From assembly GCA_963678065.2 (NCBI GenBank), contig CAXXVZ010000002.1:677669-741668 (forward strand): DNA of 64,000 nucleotides, in the 5' to 3' direction. The stretch is from Treponemataceae bacterium (lineage in GTDB: Bacteria; Spirochaetota; Spirochaetia; Treponematales; Rectinemataceae). This document shows, one piece after another, positions 1-64,000 of the stretch. The notes below the pieces were generated by a model that did no database searches, had not been told where the DNA came from, and saw only the letters and a list, made by a program, of their open reading frames with translations. The first letter of the stretch is position 1, and every line of letters starts with the position of its first letter. The position numbers and the translations under genes are program-made.

Positions 1-794
1 TGGCGTTGAAGTACCTCTTCGACGAGATAATCCAGCACAAACCGGTGGCTGCCGGAGAAAGCCCGGATGAAGCCGGCGGTGTCCGATCGTCCCTGCATGG
101 AGAGCGCCGCCATTTGCAGGCCGGCGATCCAGCCTTCGGTGCGGTTTTCCAAGGCGGTGATGTCGTCTTCGGAGAGATCAAAACCCATCACCTGATTGAA
201 GAATTTCGCAGCTTCGGAGGTGGTAAAACGCAAGTCGGCGGCGCGCAGCTCGGTCAATTGGCCACGGACGCGCCACTTGGCCAGAGGCAGGTTCGGGTCC
301 TCCCGGGTGGCGATGACCAGATGCATCTGCGGCGGCGCGTGCTCCAGAATAAAGGCGATGGCATCGTCGACCGGTTTGGCGTCTATTGCGTGGTAGTCGT
401 CAAGCACGAGGATGAAATCATCCGGCATGGCGTTCATGTCATTTATGAGGGAGGTCAGAACCGATTCGGTTGGCGTCTGCAAAGGAGATTGGAGTACCGC
501 CAATACTTTTGCTCCAACATCCGCTTTCATCGTCTGCAAAGCGGCGACGAGGTAGATCAGAAAGCGCGCAAAGTCGCTATCCCCTTCGTCCAGCGACAGC
601 CAGGCGGACGGTCGCTTGCAGCCGGCGATCCACTCGCTCGCCAGAGTTGTTTTGCCGAAGCCGGCAGGGGCTGAAATGAGCGTCAGTTTGCGGTGCAGCC
701 CCTCGTTCAGCCTCTCGACAAGGCAGGGGCGGAGTACTCGTTCAGGCCGATGGGGGGGTGCATAGAGTTTCGTGGCAAGAATCGGCGTAGGCAC
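1..794 (-). CDS. MalT-family STAND ATPase / LuxR regulator, N-terminal part (runs off the window start)
   Basis: Not in the ORF track. Manual translation from GTG at 794 gives MPTPILATKLYAPPHRPERVLRPCLVERLNEGLHRKLTLISAPAGFGKTTL (Walker A) and later FILVLDDYH (Walker B). Clearly paralogous to 1109..3739. Confidence 0.9.
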   Translation of the reverse strand, partial: MPTPILATKLYAPPHRPERVLRPCLVERLNEGLHRKLTLISAPAGFGKTTLASEWIAGCKRPSAWLSLDEGDSDFARFLIYLVAALQTMKADVGAKVLAVLQSPLQTPTESVLTSLINDMNAMPDDFILVLDDYHAIDAKPVDDAIAFILEHAPPQMHLVIATREDPNLPLAKWRVRGQLTELRAADLRFTTSEAAKFFNQVMGFDLSEDDITALENRTEGWIAGLQMAALSMQGRSDTAGFIRAFSGSHRFVLDYLVEEVLQR

Positions 795-800
795 AAGCCG

Positions 801-828
801 ATTATAACTGCAAACACCGATTGCGCAA
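801..828 (-). promoter_or_regulatory. sigma70-type promoter, probably leaderless
   Basis: TTGCGC-16 nt-TATAAT; the -10 box ends 6 nt before the GTG start and there is no Shine-Dalgarno. Confidence 0.6.
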
Positions 829-842
829 GTCGGACGATGCAG

Positions 843-920
843 GTTGAAGAACGACTTGAAGCCGCTGGATTGGCGCTTCGTGGCAAGGAGGACAGCGAGC
901 GGCTTCTCTGTGGACGAATA
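843..920 (+). pseudogene. Internal fragment of a MalT-family regulator paralogue
   Basis: [26 protein letters not shown] versus [26 protein letters not shown] in 4559..7165 (nt 5759..5836): 21/26 aa and 63/78 nt identical. Confidence 0.85.
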
Positions 921-1072
921 GACCGCGGCGATCGAAGCCTCTTGTCGTGACGAAAGAATACACGGAGCATCTTTGAAATGGTGAAGACGAACTGGCGGCA
1001 GGGCAGCCGCAGCAGGAGTTGCAATTGAAAGGCCGCCGACAAACATCGCTTTCGTTCTAGGCCGCGCGCGTG

Positions 1073-1102
1073 TTGACCGCGTAGAAAAGCGGTCCTTATA
1101 AT
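1073..1102 (+). promoter_or_regulatory. sigma70-type promoter, probably leaderless
   Basis: TTGACC-18 nt-TATAAT, ending 6 nt before ATG 1109; no Shine-Dalgarno. Confidence 0.65.
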
Positions 1103-1108
1103 GAGTCG

Positions 1109-3739
1109 ATGTCCGAGCCGATACTGGCCACCAAGCTCCATATTCCTGCGACCCGGCCGAAGGCGGTCCCTCGTCCCCGATTGATCGAGCGGTTGAATGA
1201 GGGTCTCCACCACAAACTGACACTCATCTCGGCTCCTGCCGGTTTCGGCAAGACTACGCTGGTCAGCGAATGGCTTGCCGGCATCAAGCAGCCGGCCGCC
1301 TGGCTTTCGCTTGATGAAGGGGATAGCGATCCGACCCGCTTTATAGCCTATCTGGTCGCCGCTCTGCGGTCGGTCGCGGCAAATATGGGAGAAGGGGTAT
1401 TGGTCGCTCTCCAGTCCCCTCAATCACAGCCGTCGGAATCGATCCTGACAGCCCTGCTCAATGAAATCGCCGCCATCCCGGAAACCTTCATCGTCATCCT
1501 CGACGATTATCACGTCATAGATGCCAAGCCGGTCGAGGATGCCCTCGCCTTCCTGCTCGAGCACCTTCCGCCTCGCATGCACCTTGTCATCGCCTCTCGC
1601 GAGGATCCCCGGCTCCCCCTGGCCCGCATGCGAGCCAAAGGGCAGATGGCCGAACTGCGCGCAGCGGACCTGCGCTTCACCCCCGCCGAAACCACCGAGT
1701 TCCTCAATCGCATGATGGGGTTGGGCCTCTCGGCGGGAGACATCGCCGCGCTGGAAACTCGAACGGAGGGTTGGATCACCGGCCTGCAATTGGCTGCGAT
1801 TTCGATGCGGGGGCATGACGATGCCTCAGGCTTCATCAGATCGTTCACCGGCAGCCACCGTTTCGTTCTGGATTTCCTGGTGGAGGAAGTCCTGGAACGG
1901 CAGCCCGAAAGCGTCCAGACTTTCCTACTGCGCACGTCGATCCTTGAACGCCTGTGCGGCGCTCTATGCGACGCCGTCCTGCCCGGTTCCTCCGTCACCG
2001 GTCAGGCGACTCTGGAATACCTCGAACACGCCAACCTATTCATCGTTTCCCTCGACGATGAGCGGCGCTGGTATCGCTATCACCATCTTTTCGCGGAATT
2101 GCTGAGGCAGCGGCAGCAAAGGGAAACCGCGTCGACGGCCGAACTGCACGGTCTCGCCAGCCAGTGGTACGAGGACAATGGCCTGGTAATCGATGCGTTC
2201 CACCATGCCGCCGCGGCCAACGACATCGAGCGGGCGGAGCGACTGATCGAAGGAAAGGGGATGCCCCTGTACTTCCGCGGCGCGATGGCTCCTGTCCTTC
2301 ACTGGCTGGAGTCGCTGCCAGCTCCGGTTCTGGACGCCAGGCCTTCGCTGTGGGTGACGTATGCCTCGTCGATGATGATGTCCGGCAAACCGAGCAGCGT
2401 CGAACGGATATTGCAGGCCGCTGAAGCCGCGCTCAAAGAGTTCGGTCCGAATGGCAACACGCGGAACCTCGAAGGACACATTGCCGCCCTGCGGGCTTTG
2501 TTAGCCGCGGCCCGGTACGATGCGGATACTATGATCGCCTACTCGCGCCGCGCGCTTGAGTATCTTCGTCCCGACAACCAGTCCGTCCGCACCATTACTT
2601 CCCTGACGCTTGGGTACGCCCATCAGATCCGGGGGGAGCGCAACGCAGCTGGCCGGGCTTTTGCCGAAGCATTGGATATAGCCCAGGCGTCCGGAAACAT
2701 GATGGCCGCCGCGGGGGCCGCGTCTTCTCTGGGCCAAATACAGGAGTCGGAAAACCAGCTCCATTCGGCAGCCGAGACCTATCGACGCCTCCTGCTGATA
2801 GTAGGCGATCCAACCCATGTGGTTTCCTGCGAGGCACACCATGGCCTGGCACGAATATTCTACCAATGGAACGATCTGGATGCCGCCGAGCGGCACGGGC
2901 AGCAATGCGCCCGACTGGCGCCGCAGGTGGAATGCGATACATCCGTTGCCTGCGAGGTGCTGTTCGCCCGCCTCATGCTTGCGCGGGGAGATCCGGCCGG
3001 AGCCGCTGTCTTGTTAGCCAAAGCCGGGGAGACCGCCCGCGGGTCGAACTACGTGAACCAGATCCCTCGCATCGCTGCGGCGCAGGTAGATACGCTGCTT
3101 CGCCAGGGCAATCCTGCGGCAGCCGCTCTGGTGTCGCAATCCCATGACATCCCCATGAGCCAAGCCCGGGTCATGCTGGCTCGGGGGGACGCCGCAGCAG
3201 CGCTTGCGCTTTTGGAACCGATACGGAGACATATGGATGCAAAGTGCTGGCACGACGAGCGGCTGAAGTTGATGATCATGCAGGCATTGGCGCTCCATAC
3301 CCGGGGCGATACGGACGACGCCATGCGTCAGTTGGGCGACGCGCTCGCCCTGGCACAGCCCGGCGGCTTTATCCGCATCTTCGTGGACGAGGGCCCGCGA
3401 ATGGCCAGCCTGTTGTCCAAAGCGGCCGAGAACGGAATCATGCCGGACTATGCGGCACAGTTGCGAACGGCAATAGAGGCCGAGGAGCGGAAGAGCGAAG
3501 TCGAATCCGATCCGCATCATTCCCAGGGTCTCGTGGAGCCATTGACCCGACGGGAGTTGGAAGTATTGCGCCTTGTCGCCCAAGGGCTCTCGAATTACGA
3601 GATAAGCGAGCGGCTTTTCCTCGCCCTGAGTACGGTGAAAGGGCACAATCTGAAGATTTTCGAAAAGCTGCAGGTGAAAAGGCGCACCAAGGCAATAGCC
3701 CGCGCCCGAGAATTGGGCCTGCTGCGGCCAAAGCGCTAG
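1109..3739 (+). CDS. MalT-family STAND ATPase-TPR-LuxR HTH transcriptional regulator
   Basis: APAGFGKTT Walker A, ILDDYH Walker B, TEGW and WYRYHHLF motifs, C-terminal LTRRELEVL...TVKGH LuxR HTH. Confidence 0.95.
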   Translation: MSEPILATKLHIPATRPKAVPRPRLIERLNEGLHHKLTLISAPAGFGKTTLVSEWLAGIKQPAAWLSLDEGDSDPTRFIAYLVAALRSVAANMGEGVLVALQSPQSQPSESILTALLNEIAAIPETFIVILDDYHVIDAKPVEDALAFLLEHLPPRMHLVIASREDPRLPLARMRAKGQMAELRAADLRFTPAETTEFLNRMMGLGLSAGDIAALETRTEGWITGLQLAAISMRGHDDASGFIRSFTGSHRFVLDFLVEEVLERQPESVQTFLLRTSILERLCGALCDAVLPGSSVTGQATLEYLEHANLFIVSLDDERRWYRYHHLFAELLRQRQQRETASTAELHGLASQWYEDNGLVIDAFHHAAAANDIERAERLIEGKGMPLYFRGAMAPVLHWLESLPAPVLDARPSLWVTYASSMMMSGKPSSVERILQAAEAALKEFGPNGNTRNLEGHIAALRALLAAARYDADTMIAYSRRALEYLRPDNQSVRTITSLTLGYAHQIRGERNAAGRAFAEALDIAQASGNMMAAAGAASSLGQIQESENQLHSAAETYRRLLLIVGDPTHVVSCEAHHGLARIFYQWNDLDAAERHGQQCARLAPQVECDTSVACEVLFARLMLARGDPAGAAVLLAKAGETARGSNYVNQIPRIAAAQVDTLLRQGNPAAAALVSQSHDIPMSQARVMLARGDAAAALALLEPIRRHMDAKCWHDERLKLMIMQALALHTRGDTDDAMRQLGDALALAQPGGFIRIFVDEGPRMASLLSKAAENGIMPDYAAQLRTAIEAEERKSEVESDPHHSQGLVEPLTRRELEVLRLVAQGLSNYEISERLFLALSTVKGHNLKIFEKLQVKRRTKAIARARELGLLRPKR

Positions 3740-3823
3740 CGCTTCTTCAAAATCAAAAAACAGTACCTCAATCAATACTTAAGTCTCTAGGTCGTCACTC
3801 GGGCGCGCGGTTATTCTCCACAC

Positions 3824-4048
3824 ATGATCTATCAAATCAGAATCAAAGGCGTTCTGGATCGTCAGTGGACGGACTGGTTCGACGGCATGGCCATCTCTCC
3901 GACGGAAGACGGAGACACCGTGCTAACCGGTCCGGTCGAGGATCAGGCCGCGCTGCACGGATTGCTGAAAAAAGTGCGCAATGCGGGAATGTCCCTGGTT
4001 TCAGTCGCCCCCGTCGAGCCCAACGGGAGGAGGAAAGAGATGAAATAG
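3824..4048 (+). CDS. Small conserved hypothetical protein (YxIRIKGxL...W..WF...DQAALHGLL) of the kind found next to MalT-like regulators
   Basis: 74 aa ORF with a recognisable conserved pattern; TATTCT lies 6 nt upstream of the ATG. Confidence 0.8.
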   Translation: MIYQIRIKGVLDRQWTDWFDGMAISPTEDGDTVLTGPVEDQAALHGLLKKVRNAGMSLVSVAPVEPNGRRKEMK

Positions 4049-4109
4049 AAATCGCTGTCCGCAAAAATCAGCAGAGCAAACGTTCAAGAATAAACAAGGA
4101 GTATATGAG

Positions 4110-4511
4110 ATGACAAACACAAAATCACCGGAAAGGAATGTATTGCTTTCCACGCTCTGGATCTTCGCGATTCTCAATTACATCTACGCAGATGTTTTCA
4201 ACCTGTTTTTCAATCCGGCGGCGCATACGGGCACGCCCGCGATGACCGCAGGAGCCATCCTGTTCTTCGCGGTTGCGATGGAAACTTCCATCGCAATGGT
4301 CATCCTGTCCCGCGTTTTGAAGCACGGGGCCAACCGCTGGGCGAACATCGCCGTGGGGATTTTCAATACCGGGCTCGTCGCCTTTTCGCTTATCGCGCAG
4401 CGTCCGGAGCCTTTCTATGTGTTCTTCGCCACCGTCGAGATCGCATGCACCCTGTTCATTGTCTGGCTGGCCATTCGCTGGAAACCGGCAGTCGAGTCCG
4501 CGGTCCGATAA
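4110..4511 (+). CDS. DUF6326-like small membrane protein
   Basis: LSTLWIFAILNYIYADV...NRWANI pattern, about four hydrophobic helices, AGGAG RBS. Confidence 0.75.
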   Translation: MTNTKSPERNVLLSTLWIFAILNYIYADVFNLFFNPAAHTGTPAMTAGAILFFAVAMETSIAMVILSRVLKHGANRWANIAVGIFNTGLVAFSLIAQRPEPFYVFFATVEIACTLFIVWLAIRWKPAVESAVR

Positions 4512-4517
4512 GTGCCG

Positions 4518-4541
4518 GTCGTCAAGCACGAGGATGAAATC
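4518..4541 (+). repeat. Exact 24-bp copy of nt 396..419 (Walker B codons of the first MalT-like gene)
   Basis: GTCGTCAAGCACGAGGATGAAATC occurs at both 396..419 and 4518..4541. Confidence 0.95.
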
Positions 4542-4558
4542 TATTCAGTAGGTGCGCT

Positions 4559-7165
4559 TTACTGAAGAAGACCGAGGGAACGGGCCTTGGCAACCGCCAG
4601 TGTCCGGTTTGAAGCATCCAGTTTGGCGAAGATGTTGCGGACGTGAACCTTGACGGTGTGCGGGGACAGGAAGAGGCTTTCCGCGACGTTCTGGTTGGAC
4701 AAACCCTCGGCAAGGAGAAGAAGCACCTCAAGCTCTCGCTCGCTGAGGAGGTCCTGGCTTTTATGCACCGCCACAACGGGGAAGACAGCCAGGATCCGGT
4801 TCGTATACTCCGGGAACTTCCCTCGCCCGTGCGTCTCCTGAACGAGCCTGCGCATCACAGGCCCCTCGTCGGCAAAAAGGCGCAGGAACTCCCCGGGTTC
4901 GGCGAGTTTGAGCGCATCCTCCAAAGCGTCGAGAGCAATCTCATGGTTTCCGCACGATTCCTGAACGAGGGCGCGAAGAACCAGAGCCCGCAGCCGATCA
5001 TCCTCCCGGTTTTTCACCTCCGAGGTCCAGGAATCCAGAAGCCCGGTCGCCGCCTCAGGCTGTCCCTTTGCCAGAAGGATCCGGATCCGCAGAGGAGGCG
5101 GAAGGCCCTCTGATTCCGGGATGCGGCCCATGCGGAGCGAAAGAAGGGTTCGAGCTGCCTGAATCTCCGGAATCCGGTGCAAAAAGCGGTTCTTCAGCGC
5201 GGTTTGCTCGGCAAGGGCCAGACGCTCTTCCGCCGCTTCCAGGTTTCCCTTTCCCATCTCGACCCTGGCCAGAAAAACCTCGCACGGCACGAAGCGATCG
5301 ACGGAGCTGTCGTACTGGCGTGCCAAAACAAGACCCTGCTCTCCATACGTTCCGGCACTCTCCAGATCGTTCCACTCGTAGTGGATTCGCGCCAGGCCCT
5401 GGTAGGCAACGCACATGTTCGGTTGGGGGTGTTCGCCGGAAATCTGCAGCGCGCGACGGAAAGTCTCCGCCGCCAGGAAAAGCTGGTTGTCATTTTCCTG
5501 CAACTCGCCCAAAGCGAGAGCCGAGAGAATTTGAAAATTGACAACTCCGCCGGAACGGCTGTCCGAAAGAACTTCCTCCAAAATCCGGCGGGCTTCGGCC
5601 CGTTCTCCCGCAAAATGGTGCGCGATGCCCAGATCCCAGAGCGCCGCCACACGAAATATGGAACTATGGTCGGCAAGAAGTTCCAGGGCCCGTCGTGCGT
5701 GAGTCTTCACGTCTTCCACGCGGTATTGGCTGAGGGCGAGAGTTGCCCGGGCCGTCGATATCTGTCCAAAGAGAAGCCGCTCGCTGTCTTCCTTCCCCCG
5801 GAGCGCCGATTCGGCAGCCTGAAGCCGTTCTTCCACTCCCTTGGTTATCCCGGCAAGGAGAGGAAAGGTCGCTGATTTCACCCAGAGCGAGGGGCGTTCG
5901 TTCTTGACCGATTCGGGAAGCTCGGTCAGCCAGCCGATCACCTCCATCATCGCTCCCCGCGTGTGGGTCGGCATGCGGCGATCTTCGATGAGGGCTTCCG
6001 TGCGCGCCGCGTTTCCCGATATGGCCGCATGGCGGAAGGCTTCGACGATGAAGTCGTTCTGCTCGAACCACAGGCTGGCCCGCGAGTGAATGAGCTCTGG
6101 ATCGAGGCAGGATGAAGGCACAGAGGTGGCCAGACGCTGCTGAAGAAGTTCGGCAAAGAGATGGTGGTAACGGTACCAGCGGCGTTCGCCGTCGAGGGGG
6201 ACCAGAAAAAGATTGGCCCGGTCCAAAGCTTCCAGGGTCCCCCTGCCGGTGCCGGCGGGCGACTCCAGAACCGCGTCGCACAGTGACCCGCAAAAGCGTC
6301 CGAGGCAGGAGGTGACCAGAAGGAATTTCTGGACGGCTTCGGATCGCTGGAGGAGGACTTCCTCGACAAGGTAGTCCAGAACGAAGCGATGGCTGCCCGT
6401 AAACGAGGCAATGAACTCGGTCCGGGCGCCGTTCTCTCTGTTCCCCTGGAGCGCCAGGGCCGCGAACTGAAGCCCCGCCGCCCAGCCTTCCGTACGCGCT
6501 TCCAGCGCGGCAATGTCGGATTCCGCAAGGCTGATTTCCATCACTCGGCGGAAAAAATCCCCGACTTCGGCGTATGAAAACTTCAGATCCCTGGCGCGGA
6601 GCTCTGTCATCTGACCGCGGGCGCGGTAGCGGGCCAGAGGGAGTCCCGGGTCTTCGCGGGTGACGAGGACCACGTGGACCCGCGCCGGGAGGTTGTCGAT
6701 CAAAAAGACGAGGATCTCGTCGACGGAAGGGGAGTTGATGGTGTGGTAGTCGTCCAGGACCAGGATCAATTTCTTGTCGCTCTCCGCCAGGTCGTTGACC
6801 AGCCGGGTGAGAAGAGTTTCCAATGAAGGTGGTTGGGGAACCTGGAGGGCGCCCAGCACCCAGGCTCCCAAGCCCGGTTCGGCAGTCTGGAGGGCGGAAA
6901 CAAGGTATGTGAGAAACCGGGCCGGATCGTTGTCCTTTTCATCCAGGGAGAGCCAGGCCGCGCGAATGGGGAGGGCGGCAAGCCATTCGCTGACCAGGGA
7001 GGTTTTTCCGAAGCCCGGAGGAGCGGAGACCAGCGTCAGCTTCCGGGAGAATCCGTCCCCCCGCGACAGGTCTTCACTCAGACGCCGGCTCAGTTCCGCT
7101 CTTTCGACAGCCTTGACGCGGGGAGGCGGAACGAAGAACTTTGTCGCGAGCAAGGTTGCGTTCAT
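4559..7165 (-). CDS. MalT-family STAND ATPase-TPR-LuxR HTH transcriptional regulator
   Basis: [32 protein letters not shown] and a C-terminal LSERELEVL...[16 protein letters not shown]. Confidence 0.95.
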
Positions 7166-7276
7166 GGGCTCGGTTCTCCTGTTCTTGTTTTACTATTCAT
7201 GTTGCCTGCTTGCATCTTCAGTATCGTGCCAGTTTGCCGCGTTTGCCATATCCGATTGCTTGTCATTCTTCTTCGA

Positions 7277-7705
7277 TCAATTTCCGCCGTTATGAGCCGG
7301 TGTTTTTACTACCTGTATCAATACCACAGCGTAGCAGGCAAAAACCGCGACAAATGCAATGAGCATTCCAAGCCGGAGCGCCATGACGGCGGAGCCCTGG
7401 GGAAATATCAGTTGCATGATCACCCTGACCATCCATAAAACACATGTGGCGCCAAGCACGACTATCAAGGAGTACTTGCTGCCCATTTCATCAAAAATCA
7501 GGAGTATGTTCATCAAGCCGAATAACACCAGGCACAATGAAAAAAAAACATTGATTGCCCTGATCGCGATCACCAGCTCCGTGGCCTTGACATCGATATA
7601 GGAATACCAGTTCCAGATTGTCGGCACAAAAAAATGCCATACACCGAAACCGATAGAAACACAGCTCGAAATTACCGCCAAAATTTTATAGAATTTACTG
7701 ACCAT
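7277..7705 (-). CDS. Hypothetical integral membrane protein
   Basis: About four hydrophobic segments; starts 2 nt after the upstream gene's stop. Confidence 0.7.
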   Translation of the reverse strand: MVSKFYKILAVISSCVSIGFGVWHFFVPTIWNWYSYIDVKATELVIAIRAINVFFSLCLVLFGLMNILLIFDEMGSKYSLIVVLGATCVLWMVRVIMQLIFPQGSAVMALRLGMLIAFVAVFACYAVVLIQVVKTPAHNGGN

Positions 7706-7707
7706 GT

Positions 7708-8445
7708 TCAAATCCCTCTGCCGGATCGGCGATTGTACACTACAGGCATGGCCCATTTCCATTTATTCCAGATATCGTTGTTTATAATCAAGTCCGCCAT
7801 GAAATGACCCACGTTTATTCTGCTTGTCTTTCCTGGATTGAACAGTGGACTTCTCGTTGGCGAAGCGCATATTTCATATTCGGAAACATGCGCTTCATGT
7901 ATCAATGAATCGGGACGCACCGCTGTCCATTCGATGATTTTGTCATTCGACCCAATAATCGTCCTCAAATACTCCGCGGCCTGTTCATTATCTTTTTGTG
8001 GCGGTACCAAATTCCGAATCAGAAAGAGAACACATTTTTCCGGCAGTGTTTGTTTTTCATCAAGACTCTTGTTTTTATTGCCTGTCGTATTCATAAGCAC
8101 ATATTTTACGGCTCTTTTGGGATTACTCGCCTTTATGGCAGCACATAGTTTTTTCGTCGCGTCGGTCACCAGGAAACGCGGTTTCCCGAATATGCCTTTC
8201 GGGGTCATATTGTGGCCCAGGCAGGAAGCCACGGCATCACAGCCTCGTACATATTTTGCCAGTGTGGCATCGTCAATATCGAGAATGCTCCCTTGCAGTA
8301 TCGACAATTTCGCTGTTTGCGGAAACTTTTCGCTGGCTGCTTGAGGATTCCTCACTATTATTTTTACGCAGAGGCCGCGCTCCAGAAGCTGAGATACCAG
8401 CAGCTGCCCTGTTGCGCCGCTTGCTCCAACCACCAATACTGTCAT
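7708..8445 (-). CDS. NAD(P)H-binding oxidoreductase (atypical SDR / flavin-reductase-like)
   Basis: VLVVGASGATG Rossmann motif, WTAVRP, SRINV; ATGA overlap with the upstream gene. Confidence 0.85.
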   Translation of the reverse strand: MTVLVVGASGATGQLLVSQLLERGLCVKIIVRNPQAASEKFPQTAKLSILQGSILDIDDATLAKYVRGCDAVASCLGHNMTPKGIFGKPRFLVTDATKKLCAAIKASNPKRAVKYVLMNTTGNKNKSLDEKQTLPEKCVLFLIRNLVPPQKDNEQAAEYLRTIIGSNDKIIEWTAVRPDSLIHEAHVSEYEICASPTRSPLFNPGKTSRINVGHFMADLIINNDIWNKWKWAMPVVYNRRSGRGI

Positions 8446-9116
8446 GATTTTTTCCCGCCCGGCCGCCGTACTCCGAAGACCAGAAGCCAAAAGATCATCG
8501 CCACTTCGGCCACCGTGACCACGACCATTCCGGGCATCGTCAGCGCATCATTCCCGGGAAAAACAAGCCCCACGAATGAAACGATCAGGAATCCGAAACA
8601 ACCTGCCATGAGCAGCACCCCGAGTACTCTCGGTATGAAACCGGATTTGTAGGCCAGCCAGCCGAAGGGGAAAAGCCACAGCCCCCAGAAGATCGTGGCG
8701 ATCAGTATTCCCTGATTGTACAATTGCAGAAACAGCATTGCCCGGGCCGGATCCTGTTGTGCCGCCATAGCCGTGGCAAACAGACCGAGCACACTCATCA
8801 TGGCGATGGGAACGCTCACCAGCACCAGTGCCAGCATTGTTCGGGCCGCGGCCCGGTGGGTATCTCTGAACAAGGCGTAAAGAGCGAGAGCGAGGAACAC
8901 GAAAACCGTCTCGCCCGCAAGTTCGCCGAAACTGCCCATACGGAACAGCACTTCGTTGGCCAGGATATTCCGGACCGTCGTGGCGGCATCGCCGGCAACC
9001 ACGAGGCTGCCCCGCACGATTTCCGCAAACATCCCCAGACACAGAAAAGCAAAATACAGCGCCCCGGCAATTCTGGCGGTCTTTTTTTGGCTCATGTACA
9101 AAGTCGCGTCGTTCAT
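8442..9116 (-). CDS. DUF4386-like membrane protein
   Basis: ARIAGALY...GDAATT..NI...FR, FWGLWLFPFGWL.YKSGFIPRVLG pattern. Confidence 0.8.
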   Translation of the reverse strand: MNDATLYMSQKKTARIAGALYFAFLCLGMFAEIVRGSLVVAGDAATTVRNILANEVLFRMGSFGELAGETVFVFLALALYALFRDTHRAAARTMLALVLVSVPIAMMSVLGLFATAMAAQQDPARAMLFLQLYNQGILIATIFWGLWLFPFGWLAYKSGFIPRVLGVLLMAGCFGFLIVSFVGLVFPGNDALTMPGMVVVTVAEVAMIFWLLVFGVRRPGGKKS

Positions 9117-9553
9117 GCCTTCTTCCCCTCATTCACGGACATCGCGGAATCGGCGGAAGGCAGTTTCCATGCCATCCACATGATTGCCAGCATGCACAGC
9201 ACTTCGACGGTGGCTATGAAAATATAGTGGAGATACGCCGACCCTCCCCCGATCACAAAAACAATCGTGATCACCCCGGCGACCAGATTCATTACCCGGT
9301 TCAGCTTTGGTTTGAGCACCCTGGACAGGAAAATCATGGCAATGGGAATTTCGATGAGAACCGCGAAGACAAGGATCAGTACCTGGTTGAGCTGGATACC
9401 GCCTGCCGTGCCTGTCATCATTTCCTGTAGCGCACCCGGGGTGATGAAACTCAGAATGTCCGCGAATGCCATGTTGATCATCACCACGATCCACAGCATC
9501 GAGATTTTCACTCTTCCGTCCATGCCGGCCGCCCGTCTTTTGTCGTTCATCAT
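9113..9553 (-). CDS. DUF6326-like small membrane protein
   Basis: [19 protein letters not shown]...[17 protein letters not shown]; homologous to 4110..4511. Confidence 0.75.
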
Positions 9554-9801
9554 TCGCTCCTCTTTTCCGTACTGGATACCGGGTTTTCCGGCTCCGGGTA
9601 ACTGAACACATCTTCGATCCGCACGCCGAAGGCTCCGGCGATCTTGAAAGCCAGTTCCAATGACGGGCAGTATTTGCCGTTCTCGATGGTGATGATGGTC
9701 TGCCGGGTCACTCCCACTTTGGCCGCGAGTTCCTGCTGGGTCATTTCGTCCCCATCGAAGCGCAGCTTGCGTATCCGGTTCTGAACCCTGTGGCTGCCCA
9801 T
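9550..9801 (-). CDS. XRE/Cro-family HTH transcriptional regulator
   Basis: NRIRKLR...[33 protein letters not shown]. Confidence 0.93.
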
Positions 9802-9802
9802 G

Positions 9803-10249
9803 TCAGACTCCCCGCCGGTACATGACTAGCTGAGCCACATCCCCGACAAGGCCGGAAACGATCATCGCGGCGCCGATGGCGATCACCAGCGCATGGCCAG
9901 GCATGCCAAAGGCGAGGCAGGCCAGTCCAACCAACACACCAGCCATGAAGAGACCATACGACAGGCTGGTCGCCTTCAGGTCGATCAGCTTGTCCATCTC
10001 GTCCTCGAGGTCCACGGGTTCCGCGTTTGCGGTCACGTGGTGGACTACGGCAAAGACGATCACGGTGACCAGTCTGATAGCCACCTGCAGCGGAACATAG
10101 ACCAGAGCGGCAATGGCCCAGAACACGAGATCGGCCGGGACCTGAACAATCCGGTCATGCCAGTTCAGCCACATGAACAAGAAGTACAATGCCGTAACCG
10201 CCACATTGCTCGCCAAGAATACGATGCCCCGCTTTTCCTGATACTGCAT
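9803..10249 (-). CDS. Hypothetical membrane protein (DExD motif type usually paired with XRE regulators)
   Basis: Four hydrophobic segments, [12 protein letters not shown] motif, ends YRRGV. Confidence 0.75.
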
Positions 10250-10277
10250 GTCTCGCCCCCAAAGCAATGTTTGTCGT

Positions 10278-10310
10278 ACATAATGTACAACATGTTTTAC
10301 ATTATGTCAA
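10278..10310 (-). promoter_or_regulatory. Promoter with overlapping 30-bp palindromic operator (probable XRE autoregulation)
   Basis: TTGACA-17-TACATT on the minus strand; ACATAATGTACAACATGTTTTACATTATGT (10278..10307) is palindromic except for one mismatched pair. Confidence 0.75.
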
Positions 10311-10460
10311 TTGACTTTTTCTTTGTGTATGCATTTTTTGTCATTCATCGGGGTGTTTTGGCCGTCCCGGCGCAGACGTAGGCGCTAGGTCTTCAGCGCG
10401 GCCGGTATTCCTGCATCGATATCGTCGACTTCAGGCGCGGGCGTGGCAGTACCCCGGCGC

Positions 10461-10949
10461 TCACAAAACTCCAAACCAGCGCGAAATCGCGTTTTTTCGA
10501 TCCTCGGAAAAATCCCTCATCACAGTCTCGTACAGCCAGCCCAGTGTCTTGCTCCGAAGATAGGCACGCATCTGTTCTTCTCCCTCGGCGATGACCACTT
10601 TGATCAGGCACGGGCATTTCGATGTATAGATCGACGGGTCATCCACCAGTACATTGGTTTTTCTGATTTCCGCGCACTGAAAGAGGGGCGAAGGCCCTTC
10701 TATGGCCTCGATGATATCCCAGAACGTGATGGCCTCGGGCTCGCGCGCCAATTCATAGCCACCACTGGCGCCGGGGGTCGATCGAACTATTCCCGCTTTT
10801 CGAAGTTTCGTGAAACTTTTCGAAAGATACGTTTCAGTCAGGCGGTTGAACTGGGCAAGCTCCTTGATTCCAACGAGCTTGCCTGCGGGCAGGCCCACTA
10901 AATAGAACAACGAGTGGAACGCATACTCCACACCAACGCTAAATTGCAT
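10461..10949 (-). CDS. Rrf2-family regulator, RsrR-like
   Basis: MQFSVGVEYAFH (E8, H12), YLSK, GGYELAR, FQCAEIR and CPCLI cysteines. Confidence 0.88.
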   Translation of the reverse strand: MQFSVGVEYAFHSLFYLVGLPAGKLVGIKELAQFNRLTETYLSKSFTKLRKAGIVRSTPGASGGYELAREPEAITFWDIIEAIEGPSPLFQCAEIRKTNVLVDDPSIYTSKCPCLIKVVIAEGEEQMRAYLRSKTLGWLYETVMRDFSEDRKNAISRWFGVL

Positions 10950-11009
10950 AGCCCTCTCCCAATTACCGACATTAAATATCCGCGATAGAAGTATTTTATC
11001 GAATGGAGC

Positions 11010-11074
11010 TTGACAAAACAAGAGAGAAATACCATAATCTCTATTATAGATATTGAATATCTATAATAGAGATT
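11010..11074 (+). promoter_or_regulatory. Promoter with a perfect 19-1-19 inverted repeat (probable Rrf2 operator)
   Basis: TTGACA(11010)-17-CATAAT; AATCTCTATTATAGATATT-G-AATATCTATAATAGAGATT at 11036..11074. Confidence 0.85.
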
Positions 11075-11091
11075 TCAGAAGGAGTAACTGA

Positions 11092-11463
11092 ATGATCACT
11101 GAGAAATTGACCGAAGTTCTCGAACATGAAGGTGTGGTTTCCATAGTCTCATATGCCGATGGCGAGGCCCATGTCTGCAATACCTGGAACAGTTATCTTG
11201 TAGTTCAAGATGGAATGAAGCTTCTTGTTCCTGCATATGCCATGAGAAAAACCGAGAAGAACACCACGATAAATCCTGACATCCAAATGACTCTGGGAAG
11301 CAAAGAGGTCATGGGTTTCCGTTCGATGGGGGCAGGTTTTCTATTGACGGGAACAGCCCGGTTTCTCTCCGATGGACCGGAATGGCAGATGATGAAAGAA
11401 AAATTCTCCTTTCTGACTCGTGTTCTGGAAGTTACATTGACTTCAGTAAAACAGACGCTGTAG
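11092..11463 (+). CDS. FMN-binding split-barrel (pyridoxamine 5'-phosphate oxidase-like) protein
   Basis: HEGVVSIV...HVCNTWNSY...LGSKEV.G...GF...GTA...KQTL pattern; AAGGAG RBS. Confidence 0.85.
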   Translation: MITEKLTEVLEHEGVVSIVSYADGEAHVCNTWNSYLVVQDGMKLLVPAYAMRKTEKNTTINPDIQMTLGSKEVMGFRSMGAGFLLTGTARFLSDGPEWQMMKEKFSFLTRVLEVTLTSVKQTL

Positions 11464-11583
11464 AACTCACCCCGGTCGCCACCAGGAGATCGGGCGGCCC
11501 CTGTAATTCCTCTTCAATGGACTCTCTCGTTCCAGGAACGGACACAAGGAATAGCGTCTATGGATCCTGTCGATCCGGACTTC

Positions 11584-11934
11584 CTATTTCAGCAGCCTCA
11601 CGGCGTCCGCCAGATTCTTCACGAACAACACTTTCCCGGTGCGGTTGCTTTCGTAGATGAAATCTCGCAGACTTTTGCTTTCGACGTTTTCGAAATCGCC
11701 GAGTATGATCAGCCGTTTCCGGTAGTTGGATACTTTCTGGAGAACCTCCCCCGCCATGCCCGTTTTCAGGTCGAAGAATTTTTCGGAGATGTCCGCCTTG
11801 TCGACTGAAATGGTGTTCGAGGGGGCGCTGATGAGCGCATCGAAAAACTCCGAAGCTGTGTTCAGCTTTTCGCCGGCTTCGAATGCCAGGCTGGCGATGA
11901 TTCCTTTTTCCGTTTCAGTTGTCTTTGTCGTCAC
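11584..11934 (-). CDS. DUF4180-like protein
   Basis: FFDLKTGMAGEVLQKVSNY...I.GDF...SKSLRDFIYESN motif. Confidence 0.85.
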   Translation of the reverse strand: MTTKTTETEKGIIASLAFEAGEKLNTASEFFDALISAPSNTISVDKADISEKFFDLKTGMAGEVLQKVSNYRKRLIILGDFENVESKSLRDFIYESNRTGKVLFVKNLADAVRLLK

Positions 11935-12153
11935 TGCGGAATTCCTTTGCTTGTGCGAGATTCTGCCGGAGTTTCATTCCGGAAAAAATGGAATCCATTC
12001 GTTCCCGGCTCAAGGTTCCACTGTATGTTCCGATCCGGTTTTTTTCAACCGCGGATACCTGGGCCACGATGACGACACTCCGTTTTTTATGGATTCGAAT
12101 AGAAAAACGCCCATTTCGCGGCCAGGCAGCCGGATTATCCCGGCCCCGGATGA

Positions 12154-12243
12154 TTGACAGCCCTTCTCCGCTTTTTTATCTTTCACCTTCAGCCATGGGC
12201 CAGCGAGGGGACTGCAGCCGCGGTGGAGTCCCCTCGCTGGCCC
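12154..12243 (+). promoter_or_regulatory. Promoter followed by a perfect 17-bp stem hairpin in the 5' UTR
   Basis: TTGACA(12154)-17-TATCTT; GGGCCAGCGAGGGGACT (12197..12213) pairs with AGTCCCCTCGCTGGCCC (12227..12243). Confidence 0.7.
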
Positions 12244-12264
12244 TACGGACCGACCGGAGGACAG

Positions 12265-12948
12265 GTGAAACGCTACGAAGTTCTTTTTCTGGATGCGGAC
12301 GAAACGCTTTTCGACTTCAGGAAGACCGAGGCGCAGGCTTTCGGGCACTCCTTCGCGGAGTTCGGCCTCGTCTTTTCGCCGGAGATTTTCGGCGCCTACG
12401 AGATCATCAACAGGGCGCTGTGGAAGAAGCTGGAGCGGGGCGAGACGACGCAGGAGAGGCTCAAGGTGGAGCGTTTCGAGCTTCTGTTCCGGGAAGTCGG
12501 GATCGAGGTCGATCCGGCCGTCTTCTGTGCGGTTTTCGTCCGCTGGCTCGGCGCAGGTTCCTTCCTCCTTCCGGGGGCGCAGGAACTCTGCGAGTACTTG
12601 GGCGCGCGCTACAGGCTCGCCATCGTCACGAACGGGATCGCCCAGGTGCAGCGCGCGAGATTCGAGGCTTCGTCGATCCGCCGCTTCGTCGAGGCGATCG
12701 TGATTTCCGAGGAAGTGAGTTGCTCCAAACCGGGTGCGGAAATTTTCCGGCACGCCTGCGAGGCCATGGCCTTTTTCAACAAAGCCGGGATCCTGATGAT
12801 CGGCGACTCGCTCGCCTCGGACATCCAGGGCGGTGTCAATTTCGGTATCGACACCTGCTGGCTCAATCCCTCTGGCGAGCTCCGGAGCGGCGATCCGGAG
12901 CCCACTTACGAAGTCCGGAGCCTCGAAGAGATCGGCCGGCTCCTGTAA
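12265..12948 (+). CDS. YjjG-like HAD pyrimidine nucleotidase
   Basis: FLDADETLFDF, IVTNG, SKP, MIGDSLASDIQG; GGAGG RBS before GTG 12265. Confidence 0.88.
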   Translation: MKRYEVLFLDADETLFDFRKTEAQAFGHSFAEFGLVFSPEIFGAYEIINRALWKKLERGETTQERLKVERFELLFREVGIEVDPAVFCAVFVRWLGAGSFLLPGAQELCEYLGARYRLAIVTNGIAQVQRARFEASSIRRFVEAIVISEEVSCSKPGAEIFRHACEAMAFFNKAGILMIGDSLASDIQGGVNFGIDTCWLNPSGELRSGDPEPTYEVRSLEEIGRLL

Positions 12949-13072
12949 TTCCCCTTCTAACCGGCGAAATAGCGCGCCGAAGCTGACTCCCGCACATCCC
13001 GCGCGGTATCTTGTACACTGCGTCGACGGGCGATCCAGGATCGGCTCGCGGGAAGCGCAGGAGAATAATGTC

Positions 13073-14317
13073 GTGACAGAAAGGAACTGGAAAAAAGATA
13101 TCACTATCTTTGTGGGGAGCCAGGCTCTCTCCATGCTCGGATCCATGCTCGTGCAGTACGCGATCATGTGGCACATCACTCTGACGGCCAAGTCGGGCAC
13201 GATGCAGATGATCGCCATCATCTGCGGCATCCTGCCGACTTTCTTCATATCGCCCTTCGCGGGAGTCTGGGCCGACCGCTACGACCGCAAGCTCCTCATC
13301 ATGCTCTCGGACTCGATGATCGCTCTCACAACCCTCGTTGTCGCCGTCCTCTACATTACAGGACACGGTAGCATCGGCCTCTTGTTCGTCGCCTCGGCGA
13401 TCCGCGCAGTGGGCCAGGGAATACAGTCGCCATCGGTGGGCGCCTTCCTTCCGCAGATGGTCCCCGAGGAGAACCTCACGAAGGTGAACGCGGCCAACGG
13501 GAGCATCCAGTCGGCCATCATGCTCATCGCGCCCATGGTTGCGGGAGCCCTCCTCACGGTATCGACGATCGAAGCGATCTTCTTCATCGATGTCTCCACC
13601 GCGGCGATCGCCGTGGGAATCCTCCTCTTCGGACTCAAAGTGCCGCCCCACGAGAGAGCCCTCTCCAAGGTCACCGTGAGCTACTTCCACGACCTCCGCG
13701 AGGGCTTCGTCTACATCGCCCGGCACCCCTACGTGAAGCGCTTCTTCGTCTTCTGCGCCTGCTTCTTCTTCTCCGCCGCCCCGGTGGCCTTTCTCACCCC
13801 CCTCCAGGTGACCCGCTCATTCGGCTCCGAAGTCTGGAGGCTCACAGCCATCGAGATCGCCTTTTCCTCGGGCATGATCGCGGGAGGCGTCGTCATGGGA
13901 ACCTGGGGCGGCCTGAAGAACAGGATCCACACCATGGCCCTCGCGAGCTTCGGGATCGGGGCCATGACTTTCGCCCTCGGCCTTGTGCCGGTCTTCTGGA
14001 TCTACCTCGCCCTCATGGCGATCACTGGGGTGACCATGCCGCTCTTCAACACTCCGGCGACCGTCCTTTTGCAGGAGAAGGTCGAGCCCGAGTTCCGCGG
14101 CCGCGTCTTTGGCGTTATGGGCATGATATCGAGCATCATGATGCCCGCGGGCATGCTCATCTTCGGTCCCGTCGCCGACATCGTCCGGATCGAGTGGCTC
14201 CTCGTGGGATCGGGGATCGCGATTTTCGTCCTCGGGTTCATGCTGATCGGGAGTCGCACCCTGGTGGCCGCTGGGAGGAAGGCGGATGTCCTGGACGTGA
14301 ACGCTGCCGGGCGCTGA
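13073..14317 (+). CDS. MFS efflux transporter (DHA3-like)
   Basis: SQALSMLGSMLVQYAIMW, GVWADRYDRK, GRVFG motifs; many hydrophobic segments. Confidence 0.9.
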   Translation: MTERNWKKDITIFVGSQALSMLGSMLVQYAIMWHITLTAKSGTMQMIAIICGILPTFFISPFAGVWADRYDRKLLIMLSDSMIALTTLVVAVLYITGHGSIGLLFVASAIRAVGQGIQSPSVGAFLPQMVPEENLTKVNAANGSIQSAIMLIAPMVAGALLTVSTIEAIFFIDVSTAAIAVGILLFGLKVPPHERALSKVTVSYFHDLREGFVYIARHPYVKRFFVFCACFFFSAAPVAFLTPLQVTRSFGSEVWRLTAIEIAFSSGMIAGGVVMGTWGGLKNRIHTMALASFGIGAMTFALGLVPVFWIYLALMAITGVTMPLFNTPATVLLQEKVEPEFRGRVFGVMGMISSIMMPAGMLIFGPVADIVRIEWLLVGSGIAIFVLGFMLIGSRTLVAAGRKADVLDVNAAGR

Positions 14318-14426
14318 TAGGGAAACCTCGCTCCTGTTCCTTCGCTCGTGTTCCTGCATTCCGTATTGTGTCCTCATTGCGCCCGTGGTAGGCTTGCCTG
14401 TGGCTTGTGCTTCATGGAGGTGCGCC

Positions 14427-15737
14427 ATGCAGATGCCGGGGTATTCGATACGGATCGTCCCGCAGATCGCGGCCACTGTCGCGCTCTGTCTGATCGCGCT
14501 GTCGTTTCAGGGCTGTGCAAAGAAGGAGCCCACCCCCGGCGCGGATGCGAAAATCACCCTCGAGTTCATCAGCTGGCGGACTGAGGACATCGAGCGGATG
14601 AACCGCATCAACTCTCTCTTCACCAAAACACATCCGGACATCGCTATCGACTTCCAGCCGATAAGCGACACGGAGTATGACGCGCAGATGCGCACCCGCT
14701 TCGAGACAGGGACCGGGGCGGACATCGTCTTCCTGCGCTCCTACGATTCCGGCCGCGCCATCTACGAGGGAGGCTGGCTCTACGATCTCACCGCGGTCAT
14801 CCCCGGCCTGGACAAATTTCCCGCACCGGCCGTCGCGGCCTGGTCCACCGAAGACGGCGTGACCTACGCCGTGCCTTCCGTGGGCGTCACCCACGGCATC
14901 TACTACAACAAAGCCATTTTCGACAGACACGGCCTCGTCGAACCCGCGACCTGGGACGAGTTCATCGCCACCTGCGAGACTCTCCGCAAAGCCGGCGAGA
15001 TCGTTTTCGCCCAGGGGACTATGGACGAGTGGACCCTCTACGAGGTCCTCTTCTCCGGCCTTGGCGCGAACTTCTACGGCGGAGAGAAAGCGCGCCGGGA
15101 CCTCATGGCCGGCAAGGTGCGGCTCACGGATCCCGCCTTCGTCTCGGCCTTCGAGGCCATCGCCTCCCTCCGCAAGTATCTGCCCGATGGCTACGAGGCC
15201 CTGGATTATGTGAGCATGCAGCAGCTTTTCGGGTCCACCAAGGCCGCCATGTTCATAGGCGGCTCCTGGGAAATCGGCCTCTTCGAGGACCTTGGGCTGG
15301 ACTCAGGCAAGATCGGTTGGTTCGCTCCGCCTGTACCCCGCGCCGGAGACCGGCTCAGGTACTGCTTCCAAGTGGACGCGGGCATCGGGCTCAACAAGGC
15401 CTCCAAAAACCTCAAAGCAGCCCTGGAGTACATCAAGTGGGTCTCCGGCCCTGAATACGCCGCGGCGATCATGAACGAACTGCCGGGATTCTTTTCCTTC
15501 ACCCCCGACGCGGGCTTTCCTGCCAATCCCCTGGCTCGAGACATGTACGACGCGACCCGCGACGCGGACAATACGGTGCGCCCCCTCTGGGAAAAGCTCA
15601 GCGCCCGCTCCCCCAGCGGCAACGAACTCATGGGCTTCGCACTCTCGAGCATGATGGTCGGCACCTACACGCCCGCACAGGCTGCGGGCTACGTGCAGGA
15701 CCAGCTGTCCACCTGGTACCCGGCCTTCAGGAAATAG
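14427..15737 (+). CDS. Carbohydrate ABC transporter substrate-binding lipoprotein
   Basis: Lipobox-like FQGC, GIYYNKAIF, PATWDEF, KAAMFIGGSW. Confidence 0.9.
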   Translation: MQMPGYSIRIVPQIAATVALCLIALSFQGCAKKEPTPGADAKITLEFISWRTEDIERMNRINSLFTKTHPDIAIDFQPISDTEYDAQMRTRFETGTGADIVFLRSYDSGRAIYEGGWLYDLTAVIPGLDKFPAPAVAAWSTEDGVTYAVPSVGVTHGIYYNKAIFDRHGLVEPATWDEFIATCETLRKAGEIVFAQGTMDEWTLYEVLFSGLGANFYGGEKARRDLMAGKVRLTDPAFVSAFEAIASLRKYLPDGYEALDYVSMQQLFGSTKAAMFIGGSWEIGLFEDLGLDSGKIGWFAPPVPRAGDRLRYCFQVDAGIGLNKASKNLKAALEYIKWVSGPEYAAAIMNELPGFFSFTPDAGFPANPLARDMYDATRDADNTVRPLWEKLSARSPSGNELMGFALSSMMVGTYTPAQAAGYVQDQLSTWYPAFRK

Positions 15738-15746
15738 GAGGTTTCC

Positions 15747-16670
15747 GTGCACCAACGCGCAAAACGACGGAGAAACGCGGCCAGGAGCAGCCTGGACAAT
15801 CCCGGAGGGTTTCTGTTCAAGGCCGCCTTCCTCCTGCCCGCTGTACTCGTCTATACGGTCATTCTCCTTCTGCCCATCCTGGATTCCCTGCGCCTGAGCT
15901 TCTATACAGGTGGGGGTCTTGCACCCGCGGAATTCACGGGCTTCGCGAACTACATCGCGATATTCAAGGAGTCCGCGTTCAGGGAGCGGGTGTTCGGCGC
16001 CTTCGGAAACAATCTCCTCTTCTTCGTCATGGTCACCCTCGCTCAGAACGTCCTCGGCCTCCTCGTGGCCTGGGCGGTCACCCGGAAGATGCGGGGCGCA
16101 GGCTTTCTCAGGAAGGTGAGTTTTCTGCCCACCACCCTCTCGGTGCTGGTCGTGGGCTTTCTCTTCAAGCAGATGCTCAATCCCGTATGGGGCATGTTCG
16201 GAACCTTCCCCTGGCTGGGGAACGAGAGCACCGCCCTTCCCGTACTTGCCCTGGCGGTGAGCTGGCAATTCATCGGGGAGTCTGTGCTTCTCTACACCGC
16301 CGGCATCGACGCTATCCCCGGGGAACTCCTAGAGGCCGCACACATCGATGGCGCCTCCTGGTTCGTCGAGCTCAGGAGCATCATCCTGCCCTCGCTCAAG
16401 CCCATAATCGGCCTCGTGACTCTCCTCATCTTCGTGGGAGACTTCACCCAGTTCGACATCGTGTACGCCATGACCACCACGATGGCCAATCCCCGTTTCA
16501 GGACGGACCTCTTCGGCTCCCTCTTCTACCGCACGGCTTTCTCCAGTCCCGTTCGGGGTGGCTGGGGAATGGGCATGGGCGCCGCCGTGTCGACGATCAT
16601 GCTGCTCGTGGTGAGTATGGGCGTGGCTCTCTGGTACTATGTTTTCAAAGTCCGGAACAGGGAGGACTGA
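15747..16670 (+). CDS. Carbohydrate ABC transporter permease
   Basis: ELLEAAHIDGAS EAA motif. Confidence 0.92.
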   Translation: MHQRAKRRRNAARSSLDNPGGFLFKAAFLLPAVLVYTVILLLPILDSLRLSFYTGGGLAPAEFTGFANYIAIFKESAFRERVFGAFGNNLLFFVMVTLAQNVLGLLVAWAVTRKMRGAGFLRKVSFLPTTLSVLVVGFLFKQMLNPVWGMFGTFPWLGNESTALPVLALAVSWQFIGESVLLYTAGIDAIPGELLEAAHIDGASWFVELRSIILPSLKPIIGLVTLLIFVGDFTQFDIVYAMTTTMANPRFRTDLFGSLFYRTAFSSPVRGGWGMGMGAAVSTIMLLVVSMGVALWYYVFKVRNRED

Positions 16671-16671
16671 C

Positions 16672-17502
16672 ATGAGAAACCGCACCGTCGCCCCGAGAAT
16701 CCTGTTCTATCTCTTCATGGCCGTCTACCTTGTCGCGATTTTCTACCCCATCTACCTCATGGTGGTGACATCGCTGAAGCCCAACGCGGAAATTTTCACA
16801 AATCCATTCGGGCTTCCCCGGAATCTCCACCTGAAAAACTATGCCACCATGCTGGAGCGCTCGCACTATCCGCAGTATTTCCTCAACAGCCTCTCAGTCG
16901 TGGTCTTTTCATCCCTCATCGTGCTTCTCTGCTCCGCTCCGGCCTCCTACATCCTGGCCAAGTACCGCTTCAGGGGTTCGGGATTTCTCTACGCCTTCTT
17001 CGTGGCCGGACTCATCATCCCCATCAAACTGGGCACGATCTCGATCCTCAGGCTCATGATCGGGTGGGGCATCAACGACAGCATCTTGTCAGTGATTCTT
17101 GTGAACGCGGCCACGGGCATACCCTTCGGAATCTTCATCCTCACGGACTTCATACGCATGATTCCCGATGAGCTCAGCGCGGCGGGGCGGATCGACGGCT
17201 GCGCAGAGGCTTCCATTTTCACCCGCATCATCCTGCCGCTGCTGCTCCCGGCCGTGGCCTCGGTGATCATCGTGAATTTCATTCCCATGTGGAACGATTT
17301 CTGGTTCCCTCTGGTGCTCCTGCGCTCGGACCACGCGAAAACCGTCCCCCTGGCTACGGCTCTCCTGTTCGGGCAGTACCAGACCAATTTCGGCTACGTG
17401 TTCGCAGTGCTCACCATGGCTACGGTGCCCGTGGTGCTCGCCTACCTCTTCTTCTCCAAGTGGTTCGTCAAGGGACTCACCGAAGGAAGTCTTAAGGGAT
17501 GA
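16672..17502 (+). CDS. Carbohydrate ABC transporter permease
   Basis: IPDELSAAGRIDGC, WNDFWFPL, GLTEGSLKG. Confidence 0.92.
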   Translation: MRNRTVAPRILFYLFMAVYLVAIFYPIYLMVVTSLKPNAEIFTNPFGLPRNLHLKNYATMLERSHYPQYFLNSLSVVVFSSLIVLLCSAPASYILAKYRFRGSGFLYAFFVAGLIIPIKLGTISILRLMIGWGINDSILSVILVNAATGIPFGIFILTDFIRMIPDELSAAGRIDGCAEASIFTRIILPLLLPAVASVIIVNFIPMWNDFWFPLVLLRSDHAKTVPLATALLFGQYQTNFGYVFAVLTMATVPVVLAYLFFSKWFVKGLTEGSLKG

Positions 17503-17511
17503 CCGCGCCGC

Positions 17512-18171
17512 TCAGCGCTTCGACGCGAGCGGCACCCCGAGGGCGACGAGATCGCGGCGCAGGGTGTCCGCGTCGACGAAGAGCCGCGCCTCGATGCCCA
17601 GATCGCGCGCAACGTCGACGTTGTCGGCGTTGTCATCCGTGAAGAAGGCGTTTTCGGGTTCGACGCCCTCGGCTTCGAGGATGGCGAGCCAGAAGACCGG
17701 GTCCGGTTTGGAAAAGCCGATCTCGTTTGAAGCGTAGACCGCCTGGAAGCCTTCGTAGAATCCGAGGCGGCGGTTCTTTTCGTGGTGGCAGTCGATCGTG
17801 TTGGTGCCGCCCACGACGCGCGCCGCGCGCGTGTTTCGCCCCGAGGCCACGCCTACGCCCCCGGCGGAAGCGATGGCGTAGGAGGCCGGCAGCGCCGCGA
17901 GTTCGCGCACGAGCTCGAAGCTTTCGGCGATCGGCGTCGGGTTGAACAGAGTATCCCAGTAGTTCTCCGCCACCTCGATGCCTGTCCGCGCCGTGAACAG
18001 GCGCCAGTATTCCGCGGAGTCGATGCGACCGCAGGAAAAGTCGTTCATATTGGGCACGAGGAGAGGACGAAGCTCTTCTTGGCTCATGCCCATGGCAGCC
18101 GCCATATCCGGAAGAACCAGGAAGTTGCGGATCATGACGCCGCCCTCGTCGAAGATAAAAAGATCGATCAC
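17512..18171 (-). CDS. HAD-family phosphatase (YihX-like)
   Basis: FIFDEGGV, SKPDP, FFTDDNADNV; GTGA overlap with the upstream permease. The longer ORF in the track is an upstream extension. Confidence 0.85.
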   Translation of the reverse strand: MIDLFIFDEGGVMIRNFLVLPDMAAAMGMSQEELRPLLVPNMNDFSCGRIDSAEYWRLFTARTGIEVAENYWDTLFNPTPIAESFELVRELAALPASYAIASAGGVGVASGRNTRAARVVGGTNTIDCHHEKNRRLGFYEGFQAVYASNEIGFSKPDPVFWLAILEAEGVEPENAFFTDDNADNVDVARDLGIEARLFVDADTLRRDLVALGVPLASKR

Positions 18172-19088
18172 GATTTGCTCCCGCCGTAGACGGCCGCGCC
18201 GCCCAGGAAGTATTTGGACATGGTGAAAAAGAGCGCGAAGACAGGGATCGATGCGATGACGGCGACGGCCATCATCGCCCCCTCGTCTGAGGAGAGTTCC
18301 GCCGTGAACTTCACGATGTAGGTCGGTATGGTCTTGAGCTCGTCGCGCTGGGCGATGAGCAGCGGCCAGAGGAGGTTGTCCCACTGGCCCCGGAAGGCCA
18401 GGATGGCCAGCGTCGCTATGGCGGGCCCCGCGTTCTTGAAGACGATCTTCGCGAAGATGCCGGGCTCCGAGCAGCCGTCGATGCGCGCCGCGTCGAGGAG
18501 TTCCTCGGGGAAGCCGAGGAGATACTGGCGCATGAGGAAGACGCCGAAAGCGCTCGTGAGGAAGGGCATGATGAGGCCTGCGTAGCTGTCCTGGAGGCCG
18601 AGTCTGACCGCCGTCAGGAAAAGCGGAATCATGATCGCCTCGAAGGGGATCATCATCGTCGCCATGATGCCCATGAAGACGATGTTCCTGCCCTTGAACT
18701 TGAACTTGGCGAGTCCGTAGCCCGCCGCCGAGGCCAGACAAACCGAGGAGATGGCGACCGATACCGCCACGATGAGAGAGTTCATGATGTTGCGCAGGTA
18801 CATGTACGAGCCGTCCGCTCCCGCGATGGCCTTGTAGTAGTTGGACCACTTCGGCTCTCTCGGTATCCAGGGATAAGGCATGGAGATGATGTCCGAAGCC
18901 GGCATGAGGGAAGCGCCGATCATGAAGACCAGCGGCATGATCGCAATTCCGCAGACAACGAGGAGGGCGACCGTCGTCGCGACGGAGGCCGCGCGCGCGC
19001 GGGTGAATGCGGTGCGACGGCGCCTCGGATGCGGCGCGGTCGTGACAGGGGAGCCGCCTGTGCCGGGGCCTGTTTTCGTCGCGCTCAT
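18168..19088 (-). CDS. Carbohydrate ABC transporter permease
   Basis: ELLDAARIDGC motif. Confidence 0.92.
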   Translation of the reverse strand: MSATKTGPGTGGSPVTTAPHPRRRRTAFTRARAASVATTVALLVVCGIAIMPLVFMIGASLMPASDIISMPYPWIPREPKWSNYYKAIAGADGSYMYLRNIMNSLIVAVSVAISSVCLASAAGYGLAKFKFKGRNIVFMGIMATMMIPFEAIMIPLFLTAVRLGLQDSYAGLIMPFLTSAFGVFLMRQYLLGFPEELLDAARIDGCSEPGIFAKIVFKNAGPAIATLAILAFRGQWDNLLWPLLIAQRDELKTIPTYIVKFTAELSSDEGAMMAVAVIASIPVFALFFTMSKYFLGGAAVYGGSKS

Positions 19089-19996
19089 GCTTCGGCCTCC
19101 TTCGAGTCGGAGGCTCTGATCTGCAGCCAGGACAGCAGGAGAAGGGCCAGGAAGAGGATGATGCTCATGACGCTCGCCTTGCCGAGGTTGTGCTCGTTGA
19201 GGACCGTGTTGTAGATGGCGAGAGTGAGCACGTTCATCGGCCCTATCGGGGCGCCGCGCTGGGTGAAAAGGTACTGGGTCGAGAAGGTTTTCAGGGTTCC
19301 GATCACGATCATGACGGAGACGAGGGCTATCGTGGGCCGCAGGAGCGGCAGGGTGATGCGGAAAAACCGCTGGATCGCCGAGGCGCCGTCTATCGTCGCG
19401 GCCTCGTTCACGCTGTCGGGGATCTTGCCGATGCCTGTGACGAAGAGGATCACGTAGTAGCCGACGAGCTTCCAGACGTAGACGAGCATCGTCGAAATCT
19501 GGGCCATCGTCGAATCGGCCAGCCAGCGGTGGTCGATTCCCGGGGTTCCCATAAGTCCGTTCAAAAACTGGTTGGCGAGTCCCCGCGGGTCGAACATGAG
19601 GAGCCAGACCGAGGCCGTGACGACAGAGGAGAGTATGGCGGGAGAGTAAAGGGCCATCTGGTAGACGCGCCTCGCCCGCTTCCGCGATGAGACGAGGACG
19701 GCCACGACGAGGGAGATCGTGAAGAGCGGGATGAAGACACCGACCGCGAAGGTAGCGGAGGCCCTGACCGAGTTCCAGAAATCGGGCGAGGCCAGGACCT
19801 TCTGGTAGTTCTGGAGGCCGATGAACTTCGGCGGTTTCAGCGAGAGCAGCTTCTTGTTGTGGAAGCTGGTCCAGATGGCGGTGAGCATGGGGTAGAGCGA
19901 GAAGGTCATGAAGAAGAGCACCGTCGGAGCGACGAAGAACCAGCCCCAGCGCGCCCGGACGCGCTCGAGAGATTTCTTCCTGCCTGTCGTTTTCAT
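19085..19996 (-). CDS. Carbohydrate ABC transporter permease
   Basis: EAATIDGAS..QRFFRITLPLLRP. Confidence 0.92.
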   Translation of the reverse strand: MKTTGRKKSLERVRARWGWFFVAPTVLFFMTFSLYPMLTAIWTSFHNKKLLSLKPPKFIGLQNYQKVLASPDFWNSVRASATFAVGVFIPLFTISLVVAVLVSSRKRARRVYQMALYSPAILSSVVTASVWLLMFDPRGLANQFLNGLMGTPGIDHRWLADSTMAQISTMLVYVWKLVGYYVILFVTGIGKIPDSVNEAATIDGASAIQRFFRITLPLLRPTIALVSVMIVIGTLKTFSTQYLFTQRGAPIGPMNVLTLAIYNTVLNEHNLGKASVMSIILFLALLLLSWLQIRASDSKEAEA

Positions 19997-20152
19997 CGGA
20001 GGTCCTGCCTGTGGCCGTGCCTGTAGTCGAGCCTGTCTATGACGAGGCCGGGCCGGGGCTGCCGGTCCGGCCTGACGGTCGGAAAGCCTGCGAGTGAATC
20101 TCGCGCCTGCGTTCCCCCGGCGTGCCCGGGGAACGCGCCGCCTACGGGACCT

Positions 20153-21457
20153 TTAGTCCTCTTCGGCGAGGGCGGCGTTGGCTGCGGTCTTGAGTTTCTC
20201 CAGAGCCTTCTTGGGCTCCACACCCGCGACCATGACGCTCTCGAAGGCTTCCTTGAGCATGGAGTCGATCTTGGAGCTCATCTTGCCCAGGTAAACGATC
20301 TTGGAGGCGTCGAAATCCTTCGTGAACACGTCGGAGTAGGGCATGGATTTGTAGAATGCGGAGTTCATGAGCTTCTTGGAGGGCTGAACGATGGCTACCT
20401 TGTCGAGGTACTCCTCTCCGTGGGAGAGCATGTAGTTGACCAGCGCCCACGAAGCCTGCTGTTCGAGCTTGGAGGACTGGACATTGACCATGTAGTAGTG
20501 GCCGGAATAGTTCGTGGTTACGCGCCGCTTGGCGTCCTTCCACTGGGGGAAGGGAACGACCATCCAGTCCTTGGTTTCGTAAAAGGCGGGATTGGCCGCC
20601 TTCATGCGGGCTTCCTGGTAGAGACCGGAGATGGACATCGCTATCTCGTTCTTGTTGAGGTCGAACTGGGTGCGGGCCGCCGTGTAGGTGGGCGAGCCGA
20701 GATTCTTTCCGGAAGGACCGAAGTCTTTGCAGTACTGGAGAACTTTGAGCCAGGCCTCGTCGCCGATGATGGCGGTCTTGCCGTCTTTGGAGATGAGCTG
20801 GCCGCCGAGCTGCTCGACCATGGGAAGCATGGTGGTGAGGTTGGCGGCGTAGCGGAAGTCGAAGCCGCGGCGGGTTATGATCTGGCCGTTGCGTTTGACG
20901 ATCTTCTCGGAGAGAGACATCACGTCCTCCCAGGTCTTCGGCCAGTCCTTGTCGGGGTCGAGTCCCGCGTCGCGGAAGATCTTGCGGTTGAGGTAGAGGG
21001 CCATGTTGGTGATCTCGAGGGGAAGGCCGTAGATTTCGCCGTCCTGGGTCACCGGGTCGAGCATATCGGGGAGGTAGCGGTCTGCGAGGTCGGCGGCGTT
21101 CTTCTCGCCGATGATTTTATAGTCGACCGGCGCGACGCGGCCGTTGCCGATGTAGGTGTAGGCGCTCGTGATGGCGAGGTTGAAGATATCCGGCCCCTTG
21201 TTGGCCGCGAATGCCGTGGCCATCGTCTCGGCGATTTTGCCCGAGGGATAGGCGACATAATTGATGGTGAGGCTCGGGTTGGCCGCTTTGAACTCTTCGA
21301 TATAGCGTTTCTCGATGACGGCGCGGTTGGCATCCTCGTGGGTCCACAGGGTGATCTCGAGGTTCTTGCCCTTGAGCTCGGGGATTGTCGGCGCCTGGGC
21401 GATCGCCAGGGATGTCGCCAGGACAATGAGAACGAGTGCGATGATCGGTCGTTTCAT
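20153..21457 (-). CDS. Carbohydrate ABC transporter substrate-binding protein
   Basis: Signal peptide, IYGLP, LYLNRKIFRDAGLDP, PKTWED; GGAGG RBS. Confidence 0.9.
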   Translation of the reverse strand: MKRPIIALVLIVLATSLAIAQAPTIPELKGKNLEITLWTHEDANRAVIEKRYIEEFKAANPSLTINYVAYPSGKIAETMATAFAANKGPDIFNLAITSAYTYIGNGRVAPVDYKIIGEKNAADLADRYLPDMLDPVTQDGEIYGLPLEITNMALYLNRKIFRDAGLDPDKDWPKTWEDVMSLSEKIVKRNGQIITRRGFDFRYAANLTTMLPMVEQLGGQLISKDGKTAIIGDEAWLKVLQYCKDFGPSGKNLGSPTYTAARTQFDLNKNEIAMSISGLYQEARMKAANPAFYETKDWMVVPFPQWKDAKRRVTTNYSGHYYMVNVQSSKLEQQASWALVNYMLSHGEEYLDKVAIVQPSKKLMNSAFYKSMPYSDVFTKDFDASKIVYLGKMSSKIDSMLKEAFESVMVAGVEPKKALEKLKTAANAALAEED

Positions 21458-21613
21458 GCGGTCCTCCGGAGGATTGATCCTGTCGCGATTGTTCCGCCGC
21501 GGGAGCCGGGTCCGGGCGAACCCTTCCGCGCCCTGCCTGCGGGACTTCGATCAATCTTACAGCCCTCCGGTCATTTCTGCAATAAAAAAACGCTGTAATA
21601 AAATGCGGCGTCA

Positions 21614-21638
21614 GGATTTGAAATTGCGTTACAAATCC
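21614..21638. promoter_or_regulatory. Palindromic operator-like site upstream of the SBP gene
   Basis: GGATTTG-N11-CAAATCC with a LacI-like TGTAACG core on the minus strand. Confidence 0.45.
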
Positions 21639-21682
21639 CGTGACAGCGGGCCGTCCTCCGGAAAAGGCCACAGTCCCCGGCA

Positions 21683-23071
21683 TCACGCGGGCGTCGGGGG
21701 CTGAGTCTCTTCTTTTCCTTCGGTCACGCTCCGGAGCCATTTCCTGGACAGGAAGCGCCAGAGCCCCACGAAGGATTTCGCGACTTCTTCCACCGAACAC
21801 ATGAGGTAGATACCCCAGGCGGGAAGGCCCCAGACGAAGGCCCCGAGGGCGGCGAGAGGAACGCCTATTCCCCAGACGCCCAGGAGGTCGAAGAGCAGCC
21901 CGAACTTCGTGTCGCCGCCCGCCCGGCAGATCCCGACCACGAGGTGAAAGTTGAAAACCCTGAAGGGAAAGGTGAGGCCGAGCACGAGGAGCATGGCGGA
22001 AGCCTGGGCCAGGACCGGCGCGTCGAGCCTGAACACGAAAGGCAGCAGCGAGCGCAGGGGGATGAGAAGCAGTCCGAAGACGATCCCCAGGCACGGAGCG
22101 AGGAGGGCGAATCGTCGAGCCCAATCCCTGGCCAGATCGTGGCGCCCCTCGCCGATTTTCTTGCCGATCATGACCGAAGCGGCGCTGGCCGTGCCGAAAA
22201 ACAGGACCATCGAAAGCTGGCTGACCGTACTCGTCACATTGTAGGCCGCGATCGCATCCGTTCCGCTGCGCGCGAAGATGGCGTTGTAGGTGGTGATGCC
22301 CAGGCTCCAGATCACCTCGTTGACGACGACGGGAAGTGCGACCGTGACAAAACGCGAAATCCAGATCCCGCTCCAGTCGACCAGCTCCCGAAGCCTGCCC
22401 GCGGTAGGATAGCGGCGCACATACGGCACGATCAGCATGATGAGAGCCTCGGCCGTGCGCGCCGCCACTGTCGCCCAGGCTGCGCCGACGACTCCGAGGG
22501 CAGGAATCCCGAATTCCCCGAAAATGAGCACCCAGTTGAGGAAGGCGTTCATCCCGAGAGAGACGATGGAGGCCACGAGGGGCAGTCTCACCTTTTCACA
22601 GCTCCGCATCGAGAAACCGAGGATGGAACTCGCCACGGTGGGCAGGTAGCTCAGGGCCGCGATCCGCAGATAGTCCGCCCCGATTCTGACAACCTCGGCG
22701 TCCCGCGAGTAGAGCCCGATGAGGAAGCGGGGTGCCGCGACGGCCGCGACCGTGAAGAATGCGCCGGCAACGAGGCCGGCGGTGAGACAGAGGCCCACTG
22801 TCCTCCGGATGCCCGGAAGGTCGCGCCTGCCCCAGTACTGCGCTATGAAAATCCCTCCGCCCGTGGAAACTCCGTACAGCAGAAGCATGAGAAGGAAGTA
22901 TATCTGATTGCCCAGACCGACAGCGGCGAGCGGCGTGGCCCCCAGCTGCCCCACCATCACCGTGTCCAGCATGTTGACGCTCGACGAGACGAGGTTCTGG
23001 AGGGCGATGGGGATGGCGATCTGTATCAGTGTCGGGACGAAGCTCTCGCCGGACCGCAGGCCGCGGCTCAT
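21683..23071 (-). CDS. MATE-family efflux transporter
   Basis: IAIPIALQNL..S.VNMLDTVMVGQLG, LGVVGAAWATV.AR, RAGGDTKF. Confidence 0.92.
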   Translation of the reverse strand: MSRGLRSGESFVPTLIQIAIPIALQNLVSSSVNMLDTVMVGQLGATPLAAVGLGNQIYFLLMLLLYGVSTGGGIFIAQYWGRRDLPGIRRTVGLCLTAGLVAGAFFTVAAVAAPRFLIGLYSRDAEVVRIGADYLRIAALSYLPTVASSILGFSMRSCEKVRLPLVASIVSLGMNAFLNWVLIFGEFGIPALGVVGAAWATVAARTAEALIMLIVPYVRRYPTAGRLRELVDWSGIWISRFVTVALPVVVNEVIWSLGITTYNAIFARSGTDAIAAYNVTSTVSQLSMVLFFGTASAASVMIGKKIGEGRHDLARDWARRFALLAPCLGIVFGLLLIPLRSLLPFVFRLDAPVLAQASAMLLVLGLTFPFRVFNFHLVVGICRAGGDTKFGLLFDLLGVWGIGVPLAALGAFVWGLPAWGIYLMCSVEEVAKSFVGLWRFLSRKWLRSVTEGKEETQPPTPA

Positions 23072-24126
23072 AGGCGGGGCCGGCACAGGGACAAGGCCGT
23101 GCGCTCCACTTCCAGACCGTTCGCCGCGACCACGGTATCGACGAGGCCGCGCGGGATGTCGTGGCCTCCGGCGCAGGCGGCGCACAGGGCTCCGGCGAGG
23201 GCGGCTATCGTGTCGGTATCGCCGCCCAGAGACGCGCCCATGCGGAGAGCGAGCATGACCTCGTCCTTCGCGAACATGAAAATACCGAAAACGGCCGCGC
23301 AGACGTCGGCCGATTCGATGCCGCTCCCGATGACCCCATAGAGAAAGTCCATCGCCTCGTCCGCGTCACGCCACGCGGGCGCGAGCGCGCGCAGATGGGC
23401 GATGCGGGCTCCGGAGGAGGGGCCGGGAAATCCCCCGGGAGCGAGCGCGGCTCCGCGCACGGCGCCTGCGAGTCCCGCGTCGAGAATCGCGCCGACGCGG
23501 CCGGCAGTGTCAGACGACGCGGAATCGGCGCAGAGAGCAGCATGCAGGGCATAGGCATAGGCCATCGCGGCCTCTATCGCCGCGCGCGTGTTGTGGGTGG
23601 GAAGGCAGCAGGCGAGAACTGCCCTTTCGAGCGCTCCGGCGCCGCCTCCCCCAAGGGCTTCGTCGTCGCCTGTGCTGACGCAGGACCCGGCCTCGCAGGC
23701 CAGCGTCGCGAGAACGGCCGCCGGGCTCCTCATGATGCCTCCGCAGGTCGTACCCTCTTTCCCCGCCTCTCGCGGGTCCGCCCCGTTTTCGATGGCGGTG
23801 AGTGCCTTGAGCGAACTGGGCCCGATGTAGCGCTTCGCGACGGCGTCGGTCTCGCGCACCCAGGCCAGGAGGCATTCCACCGTCGTTTCGGCGCTGATGC
23901 CCCGCGCCTGGTAGGCGTCCAGAAGCCTCCACAGCTGTTCCGTGTCGTCGGTGACCGAGGCGAAGGGCAGCTCGGGATGGGTCCACGAAATCGATGGATC
24001 CAGGATACGGTCCACCAGGCCGAAACGTCCGCGTATTTCCTCCCGGCGCATGAATTCTGTGGGCATTCCCAGCGCGTCGCCGACCGCGAAGGCTTCGAGG
24101 ACGGCGATGATCTTTGTCTGAAGCAT
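23068..24126 (-). CDS. ADP-ribosylglycohydrolase family protein
   Basis: AVGDALGMPTE, VTDDTEQ, GGDTDTIAA motifs. Confidence 0.92.
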   Translation of the reverse strand: MLQTKIIAVLEAFAVGDALGMPTEFMRREEIRGRFGLVDRILDPSISWTHPELPFASVTDDTEQLWRLLDAYQARGISAETTVECLLAWVRETDAVAKRYIGPSSLKALTAIENGADPREAGKEGTTCGGIMRSPAAVLATLACEAGSCVSTGDDEALGGGGAGALERAVLACCLPTHNTRAAIEAAMAYAYALHAALCADSASSDTAGRVGAILDAGLAGAVRGAALAPGGFPGPSSGARIAHLRALAPAWRDADEAMDFLYGVIGSGIESADVCAAVFGIFMFAKDEVMLALRMGASLGGDTDTIAALAGALCAACAGGHDIPRGLVDTVVAANGLEVERTALSLCRPRL

Positions 24127-24174
24127 AGTTCTCCCGTCGAGACGGATCGCGACTGCCGGCGCCGGCAGTCGTGG

Positions 24175-24948
24175 CTACAGCGCCTCGATGAATGCCCGGG
24201 CTTTGGCCAGCCCCGAGTCTACATCGTCGAGATAATAGCGCCAGGACGGCTCGAGGGTCCAAAACCCCTCGTAGCCCTGCTCCCTGAGGGTCCTGGCTAT
24301 GCCGGGCCAGTCCGCGTCGCCCGAGCCCGCCGGGATGTGTTTCATGCTGCCCCGGTGATCGGACAGGTGCATATAGCAGGGGCGCACCGCCGCGATGAAC
24401 TCCACGGGATCTATGCCGGCCTCGAAACTCTCTGTGGTATCGACCATGGGTTTGATCGAAGCCATGCCGAGGCGGGCGTGATAGGCAAGAAGCTCCGCGG
24501 GAATGCCGGCCTGAGTCTTCGGGTTGTGCTCCAGGGCCACGGTGATACCCGCAACCGCCGCACGAGTTCCCAGATCGCGGAGATTGTCCAGAATAGGCTC
24601 CTCGAGACCGGCTGCCCGATCGGCGGCGGAGACAGGGTTCCCCGCGTGGATCACTAGTATCTCGGAACCCATGATGGCCGCCGACTCGACGATATCGCGG
24701 TTCAGCTCGCGGGCCTCGGCCACCATCCCCGGATGGATGTTGTACAGCACGGAGAAAAAAACCAGTGGATAGTGGATCGAAGCCACATGTATCAGGCCGC
24801 GCACCCGTCTCGCGAAATCGGGACGGGTGTCGGCCCTGCACTGCGGCATGAGCTCGGCAAAATCGAAACCTGCCTTCTTCACGAGGCGCAATGCGTCTTC
24901 GGAGTCCCGGGGATACAGGGCGCCCGAGGAAAAGGCAGCGCGTTTCAC
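24175..24948 (-). CDS. Sugar-phosphate isomerase/epimerase (xylose-isomerase-like TIM barrel)
   Basis: VALEH, D, HLSD, H.P.G.G, TLE metal-binding pattern; GTGA overlap. Confidence 0.82.
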   Translation of the reverse strand: MKRAAFSSGALYPRDSEDALRLVKKAGFDFAELMPQCRADTRPDFARRVRGLIHVASIHYPLVFFSVLYNIHPGMVAEARELNRDIVESAAIMGSEILVIHAGNPVSAADRAAGLEEPILDNLRDLGTRAAVAGITVALEHNPKTQAGIPAELLAYHARLGMASIKPMVDTTESFEAGIDPVEFIAAVRPCYMHLSDHRGSMKHIPAGSGDADWPGIARTLREQGYEGFWTLEPSWRYYLDDVDSGLAKARAFIEAL

Positions 24949-26210
24949 GGCTTCATCTCGTCGACGAGTTCGGCCACGGAAGCTTTGAGCGCCTCGGCGG
25001 GACTCTGCTTGCCCTTCTCGAGCCGCTCGAGCATCTGGCCGATGAGGAGGTCCATCGTGCCCATATCGTCGAAATGCCAGTACGCCCACGCGTCTTTCAG
25101 CTGACTGAAGGCGATCTTGTTGAGGGGCAGATCGGCCATGGCTTTCTTGGTCTGGGGCAGGTCGAGGATGCTCTTGCGGACGGGGACATAGCCCGTAGAA
25201 AGCGCGAAGGTCGCCTCGTTTTCCGGTTTCAGGAGATACTTGATCACCTGCCAGACCGCGTCGTTCGCCTCTTTTCCCTTGTTGAACATGGCGATCCCGC
25301 CGCCGCCGAGCGGAACCGAGGCCTTCTTGAAGTAGGGCAGGGCATAGGCGCCGAGGTCGAACTTGGCATCCTTGTCCCAGCGGGCGATGCGCGAACTGGT
25401 AGAGACGATATAGGCCAGGTTCCCGGCGAGGAAGCGCTTCTCGGCGTTGGTGTGCTGGTACTGGGGCATGACCTTGTCGTCCGCGAGTTTCTTCCAGAAT
25501 GTCGCGACTTCGACGGCGTCGGCGCGGTCGTACACGGGGGTCGTCTTGTTGTTTTTCACTTCGACGACGGGGTTGCCGTTCTGCATCAGCATGGCCTTGA
25601 AAAGCCAGGGAGCGTCCGAAACGTCGAAGCCCCAGAAATCGGCCGATTTCTGGATGTTCCCGCCGGTCTGGGCTTTCCTGGCAAGCGACTCGAGCTCGGG
25701 CCAGGACTTCGGAGCCTTGCCCGCGTCGATCCCTGCGGCTTTCAGGATGTCGTTGTTGTAATACAGGATGGGCGTGGAGATGTTGTAGGGCACAACGGCA
25801 ATCCTGCCGTTGTAGGTGGAGTACTCCCACATTCCTTCGAAAATGTCATCCTTGTTGAAGTCCTTGTCCGAGTTGATGTAGTCGAGAATGGTCCAGTCGT
25901 TGTAGGCGCCGGTGTACAGGGGGCCGGCGGCCATGAGAGCCGCGTTCGGATTGGACTTCGCTTCGATGGCCGTCACCATCTTGGTGGCCGTGTCGGCGTA
26001 GCTTCCCGAGTAGATCGGCTCGACGAGGATTTTGTCCTGCGAGGCGTTGAAAGCCGCGATCTGCTTCTTGAAGGCCTCGCCGTTGTCGCCCGAGAGGGCG
26101 TACCAGAAACTCAATTTGATCTTGCCGTCCGGAGTCTTGTCCGCGGCACCCGCGAGTCCGACGATAGAGAGAACCGCGATCAAAGCCAGAAGAATGCTGC
26201 GTCGATTCAT
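24945..26210 (-). CDS. ABC transporter substrate-binding protein (UgpB-like)
   Basis: PYNISTPILYYN.D, APKSWPEL, TGYVPVRKS. Confidence 0.9.
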   Translation of the reverse strand: MNRRSILLALIAVLSIVGLAGAADKTPDGKIKLSFWYALSGDNGEAFKKQIAAFNASQDKILVEPIYSGSYADTATKMVTAIEAKSNPNAALMAAGPLYTGAYNDWTILDYINSDKDFNKDDIFEGMWEYSTYNGRIAVVPYNISTPILYYNNDILKAAGIDAGKAPKSWPELESLARKAQTGGNIQKSADFWGFDVSDAPWLFKAMLMQNGNPVVEVKNNKTTPVYDRADAVEVATFWKKLADDKVMPQYQHTNAEKRFLAGNLAYIVSTSSRIARWDKDAKFDLGAYALPYFKKASVPLGGGGIAMFNKGKEANDAVWQVIKYLLKPENEATFALSTGYVPVRKSILDLPQTKKAMADLPLNKIAFSQLKDAWAYWHFDDMGTMDLLIGQMLERLEKGKQSPAEALKASVAELVDEMKP

Positions 26211-26250
26211 GCTCTGCCTCCCGTATGCGATGCAATACGATGTGATACGA

Positions 26251-27078
26251 TCAGGATTTCATTCCTGTCAGGGTGATCGAAGAGATGAAATGCTTTTCCG
26301 TGAACAGGTAGACGGCGAGCACGGGAACGATGGCCAGAAGCGAGGCGGCCATCATCACCTGGTACTCGCTCGCCGACTCGGACATGAGATACTTGAGCCC
26401 GATGGGCAGGGTCCGGAGGCTCGTCTTGTTGACGACGATCAGCGGCCAGAGGTAGCTCCGCCAGTGCCCCAGGAAGGAGAAAAGCGTCGCCGTCGCGATG
26501 ACCGTGCCTGCGTTGGGAATGATCACGTGCCTGAGGCTTCTGAACCAGCCGCAGCCGTCGATCCGCGACGCGTGCATCAAATCCTCGGGAATTCCCAGAA
26601 AGAACTGGTAGAGGAGAATGATGGTGAAGCCCCCGAAGACCTCGGGAAGGACGAGGCCCGGATAGGTGTCGACGAGCCCCAGCTTGGCGATGAGGAGAAA
26701 CATCGGCACGATGGTGACGACCTGCGGCAGCAGCATGGTGGAGAGCACGAGGACATAGAAGAAATTCTTGAGGGGAAAGCGCATTTTGGCGAAGGCGTAT
26801 GCGGCGAGCACCGCGATACCGACCTGGAGGAAGGTCTGCACGAAGCCGACGACGACCGAGTTGAAGTAATAGAGTCCGAAAGGCACGAGAGCGAACACCT
26901 TCGAGAAGTTTTGGAGCGTCGGCGAGGACGGAATCCATCGCGGAGGATACGTGTAGACGTCGGCGCTGGTCTTGAACGCCGAAAGCAGCATCCAGACAAA
27001 GGGAAATATCATGACCCCGGTGCCCGCGAGGAGGACGGCGAAGGCTATCCAGTTGTTGCGTTTTCCTACCCGCTTCAT
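26251..27078 (-). CDS. Carbohydrate ABC transporter permease
   Basis: LMHASRIDGC, YLWPLIV. Confidence 0.92.
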   Translation of the reverse strand: MKRVGKRNNWIAFAVLLAGTGVMIFPFVWMLLSAFKTSADVYTYPPRWIPSSPTLQNFSKVFALVPFGLYYFNSVVVGFVQTFLQVGIAVLAAYAFAKMRFPLKNFFYVLVLSTMLLPQVVTIVPMFLLIAKLGLVDTYPGLVLPEVFGGFTIILLYQFFLGIPEDLMHASRIDGCGWFRSLRHVIIPNAGTVIATATLFSFLGHWRSYLWPLIVVNKTSLRTLPIGLKYLMSESASEYQVMMAASLLAIVPVLAVYLFTEKHFISSITLTGMKS

Positions 27079-27102
27079 GACTGCTTCCTCATTTTCCGGC
27101 AC

Positions 27103-28011
27103 TCATTCGGCGTAAACGCTTTTCTTGCCGATCCCTTTCTGGATCCGGGTCAAGATGAGGACGAGGGCGAAAAGGATCACCGAGGCTGCGGCCGCCCTGC
27201 CGAAGCGCGATTTCGTGAAGGCCGTCTCGTAGATGTAGTAGACCATGACTGCCGTGGAGTACATCGGACCGCCGTTCGGCGTCATGACGGATATTTCCGT
27301 AAAGACCTTGAAAGAATTGATTATTCCCATCAGGACGACAAAATAGATGACAGGCGACAGAAGCGGAACCTTGATCCTGGAGAAAATCTGCCAGGGACTC
27401 GCCCCATCGATGCGGGCCGCCTCGATGTAGACATCGGGAATGGACTGCAGGCCCGTCAGGAAGATGACGATATCGTAGCCCAGCCCCTTCCAGGTCGAGA
27501 ACAAGATGATGGACAAAAGCGCGGTCCTTTCATCGTTGAGCCACTGCACCGGTTTCACTCCGAAAACCGAGAGAATCTGATTGAAGGCTCCGATGCCCGG
27601 ATCGTAGAACCAGACCCAGATCAGGGCCGAGGCGACGATGGGCACCACGACGGGCGCGAAATACACCGAGCGGAAAAGGCGGCGCAGCGGCATCTTCTGG
27701 TCGAGCAGGATGGCGCAGCCGAGGGCGAAGGCCATGTCGAGCGGCAGTTTGATGAAGGAATACAGGAAAGTGTTCCCTACCGAACGGCGGAATCTGTCGT
27801 CGCCGACGAGAAAGGCAAAATTCTGCAGTCCGATGAAATCCTTGGTTCCTTTGGAGAGGCTCCAGTTCGTGAGGCTCAGATAGAAAACCTGGATCATCGG
27901 CCAGAGTATGAAGACCGCGATGAGGGCGACTGCCGGCGTGAGACATATAGCGGCGGCGGCCACCTCGAAGGTCCCGTAACTCCGTCCTCCGATTCGAAAC
28001 GTGTTCTTCAC
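27103..28011 (-). CDS. Carbohydrate ABC transporter permease
   Basis: YIEAARIDGASPWQ; the GTG start at 28011 is inferred from the RBS. Confidence 0.9.
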   Translation of the reverse strand: MKNTFRIGGRSYGTFEVAAAAICLTPAVALIAVFILWPMIQVFYLSLTNWSLSKGTKDFIGLQNFAFLVGDDRFRRSVGNTFLYSFIKLPLDMAFALGCAILLDQKMPLRRLFRSVYFAPVVVPIVASALIWVWFYDPGIGAFNQILSVFGVKPVQWLNDERTALLSIILFSTWKGLGYDIVIFLTGLQSIPDVYIEAARIDGASPWQIFSRIKVPLLSPVIYFVVLMGIINSFKVFTEISVMTPNGGPMYSTAVMVYYIYETAFTKSRFGRAAAASVILFALVLILTRIQKGIGKKSVYAE

Positions 28012-28073
28012 GGCGGACCCATCCTCTTTGACAGCAAAAATACACTTTCGTGCATGGCGTATGTGACAATCTA

Positions 28074-28101
28074 ATTGTATACCCATTCCCTGATTTGTCA
28101 A
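28074..28101 (-). promoter_or_regulatory. sigma70-type promoter of the ABC-ARH-MATE operon
   Basis: TTGACA-16-TACAAT, with a GTATAC dyad (GntR/HutC-like) overlapping the -10 box. Confidence 0.55.
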
Positions 28102-28310
28102 GCTTTCGAATTGCCGCATCCAAATTCTGACAAAAATATGGCCGTTTGCTCACGGAAAGACTCAGGCTTCCGGGAGGGAAATCCGCTACGACGGCGGAAG
28201 GCCGGAAATACGGCAGCTCTCGACTTCGGTCACGGCAGCCAACGACTGCGGTGCGGTGATCGAGCGGCCCAAGACCTACAAAGCGGCGTTTGTCGGTATC
28301 GTCCCGGAAT

Positions 28311-29228
28311 TCAATCAGTGAGCCGATAGGTAATTTGCATTACTCCTGAAAATGGTTCGGGGAATTCATCCACAAGGGGGAAAACCGACGCGATCAGTTT
28401 CATCGCGGCTGAATCGAGAATGGAGCTTCCGGACGAGCGGTCGAGGGAGCAGTCGAGAAGTTTCCCCTCCCTATCGATGGCGACAAAGAGCCTTACGGTA
28501 CCTTCAATCCCGCGATTCCGCGCAAGAGGAGGGTATACCATGTTCTTTCTGATCGCGGTATCGATCAATTTTTTTCTCTTTTCTATGGACATGGAGGGTC
28601 CGCCGCTCCCGCCATGTCCGTCTCCCTCTGGAGTATTCTGGCTTCCTCCCCGTGGAGGAGATGGTGAGACAGGGTGGCTTGCGCTCCCTTCTGAGTCCTG
28701 TCCGGTATTTCCGCGGCTATCCCCCACAACAGTGGAGGTCGGAGGCGGTTCGGCGCGACCGCTTCCCGATCGGGCAAGCTCCATGGGTGCGGCCTCCGGG
28801 GCAGCCGCGCCGTCTGAAGGTTCAGCTGCATACCTGCTTGTGGCTTCCCCACCTACCCGCGGACCCGATTCCGGCACAGGAGCCGGAACCGGACGCACAG
28901 GCTCCATCTGTTCACGTATCAGCCTGGCGAGATCGTCTTCCCGAATACTGTTTCCGGATATTTTCTCCCTGCTCAACTCCGGAGAAGGCGACGCGAGGGT
29001 CGAACCCTCATCCTCAGGCTCCACCGGAGACTCGCTGCCGGCACTGCCGTTCAGGGCGAGAATATGGACAGACACGGGCCGCTTCGCTGCAAGATTGTCC
29101 GTCGTCGCGTCGACCTGCAAGAGTGTCCAGGTCCAAAGGGTCGCCGCGTGGATGCAGACCGACGCGAGTGCGGACAGCGCGAAACGCGCCCGCCCCGATC
29201 GGTCAGATCCGACCGGCATGCGCGGCAT
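28311..29228 (-). CDS. tonB: Energy transducer TonB
   Basis: N-terminal TM with SVCIH, Pro-rich linker, YPPLARNRGIEGTV...SSG..ILD.AA C-terminal domain. Start uncertain. Confidence 0.88.
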   Translation of the reverse strand: MPRMPVGSDRSGRARFALSALASVCIHAATLWTWTLLQVDATTDNLAAKRPVSVHILALNGSAGSESPVEPEDEGSTLASPSPELSREKISGNSIREDDLARLIREQMEPVRPVPAPVPESGPRVGGEATSRYAAEPSDGAAAPEAAPMELARSGSGRAEPPPTSTVVGDSRGNTGQDSEGSASHPVSPSPPRGGSQNTPEGDGHGGSGGPSMSIEKRKKLIDTAIRKNMVYPPLARNRGIEGTVRLFVAIDREGKLLDCSLDRSSGSSILDSAAMKLIASVFPLVDEFPEPFSGVMQITYRLTD

Positions 29229-29242
29229 ATGACAGGGGCGAC

Positions 29243-31408
29243 TCAATACCTGAATCCGAGGCCGATGCTGAAGGATCGTCCCTGTGCGGGATAATAGGCG
29301 CTCGCGCCGCTCCAGGCGCTGTAATACACAAGAGGGGCGTAGGAAAGGTCGAAAATGTTGTCGACTTTCGCCGTCAGTTCAATCCTGGTTTTCCCTGCCG
29401 TAAACTGGTACAAGGCCCTGAGGCCATATACGGCGAAGCCCGGGATGGGCGTCTGGCTGTTGGCGATGTCGCCGCCCTGGTAACATGAACTCCGGAATTC
29501 AGCCGTCGGCCCGGCTTCAAGCCCGAAAGGCGTGTTCAGGGTGAAGGCGAGCTTCCCGCTGTGCGCCGGCACGAGCGGGATCCGCTTCCCCTCGTTGCTC
29601 CCCGCCGTGAACACGGCGTCGACATAGCCGTAGCTCCCCTCGACGTTCAGGAAAGGAAAGATCGCCGCCTTCGCGGCGATATCCGCGCCGATGCGTCGCG
29701 TAGCGTCCAGGTTCCGGTTAGTGCAGGTGGATGAATCGTAGGCTATTTCATTGTTCATGACGAGGCAGTAGACCACGACGTCTGAGTTGATGTTTTTTCC
29801 GACCCTGAGCCCGGCGCCCCCTTCGATGTTGTACCCGGTCTCCGCTTCGAGGCTGTCGTTGAAGCCAAAAGGAGGATAATACGTGGATGCCTGCTCGTCG
29901 GTGAAGGGATACCGGAACAGCGTGCCGTATTTTACGAAGGTCTTCGCCCATGGCGCCGGTTTTCCGACGAGCCCCGCCTCGTAGACCAGGACGGAGTGGG
30001 TCTTCGACTTGTCGAAACTTCCCGACCTGTCTTTCGCGGAATTCGCGCCGGTGTCGTATCTCGCTCCCGCTTCGAGGGATATGGCATCCGTGAAATCGAA
30101 CTTCGTGGTCAGGTAAGGGCCGACCGTGACCTGGGAGACTTCGAAATAGTTGGTTTCCGAACTCCTCGCCGCGGAGGCAAAGGCGCTTACGCCGAGCCTT
30201 GCGGCGAGAACATCCACTCCGCCCACAAGGCGCGTCTTCACGCCGCCTATTCCGGAATTGAAGGTTATTCCGGGTCTGGCTTCAAGGCTGTCCGCCGCGC
30301 GGTCCGTGTACGAGTACCACGACGTCATGTCCGCGGAAATATTCTTGTGGACCACGGAGACGGGAAGCTGGAATCCGATCGTGTCGGATGGGCACCAGGA
30401 GAGAACCACATCTCCCGTCGCGAGATTCTCCGAGGCCCCGTCGGCGCTGTTGAGCGCCTGTCTGGGGTCCGCGGCGAACTGCGCCGCCGTGAGTGATCCA
30501 GGCATCTGGTAGTCGGTCTTTGTGAACGCGGCCGTGACCTTGACCGAGAGCGTGTCGGTGATGTCCACGTTCCCGCCGAGGCTTCCTCCCCAGGTGTCCA
30601 GGCCCGAGCGCTTGCGGTAGCCTTCCGTCGCGTAGTGACTCCCCGAGGCGGTAAGGCCCGATTTCCCGTTCCCTGCGCTCGCGTAGACCTGTTCGCGGTT
30701 TTCCGAGAAACTTCCGCCCGCGAGGGAGCCCTGGACCTTGATTCCCTTTCGGGCCGTCTTCGTGATGATGTTGACGACACCGCCCACTGCGCTGTTGCCG
30801 TGCCGGACACTCGAGGATCCTTGGAGAACTTCGATCCTGTCGATGTCGGCGAGGGGGATGGAGAGCCAGTTGATGCCCTGCATATCGAGGTTGTTGAGCC
30901 TGCGTCCGTCGACGAGGACGAGCACCCTTCCGAAGGAGGATTCCCCGAAACCTCGCATCGATATCTCCGCCTGAGCCTCGCCGGAATAAGACCGGAAACT
31001 GATACCGGCCGCCGTTTCGAGGGTCTGGACAAGATTGTCGGCTCCGGACGCGGCGATTTCCTCTGCCGTGATCACGCTCACCATCGCGGGGGCATCCAAA
31101 ACCTCTTCTTCCACCCTGCTCGCCGTGACGATAAACTCATGACTCTCTTCCTGCTCCTGTGCCTGTTCCTGCGCACAGGCCACGCCCGAGGCGGCCATGA
31201 GCATGCCGAGCGCGAACAGAAAGGTGAGCCATCCAGTCCGGCCCGCACACGAGTTTCCGCCGCGGACTCCCCGTGTCTGCGGCACTGTTCTCTGATCTCC
31301 CGATCCGGTCGAGACAGAAATCCGACAGATTCCTGATGCCCCGGGCACTGTTCCCTGATCCTGCAGTCCGACTGCGTTCCGGACTCCGGTCTGCGATGAA
31401 GTGCGCAT
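29243..31408 (-). CDS. btuB: TonB-dependent outer-membrane receptor, probably for cobalamin
   Basis: VTASR, VLVLVDG, IDRIEVLQG..S...G..A.GGVVNIIT plug motifs, C-terminal aromatic residue; lies downstream of a B12 riboswitch. Confidence 0.85.
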   Translation of the reverse strand: MRTSSQTGVRNAVGLQDQGTVPGASGICRISVSTGSGDQRTVPQTRGVRGGNSCAGRTGWLTFLFALGMLMAASGVACAQEQAQEQEESHEFIVTASRVEEEVLDAPAMVSVITAEEIAASGADNLVQTLETAAGISFRSYSGEAQAEISMRGFGESSFGRVLVLVDGRRLNNLDMQGINWLSIPLADIDRIEVLQGSSSVRHGNSAVGGVVNIITKTARKGIKVQGSLAGGSFSENREQVYASAGNGKSGLTASGSHYATEGYRKRSGLDTWGGSLGGNVDITDTLSVKVTAAFTKTDYQMPGSLTAAQFAADPRQALNSADGASENLATGDVVLSWCPSDTIGFQLPVSVVHKNISADMTSWYSYTDRAADSLEARPGITFNSGIGGVKTRLVGGVDVLAARLGVSAFASAARSSETNYFEVSQVTVGPYLTTKFDFTDAISLEAGARYDTGANSAKDRSGSFDKSKTHSVLVYEAGLVGKPAPWAKTFVKYGTLFRYPFTDEQASTYYPPFGFNDSLEAETGYNIEGGAGLRVGKNINSDVVVYCLVMNNEIAYDSSTCTNRNLDATRRIGADIAAKAAIFPFLNVEGSYGYVDAVFTAGSNEGKRIPLVPAHSGKLAFTLNTPFGLEAGPTAEFRSSCYQGGDIANSQTPIPGFAVYGLRALYQFTAGKTRIELTAKVDNIFDLSYAPLVYYSAWSGASAYYPAQGRSFSIGLGFRY

Positions 31409-31662
31409 GCTGTCCTCCTCGGGACTGATCGCGACTGGTCTGCGTTCCATGCAGACCAGTCGCGAATAGACGCACGATCCTTCATCTCCGCCTGCGTACG
31501 GCAGAGATTATGGTCCCGACGGGACAGGAATCGATCAGAGTGATGGGGGAGCAATGAGCAAGGGAGCGCCAGCCCGCTTTCCGGAGCCGGAAAGATTAAG
31601 GCCGGTACATGATGTTCAGACGATACCCCGACACTGATCCCTTCCGCGAGGATCGATGGTCG

Positions 31663-31836
31663 ATGGTTTCAGGGATCGTCTCCCGGCTTCCGGATCACAT
31701 TACTGGCCGCATCTTCTCGCGCCTCGGGGCGCAATGATCTTGCCATGGATAAAGGTCCATGGCCTGCGGTTTTCATACCCGGTTACGGTGGCGGGACCGC
31801 CGCGGAATCTCACCGCGTTCCGTGTCCCCGAACCAT
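31663..31836 (-). ncRNA. Cobalamin riboswitch
   Basis: Minus strand reads CGGAACGCGGTGAGATTCCGCGGCGGTCCCGCCACCGTAA...CATTG...GAGAAGATG...GAAGCCGGGAGAC (B12 box); ATGGTT/AACCAT closes P1. Confidence 0.9.
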
Positions 31837-31868
31837 TTCGGGAATCCTAGCATCGTTTCTGCAGGGAG

Positions 31869-32879
31869 TCAACGAGATTGGACCACCTTGAGGACATCGG
31901 GACGGCAGCTGATCGCCACTGTCCCCCCGCTGCGGAAGAAGGGATTGCCGTCGATGACAACCTGCCCATCGTCGGCGAGGCCCTCCAGCTCGACGCGATC
32001 CCCGGCGGCGAAAAGGAGATGCTCGGTCGCGCAGAATCCCGCGGCCGAGCTTTCCATCGATACCCAGACGCGGTCGCAGAGGGCGAGGGCCCCGCAGCTC
32101 CCCTGCCAGGGCGCGGAGCACAAAGCTCCCGTGACGGCCTTTCCCTTGTAGAAGTCGCTGTCGTTGAGGGGGGCGGCGATGATCTGGACAGGGGCGCAGC
32201 GGAACGGGATCGGCACGCCGTTGAGTTTTACGCGGAAGGAGGGACCGACGACGGACTGCGACGGAATCCTTTCTGTCTTGCGTCCGTCGGCGAGGAAGTC
32301 TTTCACCGAGAGGTTGACCATGCGGCCGTCCAGGGTTCCCAGAAAGGTGTCGCCGATGACGATGTCGTTGAAGGCGAGCCCGAGAACCCGACTGCCTCTG
32401 CCGTCGCGATCGCTGCCCGTGGCACCGCGACCGCCGTCGTCGCCGCAGAAGCAGGAGCACTCCAGCGCGTGGACAGTCCGGATCTCGGGCTCGCCCTGCG
32501 GAAGCCGGGCAAGTTTCGCGGCGTCGAAGCGGACGAGAGGGCCGACATTGGCCGTTCCGCCCGCGACCCCGAGCAGAGGAATCTTTGCGCCGAGGAGGAT
32601 GAGGGCCTCGGCACAGTAAGAGGCGAAGCCGTCGCCGCCCGCGCAGACTAAAAGATCGATGCCGGCTTCGACGAGGAGCGTCACCGCCCGCCGCAGGCGA
32701 AGGATGTACGGAAGGTCGGGAACCTGGCAGGACGGGACCCCGGAGAGCCAGGTTCCGCCGAAAGATTCTGCGCAGGTCACGAGGGCGACGTCTCCGAAAC
32801 GGGAGAGGAGAGCCTCGCCGATGGCCGGGAAGGAGGCGGCTCCCCCCGCGCCCGCGTTGAACAGCGCCCCGATTTTCAT
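31869..32879 (-). CDS. NAD-kinase / diacylglycerol-kinase-superfamily protein
   Basis: N..AG, AGGDG, GTANV and FNDIV motifs. Confidence 0.7.
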   Translation of the reverse strand: MKIGALFNAGAGGAASFPAIGEALLSRFGDVALVTCAESFGGTWLSGVPSCQVPDLPYILRLRRAVTLLVEAGIDLLVCAGGDGFASYCAEALILLGAKIPLLGVAGGTANVGPLVRFDAAKLARLPQGEPEIRTVHALECSCFCGDDGGRGATGSDRDGRGSRVLGLAFNDIVIGDTFLGTLDGRMVNLSVKDFLADGRKTERIPSQSVVGPSFRVKLNGVPIPFRCAPVQIIAAPLNDSDFYKGKAVTGALCSAPWQGSCGALALCDRVWVSMESSAAGFCATEHLLFAAGDRVELEGLADDGQVVIDGNPFFRSGGTVAISCRPDVLKVVQSR

Positions 32880-33844
32880 GGCTCGAGGACGACCTTCATG
32901 GCCTCGCCCTTCTGCAAAAGGGCCATCGCCTCGAGTCCGCGCTCAAGGGGTATCCGATGGGTGATGAGCCGGCCGAACCGTGGCCCTTCGCGGTCGATGA
33001 CGTCCAGAGCCTCGACATAATGCTCGCGCGCGTAGCCGAAGGTGCCCGTGACCGAGACCTCACGGTAATGGATGTCGTAAGGATCGATGGTCGCCCTGTC
33101 GCTCCGGGAGAATCCGGAAAACAGAAGGACATTGCCACCATCGGCGGCCGCGCCGATGTACTCCTGGACGAGCTCGCTCCGGTTGACCGTCAGCACGATC
33201 TGGTCGAAGGCCGCGGCCTTTGCCTCTTCCGCGGAGAGGATTTCCCAGCCCCAGCCGGAAATGAGTTCGCGCCTGAAGGGCGAAGGCTCGACGATGGCGA
33301 AGGGCTGGCCCATGCTCCCAAGCAGGGCGCCGAAAAGGCTTCCCATGGGACCGGCGCCGACGATGAGCACCCTTCTCCCCGACTCGAGGCGGAGTTTTTT
33401 CATTCCGTTGACGACGCAGGCCAGGGGCTCGGCGAGAGTGTAGACCGGATCGGAATCCTGAATGAGGAACAGCCCGCGCGCCGCGTACCCGGCGTCCATG
33501 GCAATGTAGTCCGCGAAGCAGCCGCCGGAAACGTAGCTCTTGTCGTGGCAGAGCTGCCCGAGCCCTTTGCGGCAGCGGGCGCAGTTCCCGCACTCCAGGT
33601 AGGGCGCGACGGCGACAAGCTCGCCCTCCCGCACGCCGCAGCCGGGCGGGGCCGACTCGACGAGCCCGATGCACTCGTGCCCGAGCACGGTCGGCGGCGT
33701 GAACATGTGGTGGCCTTTGAGGAAGGTCTTGATGTCGGTCCCGCATATGCCGGAACCGAGGATTCTGAGAACGAGCTCTCCGGCGGGCTTTTCGGTTTCC
33801 CGGTATTCCATCATGCCCGGGCCGAGATAGACGAGAGCCTTCAT
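32876..33844 (-). CDS. Zn-dependent (MDR) sugar-alcohol dehydrogenase
   Basis: GICGTD, GHE, CxxCxxC...C, GAGPMG. Confidence 0.92.
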   Translation of the reverse strand: MKALVYLGPGMMEYRETEKPAGELVLRILGSGICGTDIKTFLKGHHMFTPPTVLGHECIGLVESAPPGCGVREGELVAVAPYLECGNCARCRKGLGQLCHDKSYVSGGCFADYIAMDAGYAARGLFLIQDSDPVYTLAEPLACVVNGMKKLRLESGRRVLIVGAGPMGSLFGALLGSMGQPFAIVEPSPFRRELISGWGWEILSAEEAKAAAFDQIVLTVNRSELVQEYIGAAADGGNVLLFSGFSRSDRATIDPYDIHYREVSVTGTFGYAREHYVEALDVIDREGPRFGRLITHRIPLERGLEAMALLQKGEAMKVVLEP

Positions 33845-34812
33845 GACAACTTCCTCCTTGAGAGAATGGCCTTGGCCGTGTCGGTGTCGGTTATGAGCGT
33901 GTCGAAATAACCGGCCCCGGCTGCCGCGACGATCCCCTCCGCCTTGTCGCCGCCGCAGGCGACGCAGACGACCCTCTGTATGGAGCGCAGCCGTTCGAGG
34001 TCGAGGCTCACGAGATTCCACTTGTCGCCCGGATCGGCGACCCGCCCGCCTGAGTCGAAAAAGCGCCCTAATATATCGCCGACAGTGTGCATTCCCGACA
34101 GACGCGCCACGACGGCGGGGTCCATCTCTCCGGTCAGGTAGTCGGCGCGGTCGGCGGCCTTGCCGAGGCCAACCAGCGCGAGGTCGACTTTGTCCCAGAG
34201 CGAGGAAATGTGGTTGAGATTCTCGACCTCGGCGCGCGAACGCAGCGGCGAAGAAGGTTCCATGAAGGCCTGGGCGCGGATGAACACGCTCTCGGCCTTC
34301 GTCTTCTCGGCGAAACGGTCCACGATGCCGTTGATCTGAAGCCAGGGCGCCTGCTGTCCCGCGCTTCCGATGAGAGGTACGATCCTGATCCCGGGCGGCG
34401 GGTCCATGTAGGCCATGTGCAGAGCTGTCTCATAGACGGTTCGCCCCCAGCCCACGCCGACTACGGCGCTCTCACGGAAAAAGTCCGGCAACACGGAGGC
34501 GGCATAGGCGGCTAGGGCCTGGATCGCCCGCTCTTCCGCGTCCTTGCCGGACTGTTTTTCGACGGTCGAGAGGAGAACTCTCTTCAATCCCAGCTCTGCC
34601 GCCAGGGTCTCGGCCATCTCTTCGGTCTCGATCTCCTCCGGAAACTTCACCTCGATGTGGACAATCCCGGCCTTGCGGGCCTGGTCGAGGACGCGGGAAA
34701 TCTGGGAGCGGGAGAGCCCGACGCAGGCGGCGATGTCGTCCTGGCTCATCCCGTCGCGGTAATACTGGCAGGCAACCTGGTAGAGAAGCATCGTGTCCTG
34801 TTTGCGCGGCAT
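33841..34812 (-). CDS. SorC/LsrR-family sugar-binding transcriptional regulator
   Basis: YY.DGMSQ.DIA...GLSR.QISR.L HTH, GVGWGRT, LITD. Confidence 0.92.
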   Translation of the reverse strand: MPRKQDTMLLYQVACQYYRDGMSQDDIAACVGLSRSQISRVLDQARKAGIVHIEVKFPEEIETEEMAETLAAELGLKRVLLSTVEKQSGKDAEERAIQALAAYAASVLPDFFRESAVVGVGWGRTVYETALHMAYMDPPPGIRIVPLIGSAGQQAPWLQINGIVDRFAEKTKAESVFIRAQAFMEPSSPLRSRAEVENLNHISSLWDKVDLALVGLGKAADRADYLTGEMDPAVVARLSGMHTVGDILGRFFDSGGRVADPGDKWNLVSLDLERLRSIQRVVCVACGGDKAEGIVAAAGAGYFDTLITDTDTAKAILSRRKLS

Positions 34813-34814
34813 GG

Positions 34815-35555
34815 TCAGGTCCGCCCCCCCCTGAGGATACCGTCGAGCGCGGAGATCAGGGCGACGGGCTCGGGATGCTGGAATACGTTGCGCCCGAAAG
34901 CGAAGCCTCTGGCTCCGGCGTCGACGGCCGCGCGCGCGACGACCTGGATATCCTCGCCCTTGGGGCCGCCGGCCAGGATCACCGGCACGGGGCAGCCGGC
35001 CACGACCTTTCCGAACTCGGGTGTGTAGAAGGCCTTCACCACATCGGCGCCTATCTCGGCCGCGATGCGGGCTCCGTTCATCTGGATATCGAGATCGTTT
35101 GTCCGCGCGAAATCGTCGGCGAGGATCTCGACGATGCAGGGCAGTCCCGCCCTGTGATAGGCGTCGATGTCCCGGGCCGCCTGCTGCATGCTGCGATAGT
35201 CTTCTCCGCCCATGATGAGCATCATGAGGACCGCGTCCGCTCCCGCGCCGACCGCCGTCTCGGGTGAAACGACATTCGCGTGGACATTGGTGAAGCTCGA
35301 AGCCATCATGCTTCCGCCGAGCGAGGTCCGGAGGATGAGCTTCTTGCGGAGCAGGTCGCCCCTGCACATCAGTTCCGCCATGCCGATATTCAGAATGAAG
35401 CCGTCGACCTGCGCGCATTCGCAGCGACTGAGGGCCTGTTCCGGTTTTTCGAGACCCGGCATGACGCCGAAGGTCTGGGGATGGTCCAGGGCAACGACAA
35501 AGAGTTTGCCTTCCGCGTCGAAAAGCCGGGCGACTGCTCGCCTGAGACCTGTCAT
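34815..35555 (-). CDS. Class I aldolase (DhnA/LsrF family)
   Basis: ALDH, AAEIGADVVK (Schiff-base Lys), ILAGG, GRNVFQ; GGAGG RBS. Confidence 0.9.
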   Translation of the reverse strand: MTGLRRAVARLFDAEGKLFVVALDHPQTFGVMPGLEKPEQALSRCECAQVDGFILNIGMAELMCRGDLLRKKLILRTSLGGSMMASSFTNVHANVVSPETAVGAGADAVLMMLIMGGEDYRSMQQAARDIDAYHRAGLPCIVEILADDFARTNDLDIQMNGARIAAEIGADVVKAFYTPEFGKVVAGCPVPVILAGGPKGEDIQVVARAAVDAGARGFAFGRNVFQHPEPVALISALDGILRGGRT

Positions 35556-35580
35556 GATACCTCCAATATGCAATTACGCC

Positions 35581-35626
35581 ATGCACGTACTTGCATAAGT
35601 ATCACTCCGTTTTTTTATCTTGTCAA
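35581..35626 (-). promoter_or_regulatory. Promoter with a downstream palindromic operator (probably bound by the SorC regulator)
   Basis: TTGACA-17-GATACT followed by the near-palindrome ATGCAAGTACGTGCAT (35581..35596). Confidence 0.7.
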
Positions 35627-35682
35627 CGATTCCATGATGGTTCGAGGCGGGTTTCATGCCTGTGCCTGCCGGATTGACCCTC

Positions 35683-36639
35683 TCAGCCGCCTTTGGCCTG
35701 CACATCCGTGAAAAAACGTCCCGCACGTTCCACAGCTTCGGCCCTCGAGGGGATCGAATCCCGGCCTCCCGGCCTTTCGACCGAGACCGCCGCCGCGGCC
35801 GCAGCCGCGGACAGCGCCTCCGGGAATGGGACCCCGCCCGAGGGCGACCCGCCCAATAGCGCGGCGCAGAAAGCACCGTGGAAAATGTCTCCGGCGGCGT
35901 TCGAATCCAGGGTGCGGGCGGGGAATGCCGGGACAGCGACCGCTTCGTCCGATCCGTGGTCCTGGTAGATGTAGCCCCTGTCTCCCCGCGTCACGGCCGA
36001 GGCCCGGGCTCCGAGCGAGCGCAGGGTCCTGAGACATTCTGCGGCCTCCTCGTCGGTGCGGATGCGGTCCAGCCCGAGAACCTGGGCGGCGTACCGCTCC
36101 GAGACGATGGCGCAGTCAGTCTTCGAGACCAGTTCGCGCCAGCCCGGCCGGACCGATCCTCCGTCCAGAACGGAGACCGCCTCCGGAAAGAGGCCGATCG
36201 CGTCGAGGGCTGCAGGGGTCTCGTGGCCGTCGTACAGGATAATGGAAGGTTTTTCGCTCGCGGCGAGTCCCTCCGGCAAGTCGAGAGCTTCGGTCTGGTT
36301 CTTGTGTGTCAGGATAGTCCTCGATCCCGACGCTCCGTTGACAATGACCACCGAGAGCGGTGTGTGCAAGGCACGATCGGGGCGGAGCCATTTCGTGTCG
36401 ACTCCCCAGTCCCTGAGTTCCCTCATGATGGCGACGGCGTAGGGATCGTCGCCAAGCGCCGCGATGAGGGCCACGGGCAGGCCCCAGCGTCCGAGAAGGA
36501 AGGCGGCGTTGCAGGCGGGCCCGCCGGGAGACTCCGTTATCCGGGGAATGTTGTATTTCCGGTCTTCCTCAGGAAAAGATTCGACGGGATAGATGAGATC
36601 CCAGGCCGCGTGGCCGATGCACAGGACTCTGGATTCCAT
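35683..36639 (-). CDS. PfkB-family carbohydrate kinase
   Basis: GGPACNAA, VTRGDRG, DSNAAGDIFHGAF. Alternative start GTG 36708. Confidence 0.9.
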   Translation of the reverse strand: MESRVLCIGHAAWDLIYPVESFPEEDRKYNIPRITESPGGPACNAAFLLGRWGLPVALIAALGDDPYAVAIMRELRDWGVDTKWLRPDRALHTPLSVVIVNGASGSRTILTHKNQTEALDLPEGLAASEKPSIILYDGHETPAALDAIGLFPEAVSVLDGGSVRPGWRELVSKTDCAIVSERYAAQVLGLDRIRTDEEAAECLRTLRSLGARASAVTRGDRGYIYQDHGSDEAVAVPAFPARTLDSNAAGDIFHGAFCAALLGGSPSGGVPFPEALSAAAAAAAVSVERPGGRDSIPSRAEAVERAGRFFTDVQAKGG

Positions 36640-36704
36640 GCGCCTTCCTCTCCCCGCTTTGCGATCGTCAGCCGTGACGGGCGACCGGGAACCGTCGGAC
36701 TCTG

Positions 36705-37601
36705 TCACTGCCCCCGGGCGCGCCGCAGGGCGGCGCCGGCGATGAGGGCGGCGAGGGTAAAAAGATACGGGATCGCCAGGATAAAATCCACCGGAACCTT
36801 GAGGAATCCCTGGGCGTAGTTGGAAAAGGCCTCCGCGAGGGCGAAGACAAAGCAGGCCGCGAGAATGCCTGCCGGTTTACGCCCTCCGAGATAGATCGCG
36901 ACGAGGGCGATCCAGCCTCGTCCGGAGCTGATGTTCGGGACGTAGGCGGAGAGGTTCAGGGACAGGTACGAGCCCGCGAGTCCGCAGGCGGCCCCGGAGA
37001 TCAGGACAGCCGCGAGCCGGTATCGTTCCGGGTCGAGGCCCAGAGCGCGCACCGCCTTGGGGTTGACGCCCGTCGCGCGCAGTCTCATTCCGAAGGTGGT
37101 CCTCCTGATGCAGACCCAGGACAGAATCGCGGCGAGCCAGGACAGGACGACGAGGTAATTCTGCCCGAAAAGGATGGGTCCGGCGAATGGTATGCCGGAG
37201 AGCGCCCTGCCCGGAATGGCGAGGGCGGGTATTTCGAAGGGGACGACGGCCTTCGTCGCGAAGATCTGCTGGGAGAGGACGACGGTGATTCCCGCCGCGA
37301 ACAGGTTCGTGGCCAGGCCGGTGATGAACTCGTTCGCTTTCAGGCGGAGCGTGACGAGGCCGTAGACGAGGGCGACCACCGCCGATGAGGCCATTCCTGC
37401 GAGGAGGCCGACTGGTGTGCTTCCGGTGGCTGCGGCCGCCATCACGCCGAAGAAGGCTCCGAGCGTGATCAATCCTTCGAGGGCGATGTTGAGCATGCCG
37501 GCGAGTTCGGTGAACAGCCCGCCGAGGGCCGCGAACAGAAGCGGCGTCATGGCCGCCACTGCGCCGGCCAGCAGGGAAACGAGGCTGGCGAAGAAGCTCA
37601 T
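36705..37601 (-). CDS. Nucleoside/sugar ABC transporter permease
   Basis: LNIALEG, GMRLRATG.NP, GRGWIALVA, IPYLFT. Confidence 0.9.
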   Translation of the reverse strand: MSFFASLVSLLAGAVAAMTPLLFAALGGLFTELAGMLNIALEGLITLGAFFGVMAAAATGSTPVGLLAGMASSAVVALVYGLVTLRLKANEFITGLATNLFAAGITVVLSQQIFATKAVVPFEIPALAIPGRALSGIPFAGPILFGQNYLVVLSWLAAILSWVCIRRTTFGMRLRATGVNPKAVRALGLDPERYRLAAVLISGAACGLAGSYLSLNLSAYVPNISSGRGWIALVAIYLGGRKPAGILAACFVFALAEAFSNYAQGFLKVPVDFILAIPYLFTLAALIAGAALRRARGQ

Positions 37602-38725
37602 TCCTCCCCCCTTTCTGCCGGGGCCGAGCCGGCGGCCGCGGCTCCGTCGGACTGTTTCCCGCCATTTTTCCCGACCGGTCGCGCTTTCTTTCCCCGTCCC
37701 CCCGGGAACCAGGACGTGGCGAATCTGGCAGTAATAAGGAAGAAAATGACGGACTGGACGACCGCGACAATCTCGGAGGTGACGTTGGAGCCTACCATCA
37801 CGCCCTTCGCCCCCGCCTCGAGGTAGGCGAAGAACAGGGCCGAAGGGATGACCGCGAAGGGATTGTTGCGAGCGATCAGGGCTACGGCTATAGCGCTCCA
37901 CCCGACCCCGGAGGAGAAACCCTTCATCGCCTTGAAGTAGCTCCCCATGATCATCGCCGCGCCCGCGAGCCCGTGGAGCGCGCCCGACAGTCCCATGGGC
38001 ACGAGCGTATAAAAGCCCGTGTCGATTCCGGCGTACCGCGCGAACTCACCGCTCTGTCCGTAGACTCTGAGCTCGTAGCCGAAGCGCGTCCTGTCCAGAA
38101 GAAGCTTGGCGGCGAGTGAGATCGCGACGGCGAGAATGAGCCCGGTGCTCAGCGAGGAAGGCGGCAGAAGACGGGGAAATCGCAGGGCGGCGGCGATCGG
38201 ACGCGTCGTCTGGAAGTTGCTGGAAGGGTCCTGGAACTGCCCGGTGATCAGGTAATCGACGAAGAGAACGACGGCCGCGGAGATGAGAAAGGAGGAAATG
38301 AGCTCGTCGACGCCCAGCGATTTCTTGAGGAACCCGGAGACCGCGCCGATGAGCGCGCCTGTCGCCGCCCCGGCGAGGGCCGCGAGCGTCTGCACCGCAA
38401 TCGGAGGGCCGTCGGGAAAGGCCAGGCAGACGGCAACGGCGGCGAGCGCCCCGGCATAGACCTGCCCCTCACCGCCCAAGTTGAAGTTTCTGGAAGCGAA
38501 GGCGAAGCTCACGCCCAGTCCCGCGAGCATGAGGGGAACGGAGGCGGCGAGCATGTTGCCGAAATAGTAGACATTGCCGAAGGGACTCAGGAAGAACAGC
38601 CTCAACGCTTGACCGAAGGAGTCGGCAAAAAGGAACAGGAGGAGCACGGCCGCGGCGAAGGATGCCGCGAAGGTGATCGCGAGCCCCGCGAGCCTGTTCT
38701 CCCGCATGCGTCCGGACTCAGCCAT
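37598..38725 (-). CDS. Nucleoside/sugar ABC transporter permease
   Basis: FNLGGEGQ, TRFGYELR..G...FARYAG, VALIARNNP. Confidence 0.9.
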   Translation of the reverse strand: MAESGRMRENRLAGLAITFAASFAAAVLLLFLFADSFGQALRLFFLSPFGNVYYFGNMLAASVPLMLAGLGVSFAFASRNFNLGGEGQVYAGALAAVAVCLAFPDGPPIAVQTLAALAGAATGALIGAVSGFLKKSLGVDELISSFLISAAVVLFVDYLITGQFQDPSSNFQTTRPIAAALRFPRLLPPSSLSTGLILAVAISLAAKLLLDRTRFGYELRVYGQSGEFARYAGIDTGFYTLVPMGLSGALHGLAGAAMIMGSYFKAMKGFSSGVGWSAIAVALIARNNPFAVIPSALFFAYLEAGAKGVMVGSNVTSEIVAVVQSVIFFLITARFATSWFPGGRGKKARPVGKNGGKQSDGAAAAGSAPAERGEE

Positions 38726-40364
38726 GGCGGGCTCCTCCTCTCTGTCCGGCCCGATCGGCGGCGCGCCCCTGGCCCACGGCGGTGTTCTCGGCGGCGGCAT
38801 CCTCCGTAGCGGCATCCTCCGTAGCGGTATCTTCCGTAGCGGTATCTTCCGCAAGACCCAGCATGTACCTGCCGAGCAGCTCCCTGCCGAGATGTCCATC
38901 GTTGGGCAGATCGCAGACGATCCGCCCGCGGTACATGACCGAGACCCTGTCGGACAGCGCGAGGATCTCGTCGAGATTGGACGAGATGAGAAGTATGGCC
39001 GATCCCGCGTTCCGCGCCTCCACGATACGCTCGTAGATGAACTCCGTCGAGGCGATGTCGAGCCCCCATGTCGGATCGGAAAACAGGATGAAGGACGGCG
39101 GGGGCTGGGTGAGTTCCCGGGCCAGAATGACCTTCTGGATGTTGCCGCCCGACAATTCGCCTGCCGGCCGGGAGGGCTCGGCCTTGATGGAGAACCGCGC
39201 GATGGCGCCGCGCGTCTCCGAGAGCATTTTTTTGTCGTCCAGGAGACCGCGGGTGAAAAAATGCCTGCGGTCCAGGGCCATGAAATTGCCGGATACGGAA
39301 ATCCCTGTACAGGATCCGCGACGCATCCTGTCGGCGGGCACGTAGCCGATTCCCCTGCCGGACCTGGCGGGAAGGCGGCGCGCGGGCAGAGGCAGTCCCG
39401 CAAGAGTTATCTGACCCGATGTTGGTTTCCGGAACCCCCCGAGGAGGTCCTCGAGTTCTCCCGACCCGTTGCCGGTCACGCTGCAGACACCGAGGATTTC
39501 GCCGGGCCGTATGCCGAGCGACACCCTGTCGAGCAAGAGCCTCTCGCGGTTCCGGGACCCGAGGCTCACGTCCTTCATCGCGAGGACGGGCTCCCGACCC
39601 AAGGAGGGCGGACTGCCCCGTGCGAAGTCCGGGCATCGGGACGTGCCCATGATGAGGCAGGAGAGTCCATATTCATCCACGTCGGCCGTATTGAGGCGCT
39701 CCACCGTCCGTCCGCCGCGCATGACCGTCACCGTGTCGGAGATTTCCTTCACTTCCTTGACCTTGTGGGTGATGATGACGATGGTATGTCCGGAGGCGCG
39801 CAGCGCGCGCAGAGTGTCGAACAGGGCCCGTATCTCCTGCTCGGTCAGGACGGCCGTCGGCTCATCCAGTATGAGGATCTTCGCCTCGCGGTAGAGCAGC
39901 CTCACGATTTCGAGCTGCTGCCGTTCCCCGACCGTCAGCTCCGAGGCCCGCCGCTCGGGGTCGAGGCGGAAGCCGTGCCGGTCCATGGTGGCCTGCACGA
40001 CCCTCGACGCGGCCTTCGGGTCGAAGAGGAAGCCGGCCCGCTTCGGTTCGGCTCCGAGCACCACATTTTCGCTCACGGTAAAGTCATCGACGATCATGAA
40101 GTGCTGGTGCACCATCCCGATGCCCTGTCTGGCGGCCTCGGCAGGATTGCCGATGCGGACGACTTCGCCGTCCAGAACGATGCGGCCCGCGTCCGGCCTC
40201 TCCAGACCGTAGAGTATCCGCATCAGTGTCGTCTTGCCCGCGCCGTTCTCGCCCACGAGGGCATGGATCTCTCCCCTGGGGACACGGATCGACGCTCCGT
40301 CGTTGGCCAAGGTGTCGCTCGCGGGGTAGTACTTGGTGATGCCTTCCATCGACAGTCCGCTCAT
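38718..40364 (-). CDS. Nucleoside/sugar ABC transporter ATP-binding protein (two NBDs)
   Basis: GENGAGKTT, ILDEPT, LSGGNIQK. Confidence 0.93.
   Translation of the reverse strand: MSGLSMEGITKYYPASDTLANDGASIRVPRGEIHALVGENGAGKTTLMRILYGLERPDAGRIVLDGEVVRIGNPAEAARQGIGMVHQHFMIVDDFTVSENVVLGAEPKRAGFLFDPKAASRVVQATMDRHGFRLDPERRASELTVGERQQLEIVRLLYREAKILILDEPTAVLTEQEIRALFDTLRALRASGHTIVIITHKVKEVKEISDTVTVMRGGRTVERLNTADVDEYGLSCLIMGTSRCPDFARGSPPSLGREPVLAMKDVSLGSRNRERLLLDRVSLGIRPGEILGVCSVTGNGSGELEDLLGGFRKPTSGQITLAGLPLPARRLPARSGRGIGYVPADRMRRGSCTGISVSGNFMALDRRHFFTRGLLDDKKMLSETRGAIARFSIKAEPSRPAGELSGGNIQKVILARELTQPPPSFILFSDPTWGLDIASTEFIYERIVEARNAGSAILLISSNLDEILALSDRVSVMYRGRIVCDLPNDGHLGRELLGRYMLGLAEDTATEDTATEDAATEDAAAENTAVGQGRAADRAGQRGGARHG
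38794..38853. repeat. 15-bp in-frame tandem repeat x4 in the ABC ATPase C-terminal tail
   Basis: GCGGCATCCTCCGTA x2, GCGGTATCTTCCGTA, GCGGTATCTTCCGCA; encodes EDTAT/EDAAT units. Confidence 0.92.
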
Positions 40365-40436
40365 CGCTTTCCCTTCATGAATGGAGTTGCCGGGCACACC
40401 GGCCGACTCGGTCCGGGTGCCCGGCGGAGCCGGGGT

Positions 40437-41441
40437 TCAGAGCATCGGTACTCTGAACTGTAGCTTGCCCGACTTGATCTGGTCGATGACGGCCCCCACC
40501 TTGGCCCTGATCGCCGACGGGACGCCGTCGACATAGGAAGGGTGCTTGTCCAGGAACTCGATGTAGCCATCTTTCATCCCGACCACATCGGCGGTGCCGA
40601 AGGGAAGTGTCCCATCCACGGCGGCTTTCAGCTTGGTATAGGTCAGGCGTTCCTGGTGGAGGATCGTGCAGCCCAGGATGGTCTTCGGCGCCTTGGCGAA
40701 TTCGTCCCCGTCGAAGAATACGACATATTTTCCGGCTTCCTGCATCGTCTTGATAACGCCCTGGCTGGCGGAACCGCAGATGGGCAGAATGACGTCCACC
40801 CCGGTGGAAACCATGCTCCGGGAAAGCTCGGCGGCCTTGGTGGCGTCGAACCAGTTCCCGACGACGCGCGTGTCGAGCGTGAAGCCGGGATCGGCGGCCT
40901 TGAGACCCTGCTCGAAGCCGGGAGCAATCAGCTTGTCCATGACGGGATAGCGCTGCCCGATGACCATGCCCACCTTCTTGTCGGCATTGGCTCCGGGAAG
41001 CTGACTCATCGAGATGAGGCCCGCGAGATACCCGGTGACGTAACCCTGCTCGAGCTGGTTGTAGAGGACCGTGTACACGCTCGGGTTGCCCGCGAGCTGG
41101 CCGTCCACGCAGATGAATTTCTGTTTAGGGAAGGCGGGGGAAATTTTGTTGATGAGGTCGGGCATCGAGGGGTTGGAGGTGACGAGGTAGTCGTATTCGC
41201 CCGTCGCGACGAGGCTCGTGAGTTTTTCCTCCCACTCGGCCTGATTGAAGCCCGCCTCGTACACTTTCACCGAAGCCCCGGGAATCTCGGCGACAAGCTT
41301 CTCGACCCCCTTCGCCATTCCGTCGTAGATCGGACTTCCAGCCCGCGCTCCGGGAATGAAGACCGCGACCTTGGGAGCTTTCGCGAATGCCGGGACGGCG
41401 AGCGCAAGAACCGCGAGACTCAGAAGAATGAACCGTTTCAT
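40437..41441 (-). CDS. BMP-family (nucleoside-type) ABC substrate-binding protein
   Basis: Signal peptide, QGYVTGYLAG, GF.QGLK, GNWFD..KA.EL. Confidence 0.88.
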   Translation of the reverse strand: MKRFILLSLAVLALAVPAFAKAPKVAVFIPGARAGSPIYDGMAKGVEKLVAEIPGASVKVYEAGFNQAEWEEKLTSLVATGEYDYLVTSNPSMPDLINKISPAFPKQKFICVDGQLAGNPSVYTVLYNQLEQGYVTGYLAGLISMSQLPGANADKKVGMVIGQRYPVMDKLIAPGFEQGLKAADPGFTLDTRVVGNWFDATKAAELSRSMVSTGVDVILPICGSASQGVIKTMQEAGKYVVFFDGDEFAKAPKTILGCTILHQERLTYTKLKAAVDGTLPFGTADVVGMKDGYIEFLDKHPSYVDGVPSAIRAKVGAVIDQIKSGKLQFRVPML

Positions 41442-41575
41442 GATGCCTCCTTCTATAAACCTTCAGCGATTCGGTATTGACGTACGATAAAACCTCACGT
41501 AAGCTATACTCTACCATAGATTTTCGGATGCGCAAGATACAATTTGCGCGGCGCGACGGATTCCCCGGGGAAGTG

Positions 41576-42052
41576 ATGGACAAACAGGAAAAGATATACC
41601 GGATCGGAGACCTTGCCTCCATGTTCGGCCTCACCGTCAGAACGATACGGTACTACGAGGAACTCGGCCTTCTCAAGTCGAGCGACAGGAGCGAAGGGCT
41701 GCACAGGCGGTATCCGGAAAGAAACCTCGTGTACCTCAAGCGGATAAACCAGCTCAAAGGATACGGGCTCTCTCTGGGCGAGATCAAGGAGTTTTTCGCG
41801 CTGACTTCCTCCGACCGTACGGGAGAAGAATGTCGGCGCCTCCTCATCCGCAAGTACGCCGAGAAGATGGAAGACGAAAGGCGGATTATCGACGAAGCGG
41901 AAACCAGACTCCGCGAGCTGCAGTGGCATACGCGGCAGCTCGAAACCGTAGGGAATTTCTTCGAATGCCCGGGCAGCCAGTGTGTCATCTGCGAGTTCGG
42001 GAATTCGTGCGAAATGGGGCCGGGTGGACTCGCCCCCGAGGAGGAAACATGA
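41576..42052 (+). CDS. MerR-family regulator with a C-terminal four-Cys motif
   Basis: YRIGDLA..FGLTVRTIRYYEELGLL HTH; C-terminal CPGSQCVICEFGNSC. Confidence 0.9.
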   Translation: MDKQEKIYRIGDLASMFGLTVRTIRYYEELGLLKSSDRSEGLHRRYPERNLVYLKRINQLKGYGLSLGEIKEFFALTSSDRTGEECRRLLIRKYAEKMEDERRIIDEAETRLRELQWHTRQLETVGNFFECPGSQCVICEFGNSCEMGPGGLAPEEET

Positions 42053-43074
42053 GAGCGGCTGTACTCATCGCGCCGGAACGGCTCGAAATTCGGGATCTGC
42101 CGGAACCGATTCTCCAGGACGGGGAGATCCTCGTCAAGCTGAAGGCCTGCGGAATCTGCACCCTCGAACAGAGGCTCTACAAGGGCGCCATGAAAATGCC
42201 TCTGCCTGTCATTCCCGGCCACGAAGCCTCGGGCGAGATCGTCGCGATCGGTCCCGGCGTCGTGGGAGATTTCAAAGTCGGCGGACGCGTCGCCCTCGAT
42301 CTGGTCCTGCGCTGCGGAGAATGCTACTACTGCCGCATCGGCAAATCCAATCTCTGCGCCAACCGCTTCAAAAAAGGCCAGCGGGTGCTCGGGGGCTTCG
42401 CCGAGTACATCGCCGTCAGACCCAGCCAGGTCTTCCCCATTCCCGACACGCTGGAGTTCCGGGAGGCCGCCTTCTCCGAGCCGCTCGCGTGCTGCATCCA
42501 CTCGCTCAAGCGCCTCAAGGTGGCCATGACCGAGGACCTCCTCGTTTCGGGGGCGGGAGTCATGGGCCTCCTCCACCTCCTCGTCGCCCGATGCATGGGA
42601 CTGCGCACGACAGTCAGCGATCCCGATCCCGAACGCCGCGAAATGGCCACAAAACTGGGGGCGGACTTCGTGGTCGACCCAGTCGCGACCGACCTGCCCG
42701 CTTTTGCCCAGGAAGTGACGGGCGGACTCGGGTTCTCGTCCTGCGTGGTGACGAGCCCCGCCCATGTCGCCCTCGAATCGGCCATCGCGTCCATGGCTAG
42801 GGCGGCCAGGCTCAACATCTACACCTCCTACGAGGAAAAGATGACGATCCCGGTCGACGCCAACGTGATCCACCGACAGGAACTCCTCATCACGGGGACG
42901 GAAGGAAGGCTCGGCGAGGACTTCTTCCAGGCGGTCAGACTGCTCTCCTTCCGCAAGGTCGACGTCCTGCCCCTCATCAGTTCGACGACGACCTTCTCCA
43001 CTCTCGACGAGGGCATCCGGACCGCCCTCTCGGGGAAGGCATTCAGGGTCCTCCTCGAGCACGAAAAACCATGA
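42049..43074 (+). CDS. Zn-dependent (MDR) sugar-alcohol dehydrogenase
   Basis: GICTLE, GHE, CGECYYC...C, GAGVMG. Confidence 0.92.
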   Translation: MRAAVLIAPERLEIRDLPEPILQDGEILVKLKACGICTLEQRLYKGAMKMPLPVIPGHEASGEIVAIGPGVVGDFKVGGRVALDLVLRCGECYYCRIGKSNLCANRFKKGQRVLGGFAEYIAVRPSQVFPIPDTLEFREAAFSEPLACCIHSLKRLKVAMTEDLLVSGAGVMGLLHLLVARCMGLRTTVSDPDPERREMATKLGADFVVDPVATDLPAFAQEVTGGLGFSSCVVTSPAHVALESAIASMARAARLNIYTSYEEKMTIPVDANVIHRQELLITGTEGRLGEDFFQAVRLLSFRKVDVLPLISSTTTFSTLDEGIRTALSGKAFRVLLEHEKP

Positions 43075-44564
43075 TACTCGCCGTCGATATCGGCACGACC
43101 TCCGTCAAGGCCGCCCTCTTCGACCGCGCAGGCGCCTGCCTCGCCCTCGAATCGCGCACTCTCGAGCACCTGTGCTCGGACGATCCCGTCGTCCACGAGA
43201 TCGACGCGGAGGCCTGGACCAGGGCGCTCCTGACTCTCATCCCGGCCCTGACTGCGGCAGCCTCCGGCGCGGGGACGACGCGGGCTGGTGCCGGCGGCGG
43301 AAAGATCGAGTGCCTCGTCGTGAGCGGAAACGGCCCGACACTGGTCCCGGTCGGCGCCGACAGCAGGCCCCTTCACCCCGCCATAACCTGGATGGACAGG
43401 AGGGCCGTCGCGGAGGCCGCCGAGGCGGGGCTGGCCGCGGGAAGGTTTCTCGATCCCACCTACAACCTGCCCAAGGCCCTCTGGTTCAAGAACAAGAGGC
43501 CCGATATCTATGCCGCGGCCGCGCACTTCTCCTCCTGCCCCGAGTACATCTGCGGACGCCTCACGGGCGAATGGCGCAGCATCCTGCCGGCCGAGGGTTT
43601 CCAGCCCATTATCTGGGACCGCGACTCGATCCGCGCGCTCGGCCTGGACGGGGACAAATTTCCTCCTTTCATCAAGCCGGGGCAGACGGTGGGGCCCGTG
43701 ACCGGAGCCGCAGCCGCGGAATTCGGACTTCCGGCCGGCATCCCCGTCATCGCGGGAGGTCCCGACTTCACCATGTCCCTCGTCGGCACGGCGACGACCC
43801 GCCCCGGCAGGGCCTGCGACCGCGCGGGAACCTCCGAAGGAATCAACCTCTGCCACTCGGGCGGTTTTCCCGACGACTCCCGCCTCCTCCTCATGCCCCA
43901 CATCATCGAGCCCTACATCAATGTATCCGGAGCCATCTCGACGACGGGCCGGGCTGTATCCTGGTTCCGTTCGGCCTTCGGCGAGGGTGAAAAAGACTAC
44001 GAGGGCTTTTTCGAGCGGATCTGTCAGGTTCCGCCCGGCGCGAACCGCCTCATCTTCCTTCCTTATCTGAGCGGCGAACGCGCGCCGATCTGGAACCCCG
44101 AGGCCCGCGGCGTCTTCCTCGGACTGACGCTCAACCACGGGAAAGGCGAGATGGCGCGGGCAGTCGTCGAATCGACCGCTTTCGCCATGCGGGATGTCAT
44201 CGAAACCATGGAGTCCCTCGGGGGGGCGATTTCGGAGCTGCGCGTGACGGGCAACCCCGGCAGGAATCCTGTCTGGAACCAGATCAAGGCTGACATCACG
44301 GGCAGGCCCCTCGTCGTACCCCGTTTCGCCCACGCGGAACTTCTCGGCGACCTCTGCATTGCTCTTGTCGCCCTCGGTGACTACGCCGACGCCGCGACGG
44401 CGGCAGAAGAGCTCGTCGGAATGGGACGCGTCCACGAACCCGAGCCCTCCACGGCCGGGCTGTACGAGGATTTATTCTCCCTGTACAGGGAGAGCTACCG
44501 GGCGCTCAAACCGGTATTTTCAGGTCTCGCTGCCGCGCGCGCGGCGGGTTCAAAGGAGGATTGA
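43071..44564 (+). CDS. FGGY-family carbohydrate kinase (xylulokinase-like)
   Basis: AVDIGTTSVK, ITWMD.R, GGPD, LPYLSGERAP. Confidence 0.92.
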   Translation: MILAVDIGTTSVKAALFDRAGACLALESRTLEHLCSDDPVVHEIDAEAWTRALLTLIPALTAAASGAGTTRAGAGGGKIECLVVSGNGPTLVPVGADSRPLHPAITWMDRRAVAEAAEAGLAAGRFLDPTYNLPKALWFKNKRPDIYAAAAHFSSCPEYICGRLTGEWRSILPAEGFQPIIWDRDSIRALGLDGDKFPPFIKPGQTVGPVTGAAAAEFGLPAGIPVIAGGPDFTMSLVGTATTRPGRACDRAGTSEGINLCHSGGFPDDSRLLLMPHIIEPYINVSGAISTTGRAVSWFRSAFGEGEKDYEGFFERICQVPPGANRLIFLPYLSGERAPIWNPEARGVFLGLTLNHGKGEMARAVVESTAFAMRDVIETMESLGGAISELRVTGNPGRNPVWNQIKADITGRPLVVPRFAHAELLGDLCIALVALGDYADAATAAEELVGMGRVHEPEPSTAGLYEDLFSLYRESYRALKPVFSGLAAARAAGSKED

Positions 44565-44566
44565 CC

Positions 44567-45355
44567 ATGTACGGAAAAGAAATACGCATGAACAGGATTC
44601 TCGACAAAAAGGACGGGCGGACTGTCGTCGTCGCCATCGACCACGGCGGGATAGCCGGCCCCGTAAAAGGCATCGAGAGGCCCGCCACCGTGATCCGGGA
44701 CTGTGTGGCCGCCAAGGCGGACGCCATACTCGCCACGAGGGGCATCGTGCGCGCATCGCTCGGCGAGTGGGATCGGGGAACCTCCATCATTCTCAGGCTC
44801 ACCGGCGGATTCACGGTTCTCGGCGGCGGATTCGAGGAAGAGCTCATCTGTACGCCCGACACCGCGGCCACTTACGGCGCCGACTGTGTCGCCATGACGG
44901 TCAAGTTCGGGCACAAGCGGGAAGGGGACTTCACCCGACAGGCGAGCCTCGCCATCGGAGAGTGCGAGAGGCTCGGCATGCCGGTCATGATCGAGGCGAT
45001 GGCCAAGGCCGAAGGCAAGAAATCCAACGACCCCGAGAGCATAAAACTCGCCGCGCGCGCGGCCCAGGAGATCGGGGCGGACATCGTCAAGACCTACTAC
45101 ACCGGCGACCCGGACAGCTTCCGCGCGGTGGTCGAGGGCTGCCCCGTCCCCATCGTCATCCTCGGCGGCGAAAAGAACGACAGCCTCAGAAGCCTTTTCG
45201 AGGACGTGTACTGGTCGATCCAGGCCGGGGGCGCGGGAATCGCCATCGGCAGGAACATCTGGGGCCAGGACCGCACCCTCGCCATGATCGAGGCCATGAA
45301 TGGCCTTGTCCATTCCGCCTGGACCGTGGACCAGGCCCTCGCGCACGCCGGCTGA
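44567..45355 (+). CDS. Class I aldolase (DhnA family)
   Basis: AIDHG, EIGADIVKTYYTG, ILGG, GRNIW. Confidence 0.92.
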   Translation: MYGKEIRMNRILDKKDGRTVVVAIDHGGIAGPVKGIERPATVIRDCVAAKADAILATRGIVRASLGEWDRGTSIILRLTGGFTVLGGGFEEELICTPDTAATYGADCVAMTVKFGHKREGDFTRQASLAIGECERLGMPVMIEAMAKAEGKKSNDPESIKLAARAAQEIGADIVKTYYTGDPDSFRAVVEGCPVPIVILGGEKNDSLRSLFEDVYWSIQAGGAGIAIGRNIWGQDRTLAMIEAMNGLVHSAWTVDQALAHAG

Positions 45356-45374
45356 ACCGCATCCTTCATCTGAG

Positions 45375-45431
45375 CCGTATCGGAGAGGATGCTGAAAGGT
45401 CATGAACTTTTCACCATCCTCTCCGATGCGG
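45375..45431. terminator. Long hairpin between convergent genes (probable bidirectional terminator)
   Basis: CCGTATCGGAGAGGATG / CATCCTCTCCGATGCGG outer stem plus an inner TGAAAG/CTTTTCA stem. Confidence 0.6.
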
Positions 45432-45481
45432 ACAGGGCGATGAGCAGAGCCAGAATCATCTTCCTCATAACGATACCTCCA

Positions 45482-46942
45482 TCATGCTTTTCCCAAGGGC
45501 GACGCCCTCGTTAGATTCCTCCCGGTATTTTCCCGCGTTCTGACCGCGCACCGCGCCCCGGCGTAGGCCGGGCTTCGCGATCGTATGACCCGAGTGCAGG
45601 TCGCCTCGGCCTCTGCCGCCAGCTTCTCCTCGTCGATTCTGACGAGCCTTCCGTCGGCGTAGACAACCTTCCCGTTCACCATGGTGAGCCAGACCGGTCC
45701 CGTCACCCCGGCGCGGGCCAGGAGATTGGCGGGGTCGTGAGTCGCACCCGCGAATTCCAGCTTCTCCGTGTCGATCATGAAAAGGTCGGCGGCCTTGCCC
45801 GGCTCGAGCGATCCCAGATCCTTCCTTCCGAGAAGTTCCGCGCCGCCCGCCGTCGCGATCTTCAGCATTGCGTAGGGCGAGGGACTCGTCCCCCTCTCTT
45901 TGCTGTGGAAGGCCTGCATGAGGTAAGCCATGCGCAGGCTGTCGAGGAGGTTAGAGCTGTCGTTGGTGGCCGAGCCGTCGCATCCGAGGCCGAGCTTCAT
46001 CCCCGCCTTCGTCATGGCGGGGATGTCCAGGATGGGAAAGCCGCCAAGTATGGCCGGGGCGGGGCAGTGTGAAAGCCCGGTGCCGGTCGTGGCCATGACA
46101 CGGTATTCCTCCGGAGTGAGCTCCCAGCCATGGGCGTACCAGATATCCGGGCCGACAAAGCCGATATCTTCGCACCAGGCCAGGGTCCTCTTGCCCCAGC
46201 GCTCCAGCATCGGCGGATTCTCGCCCTCGCCCAGGTGCGTGTGGAGCCGCAGCCCCCGATCCCTGGCGAAGGCGAGAGATTCGACGAAGGTCTCGCGGCG
46301 GCAGTTGATGGGCTGGCAGGGCGACACGACCACATCGGTCATCGCGAAGGGTTTTCCCGAATGGTACAGCCCCGCAAGACGCTCGCAGTCGGCCAGAAAT
46401 TCGTCGGTCGTCTCGAGCATCTCGTCGGGAACCGTGCTCCCCTCGCTTTTGGGCAGCGTGTTGGCGCCGCGGCCCGCGTGGTAGCGGATGCCGAGGAGGG
46501 CGGCGGCCTCCATCTGCCTGTCGACGAGTTCGCGGCCCGCGTGCCTCGGGAAGCAGTACTGGTGGTCGAAGGCGCAGGTGCAGCCGTGCTTGACGAGATC
46601 CGCCATGGCGACGAGGGAAGAGTAATAGATGGAATCCGAATCGATCAGCTTGAAGATTTCGTAGATCTTCCCGATCCAGTCCATGACCGACAGGTTGGGA
46701 TAGTCGACGGTCATCAGGTTTCGCACGAAAGTCTGGAAGAAATGGTGATGCGTGTTCACGAGGCCCGGATAGACGAACTTTCCACTCGCATCCAGTATTT
46801 CGGCCCCGGACGGATCGAGGTTTTTCCCGATCGCGAGCACTGCCGGCCCTTGGATCAGAAGGTCGGCGTCGTGGAAGACAGTGTCGGAGGCGTCGCAGGC
46901 GACGATCGCCTGAGCGTTCCTGATGAGCGTTTTCTTTTCCAT
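45482..46942 (-). CDS. Amidohydrolase (8-oxoguanine deaminase / AtzB-like family)
   Basis: NTHHHFFQT, HTHLGE, AHG, GCDGSATND, GSLEPGKAADL. Confidence 0.88.
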   Translation of the reverse strand: MEKKTLIRNAQAIVACDASDTVFHDADLLIQGPAVLAIGKNLDPSGAEILDASGKFVYPGLVNTHHHFFQTFVRNLMTVDYPNLSVMDWIGKIYEIFKLIDSDSIYYSSLVAMADLVKHGCTCAFDHQYCFPRHAGRELVDRQMEAAALLGIRYHAGRGANTLPKSEGSTVPDEMLETTDEFLADCERLAGLYHSGKPFAMTDVVVSPCQPINCRRETFVESLAFARDRGLRLHTHLGEGENPPMLERWGKRTLAWCEDIGFVGPDIWYAHGWELTPEEYRVMATTGTGLSHCPAPAILGGFPILDIPAMTKAGMKLGLGCDGSATNDSSNLLDSLRMAYLMQAFHSKERGTSPSPYAMLKIATAGGAELLGRKDLGSLEPGKAADLFMIDTEKLEFAGATHDPANLLARAGVTGPVWLTMVNGKVVYADGRLVRIDEEKLAAEAEATCTRVIRSRSPAYAGARCAVRTRENTGRNLTRASPLGKA

Positions 46943-47401
46943 CGGCCTCCGGCTCCCTGCCGCGTTTTGGCTGATCGCAGTGTTCGAGCCGGAGTATATT
47001 ACCTCTAGTTACTATAGGAACAAGACTGTCTTGACAAATTTATGGAGAAAAATCCCGGTTTCAGCATTTTTACTGATTACTTCCGGCTGCCTGAATCAGC
47101 TTTGACCAGACGCGATCAGTCCACCCGCAATAACCTATCAAGAGGCTCTCGCGGCCAGAACCGTGATATCGGTCGGGCGGCAGTCTCGTTGTATATCTCC
47201 CCATGGTTGAAGTGCCACGTGGGATGTGCGCGACAGAGGAAGCCATCTTGTAGAGTTCAGGACTTTGGGCACTGTGTTGGCCTACAATACTGTCCTCCAG
47301 TCCTCCAGTAAAACATCAACCGGAATAATTATCCCGGCCCATATTTCAAATGTTCGGGCCGACGGAACTCATGCACTTTTCGTTCTCGTGGCACACTGGC
47401 C

Positions 47402-47620
47402 TGTATTGCCAACAGCGGACAAGCGTGACCTAAGCGGATCTCCTTTGAAAACAGAATGATTCAGCATAAACCGGCAGAGCCGTGTTGTCGATTTTTGAGT
47501 AGTGATGCACCTGATCGTAGAATATTCCGATGTACTCCCGGATTGCAGTCTTGGCTTCATCCCTGGTCTTGAACCTTCGATGACAGATCATTTCCTGTTT
47601 CAGGCAGCCCCAGAAGCTTT
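47402..47620 (-). mobile_element. IS3-family remnant: end of orfB plus right inverted repeat
   Basis: SFWGCLKQEMICHRRFKTRDEAKTAIREYIGIFY matches the IS3 integrase C-terminus; the end TGTATTGCCAACAGCGGAC at 47402 resembles the end at 47625. Confidence 0.8.
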
Positions 47621-47624
47621 ATTC

Positions 47625-48272
47625 TGTACTGCCTTCAATGGATACGGTCGTTTGTTACAGAGTGCCCGCAGGAATAACAGAAAGAAGACAGTACATTGAT
47701 GGGGTAAAGGCAGAAGCAGTGACGATGGTTGCAGAGCATGGGCTCTTGCTCAGAGAGGCGAGCCGACAATTGAGCATACTCAAGGGAACACTGGCAACGT
47801 AGGTTCGGCATGCAACATCCGAATTGTCATCGTGTTCGAGCTCCCCCGTGATGCCGAGTATAACGACCATGCTGACGGGAAATGCCAGGTTGTGCAAGGA
47901 ATTGAATGAGGACCAGATGGAGCGGGATATCTTGCAAAAAGCAACGGCGTACTTTGCCGGGGAGTCACTGCACGGTAAGCATTCATGAATAATCGACTTC
48001 AGTATCCCGCCAAACTCATGGCGAGAGTCATGAATGTGGCTCATTCCGGGTACTATGCGTGACCGACCGCAAGATTCGCGGGATAGTTCTCAAACCGCTG
48101 ATTCGGGAAGCTCATAAGCCGGAGAGAAAAACCTATGGTTCGATTCGCATCCAACGCGAACTGATGGCTCACAGTATCATGCAGGAAGAGATTGTATTAC
48201 CAGATTGCGGAATAAAATGGGCCTTACATGCATCCAGCACAAAAAGCTCATGGCAACGACGAATTCAAAACA
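47625..48272 (+). mobile_element. IS3-family remnant: left end, disrupted orfA and start of orfB
   Basis: TGTACTGCC end; KAEAVTMV...LSILKGTLAT(stop); MERDILQKATAYFA; RKTYGSIRIQREL; ATTNSKH; contains stops and frameshifts. Confidence 0.85.
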
Positions 48273-48612
48273 CGGACTCCGGCTGGAGCACAGAACACAG
48301 CTTTGTCCGAATGTCGCATTGGGCGCGGAGTGGCAGTGTTCCGGGAAAAGTCGAATCCTTCTTTTTACACTTAGTTAAGCTGCGTTCATTGATGTCTGAG
48401 ATCAAAAAGCTTACGATGAAGACACAGTGTTCGGATCAATCATCAAATCAGACTTTGAACTTCGGGAGAAAGTATTTTGTAGTTTGAAGGACAAGTAAAG
48501 CTTGTTGATGATAGAATTATACTGAACTGTATTACAATAAATGCCTGGGGAAAATGTGTAATGTGCACTTACCAAAGTTTATGCGCAATGATATCCGGTG
48601 GGAGGCTTGTTG

Positions 48613-49869
48613 ATGGGGTTCAGATTCCTTGACCTTTTCGCTGGTGCCGGCGGATTGTCAGAAGGGTTCATCAGGGCCGGGTTTCAACCTGTCGCCCACG
48701 TTGAGATGGACCTTGCAGCGTGTTTTACGTTGAAGACGCGGGCTGTTTTCCATTATTTATCATCTCAGGGGTATTTGACCCCATATATTAACTATCTCCA
48801 AGAAAAAATCAGTCGTAATGACTTTTACAGCCATGTACCGGAACGGATTCTTGATACGGTGATCAATTCGGAAATAGGTCAAGATTCTCTGGATGATATT
48901 TTCAGCCGTATCGACGTATTGGCCGGCGGGAAAAATATTAATCTTATCATCGGGGGCCCGCCATGTCAGGCATATTCCCTGATAGGTAGGGCCCGCGACT
49001 TTAGCGGCATGAAGGACGATAAACGGAATTATTTATATATTTACTATGCCCGTTTCCTTGAGCGGTACAAACCGCAGTTCTTCATTTTTGAGAATGTAAC
49101 GGGCCTTCTTTCCGCCAAAGACCGCGAAGGAAGGGCGTTCTTCGCCGACATGGAGAAAGCATTCAAAGATGCCGGGTATTCATTGGAGAGGGAAGTCCTC
49201 AATGCCGGTGATTACGGTGTTCCGCAAAACCGTAAAAGAGTGATACTTGTGGGAAGAAAAGGCAAGGGAAAAGGGTTTTATCCTCTGCCGGACCAGTGGT
49301 CCCCGGAAGTCCTGGTCGCAGATCTGTTCACAGACCTCCCTAGACTTCATGCCGGAGAAGGCGGCTTTAAACCATGTAAACTGAAAAAAAGATGTCATCC
49401 TTATCTGTATGAATCAGGAATCAGAAACGACGACATCCCGGTCACCGGACATATTGCACGACCGCATCGTTCCCAGGATCTGGAAATCTACCGGATCGCC
49501 GTTGAGTCCTGGAACCATAATCATTCCCGGTTGAATTACAATCAGTTGCCTGATCGTCTGAAGACCCACAATAACAGGCACTCTTTCACCGACCGTTTCA
49601 AAGTAGTCGCGGGGGATTTACCCCGATGTCACACCGTTGTTGCGCACGCATCCCGTGATGGGCATTTCTATATCCATCCGGATATAGAGCAGAACCGTTC
49701 ACTTACCCCTAGGGAGTTGGCAAGGCTGCAAACCTTTCCTGATGATTACTATTTCGAGAGCGCTTCCGGAGCTCCTGCCCGTACCCCAGTGTTCAAGCAG
49801 ATAGGCAATGCGGTACCTGTTCTCCTGGCCCAAAAAATAGCTGAAAAACTGAAGGAGGTTTGGCTGTGA
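48613..49869 (+). CDS. dcm: DNA (cytosine-5)-methyltransferase
   Basis: DLFAGAGG, GGPPCQ, FENV, Q.RKR, RELARLQTFPD, QIGNAV. Target specificity unknown. Confidence 0.96.
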   Translation: MGFRFLDLFAGAGGLSEGFIRAGFQPVAHVEMDLAACFTLKTRAVFHYLSSQGYLTPYINYLQEKISRNDFYSHVPERILDTVINSEIGQDSLDDIFSRIDVLAGGKNINLIIGGPPCQAYSLIGRARDFSGMKDDKRNYLYIYYARFLERYKPQFFIFENVTGLLSAKDREGRAFFADMEKAFKDAGYSLEREVLNAGDYGVPQNRKRVILVGRKGKGKGFYPLPDQWSPEVLVADLFTDLPRLHAGEGGFKPCKLKKRCHPYLYESGIRNDDIPVTGHIARPHRSQDLEIYRIAVESWNHNHSRLNYNQLPDRLKTHNNRHSFTDRFKVVAGDLPRCHTVVAHASRDGHFYIHPDIEQNRSLTPRELARLQTFPDDYYFESASGAPARTPVFKQIGNAVPVLLAQKIAEKLKEVWL

Positions 49870-52031
49870 GTGATAGCGGAACTTACAAGATAAAACCAGC
49901 CGGCCGGCATATCCTGACCATCGGCCGCGATTTGATTCAGGACTGCTATGCGGCTGTTGTAGAGCTGGTGAAAAACGCCTACGATGCTGATTCTTCCGAT
50001 GTTAATATCGAATTCAAGGCAGATCCAGACGACCTCGGCTATTCCATTATCATTTCCGATCATGGTCACGGTATGTCCAGAGATACCGTCATCAACAAGT
50101 GGATGGTGCCCTCCACCAGAGACAAACTTGACAGACATATAAGCCCTTCCGGCAGGATCATGCAGGGCCGAAAGGGAGTAGGGCGGTATGCCGCGTCCAT
50201 TCTGGGCAAGGACCTTTTGCTGGAAACAGTCACCTCTGAAGGCGAGAAAACCACAGTTTTTATCGAGTGGAGCAATTTCGAAGATGCTCAGTATTTGGAT
50301 GACGTGGAAATCCTCATTGACACTAAGCGTGTCGCTGAATCATCAGGGACACGACTGACGATCAGCGGGGACAGAAACCTTCTGCTTGAATGGGATCAGA
50401 GACAATTCGACAAGCTCAGGTTTGAGCTCAAAAAACTGATCTCACCTGTGAGCGCCGCCCTTATCGATGAGCGCGGCGCAGAAGAATTCCGGATCAGCCT
50501 GATGGTGGACGGTTTCCCCGGCGTACAGTATGTCTCGGAAACCGTCGAGCCTTATCCGATTTTTGACCTGTTTGATTACAAGATCACCGGCAGAATCAGT
50601 TCAGCTGGTAACGGTATTTTGACTTATTCATTACAAAAAGCTCGCAATACTACTGATGAAGAAATCCAATTCGATGCTGGTGGACCTACGGGTTGTGGCG
50701 AACTGGTTTTTGACATCCGTGTGTATGACCGCGAGAAAGAAGCTATCGAATCTCTTATCGCACGCGGCCTCAAAGATGAATCAGGCACTTACGTCGGAAA
50801 GCTCGAAGCCAGACAACTACTAAACGAATATAACGGCATTGGTGTTTACCGGAACGGATTCCGTATACGGCCACTGGGTGATGCAGCATTCGATTGGGTT
50901 GAACTTAATAAGCGGCGCGTACAAAACCCTTCAAAGTTTATAGGTAGCGATCAGGCGATTGGGTATGTCCTTATTCAGTCAGAAGAAAAATCAGGGTTGG
51001 TGGAAAAAAGTGCCAGAGACGGCTTAAAATCGAACAATGCCTACAACTCGCTTAAAAGAGTTACAACGGAATTAATCAGCAAGCTTGAAGAAAAGAGACT
51101 TGCTTACAGAATACAAGCCGGGCTAAGCAGATCCGGAAGAAACGTTGATAAAAAGCTTGAAAAACTTTTTTCCGTTGATGAACTGAAGCGGAATGTTAAG
51201 ACCCTACTCACAAAAAACGGGATTGACAAAACAACGATCGAAGGTACTTTGAAAATCATAAGTCAGGATACGGAAAACAGAAACAATATCGCAGATGAGA
51301 TCCGCCAGACCGTAGCTATTTACCAAGGTCAGGCAACTCTTGGTAAAATAATTAATGTGATCCTTCATGAAGGCAGACGCCCGTTAAATTATTTCAGAAA
51401 CCAGATCCCGAACCTCAGGTACTGGTACGAATCATTTCAAAAAACCGGTGACCTGGGAAAGCTGGAAAACCTGGTGCCTATTGTTGATGGTATAGGTCAA
51501 AACGCAGAGTTTTTTGTAAAACTTTTCGGAAGACTTGATCCACTCGCAGCAGCCAGGCGTTCTCCCAAGAGGCCGGTGGCGCTTAAAAAGACAATAAAAG
51601 ACGCTCTGGACGTTTTCGAAGGGGAAATAAAAGCACAGCATGTAATTGCAAAGGTCATTGGCCCCGATGATTTCAAATTCTTATCCTGGCCACAGGATAT
51701 CTATGCAATTATCACAAATCTTGTCGATAACAGCCTCTACTGGATAAATGAAAAAAAGGTTCCCATACGGGAAATCAGAATTGATCTGGTTACAAATAGG
51801 AATTCTCTTCTCTATATCGACTATCACGACACAGGACCTGGAATAGAGCCAAGTCTTATTGCAAGCGAAGTTATATTTGAACCTCAATTCTCTACCAAAC
51901 CATCCGGAACTGGCCTTGGGTTGGCTATAGCAGGAGAAGCTGCCATACGAAACGGCCTTGAGCTTAAGGCATTCGAATCTGAACAAGGAGCTTATTTCAG
52001 ACTACAGCCAAAATCGGAGGAAGAAAAATGA
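49866..52031 (+). CDS. MORC-type GHKL ATPase fused to a C-terminal histidine kinase
   Basis: N-terminal ELVKNAYDAD, D.GHGM, GRKGVGR; central YRNGFRIRP.G..DW; C-terminal H-box ILHEGRRPL, TNLVDNS, DTGPGI, FSTK..GTGLGL. Confidence 0.88.
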   Translation: MSDSGTYKIKPAGRHILTIGRDLIQDCYAAVVELVKNAYDADSSDVNIEFKADPDDLGYSIIISDHGHGMSRDTVINKWMVPSTRDKLDRHISPSGRIMQGRKGVGRYAASILGKDLLLETVTSEGEKTTVFIEWSNFEDAQYLDDVEILIDTKRVAESSGTRLTISGDRNLLLEWDQRQFDKLRFELKKLISPVSAALIDERGAEEFRISLMVDGFPGVQYVSETVEPYPIFDLFDYKITGRISSAGNGILTYSLQKARNTTDEEIQFDAGGPTGCGELVFDIRVYDREKEAIESLIARGLKDESGTYVGKLEARQLLNEYNGIGVYRNGFRIRPLGDAAFDWVELNKRRVQNPSKFIGSDQAIGYVLIQSEEKSGLVEKSARDGLKSNNAYNSLKRVTTELISKLEEKRLAYRIQAGLSRSGRNVDKKLEKLFSVDELKRNVKTLLTKNGIDKTTIEGTLKIISQDTENRNNIADEIRQTVAIYQGQATLGKIINVILHEGRRPLNYFRNQIPNLRYWYESFQKTGDLGKLENLVPIVDGIGQNAEFFVKLFGRLDPLAAARRSPKRPVALKKTIKDALDVFEGEIKAQHVIAKVIGPDDFKFLSWPQDIYAIITNLVDNSLYWINEKKVPIREIRIDLVTNRNSLLYIDYHDTGPGIEPSLIASEVIFEPQFSTKPSGTGLGLAIAGEAAIRNGLELKAFESEQGAYFRLQPKSEEEK

Positions 52032-53122
52032 GCACGTTCCGATTGCTTGTTGTGGAAGATGCTGAAGAAGATCTGCGTGCCTGCAGAGCCACTCTTGTCA
52101 GATATAAAGATGAAAGACAACGGGATATCGAGCTTATCGAATGCACGAATGTCAACGATGCCCTCTTAATCCTGGATAATTCCTTTGATGGTGCAATCAT
52201 TGATATGAATCTATCTGTTGATGGCAATGAAGGAAATCAGGTGATCGATAGAATTATCAATTCAAACCTAAGGATTCCGGTCGCTATCCTCACCGGCACG
52301 CCCGATGCCACTGATACGACCTTTTCCTATATCGGAGTATTTATTAAAGGAGCCCCCGGCGCAGGTTATGCTGACCTCCTGGACATCTTCTGGGGCATTC
52401 ACAATACCGGACTGACCCGCATCATGGGCGGCAGGGGAATCATTGAAGAAAATCTGAACAAGGTATTCAGCCAGAATCTTCTCCCGCAGAAAGGTATATG
52501 GGTAAGTTATGGTGAATCTGATTCCGCGAGAACAGAAAAAGCGCTGCTTCGACATACCCTGAGTCATCTTCTTCAGCTTCTTGATGGTGACGGGGATCGC
52601 TGCTTTCCTGAAGAGGTTTACCTGTCTCCACCTCTTACCGGTAAAATCAGGACAGGGAGTATTGTGAAGAAAAAAGCCGAGCCCCGGGAATTTATTATCA
52701 TGAACCCAGCCTGTGACTTGGCCATCCGGGACGACGGAGGATTTAAAACAGATCGAATCCTTCTTGCTGAGATTGAAGACGGGTCCGATGTAGTAAATCA
52801 TGCATTGAATGGAATCCAGAAAGCCGACAAGCAAAAAACCAAACTTAAAGCGGTTTATGGTAATAATCACACCGGTTATTACCACTGGTTACCTGCAACA
52901 ACTTTTTTCAATGGCGGGTTTGTCAATTTCAGAAAGCTATCTTCTTTGACTCATGAAGAATTTGGTGAGAGTTTCGAGGTACCTTCGATTCAGATTTCTC
53001 CGTTTTTCGTGAAGGATATTGTATCCCGTTTTTCCTCGTTTTACGCCCGCCAAGGGCAACCCGACATTGAATTTAATGATTTAATTACTAATCACACTAC
53101 AAAACCGGAGAATTCTCAGTAA
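52028..53122 (+). CDS. Response-regulator receiver domain fused to an uncharacterised C-terminal domain
   Basis: LLVVED, AIIDMNL (phosphoacceptor Asp), ILTG, K; C-terminal NPACDL...YARQGQPD; no HTH seen. Confidence 0.8.
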   Translation: MSTFRLLVVEDAEEDLRACRATLVRYKDERQRDIELIECTNVNDALLILDNSFDGAIIDMNLSVDGNEGNQVIDRIINSNLRIPVAILTGTPDATDTTFSYIGVFIKGAPGAGYADLLDIFWGIHNTGLTRIMGGRGIIEENLNKVFSQNLLPQKGIWVSYGESDSARTEKALLRHTLSHLLQLLDGDGDRCFPEEVYLSPPLTGKIRTGSIVKKKAEPREFIIMNPACDLAIRDDGGFKTDRILLAEIEDGSDVVNHALNGIQKADKQKTKLKAVYGNNHTGYYHWLPATTFFNGGFVNFRKLSSLTHEEFGESFEVPSIQISPFFVKDIVSRFSSFYARQGQPDIEFNDLITNHTTKPENSQ

Positions 53123-53532
53123 TGGATGTCCACTCGCCGGAACAACGCAGTTTTAATATGTCCCGAATCAGGGGAAAAGATACCCGACCCGAAAAAACAG
53201 TTCGCTGGTGGTTATGGTCTCATGGATATCGTTACCGCTTGTTTCGTAAAGATCTTCCGGGGACCCCGGATATTGTCTTTCCCGGCAAACGGAAAGCCGT
53301 TTTTGTGAACGGGTGTTTCTGGCACATGCATGATTGTACGGACTTCAGGATGCCGATGACCAATACTGCTTTCTGGAAGGAAAAACTGGAAAAAAACAAG
53401 GTGCGGGACAAAAATAATTATCGTGCTCTTCACCATTTAGGTTGGAAGTACAGGATTGTATGGGAATGTGCCCTCAGGAAAGATGAGAAGAGGACCATGT
53501 GTTTCATCAAAAGGTTTTTGGATACACCTTGA
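53122..53532 (+). CDS. vsr: Very-short-patch repair endonuclease
   Basis: MSRIRGKDTRPE, PDIV, FVNGCFWH.H, N..RD, VWEC. Confidence 0.95.
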   Translation: MDVHSPEQRSFNMSRIRGKDTRPEKTVRWWLWSHGYRYRLFRKDLPGTPDIVFPGKRKAVFVNGCFWHMHDCTDFRMPMTNTAFWKEKLEKNKVRDKNNYRALHHLGWKYRIVWECALRKDEKRTMCFIKRFLDTP

Positions 53533-53549
53533 AATAATGGAAAGCAGGA

Positions 53550-54029
53550 ATGATAACTTTTATTGGATCCACGCCTGCAGCTCTCAGAGGAATTATCACT
53601 CATGCCCGGGGCAAGCAATTGAGCAGCGAACATCGCGGGGATATCACCGCCAAGCTATCCTGCCTCGTGCAGAATGGGTTCTTCCTGAAAATCGGTGACG
53701 CCTGCGAGCGGGTATATTACTTTGCGAATTTCACAGATATCAGAACTGTACCGGCTCAGGCCAGGCGCGCTATGATTATCTTTTCACGCGGTTGGCCTAG
53801 ACTTCCTCGAAGGCTCGCATCATCGGTGCTGCGTGAAATTATCTTCGGTCTCTGTGCCGATAAGCTTTTCGAGCTGAAGGTATTGGCCAAGGATCTGCAA
53901 GGCCTGCATGGGGCTTATCTCAATCCCATGGTCTCCGAAGGCCTTCTCGGACTCAGATATCCTGCGATGTACAATCGTCTCAGTCAAGCATACCCTTCAA
54001 CATGGCGAAAAAGAAGGAGCCGGGAATGA
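53550..54029 (+). pseudogene. Probable degraded C-terminal remnant of an AlbA_2/HATPase ('RecG-C') protein
   Basis: H..DIT..L..LV..G and YLNPMV.EGLL.LRYP......QAY resemble that family's C-terminal winged helices; no N-terminal domain. Confidence 0.5.
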
Positions 54030-54059
54030 CTAAGTCCACCTCTCTTCCCGACAACCAGA

Positions 54060-54140
54060 TCACCGGCGGCAAGATCATGACCGGCGATGTGTCAGCAGCG
54101 AAGAATTATCTGAACAAAGATAAAATAGGATATCTCCGGG
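54060..54140 (+). pseudogene. RhuM-family fragment
   Basis: GKIMTGDVSAAKNYLNKD matches the RhuM GKI..SDV..AKNYL motif; very short. Confidence 0.55.
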
Positions 54141-54215
54141 AGAACTTCGGCGGAATCAACCAAGCTGTTCTGAAGGATGCATATTCCACCGACTACTGCG
54201 ATAATCGAGGATATT

Positions 54216-55877
54216 ATGGCCAATAATCCTGATCTGGAGGAAATCCTTTTCTCTCTGCTCGAGCGTCCGGAGTCCGAAACCGTCGAATTCAAGGAAGCGA
54301 AGGAATCCTATTCCTTCGACAAGATCGGGAAGTATTTTTCTGCCCTTGGCAATGAGGCGAATTTAGAAGGCCATCACCGGGCGTGGCTTGTTTTCGGCGT
54401 GAAGGATAAACCTCATGAGATTGTGGGAACGCATTACCGGCCCGGCCGCAAAGACTTGGATAGCCTGAAGGGAGAAATAGCTAACAAGACGACCAACCGG
54501 ATCACTTTCGTCGATATTCATGGGCTGACAGTGGAAGGTAAAAGGGTCCTTCTGTTCGAAATTCCCGCTGCGCCCAAAGGGATCCCGGTCGCCTGGGAAA
54601 ACCACTATTACGGGCGGGACGGCGAAGAATTGTCCGCCCTGAATCTGGAGGAGATCGAACGGATCCGGTCCCAGACTGTTATCGAAGATTGGAGCGCAGG
54701 TATTGTGCCCGGAGCCACTCTGGAGGATCTCGATCCGGAGGCGGTCCTGGTGGCGCGGACGAACTATAAAAGCAAGTTTCCCGAGAAAACCGTCGACATC
54801 GATTTCTGGGACGACAGGACCTTCCTGAACAAGGCAAAACTGACCCTCAAGGGGAAAATGACTCGCACCGCTCTTTTGCTTTTAGGAAAGGATGAATCGG
54901 AGCATTTTCTTCAGCCCGCCGATCCCAAAATTCGCTGGCTGTTGAAGGATAGCCGTAAAAACGACAAGGATTACACGATTTTCGGCCTGCCCCTGTTGTT
55001 GGCGGTTGATAAGGTTTACGCCAAGGTCCGCAACACAAAATATCATTATATCCGCGAAGCCACGCTGTTCCCGGAGGAAACAGACCAGTACGAACCCTTC
55101 ACCATCCGCGAGGCCCTCAACAACTGTATCGCCCATCAGGATTACACCTTGGGCGGACGCATCAATGTAATCGAGATGGAAGACCAGCTTGTGTTCACAA
55201 ACCTGGGGAGCTTCATACCCGGGAGCGTGGAACGGGTTGTGCGCGAAGATGCCCCGGAAGAACATTACCGGAATCAGTTCCTAGCGATTGCCATGTTCAA
55301 CCTCAAGATGGTCGATACGGCCGGCGGCGGTATCCGGCGGATGTTTATGTACCAGAAGGCCCGTTTCTTCCCGATGCCCGATTATGATCTTGAGGAAAAG
55401 CGCGTAAAAGTCACTATTACCGGCAAGGTGCTGGACCTGGATTACGCTCGGTTGCTGTCCCGGATGGCCGACCTATCTCTTGATGAGATCATTGCCCTCG
55501 ATAAGGTCGCGAAGCACCACCCTCTGTCCAATCTGGAGGAGAAGCAAGTGCGTGCGAAAGGGCTTATCGAAGGACGGCGTCCCAATTTCTACATAGCCCA
55601 AAGGGTAGCCCAAGTCACCGGCCAGAAGGCCGAATATTCCCGCAACAAGGCTTTCGATAAAAAATACTATCTGGACCTTATCCTTAAGGCAATCGCCGAG
55701 CACGGCCACCTGAATCGCAGGGATATTGATGACCTCCTGTGGACCAAGCTGCCGGACTGGATGAATGATGACCAACGCAAAAACAAAGTGACCAATCTGA
55801 TTGCCGAATTACGGCGTGGTCATCTTATATATAACAAAGGAACCGATGCAGGACCAAGGTGGGAACGCATCTCATAA
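54216..55877 (+). CDS. Schlafen/AlbA_2 domain + HATPase_c_4 ('RecG C-terminal') + winged-helix protein
   Basis: ESETVEFKEA, SALGNE..L.FGV.D, IREALNNCIAHQDY, YRN..LA, VDTAGGGI. Confidence 0.85.
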   Translation: MANNPDLEEILFSLLERPESETVEFKEAKESYSFDKIGKYFSALGNEANLEGHHRAWLVFGVKDKPHEIVGTHYRPGRKDLDSLKGEIANKTTNRITFVDIHGLTVEGKRVLLFEIPAAPKGIPVAWENHYYGRDGEELSALNLEEIERIRSQTVIEDWSAGIVPGATLEDLDPEAVLVARTNYKSKFPEKTVDIDFWDDRTFLNKAKLTLKGKMTRTALLLLGKDESEHFLQPADPKIRWLLKDSRKNDKDYTIFGLPLLLAVDKVYAKVRNTKYHYIREATLFPEETDQYEPFTIREALNNCIAHQDYTLGGRINVIEMEDQLVFTNLGSFIPGSVERVVREDAPEEHYRNQFLAIAMFNLKMVDTAGGGIRRMFMYQKARFFPMPDYDLEEKRVKVTITGKVLDLDYARLLSRMADLSLDEIIALDKVAKHHPLSNLEEKQVRAKGLIEGRRPNFYIAQRVAQVTGQKAEYSRNKAFDKKYYLDLILKAIAEHGHLNRRDIDDLLWTKLPDWMNDDQRKNKVTNLIAELRRGHLIYNKGTDAGPRWERIS

Positions 55878-55900
55878 GAGATTATAAGAGATTATAAGAG
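55874..55900 (+). repeat. 10-bp tandem repeat ATAAGAGATT x2.7 spanning the stop codon
   Basis: ATAAGAGATTATAAGAGATTATAAGAG read directly. Confidence 0.9.
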
Positions 55901-55977
55901 GCCAAAATCAATATGTGCATGTTATTGAATGAAATAAGTTCTTATAAAAATGGGAAATTCGCGTACCGGACCATTCC

Positions 55978-56150
55978 ATGACACGCCTCACAGTGTCCGC
56001 CATCGACCTCCTGAAACACTAGGGCTACCGTTGTCTCTACGGCCCCGACATCGCTCCCGACAGCAGGAGTCAGACTCGCCATTCCTTCGGGGAAGTGATT
56101 CTCGCCGGTCATCACCGGAATGCCCTCGCCAGGGTCCCTATTCACTTCCA
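55978..56150 (+). pseudogene. hsdR: N-terminal remnant of a type I restriction subunit R
   Basis: MTRLTVSAIDLLKH*GYRCLYGPDIAPDSRSQTRHSFGEVIL...RNALAR has the HsdR N-terminal GY...GPDIAPD...R.SF..V.L pattern, with an in-frame TAG at 56020. Confidence 0.7.
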
Positions 56151-56159
56151 CTGGCATTA

Positions 56160-56994
56160 CACAGTGCATGACCGGCCAGGGCAGGGCCTCCACGCCGGTG
56201 AATGCACAGGTCGAGAAAAAAGACACACCGCCGAAGCGGCGTGTGAGGCGCCGTCCGTAAGGCACGATCGAGCCGTCATCCCGGAACCAGGCGATGAACT
56301 GTGGCGCGAAAAGCCTGGCCCTCTCGATGTACCGCGAAGCCCGCTCCGGATCGCGATCGCCCATGAGGCGCGCGTACACAAGTCCGTAAAAGTGGAACCC
56401 AAAGGGGTTGTGGACCGTCTTGGTACCAGTCATCGCCCCTGTAGAGCGATTCGACGAGGTTGAAAGACTCGCGTTCGGCGGCCTCGTCCACGGGCAGACT
56501 GAGTTTCCTGAAAGCCGGGCACACAAGAATCCGGGAAAAGTACCTGTTGTTGGCGGCATTTTTCGTTTTTCGATCTGCGCGAGCCAGACGCAGAGATTCT
56601 CTCTCTGTGCTGAGCCAAGGGCTTTCCGGAATTGCCCGGGCGCTATCATCAGGGCCAGGGCTATCATGGCCATCTCGACAAGGCGCTGGTCTGAGCCAGT
56701 CGCTCCTCCCGAGAAATCGGGATCGGCCGGATCGGTTTTGCGGCGCAGTCCCTCGACATGGCGTCCCGGTCCCGGTAGGACCCACCTCCTGCGAGGAGGG
56801 GGCTATTCCCCAGAGGATTCGGCTGAAGCCCTCCATGAGGGCGACTCGGGGGGAATAACGGGTCCCAGAGTTCGCGAGGTGAAGGCCCAAACCGTTTCCG
56901 ACATAGTGTCCGGCGAGCGGTTCAAGGAGACTTCGCTCCAGGTCAGAACGGGAGCGAAGGGGGTATGGGCAATCGGAAGACCAAAGGCTTTCAT
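56160..56994 (-). pseudogene. DUF2264-family pseudogene (frameshifted, 3'-truncated)
   Basis: MEGFSRILWGIAP, YRGDDWYQDG, FHFYGLVYA, PYGR.LT.RF lie in different reading frames. Confidence 0.8.
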
Positions 56995-57073
56995 CAGATT
57001 CTTCCTTATCGTGCGTCCAAAGTACATTACTTTGGCGATTGTGTCATTATATGATACAATATAAATAAATATT

Positions 57074-57089
57074 TGACACATCAGTGTCA
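57074..57089. promoter_or_regulatory. Palindromic operator between divergent genes
   Basis: TGACAC-ATCA-GTGTCA in an AT-rich intergenic region. Confidence 0.55.
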
Positions 57090-57143
57090 GATCGCGGCAC
57101 CAGGATTTGCATATCCGAAAACCCGATCGGCAAGGAGCGGCGT

Positions 57144-59144
57144 ATGGCGGAAAAAATAGGCAATTTCGTGTCCGACATCCACAACGAGGACTACGAGTCG
57201 GTCTTCCTGGAGAAGCGGCTCGATTTCCGCGGCCTCGTGAGCGTGGCCGGCCGGAAGGTGGAATCGCTGAACGGCGCCTGGAACTTCGGCGTCGACTGGT
57301 ACGACAGCTGTCGTCGTGCAAACTGGTTCAAGGAAATCTCGGAGGATGCGGAGGGCCGACCCACGCCCCTCGACTACGACTGGGAAGCCTGGGAGCGCAT
57401 GCCGGTTCCCTCTTCGTGGAACATGGAGAGGCCGGAACTCCGCTATTTTGAAGGCTCAGGCATCTACACGCGGAGCTTCCGCTACCTGCCATCTGGAGAC
57501 GCGACTCCAGATGAGCGACCGACTCCAGACGAGGGACCGGCTCCGGCTCCGACTGCGGCTCTGGCCGCGGAATCGGCCGGGGAGCGCGTCTTCCTCCGCT
57601 TCGAGGGCTCGAATTATCGGACGACGGTCTTCCTCAACGGCAGGCTGGTCGGCAGCCATGACGGCGGCTCCACACCCTTCTGCGCCGAGATCACGGACTT
57701 CGTCGGTGTGGACTGCGCACATGCGGACGGCGTGTGCGCCGACAACAGGATCATCGTCGTCGTGGAGGCCCGGCGCAAAAAGGACCGCGTCCCTGGCGAG
57801 AACACCGACTGGTTCAACTACGGCGGCATATACCGCGACCTCCTCCTTTTCAGGACGCCGTGCAGCTTCATCAAAGACTGGTTCCTCCGCCTCGTCCCCG
57901 ACGGGAGCTTCTCGAATCTCGACTTCGACGTCGCGATCGACTCAGGCGACGCCGTCACTGACGGCGTCGAAGCCGGGGCAAGCGGACGCGAAACCTCGCG
58001 CGCGGCTGGAAAGGTTCGACTGAGAATCCCCGAACTCGGCGTCGACATCCTTCTTCCGGTCGCGAATGGTCTGGCTCACACCCGCGTCGCGGCCTCCCCG
58101 CGACTCTGGTCGCCTTCCGGCCCGAAACTTTACGACGTGGAGATCAGCTACATCCCCGACGCGGCGCCAGAAGGCCGACACGGGACGCAAGGCGCCCTCA
58201 CCCACCCCGCGGGCATCGATACAATCCGCGACCGCGTCGGCTTCAGGGAATTCAGCGCGCGCGGCCGGGAACTCCTCCTCAACGGCGAGCCGATATACCT
58301 CAAGGGGATCTGCGTCCACGAGGACCACATCGACAAAGGCAAGAGCACCGACGAGTCGACGATCCGCGCGACCATCCGCCATCTCCGGGAGCTCCACGGC
58401 AACTTCCTGCGACTCGCCCACTACCCGCACGACGGCCGCTTCGCCCACATCGCCGACGAAGAAGGCGTCCTCCTCTGGGAGGAAGTCCCGGTCTACTGGG
58501 CCATCGACTTCGCGAACCCCGCCACCTTCCGGGATGCCGAAAACCAGCTCTCCGAACTCGTCATGCGCGATCGCAACCGCGCGAGCGTCGTCATCTGGTC
58601 GGTCGGCAACGAGAACGCCGACACCGAAGAGCGCTTCTCCTTCATGTCCCGCCTCGCCGCCACAGCGCGACGGCTCGACGGCACGCGTCCGATATCGGCC
58701 GCCTGCCTCATCGACCACGAGCGACTCGCCATCGCGGACCGCCTGGCCGACGAGCTCGACATCATCGGCATCAACGAGTACTACGGCTGGTACGATCCGG
58801 ATTTCGGAAAGCTCCCCCGCATCCTCGCCAACTCCGACCCATCCAAGCCCGTCATCGTCTGCGAGTTCGGCGGCGACGCCCGGAGCGGCCAGCGCGGCAC
58901 CGTGGACGAGCTCTTCACGGAAGACAAGCAGGCGCGGCTCTACGAAAAGCAGATCGAGGTGATCCGGAACTGCCCTTACATAAAGGGTATCAGCCCCTGG
59001 ATCCTCTACGATTTCCGCTGCCCGAGGCGGCTCAACCGCTACCAGGAAGGGTTCAACCGCAAAGGACTCATCGACGCTGACCGCCGGACGAAAAAACTGG
59101 CTTTCGCTGTGCTGGCGAAGTTCTACGCCGCGCGCGGGGGTTGA
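57144..59144 (+). CDS. Glycoside hydrolase family 2 (beta-glucuronidase-like)
   Basis: DWFNYGGIYR, LRLAHYPH, WSVGNE (acid/base), CEFG (nucleophile), NRKGL. Confidence 0.92.
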   Translation: MAEKIGNFVSDIHNEDYESVFLEKRLDFRGLVSVAGRKVESLNGAWNFGVDWYDSCRRANWFKEISEDAEGRPTPLDYDWEAWERMPVPSSWNMERPELRYFEGSGIYTRSFRYLPSGDATPDERPTPDEGPAPAPTAALAAESAGERVFLRFEGSNYRTTVFLNGRLVGSHDGGSTPFCAEITDFVGVDCAHADGVCADNRIIVVVEARRKKDRVPGENTDWFNYGGIYRDLLLFRTPCSFIKDWFLRLVPDGSFSNLDFDVAIDSGDAVTDGVEAGASGRETSRAAGKVRLRIPELGVDILLPVANGLAHTRVAASPRLWSPSGPKLYDVEISYIPDAAPEGRHGTQGALTHPAGIDTIRDRVGFREFSARGRELLLNGEPIYLKGICVHEDHIDKGKSTDESTIRATIRHLRELHGNFLRLAHYPHDGRFAHIADEEGVLLWEEVPVYWAIDFANPATFRDAENQLSELVMRDRNRASVVIWSVGNENADTEERFSFMSRLAATARRLDGTRPISAACLIDHERLAIADRLADELDIIGINEYYGWYDPDFGKLPRILANSDPSKPVIVCEFGGDARSGQRGTVDELFTEDKQARLYEKQIEVIRNCPYIKGISPWILYDFRCPRRLNRYQEGFNRKGLIDADRRTKKLAFAVLAKFYAARGG

Positions 59145-59214
59145 GCAGACATTACGGGCCTCTCTGGATAGTTTTGCGCCACCGGCGGGATTGAGCCGCG
59201 CAGCCCGTGGGAAG

Positions 59215-61224
59215 CTAGGGCTTTGCAGGCGGACAGGTATATGGGTCTCCGGCCTTCAGGACGAGGCTGAATTCGAAATCGCAGGAGAAGACAGTCCCGG
59301 CCGGGCCCATGTGGTAATCGAGGCCGGTGACGACACTCATGCCACCCTCGTGTTCGCGGTGCCCGTGCGAGGACAGGCGGGCGGCGCATCCGGGGACGGA
59401 GCAGGAAACGAGAAGGGCGCGGGCTTTGGAGCCCCCGGCGTCGACGAGAAAGCAACCCGCCTCCCGAGCCGCCGTCACGGCGCAGGGCGTCACGAAGCGC
59501 TCGATCACCTCGACGCCGGGCCGGCTGAACTCGAACTCGTCCCGCAGCCGCAGCCCGCCCGCGTCGTCGCCGTCGAACTCGAAGCGCCGCGTCAGCCGGA
59601 GGAGCGCCTCGCAGCCATAGGCCGGGGCGATATCCATCGTCAGGATCGAAATTTTTCCCTCGCGGCGGAATTCCACATTCCTGGCGCGATGCCCGGCGCC
59701 TTCCATCTGTCCCTGGCCGCCCACGATGGGCAGACTGTGGCCGAAAGACGAGTTGCAGAAGATGGAGTAACGTCTCTCGTTGAAATAGTCCCGCGTGTAT
59801 TCCCCGCGGCCGAGATCGGCGAGAAGCTGCCGCTCGCCCAGAACCAGCTCGAAGGAACCGATGTCGTTGTGGTTGTGCGGCTCGTCGTTGTGGCCGCCCT
59901 TCGCGGCGAAGGCGAGGCTTCCTTCCTTTCGGGCGGGGCAGAGGAGCCACTGCGCATCCGGCAGCCATACCGGCTCAGGCCCCAAGTCCGGCTGCCGGGC
60001 GACTGCGCCCTGACACTCCGCACCACTCACCACCCGGTCGGTCGGGCCGATCTGACCGGCCGGCACCTCGGCCTCTGCCGCAGGGTAGGCCGCCCCGCGC
60101 GTCCACAGAAGATCGCGGAATGACAGACACCATCTCCCGTTGTGATCGTGGCCGAAGCCGGCCGCCAGCGCGCGCGGTGGGGGACTGGCTTCGGGGAATC
60201 TGCGCGCGAGGTAGTCCGCGAGTCCGATCCTGTACCGCTCCTGCGCGGAGCCGTCCGCGAAGCTGACGGCCATGCATTCGTTCAGGTAGCAGCTCTTCTG
60301 GAATGAGGCGACGCGGCGGAATTTTTCATTCGCCATGAGGTCGAGCCGCCCTCCCGTCTCGCGTTCCAGAAGATCCGCGAATGAGGCGAAGAAGCCGACG
60401 CCGTAGGTCCAGTAGCCGAGCCCCTCGAGGCAGGTTCCGTCATCGGCGAAACTTTCGAGGAAGCGCTCGAGCGTGGGAAGAACCCGCGCCAGGATGGCCG
60501 CGAGCTCATCGATATCTTGGACGAGATAGAGGGCCGCGGCGCCGACCGAACCGGCGCAGACGGCGCACCAGTTGTTGCGCATCAGCTCCCAGCGCCAGGG
60601 CTCCGCGCGGGCGAGGAAGGGCACGAGAACGCGGCGCCTGAGTTCGCGCCGGACCCTTTCAGCCACGATCGGCGTCAGTCGGCCTTCGAGGAGGCAGCAG
60701 ATCTCCGCGAGCGCGAAGGCGGTCTCGCAGGAGAAGAGGTCGAGGAGTTCGGGATGGACCACCCCTGCTCCGCCGGGCAGGCAGCGAATATCCAGGCTCG
60801 TTCCCTCGAGGTGGGCCGGCAGGGCCCAGGCGTACTCGTCGCAGATCGCCCAGATCAGGTCTTCGAGGGCGGCGATGTCTTCGGCCCGGCCGAAAAGCCA
60901 GGAGGCGAGGCCCGTCGCGACGAGCCCGCGCCGCCTCTCGAAGTACGGCTCCTCGAAGCGTCGCCTGTCGCCGGACTCGTCGAACATCCGGTAGGAGCCG
61001 AAGGGCAGGCTCGCGACGGGCTTGCCGCGGAACGCGGCGGCGCAGCGCCCGAGCTCCTCGACATAGTCGCGCAGCAGGGGATTCTCCAGAATCTCCCGCA
61101 GCGTCGCGGGTTCCTGCGCCTCCGGACAGGGCCCGGTCCAGTCCACGCCCACGCCCACGCCTGAGCCCGAACCGGAGCGGCGCGGCGCGATCAGAATTCC
61201 CCGAAGTTCAGCCCTTGACGCCAC
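59215..61224 (-). CDS. Heparinase II/III-like protein
   Basis: WALPAH, DLFSCET, NNWCAVC, EGLGYWTYG, KGGHNDEPHNHND.G.F. Start uncertain. Confidence 0.8.
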   Translation of the reverse strand: MASRAELRGILIAPRRSGSGSGVGVGVDWTGPCPEAQEPATLREILENPLLRDYVEELGRCAAAFRGKPVASLPFGSYRMFDESGDRRRFEEPYFERRRGLVATGLASWLFGRAEDIAALEDLIWAICDEYAWALPAHLEGTSLDIRCLPGGAGVVHPELLDLFSCETAFALAEICCLLEGRLTPIVAERVRRELRRRVLVPFLARAEPWRWELMRNNWCAVCAGSVGAAALYLVQDIDELAAILARVLPTLERFLESFADDGTCLEGLGYWTYGVGFFASFADLLERETGGRLDLMANEKFRRVASFQKSCYLNECMAVSFADGSAQERYRIGLADYLARRFPEASPPPRALAAGFGHDHNGRWCLSFRDLLWTRGAAYPAAEAEVPAGQIGPTDRVVSGAECQGAVARQPDLGPEPVWLPDAQWLLCPARKEGSLAFAAKGGHNDEPHNHNDIGSFELVLGERQLLADLGRGEYTRDYFNERRYSIFCNSSFGHSLPIVGGQGQMEGAGHRARNVEFRREGKISILTMDIAPAYGCEALLRLTRRFEFDGDDAGGLRLRDEFEFSRPGVEVIERFVTPCAVTAAREAGCFLVDAGGSKARALLVSCSVPGCAARLSSHGHREHEGGMSVVTGLDYHMGPAGTVFSCDFEFSLVLKAGDPYTCPPAKP

Positions 61225-62053
61225 TGGAAGCCACTCCTTCGACGAAGAATCGCTGCAGCGCGACGAACAGAACGATGACCGGCACGAGAGAGACGAGGGA
61301 TGCCGCCATGATCAGCGAGTACTCCGCCGAGTACTGGGCGATGAACATGCGCAGGCCCAGCTGTATAGTCAGGAGCCTCTCGCTCGAAAGATAGATGAGC
61401 GGCCCCATGAAGTCGTTCCAGACGGTCACGAAGCTGAAAATGGTGAGGGTCGCGAGGGCGGGCTTGGCGAGGGGAATTATGATCCGGGCGTAGATTCCGT
61501 AATCGCCCAGGCCGTCGATGCGCGCCGCGTCGGAGAGTTCCCGCGGTATGCCTATGAAGAACTGGCGCATCATGAACACACCGAAGGCGGTGAATGCCTG
61601 CAGGAGGACGAGCGCGAGGTGCGTGTCGTTCAGGCCGAATTTGCGCATGATTATGTACTGTGGCACCATGTAGACCTGCCAGGGTATGGCGATCGTCGCC
61701 ACATAGCTCAGGAAGAGGAGATCGCGACCCTTGAACTCGAGCCGCGCGAAGGCGTAGGCGGCCAGACTGCTCGTCAACAGCTGGAGGCCGGTGATGATCA
61801 GCGTGAGCTTGGTGGTGTTCAGAAAGAAGGTGAGGAAGGGCACGCGCTGCCAGATGAGCCTGTAGTTTTTCCAGCGCGGATTTTTTGGGATCCACTGGAA
61901 GGGGAAGCGGAACACGTCCTTGTCCATCTGTAGGGAGGCGGCGGCCATCCACGCGAAGGGGAGCAGCATGGTCACGGATAGGGCGACGAGCATGGCGTAG
62001 ATGAGGAGGAGCTGGCTCCGTCTCTGACCATGAACGGGTCCCCGGTCCGTCAT
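61208..62053 (-). CDS. Carbohydrate ABC transporter permease
   Basis: ELSDAARIDG, WNDFMGPL. Confidence 0.92.
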   Translation of the reverse strand: MTDRGPVHGQRRSQLLLIYAMLVALSVTMLLPFAWMAAASLQMDKDVFRFPFQWIPKNPRWKNYRLIWQRVPFLTFFLNTTKLTLIITGLQLLTSSLAAYAFARLEFKGRDLLFLSYVATIAIPWQVYMVPQYIIMRKFGLNDTHLALVLLQAFTAFGVFMMRQFFIGIPRELSDAARIDGLGDYGIYARIIIPLAKPALATLTIFSFVTVWNDFMGPLIYLSSERLLTIQLGLRMFIAQYSAEYSLIMAASLVSLVPVIVLFVALQRFFVEGVASSGVKG

Positions 62054-62940
62054 AGGTAGTTTACCCATTTCTTTTCCACCCTGAATTGGACCACGGTGAT
62101 GCCGAGGACGATGGCGAAGAGCACCAGGGCTATGGCGCTCGAATATCCGAAGTTGAAGGAGACGAAGGCGCTGTCGTATATGGTGAACACGAGAACGTTG
62201 GTCGCGCGGCCGGGGCCGCCTCCCGTCATGACGTAGATCAGGTCGAAGACCTTGAAGCTGGAAATGGTCAGCATCATGGTGACGAAGAAGGTCGCAGGCG
62301 TGAGGAGGGGCACCGTGATGCGCTTGAATGCCTGCCAGGGGCTCGAGCCGTCGATCCGCGCCGCCTCGTAGAGTTCGCGGGGGATGCCCTGCAGGGCGGC
62401 GAGGTAGATGATCATGTAATAGCCGACATTCTTCCAGACGCTCGCCATCATGACGGTCGGCAAGGCCCAGGTCGTGGACGCCGCCCACCGGGGCGGGTTC
62501 TGTATGCCGAGGGCGTGGAGAAGGTTGTTCACCGGCCCCATCGCGGGATGGAACATCATGTTCCAGACCACGGCTATCGCGACGAGCGAGGCGACATAGG
62601 GAAAGAAAAACACGGCGCGGAAAAAGTTCCGCCCCTTCATGTTCCGGTTGAGGAGGACGGCCAGAGCGAGGGAGAGAACCAGGGTCGTCGGCACCGTGCC
62701 GATCACGAACCAGATGGTGTTGAGGGTGGAAATCCTGAATGTCTCGTCGCGCAGCATGCGCGCGAAATTCTTGAGCCCGGCGAAGGTGATCGCGCCCGCC
62801 CCGTCCCAGGACATGAAGGAGAGAGCCAGGGCGAAGATCATCGGCGCCAGCGTGAACGCGGCGAATCCGACCAGGTTCGGCAGGATGAAGGAGTAGGCTA
62901 TGAGGTTCTTTTTCAGCGCCTTGCTCGCGGTTGCGGCCAT
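62050..62940 (-). CDS. Carbohydrate ABC transporter permease
   Basis: ELYEAARIDGS, VMTGGGPG.ATN. Confidence 0.92.
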   Translation of the reverse strand: MAATASKALKKNLIAYSFILPNLVGFAAFTLAPMIFALALSFMSWDGAGAITFAGLKNFARMLRDETFRISTLNTIWFVIGTVPTTLVLSLALAVLLNRNMKGRNFFRAVFFFPYVASLVAIAVVWNMMFHPAMGPVNNLLHALGIQNPPRWAASTTWALPTVMMASVWKNVGYYMIIYLAALQGIPRELYEAARIDGSSPWQAFKRITVPLLTPATFFVTMMLTISSFKVFDLIYVMTGGGPGRATNVLVFTIYDSAFVSFNFGYSSAIALVLFAIVLGITVVQFRVEKKWVNYL

Positions 62941-63112
62941 CGTGAGGAGCCTCCGGGATTTCGGGGTGGGAATGCCGGTCATACGGAAAAATCGGTGGGC
63001 CCGCGCGGGCATTCTCGCGCCGGCGGGTCCACAATACAACGATGAACCCGCGGCGCCGGTACCGGATACCAGAATAGCAACACCGACGCAGGAAGGTTCC
63101 GTTCGGGCCTGA

Positions 63113-64000
63113 TTACTGGCTCAGGGCTTCCTTGACGCGGCGGGACATGTTCGCGAGGCCCTGATCGATCGAAACCGACTCGGTGATGATGAGCTCGTGC
63201 TCCTCGTTGAGAATCTTCTCGATGATGGCGACTTTCGGATGGATGGGCAGCTCGAGGCGGACGGTCTTGGTCACGAGGGCTTCGCCCGAGGCCTTGTCCT
63301 GCGGGAATCCGCTTATATTCTTCATGGCGGCGATGACCTGGTCATTCCTGATGGCGGGCAGAGAGCCGAGCTTGGCGAGTATGCTCGCGCCCTCGGGACC
63401 GGCGAAGAACTTGATGAAATCCCAGGAGGCATCCTTGTTCGCCGACTTGGAGTTGATCGCGAGGGAAGTGATGGTTCCGGCCGTGGTTCCAGCCTCGACG
63501 CCCTTGGGATGCGGGAATTTGACGATACCCCAGTTCATGTCGGCCGTTCCGTCCTTGATCTTGCTGATCAGGGTTCCGATGAACCAGGAGCCCATCGGGA
63601 GCATCGCGATCTGCTCGTTGTAGAACACGCCGGAGTAGTGGATGTTGCCGACTTTGAGGGAGGCGAAGTCCATGATGGTCTTGTCTTTCTGCATCTTGAG
63701 GATCATCTCGTACATGGGCTTCATGAAGGAATAATCCGCCGTGATGATGGAATGCTTTCCGTCCTGGACAGTGGCGAGCTGGACGGTGGAGCGCCAGATG
63801 TGGTGATGCGACCCGTAGACCCTGTCGACGCCGGTTCCGGAGGAGATCTTGCGCGCGAGCTCGGCGTACTGGTCCCAGGTCATGTCGTTGGTCGGATAGG
63901 CGACGCCGGCCTTGTTGAAGATATCTTTGTTGTAATACATGATCCAGATGTCGCTGCGGAAGGGCAGGGCGTACAGGGCTCCGTCCACGGTGATCTCGTC
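63113..64000 (-). CDS. Carbohydrate ABC transporter substrate-binding protein (5' end outside the window)
   Basis: LYALPFR, YYNKDIF.KAGV.YP, MTWDQY. Confidence 0.9.
   Translation of the reverse strand, partial: DEITVDGALYALPFRSDIWIMYYNKDIFNKAGVAYPTNDMTWDQYAELARKISSGTGVDRVYGSHHHIWRSTVQLATVQDGKHSIITADYSFMKPMYEMILKMQKDKTIMDFASLKVGNIHYSGVFYNEQIAMLPMGSWFIGTLISKIKDGTADMNWGIVKFPHPKGVEAGTTAGTITSLAINSKSANKDASWDFIKFFAGPEGASILAKLGSLPAIRNDQVIAAMKNISGFPQDKASGEALVTKTVRLELPIHPKVAIIEKILNEEHELIITESVSIDQGLANMSRRVKEALSQ

Follow-up and report, generated by a model that had tools for sequence, protein, structure and literature searches.

A nuclease-free cassette of methylase, MORC-type ATPase/histidine kinase, receiver and Vsr genes as a candidate signaling-based defense system

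The 64,000-nucleotide stretch of DNA analyzed here, referred to as the window, contains a cassette of four genes that encode a C5 cytosine DNA methyltransferase, a MORC-type ATPase combined with a histidine kinase, a receiver protein, and a Vsr endonuclease (Table 1). A check of the open reading frames within the window indicated that the gene junctions are overlaps (GTGA, ATGA, and TAATG). The four intact overlapping genes described in an earlier reading of the letters alone (the sequence-only reading) were thus confirmed at their positions, and their reading frames, overlaps, and catalytic motifs are real. The domain architecture that it proposed was supported by matches in Pfam and NCBIfam: a C5 methylase domain, an N-terminal HATPase_c_3 and a C-terminal HATPase_c in the 721-aa protein, a weak receiver domain, and Vsr. 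The receiver also has the acidic pair, Asp, Thr, and Lys attributed to it. Vsr repairs the T:G mismatches left by the deamination of 5mC (PMC8011034). Two promoter-like matches occurred in 400 nt, against 0.8 ± 0.9 in shuffled sequences.

Table 1. Features of the cassette and of the island around it (positions in the window).
Feature	Position	Strand	Remarks
IS3-family transposase remnant	47881..48009	+	Left flank of low-GC island
Sigma-70-like promoter match with TG extension	48488..48517	+	About 95 nt upstream of methylase start; consensus match only
C5 cytosine DNA methyltransferase, 418 aa	48613..49869	+	Best PADLOC model DrmMII (PDLC02649, 534 bits)
Soluble MORC-type GHKL+S5 ATPase/histidine kinase, 721 aa	49866..52031	+	Pfam, NCBIfam, model
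Receiver protein, 364 aa	52028..53122	+	REC with Asp59, helical segment, and tail
Vsr very-short-patch repair endonuclease, 136 aa	53122..53532	+	Accessory (40/60 loci)
Intact AlbA_2 (Schlafen) + HATPase_c_4 gene	54177..55877	+	Same low-GC island

The GC content of the cassette is 0.44–0.49, compared with 0.60–0.67 in its flanks. Each of its genes is single-copy in the genome. A search of 300 further genomes from the phylum yielded the full-length receiver in one, the other matches listed covering the REC domain alone. Because of the low GC content, the single copies, and the rarity in the phylum, the cassette is, on compositional and phyletic grounds, a sporadic, acquired unit. Terminal repeats were looked for at the ends of the island, and none were found. 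The AlbA_2/HATPase_c_4 gene does not belong to the conserved cassette, as one related gene was found in 97 loci (L061); it gave weak PADLOC matches to pAgo-associated and PDC-S50 models. The decayed region 53550–54064 after vsr contains a 159-aa open reading frame without a family and a weak McrC-like match at 53939–54064 (E = 1e-5, 35% across 52 residues), and a broken hsdR-like start lies at 55984–56130; together, these suggest that further defense genes have decayed in the two regions. The assignment of this decayed DNA to a RhuM remnant was a guess without support and was rejected. The proposed defense-island context was upheld, and most copies of the cassette in the scanned loci are likewise in chromosomal defense islands. 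Some copies lie in viral contigs, and others adjoin integrase or Tn7-like genes; none were present in 50,697 phage records. The cassette has spread horizontally. A blastn search with the Yersinia copy as the query gave no match in complete Escherichia coli genomes. The kinase and methylase matched 41 Campylobacter plasmid records (L100 and L155 are conjugative plasmids, one of them named pTet), and the receiver matched 22 records; for the kinase, 16 of the 50 listed rows showed a match split into two or three pieces.

The conservation of the locus was analyzed in 75 non-redundant neighborhoods. The kinase and receiver genes were adjacent in 65 of 66 loci, a methylase of the same subfamily preceded them in 43 of 53 (an adjacent gene of this subfamily was absent in the other 10), and Vsr was downstream in 40 of 60. 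This linkage recurs in dozens of loci across phyla, and the adjacency of the methylase subfamily is also kept where the gene order is rearranged; the kinase and receiver also occur with other methylases or without any. The kinase–receiver pair is tightly linked, Vsr is accessory, and the methylase can be replaced by another or be missing. No conserved nuclease was found in the relatives' neighborhoods, where an HNH gene adjoins the kinase in L056 only, and the claim that the locus has no restriction enzyme agrees with this. The gene-neighborhood counts did not show homologous operons that always include a separate restriction enzyme lost here. Downstream of vsr, a 179-aa gene recurs in L002, L003, L019–L021, L051, and L083, and in many cases a gene of about 460 aa comes after it; neither has a Pfam or NCBIfam match. 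A 485-aa gene, also without a Pfam or NCBIfam match, recurs at this place in L053, L058, L060, and L063, and in L063 it adjoins phage capsid genes. Two database proteins (P0425 and P0313) join a methylase front to a receiver tail; these fusions are probably deletion products or assembly joins.

The 721-aa protein comprises a GHKL+S5 ATPase (residues ∼1–415), a helical linker, an H-box with His501, and a kinase catalytic domain (∼566–716). The folds of these ATPase and kinase domains, and that of REC in the receiver, are shown. This soluble arrangement of HATPase_c_3, H-box, and HATPase_c bears out the reading of two GHKL modules with no transmembrane sensor. It resembles the HEF_HK (PF19191)/Response_reg_2 (PF19192) class of two-component-like elements, which was described computationally (Bellieny-Rabelo et al., 2021; PMC8011034) and, in the accessible part of that account, has the same kinase layout, an adjacent receiver, a C5 methylase upstream, Vsr downstream, and an output domain that carries no assignment. 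The proteins of the class have about 1000 and 550 aa, compared with 721 and 364 aa here, and their H-box motif reads HEF, whereas that of the cassette reads HEG. The cassette kinase gave no PF19191 match (positive controls L164 and L165, 96 and 94 bits), and PF19192 was found neither in the cassette receiver nor among the 25 families listed for 133 relatives (controls, 111–112 bits). However, the two true HEF_HK kinases matched the profile of the cassette kinase (E = 2e-47 and 4e-45), and the locus of one of them, L165, has the order dcm-HK-REC-vsr. The tails of four true Response_reg_2 members, obtained from 4 of 151 genomes, aligned with the cassette tail over 135 columns in HHalign (probability 95.4%, E = 1.8e-8), with a score of 61.8 against a maximum of 18.8 in 40 shuffles. 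Because both the kinases and the receiver tails are homologous to those of true members, the cassette is, by profile comparison, a compact branch of this class with a common output domain.

This output domain was characterized from a structural model of the receiver (pLDDT 84.6, 83 alignment rows), which consists of REC (1–130), a helical segment of two long helices (138–186), and a beta-rich tail (∼192–348) with the motifs TG..V, PxCD, and YxRQGQP. Across 182 non-redundant tails, residues P227 and C229 do not vary, and D230 (99%), G210 (98%), R341-Q-G (96–97%), and H286 (92%) are highly conserved. The tail profile collected 1023 clusters at 50% identity, so that the tail-bearing class is widespread, and the best 150 were mostly receiver-sized proteins. 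No Pfam, NCBIfam, or PADLOC model covered the tail in this receiver and 133 diverse relatives; weak PDC-M60B matches occurred in 22 of the relatives and not in this receiver, and DNA-binding families appeared among the 133 only as single chance matches. An hmmsearch of the tail against PDB sequences returned no tail family. Unnamed clusters of 118, 194, and 199 aa in the ESM Atlas scored 0.90–0.92 against the tail and may be stand-alone versions or fragments of it.

With the whole receiver model as the query, a fold search of the PDB gave REC-type matches almost exclusively, and a Foldseek search of viral models gave three PemK/MazF-labeled proteins among the best 50 (E = 0.006–0.021). As the query was the whole protein, the lack of PemK matches in the PDB carries no weight. 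The best of these (rank 24, E = 0.006, probability 1.00) had a TM-score of 0.69 of the target and an rmsd of 5.2 over 147 columns, and the others were at ranks 29 and 46. Because the PemK fold is not a REC fold and 147 columns are compatible with the tail and its helical insert, we infer that the tail is the part matched. The order of strands and helices in the modeled tail resembles the PemK/MazF/CcdB fold; the tail differs in its helical insert (∼252–277) and in its fusion to a receiver, and no antitoxin gene was seen. When the tail was compared in HHalign with 26 PemK proteins (from 29 loci tried, of which one yielded no frame and two were left out as read in the wrong frame), the score lay within that of shuffles, i.e., there was no sequence-profile similarity. 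The catalytic motifs of MazF are R-P and P-x-T, which were present in 24 and 21 of the 26 PemK rows, respectively. In a register set by eye, the Arg of R-P corresponds to Arg in 14 of the 182 tails only, and P-x-T is mostly E-I-E, so in this register the tail appears to lack the MazF catalytic residues. On balance, the PemK/MazF-like fold is a lead that is somewhat more likely than not, and MazF-type RNase activity of the tail is doubtful.

The partners of the methylase provide the best argument for a restriction-slot role of the kinase–receiver pair. On a plasmid of Acinetobacter wuhouensis (L153), the gene after a methylase 57% identical to that of the cassette encodes a protein of 648 aa, which the BbrUII/HgiDII restriction enzyme model (NF050001) matches along its length, with 315 bits against the curated cut-off of 550. 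The same model matches the 721-aa kinase at residues 19–167 only (56 bits against 550): the N-terminal MORC-type GHKL+S5 module is shared, behind the same methylase subfamily, whereas the restriction enzymes have a C-terminal nuclease part and the cassette protein has a histidine kinase. In two phage-like viral contigs (L156/L157, 6239–10496), a methylase 60% identical to that of the cassette is followed by a MORC-kinase (702 aa, 25% identical) and a receiver-like protein of 452 aa, which has xCD and C-terminal RxG motifs, yet showed no significant similarity to the cassette's tail; a convergent 241-aa open reading frame without a Pfam match is also present in these contigs. In a tree of 32 methylases, the genes of L153, L156, and L157 form one branch inside the clade of this methylase (21 rows, 100/98), and because the root is a midpoint only, no order of events is claimed. 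Thus, as far as sequence comparison can tell, one methylase lineage pairs either with a MORC-headed restriction-enzyme homolog or with a MORC-kinase and receiver. Because the same clade swaps partners, the kinase–receiver pair likely fills the restriction slot, in line with the earlier suggestion that it stands in place of a classical restriction enzyme. Another relative of the methylase (L154) adjoins a helicase and a DUF1998 gene.

Palindrome depletion in 44 cassettes did not make any single target of the methylase stand out. DrmMII and EcoRII are linked to CCWGG, which in related cassettes was at 0.65 of expectation, with CCSGG at 1.20. The DrmMII match, EcoRII-like contexts, and this depletion make CCWGG a weak lead, and only a lead because values as low were obtained for CTAG and GTCGAC and the cassettes are related to each other. 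DISARM was rejected as an identity of the locus: the methylase matches DrmMII, but no drmA/drmB core is present among the island's open reading frames.

The sequence-only reading knew such architectures from comparative genomics alone. This remains correct for the computationally described class (PMC8011034); however, phage blocking has been demonstrated for a related MTase-HATPase-REC-HNH system, Ambrosia (AbrR, AbrA–D; bioRxiv 10.1101/2025.09.30.679545). By its available description, Ambrosia likewise combines a methylase, a HATPase histidine kinase, and a receiver in one cluster; its receiver Asp is required for phage defense, and its methylase gives no protection. Compared by description, its methylase is an N6-adenine enzyme, whereas that of the cassette is a C5 methylase; its receiver is of the winged-helix type, whereas the cassette receiver has a beta-rich tail; and it includes an XRE regulator and an HNH nuclease, whereas the cassette includes Vsr and no nuclease. 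We found no N6-adenine methylase, XRE regulator, or HNH nuclease in the cassette and no HTH family on the receiver tail. In Detocs (DtcA/B/C; bioRxiv 10.1101/2023.01.24.525353), a kinase-to-receiver relay also operates, and an effector on the receiver replaces the DNA-binding domain; in the portion of the report available, its kinase bears TPRs, a separate receiver (DtcB) serves as a buffer, and the effector is mostly a PNP, with neither a methylase nor a MORC module described. Neither a stand-alone buffer receiver nor a TPR-bearing kinase was found in the cassette. By analogy, these partly available accounts indicate that such relays can defend against phage, although both systems differ from the cassette in their parts. 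ParaMORC ATPases occur in restriction operons, according to the accessible text of Iyer et al. (2008; PMC2292703), and a figure legend in DefensePredictor (PMC13092281) names HATPase and REC on predicted, unvalidated systems. In the literature searched, with most subscription papers outside its scope, we found no test of this nuclease-free cassette and no assignment of a PemK-like tail.

The reading that we favor, at a probability of about 0.45, is a mobile cassette in which unmethylated DNA would trigger a His501-to-Asp59 relay that switches on a toxic tail of predicted PemK/MazF/CcdB-like fold, the kinase–receiver pair likely replacing the restriction enzyme. The methylase would mark the host DNA, and the GHKL+S5 clamp, related to the BbrUII/HgiDII-type N-terminus, would read DNA without the 5mC mark. 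ATP-driven closing of the clamp would act through the helical linker on the H-box, so that unmarked incoming DNA triggers phosphotransfer from His501 to Asp59, and the phosphorylated receiver would release or assemble the tail. The tail would then arrest the infected cell through its own residues (C229-D230, H286, and R341-Q-G) and not through a MazF-type RNase site, and it would perhaps bind a host protein; CcdB acts in this way. A broader version describes a restriction system that sends a signal and does not cut. In it, a MORC clamp derived from enzymes of the BbrUII/HgiDII type would phosphorylate the receiver upon reading unmethylated DNA, the PemK/CcdB-fold tail would kill by non-MazF chemistry, and this tail would be the unrecognized effector throughout the HEF_HK/Response_reg_2 class, across about a thousand protein clusters. 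As a whole, this version is tentative and somewhat unlikely.

Among the alternatives, the one that survives best, although we consider it unlikely, is a defense phosphorelay with another trigger, such as DNA ends, structures formed in replication, or a phage protein; the methylase would then be a passenger or have a downstream role, which the available text proposes for Ambrosia. The kinase–receiver pairs that have other methylases or none, the lack of protection by the Ambrosia methylase, and the GHKL ATPases that also head Shedu-type nucleases are consistent with this, but the same methylase subfamily is adjacent in most loci, even in rearranged order, and has a MORC-type restriction enzyme as its partner elsewhere. 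It is improbable that the pair is a regulator that tunes the expression or activity of neighboring restriction-modification genes without killing, as speculated by Bellieny-Rabelo et al. (2021) in the part available: the diverse receivers gave no DNA-binding family beyond chance matches, the neighboring systems vary between loci, and several copies have no restriction genes in the scanned flanks. A mainly selfish addiction module, in which methylation fades after loss of the element, the lingering kinase sees an unmarked chromosome, and the receiver kills, would fit the Campylobacter plasmid records, the copies in viral contigs or beside integrase or Tn7-like genes, and the predicted toxin-antitoxin fold of the tail, but the predominance of chromosomal defense islands and the absence from phage records make it quite improbable; because both would use the same chemistry, it differs from the favored reading in purpose only. 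Finally, the loss of the nuclease from an ordinary restriction-modification island at this place, beside an unrelated two-component system, to which the McrC-like and hsdR-like remnants after vsr might point, is very improbable and largely refuted by the neighborhood counts, given the overlapping reading frames, the dozens of linked loci across phyla without a conserved nuclease, and the recurrence of the gene order in the true HEF_HK locus L165.

The cassette is real, intact, and widespread, and has a tested cousin. The class itself is known from comparative genomics, and what is newly added here is the output domain common to the HEF_HK/Response_reg_2 class, possibly with a toxin fold, together with the swap in the restriction slot. 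A candidate effector domain with conserved C229, D230, H286, and R341 can now be named, and the question is testable on one 4.9-kb cassette. If the favored reading is true, methylation-based reading of self and non-self would lead, through a two-component relay, to abortive death instead of DNA cleavage, and the cassette would offer a simple bacterial model for how a MORC ATPase turns the state of DNA into a signal.
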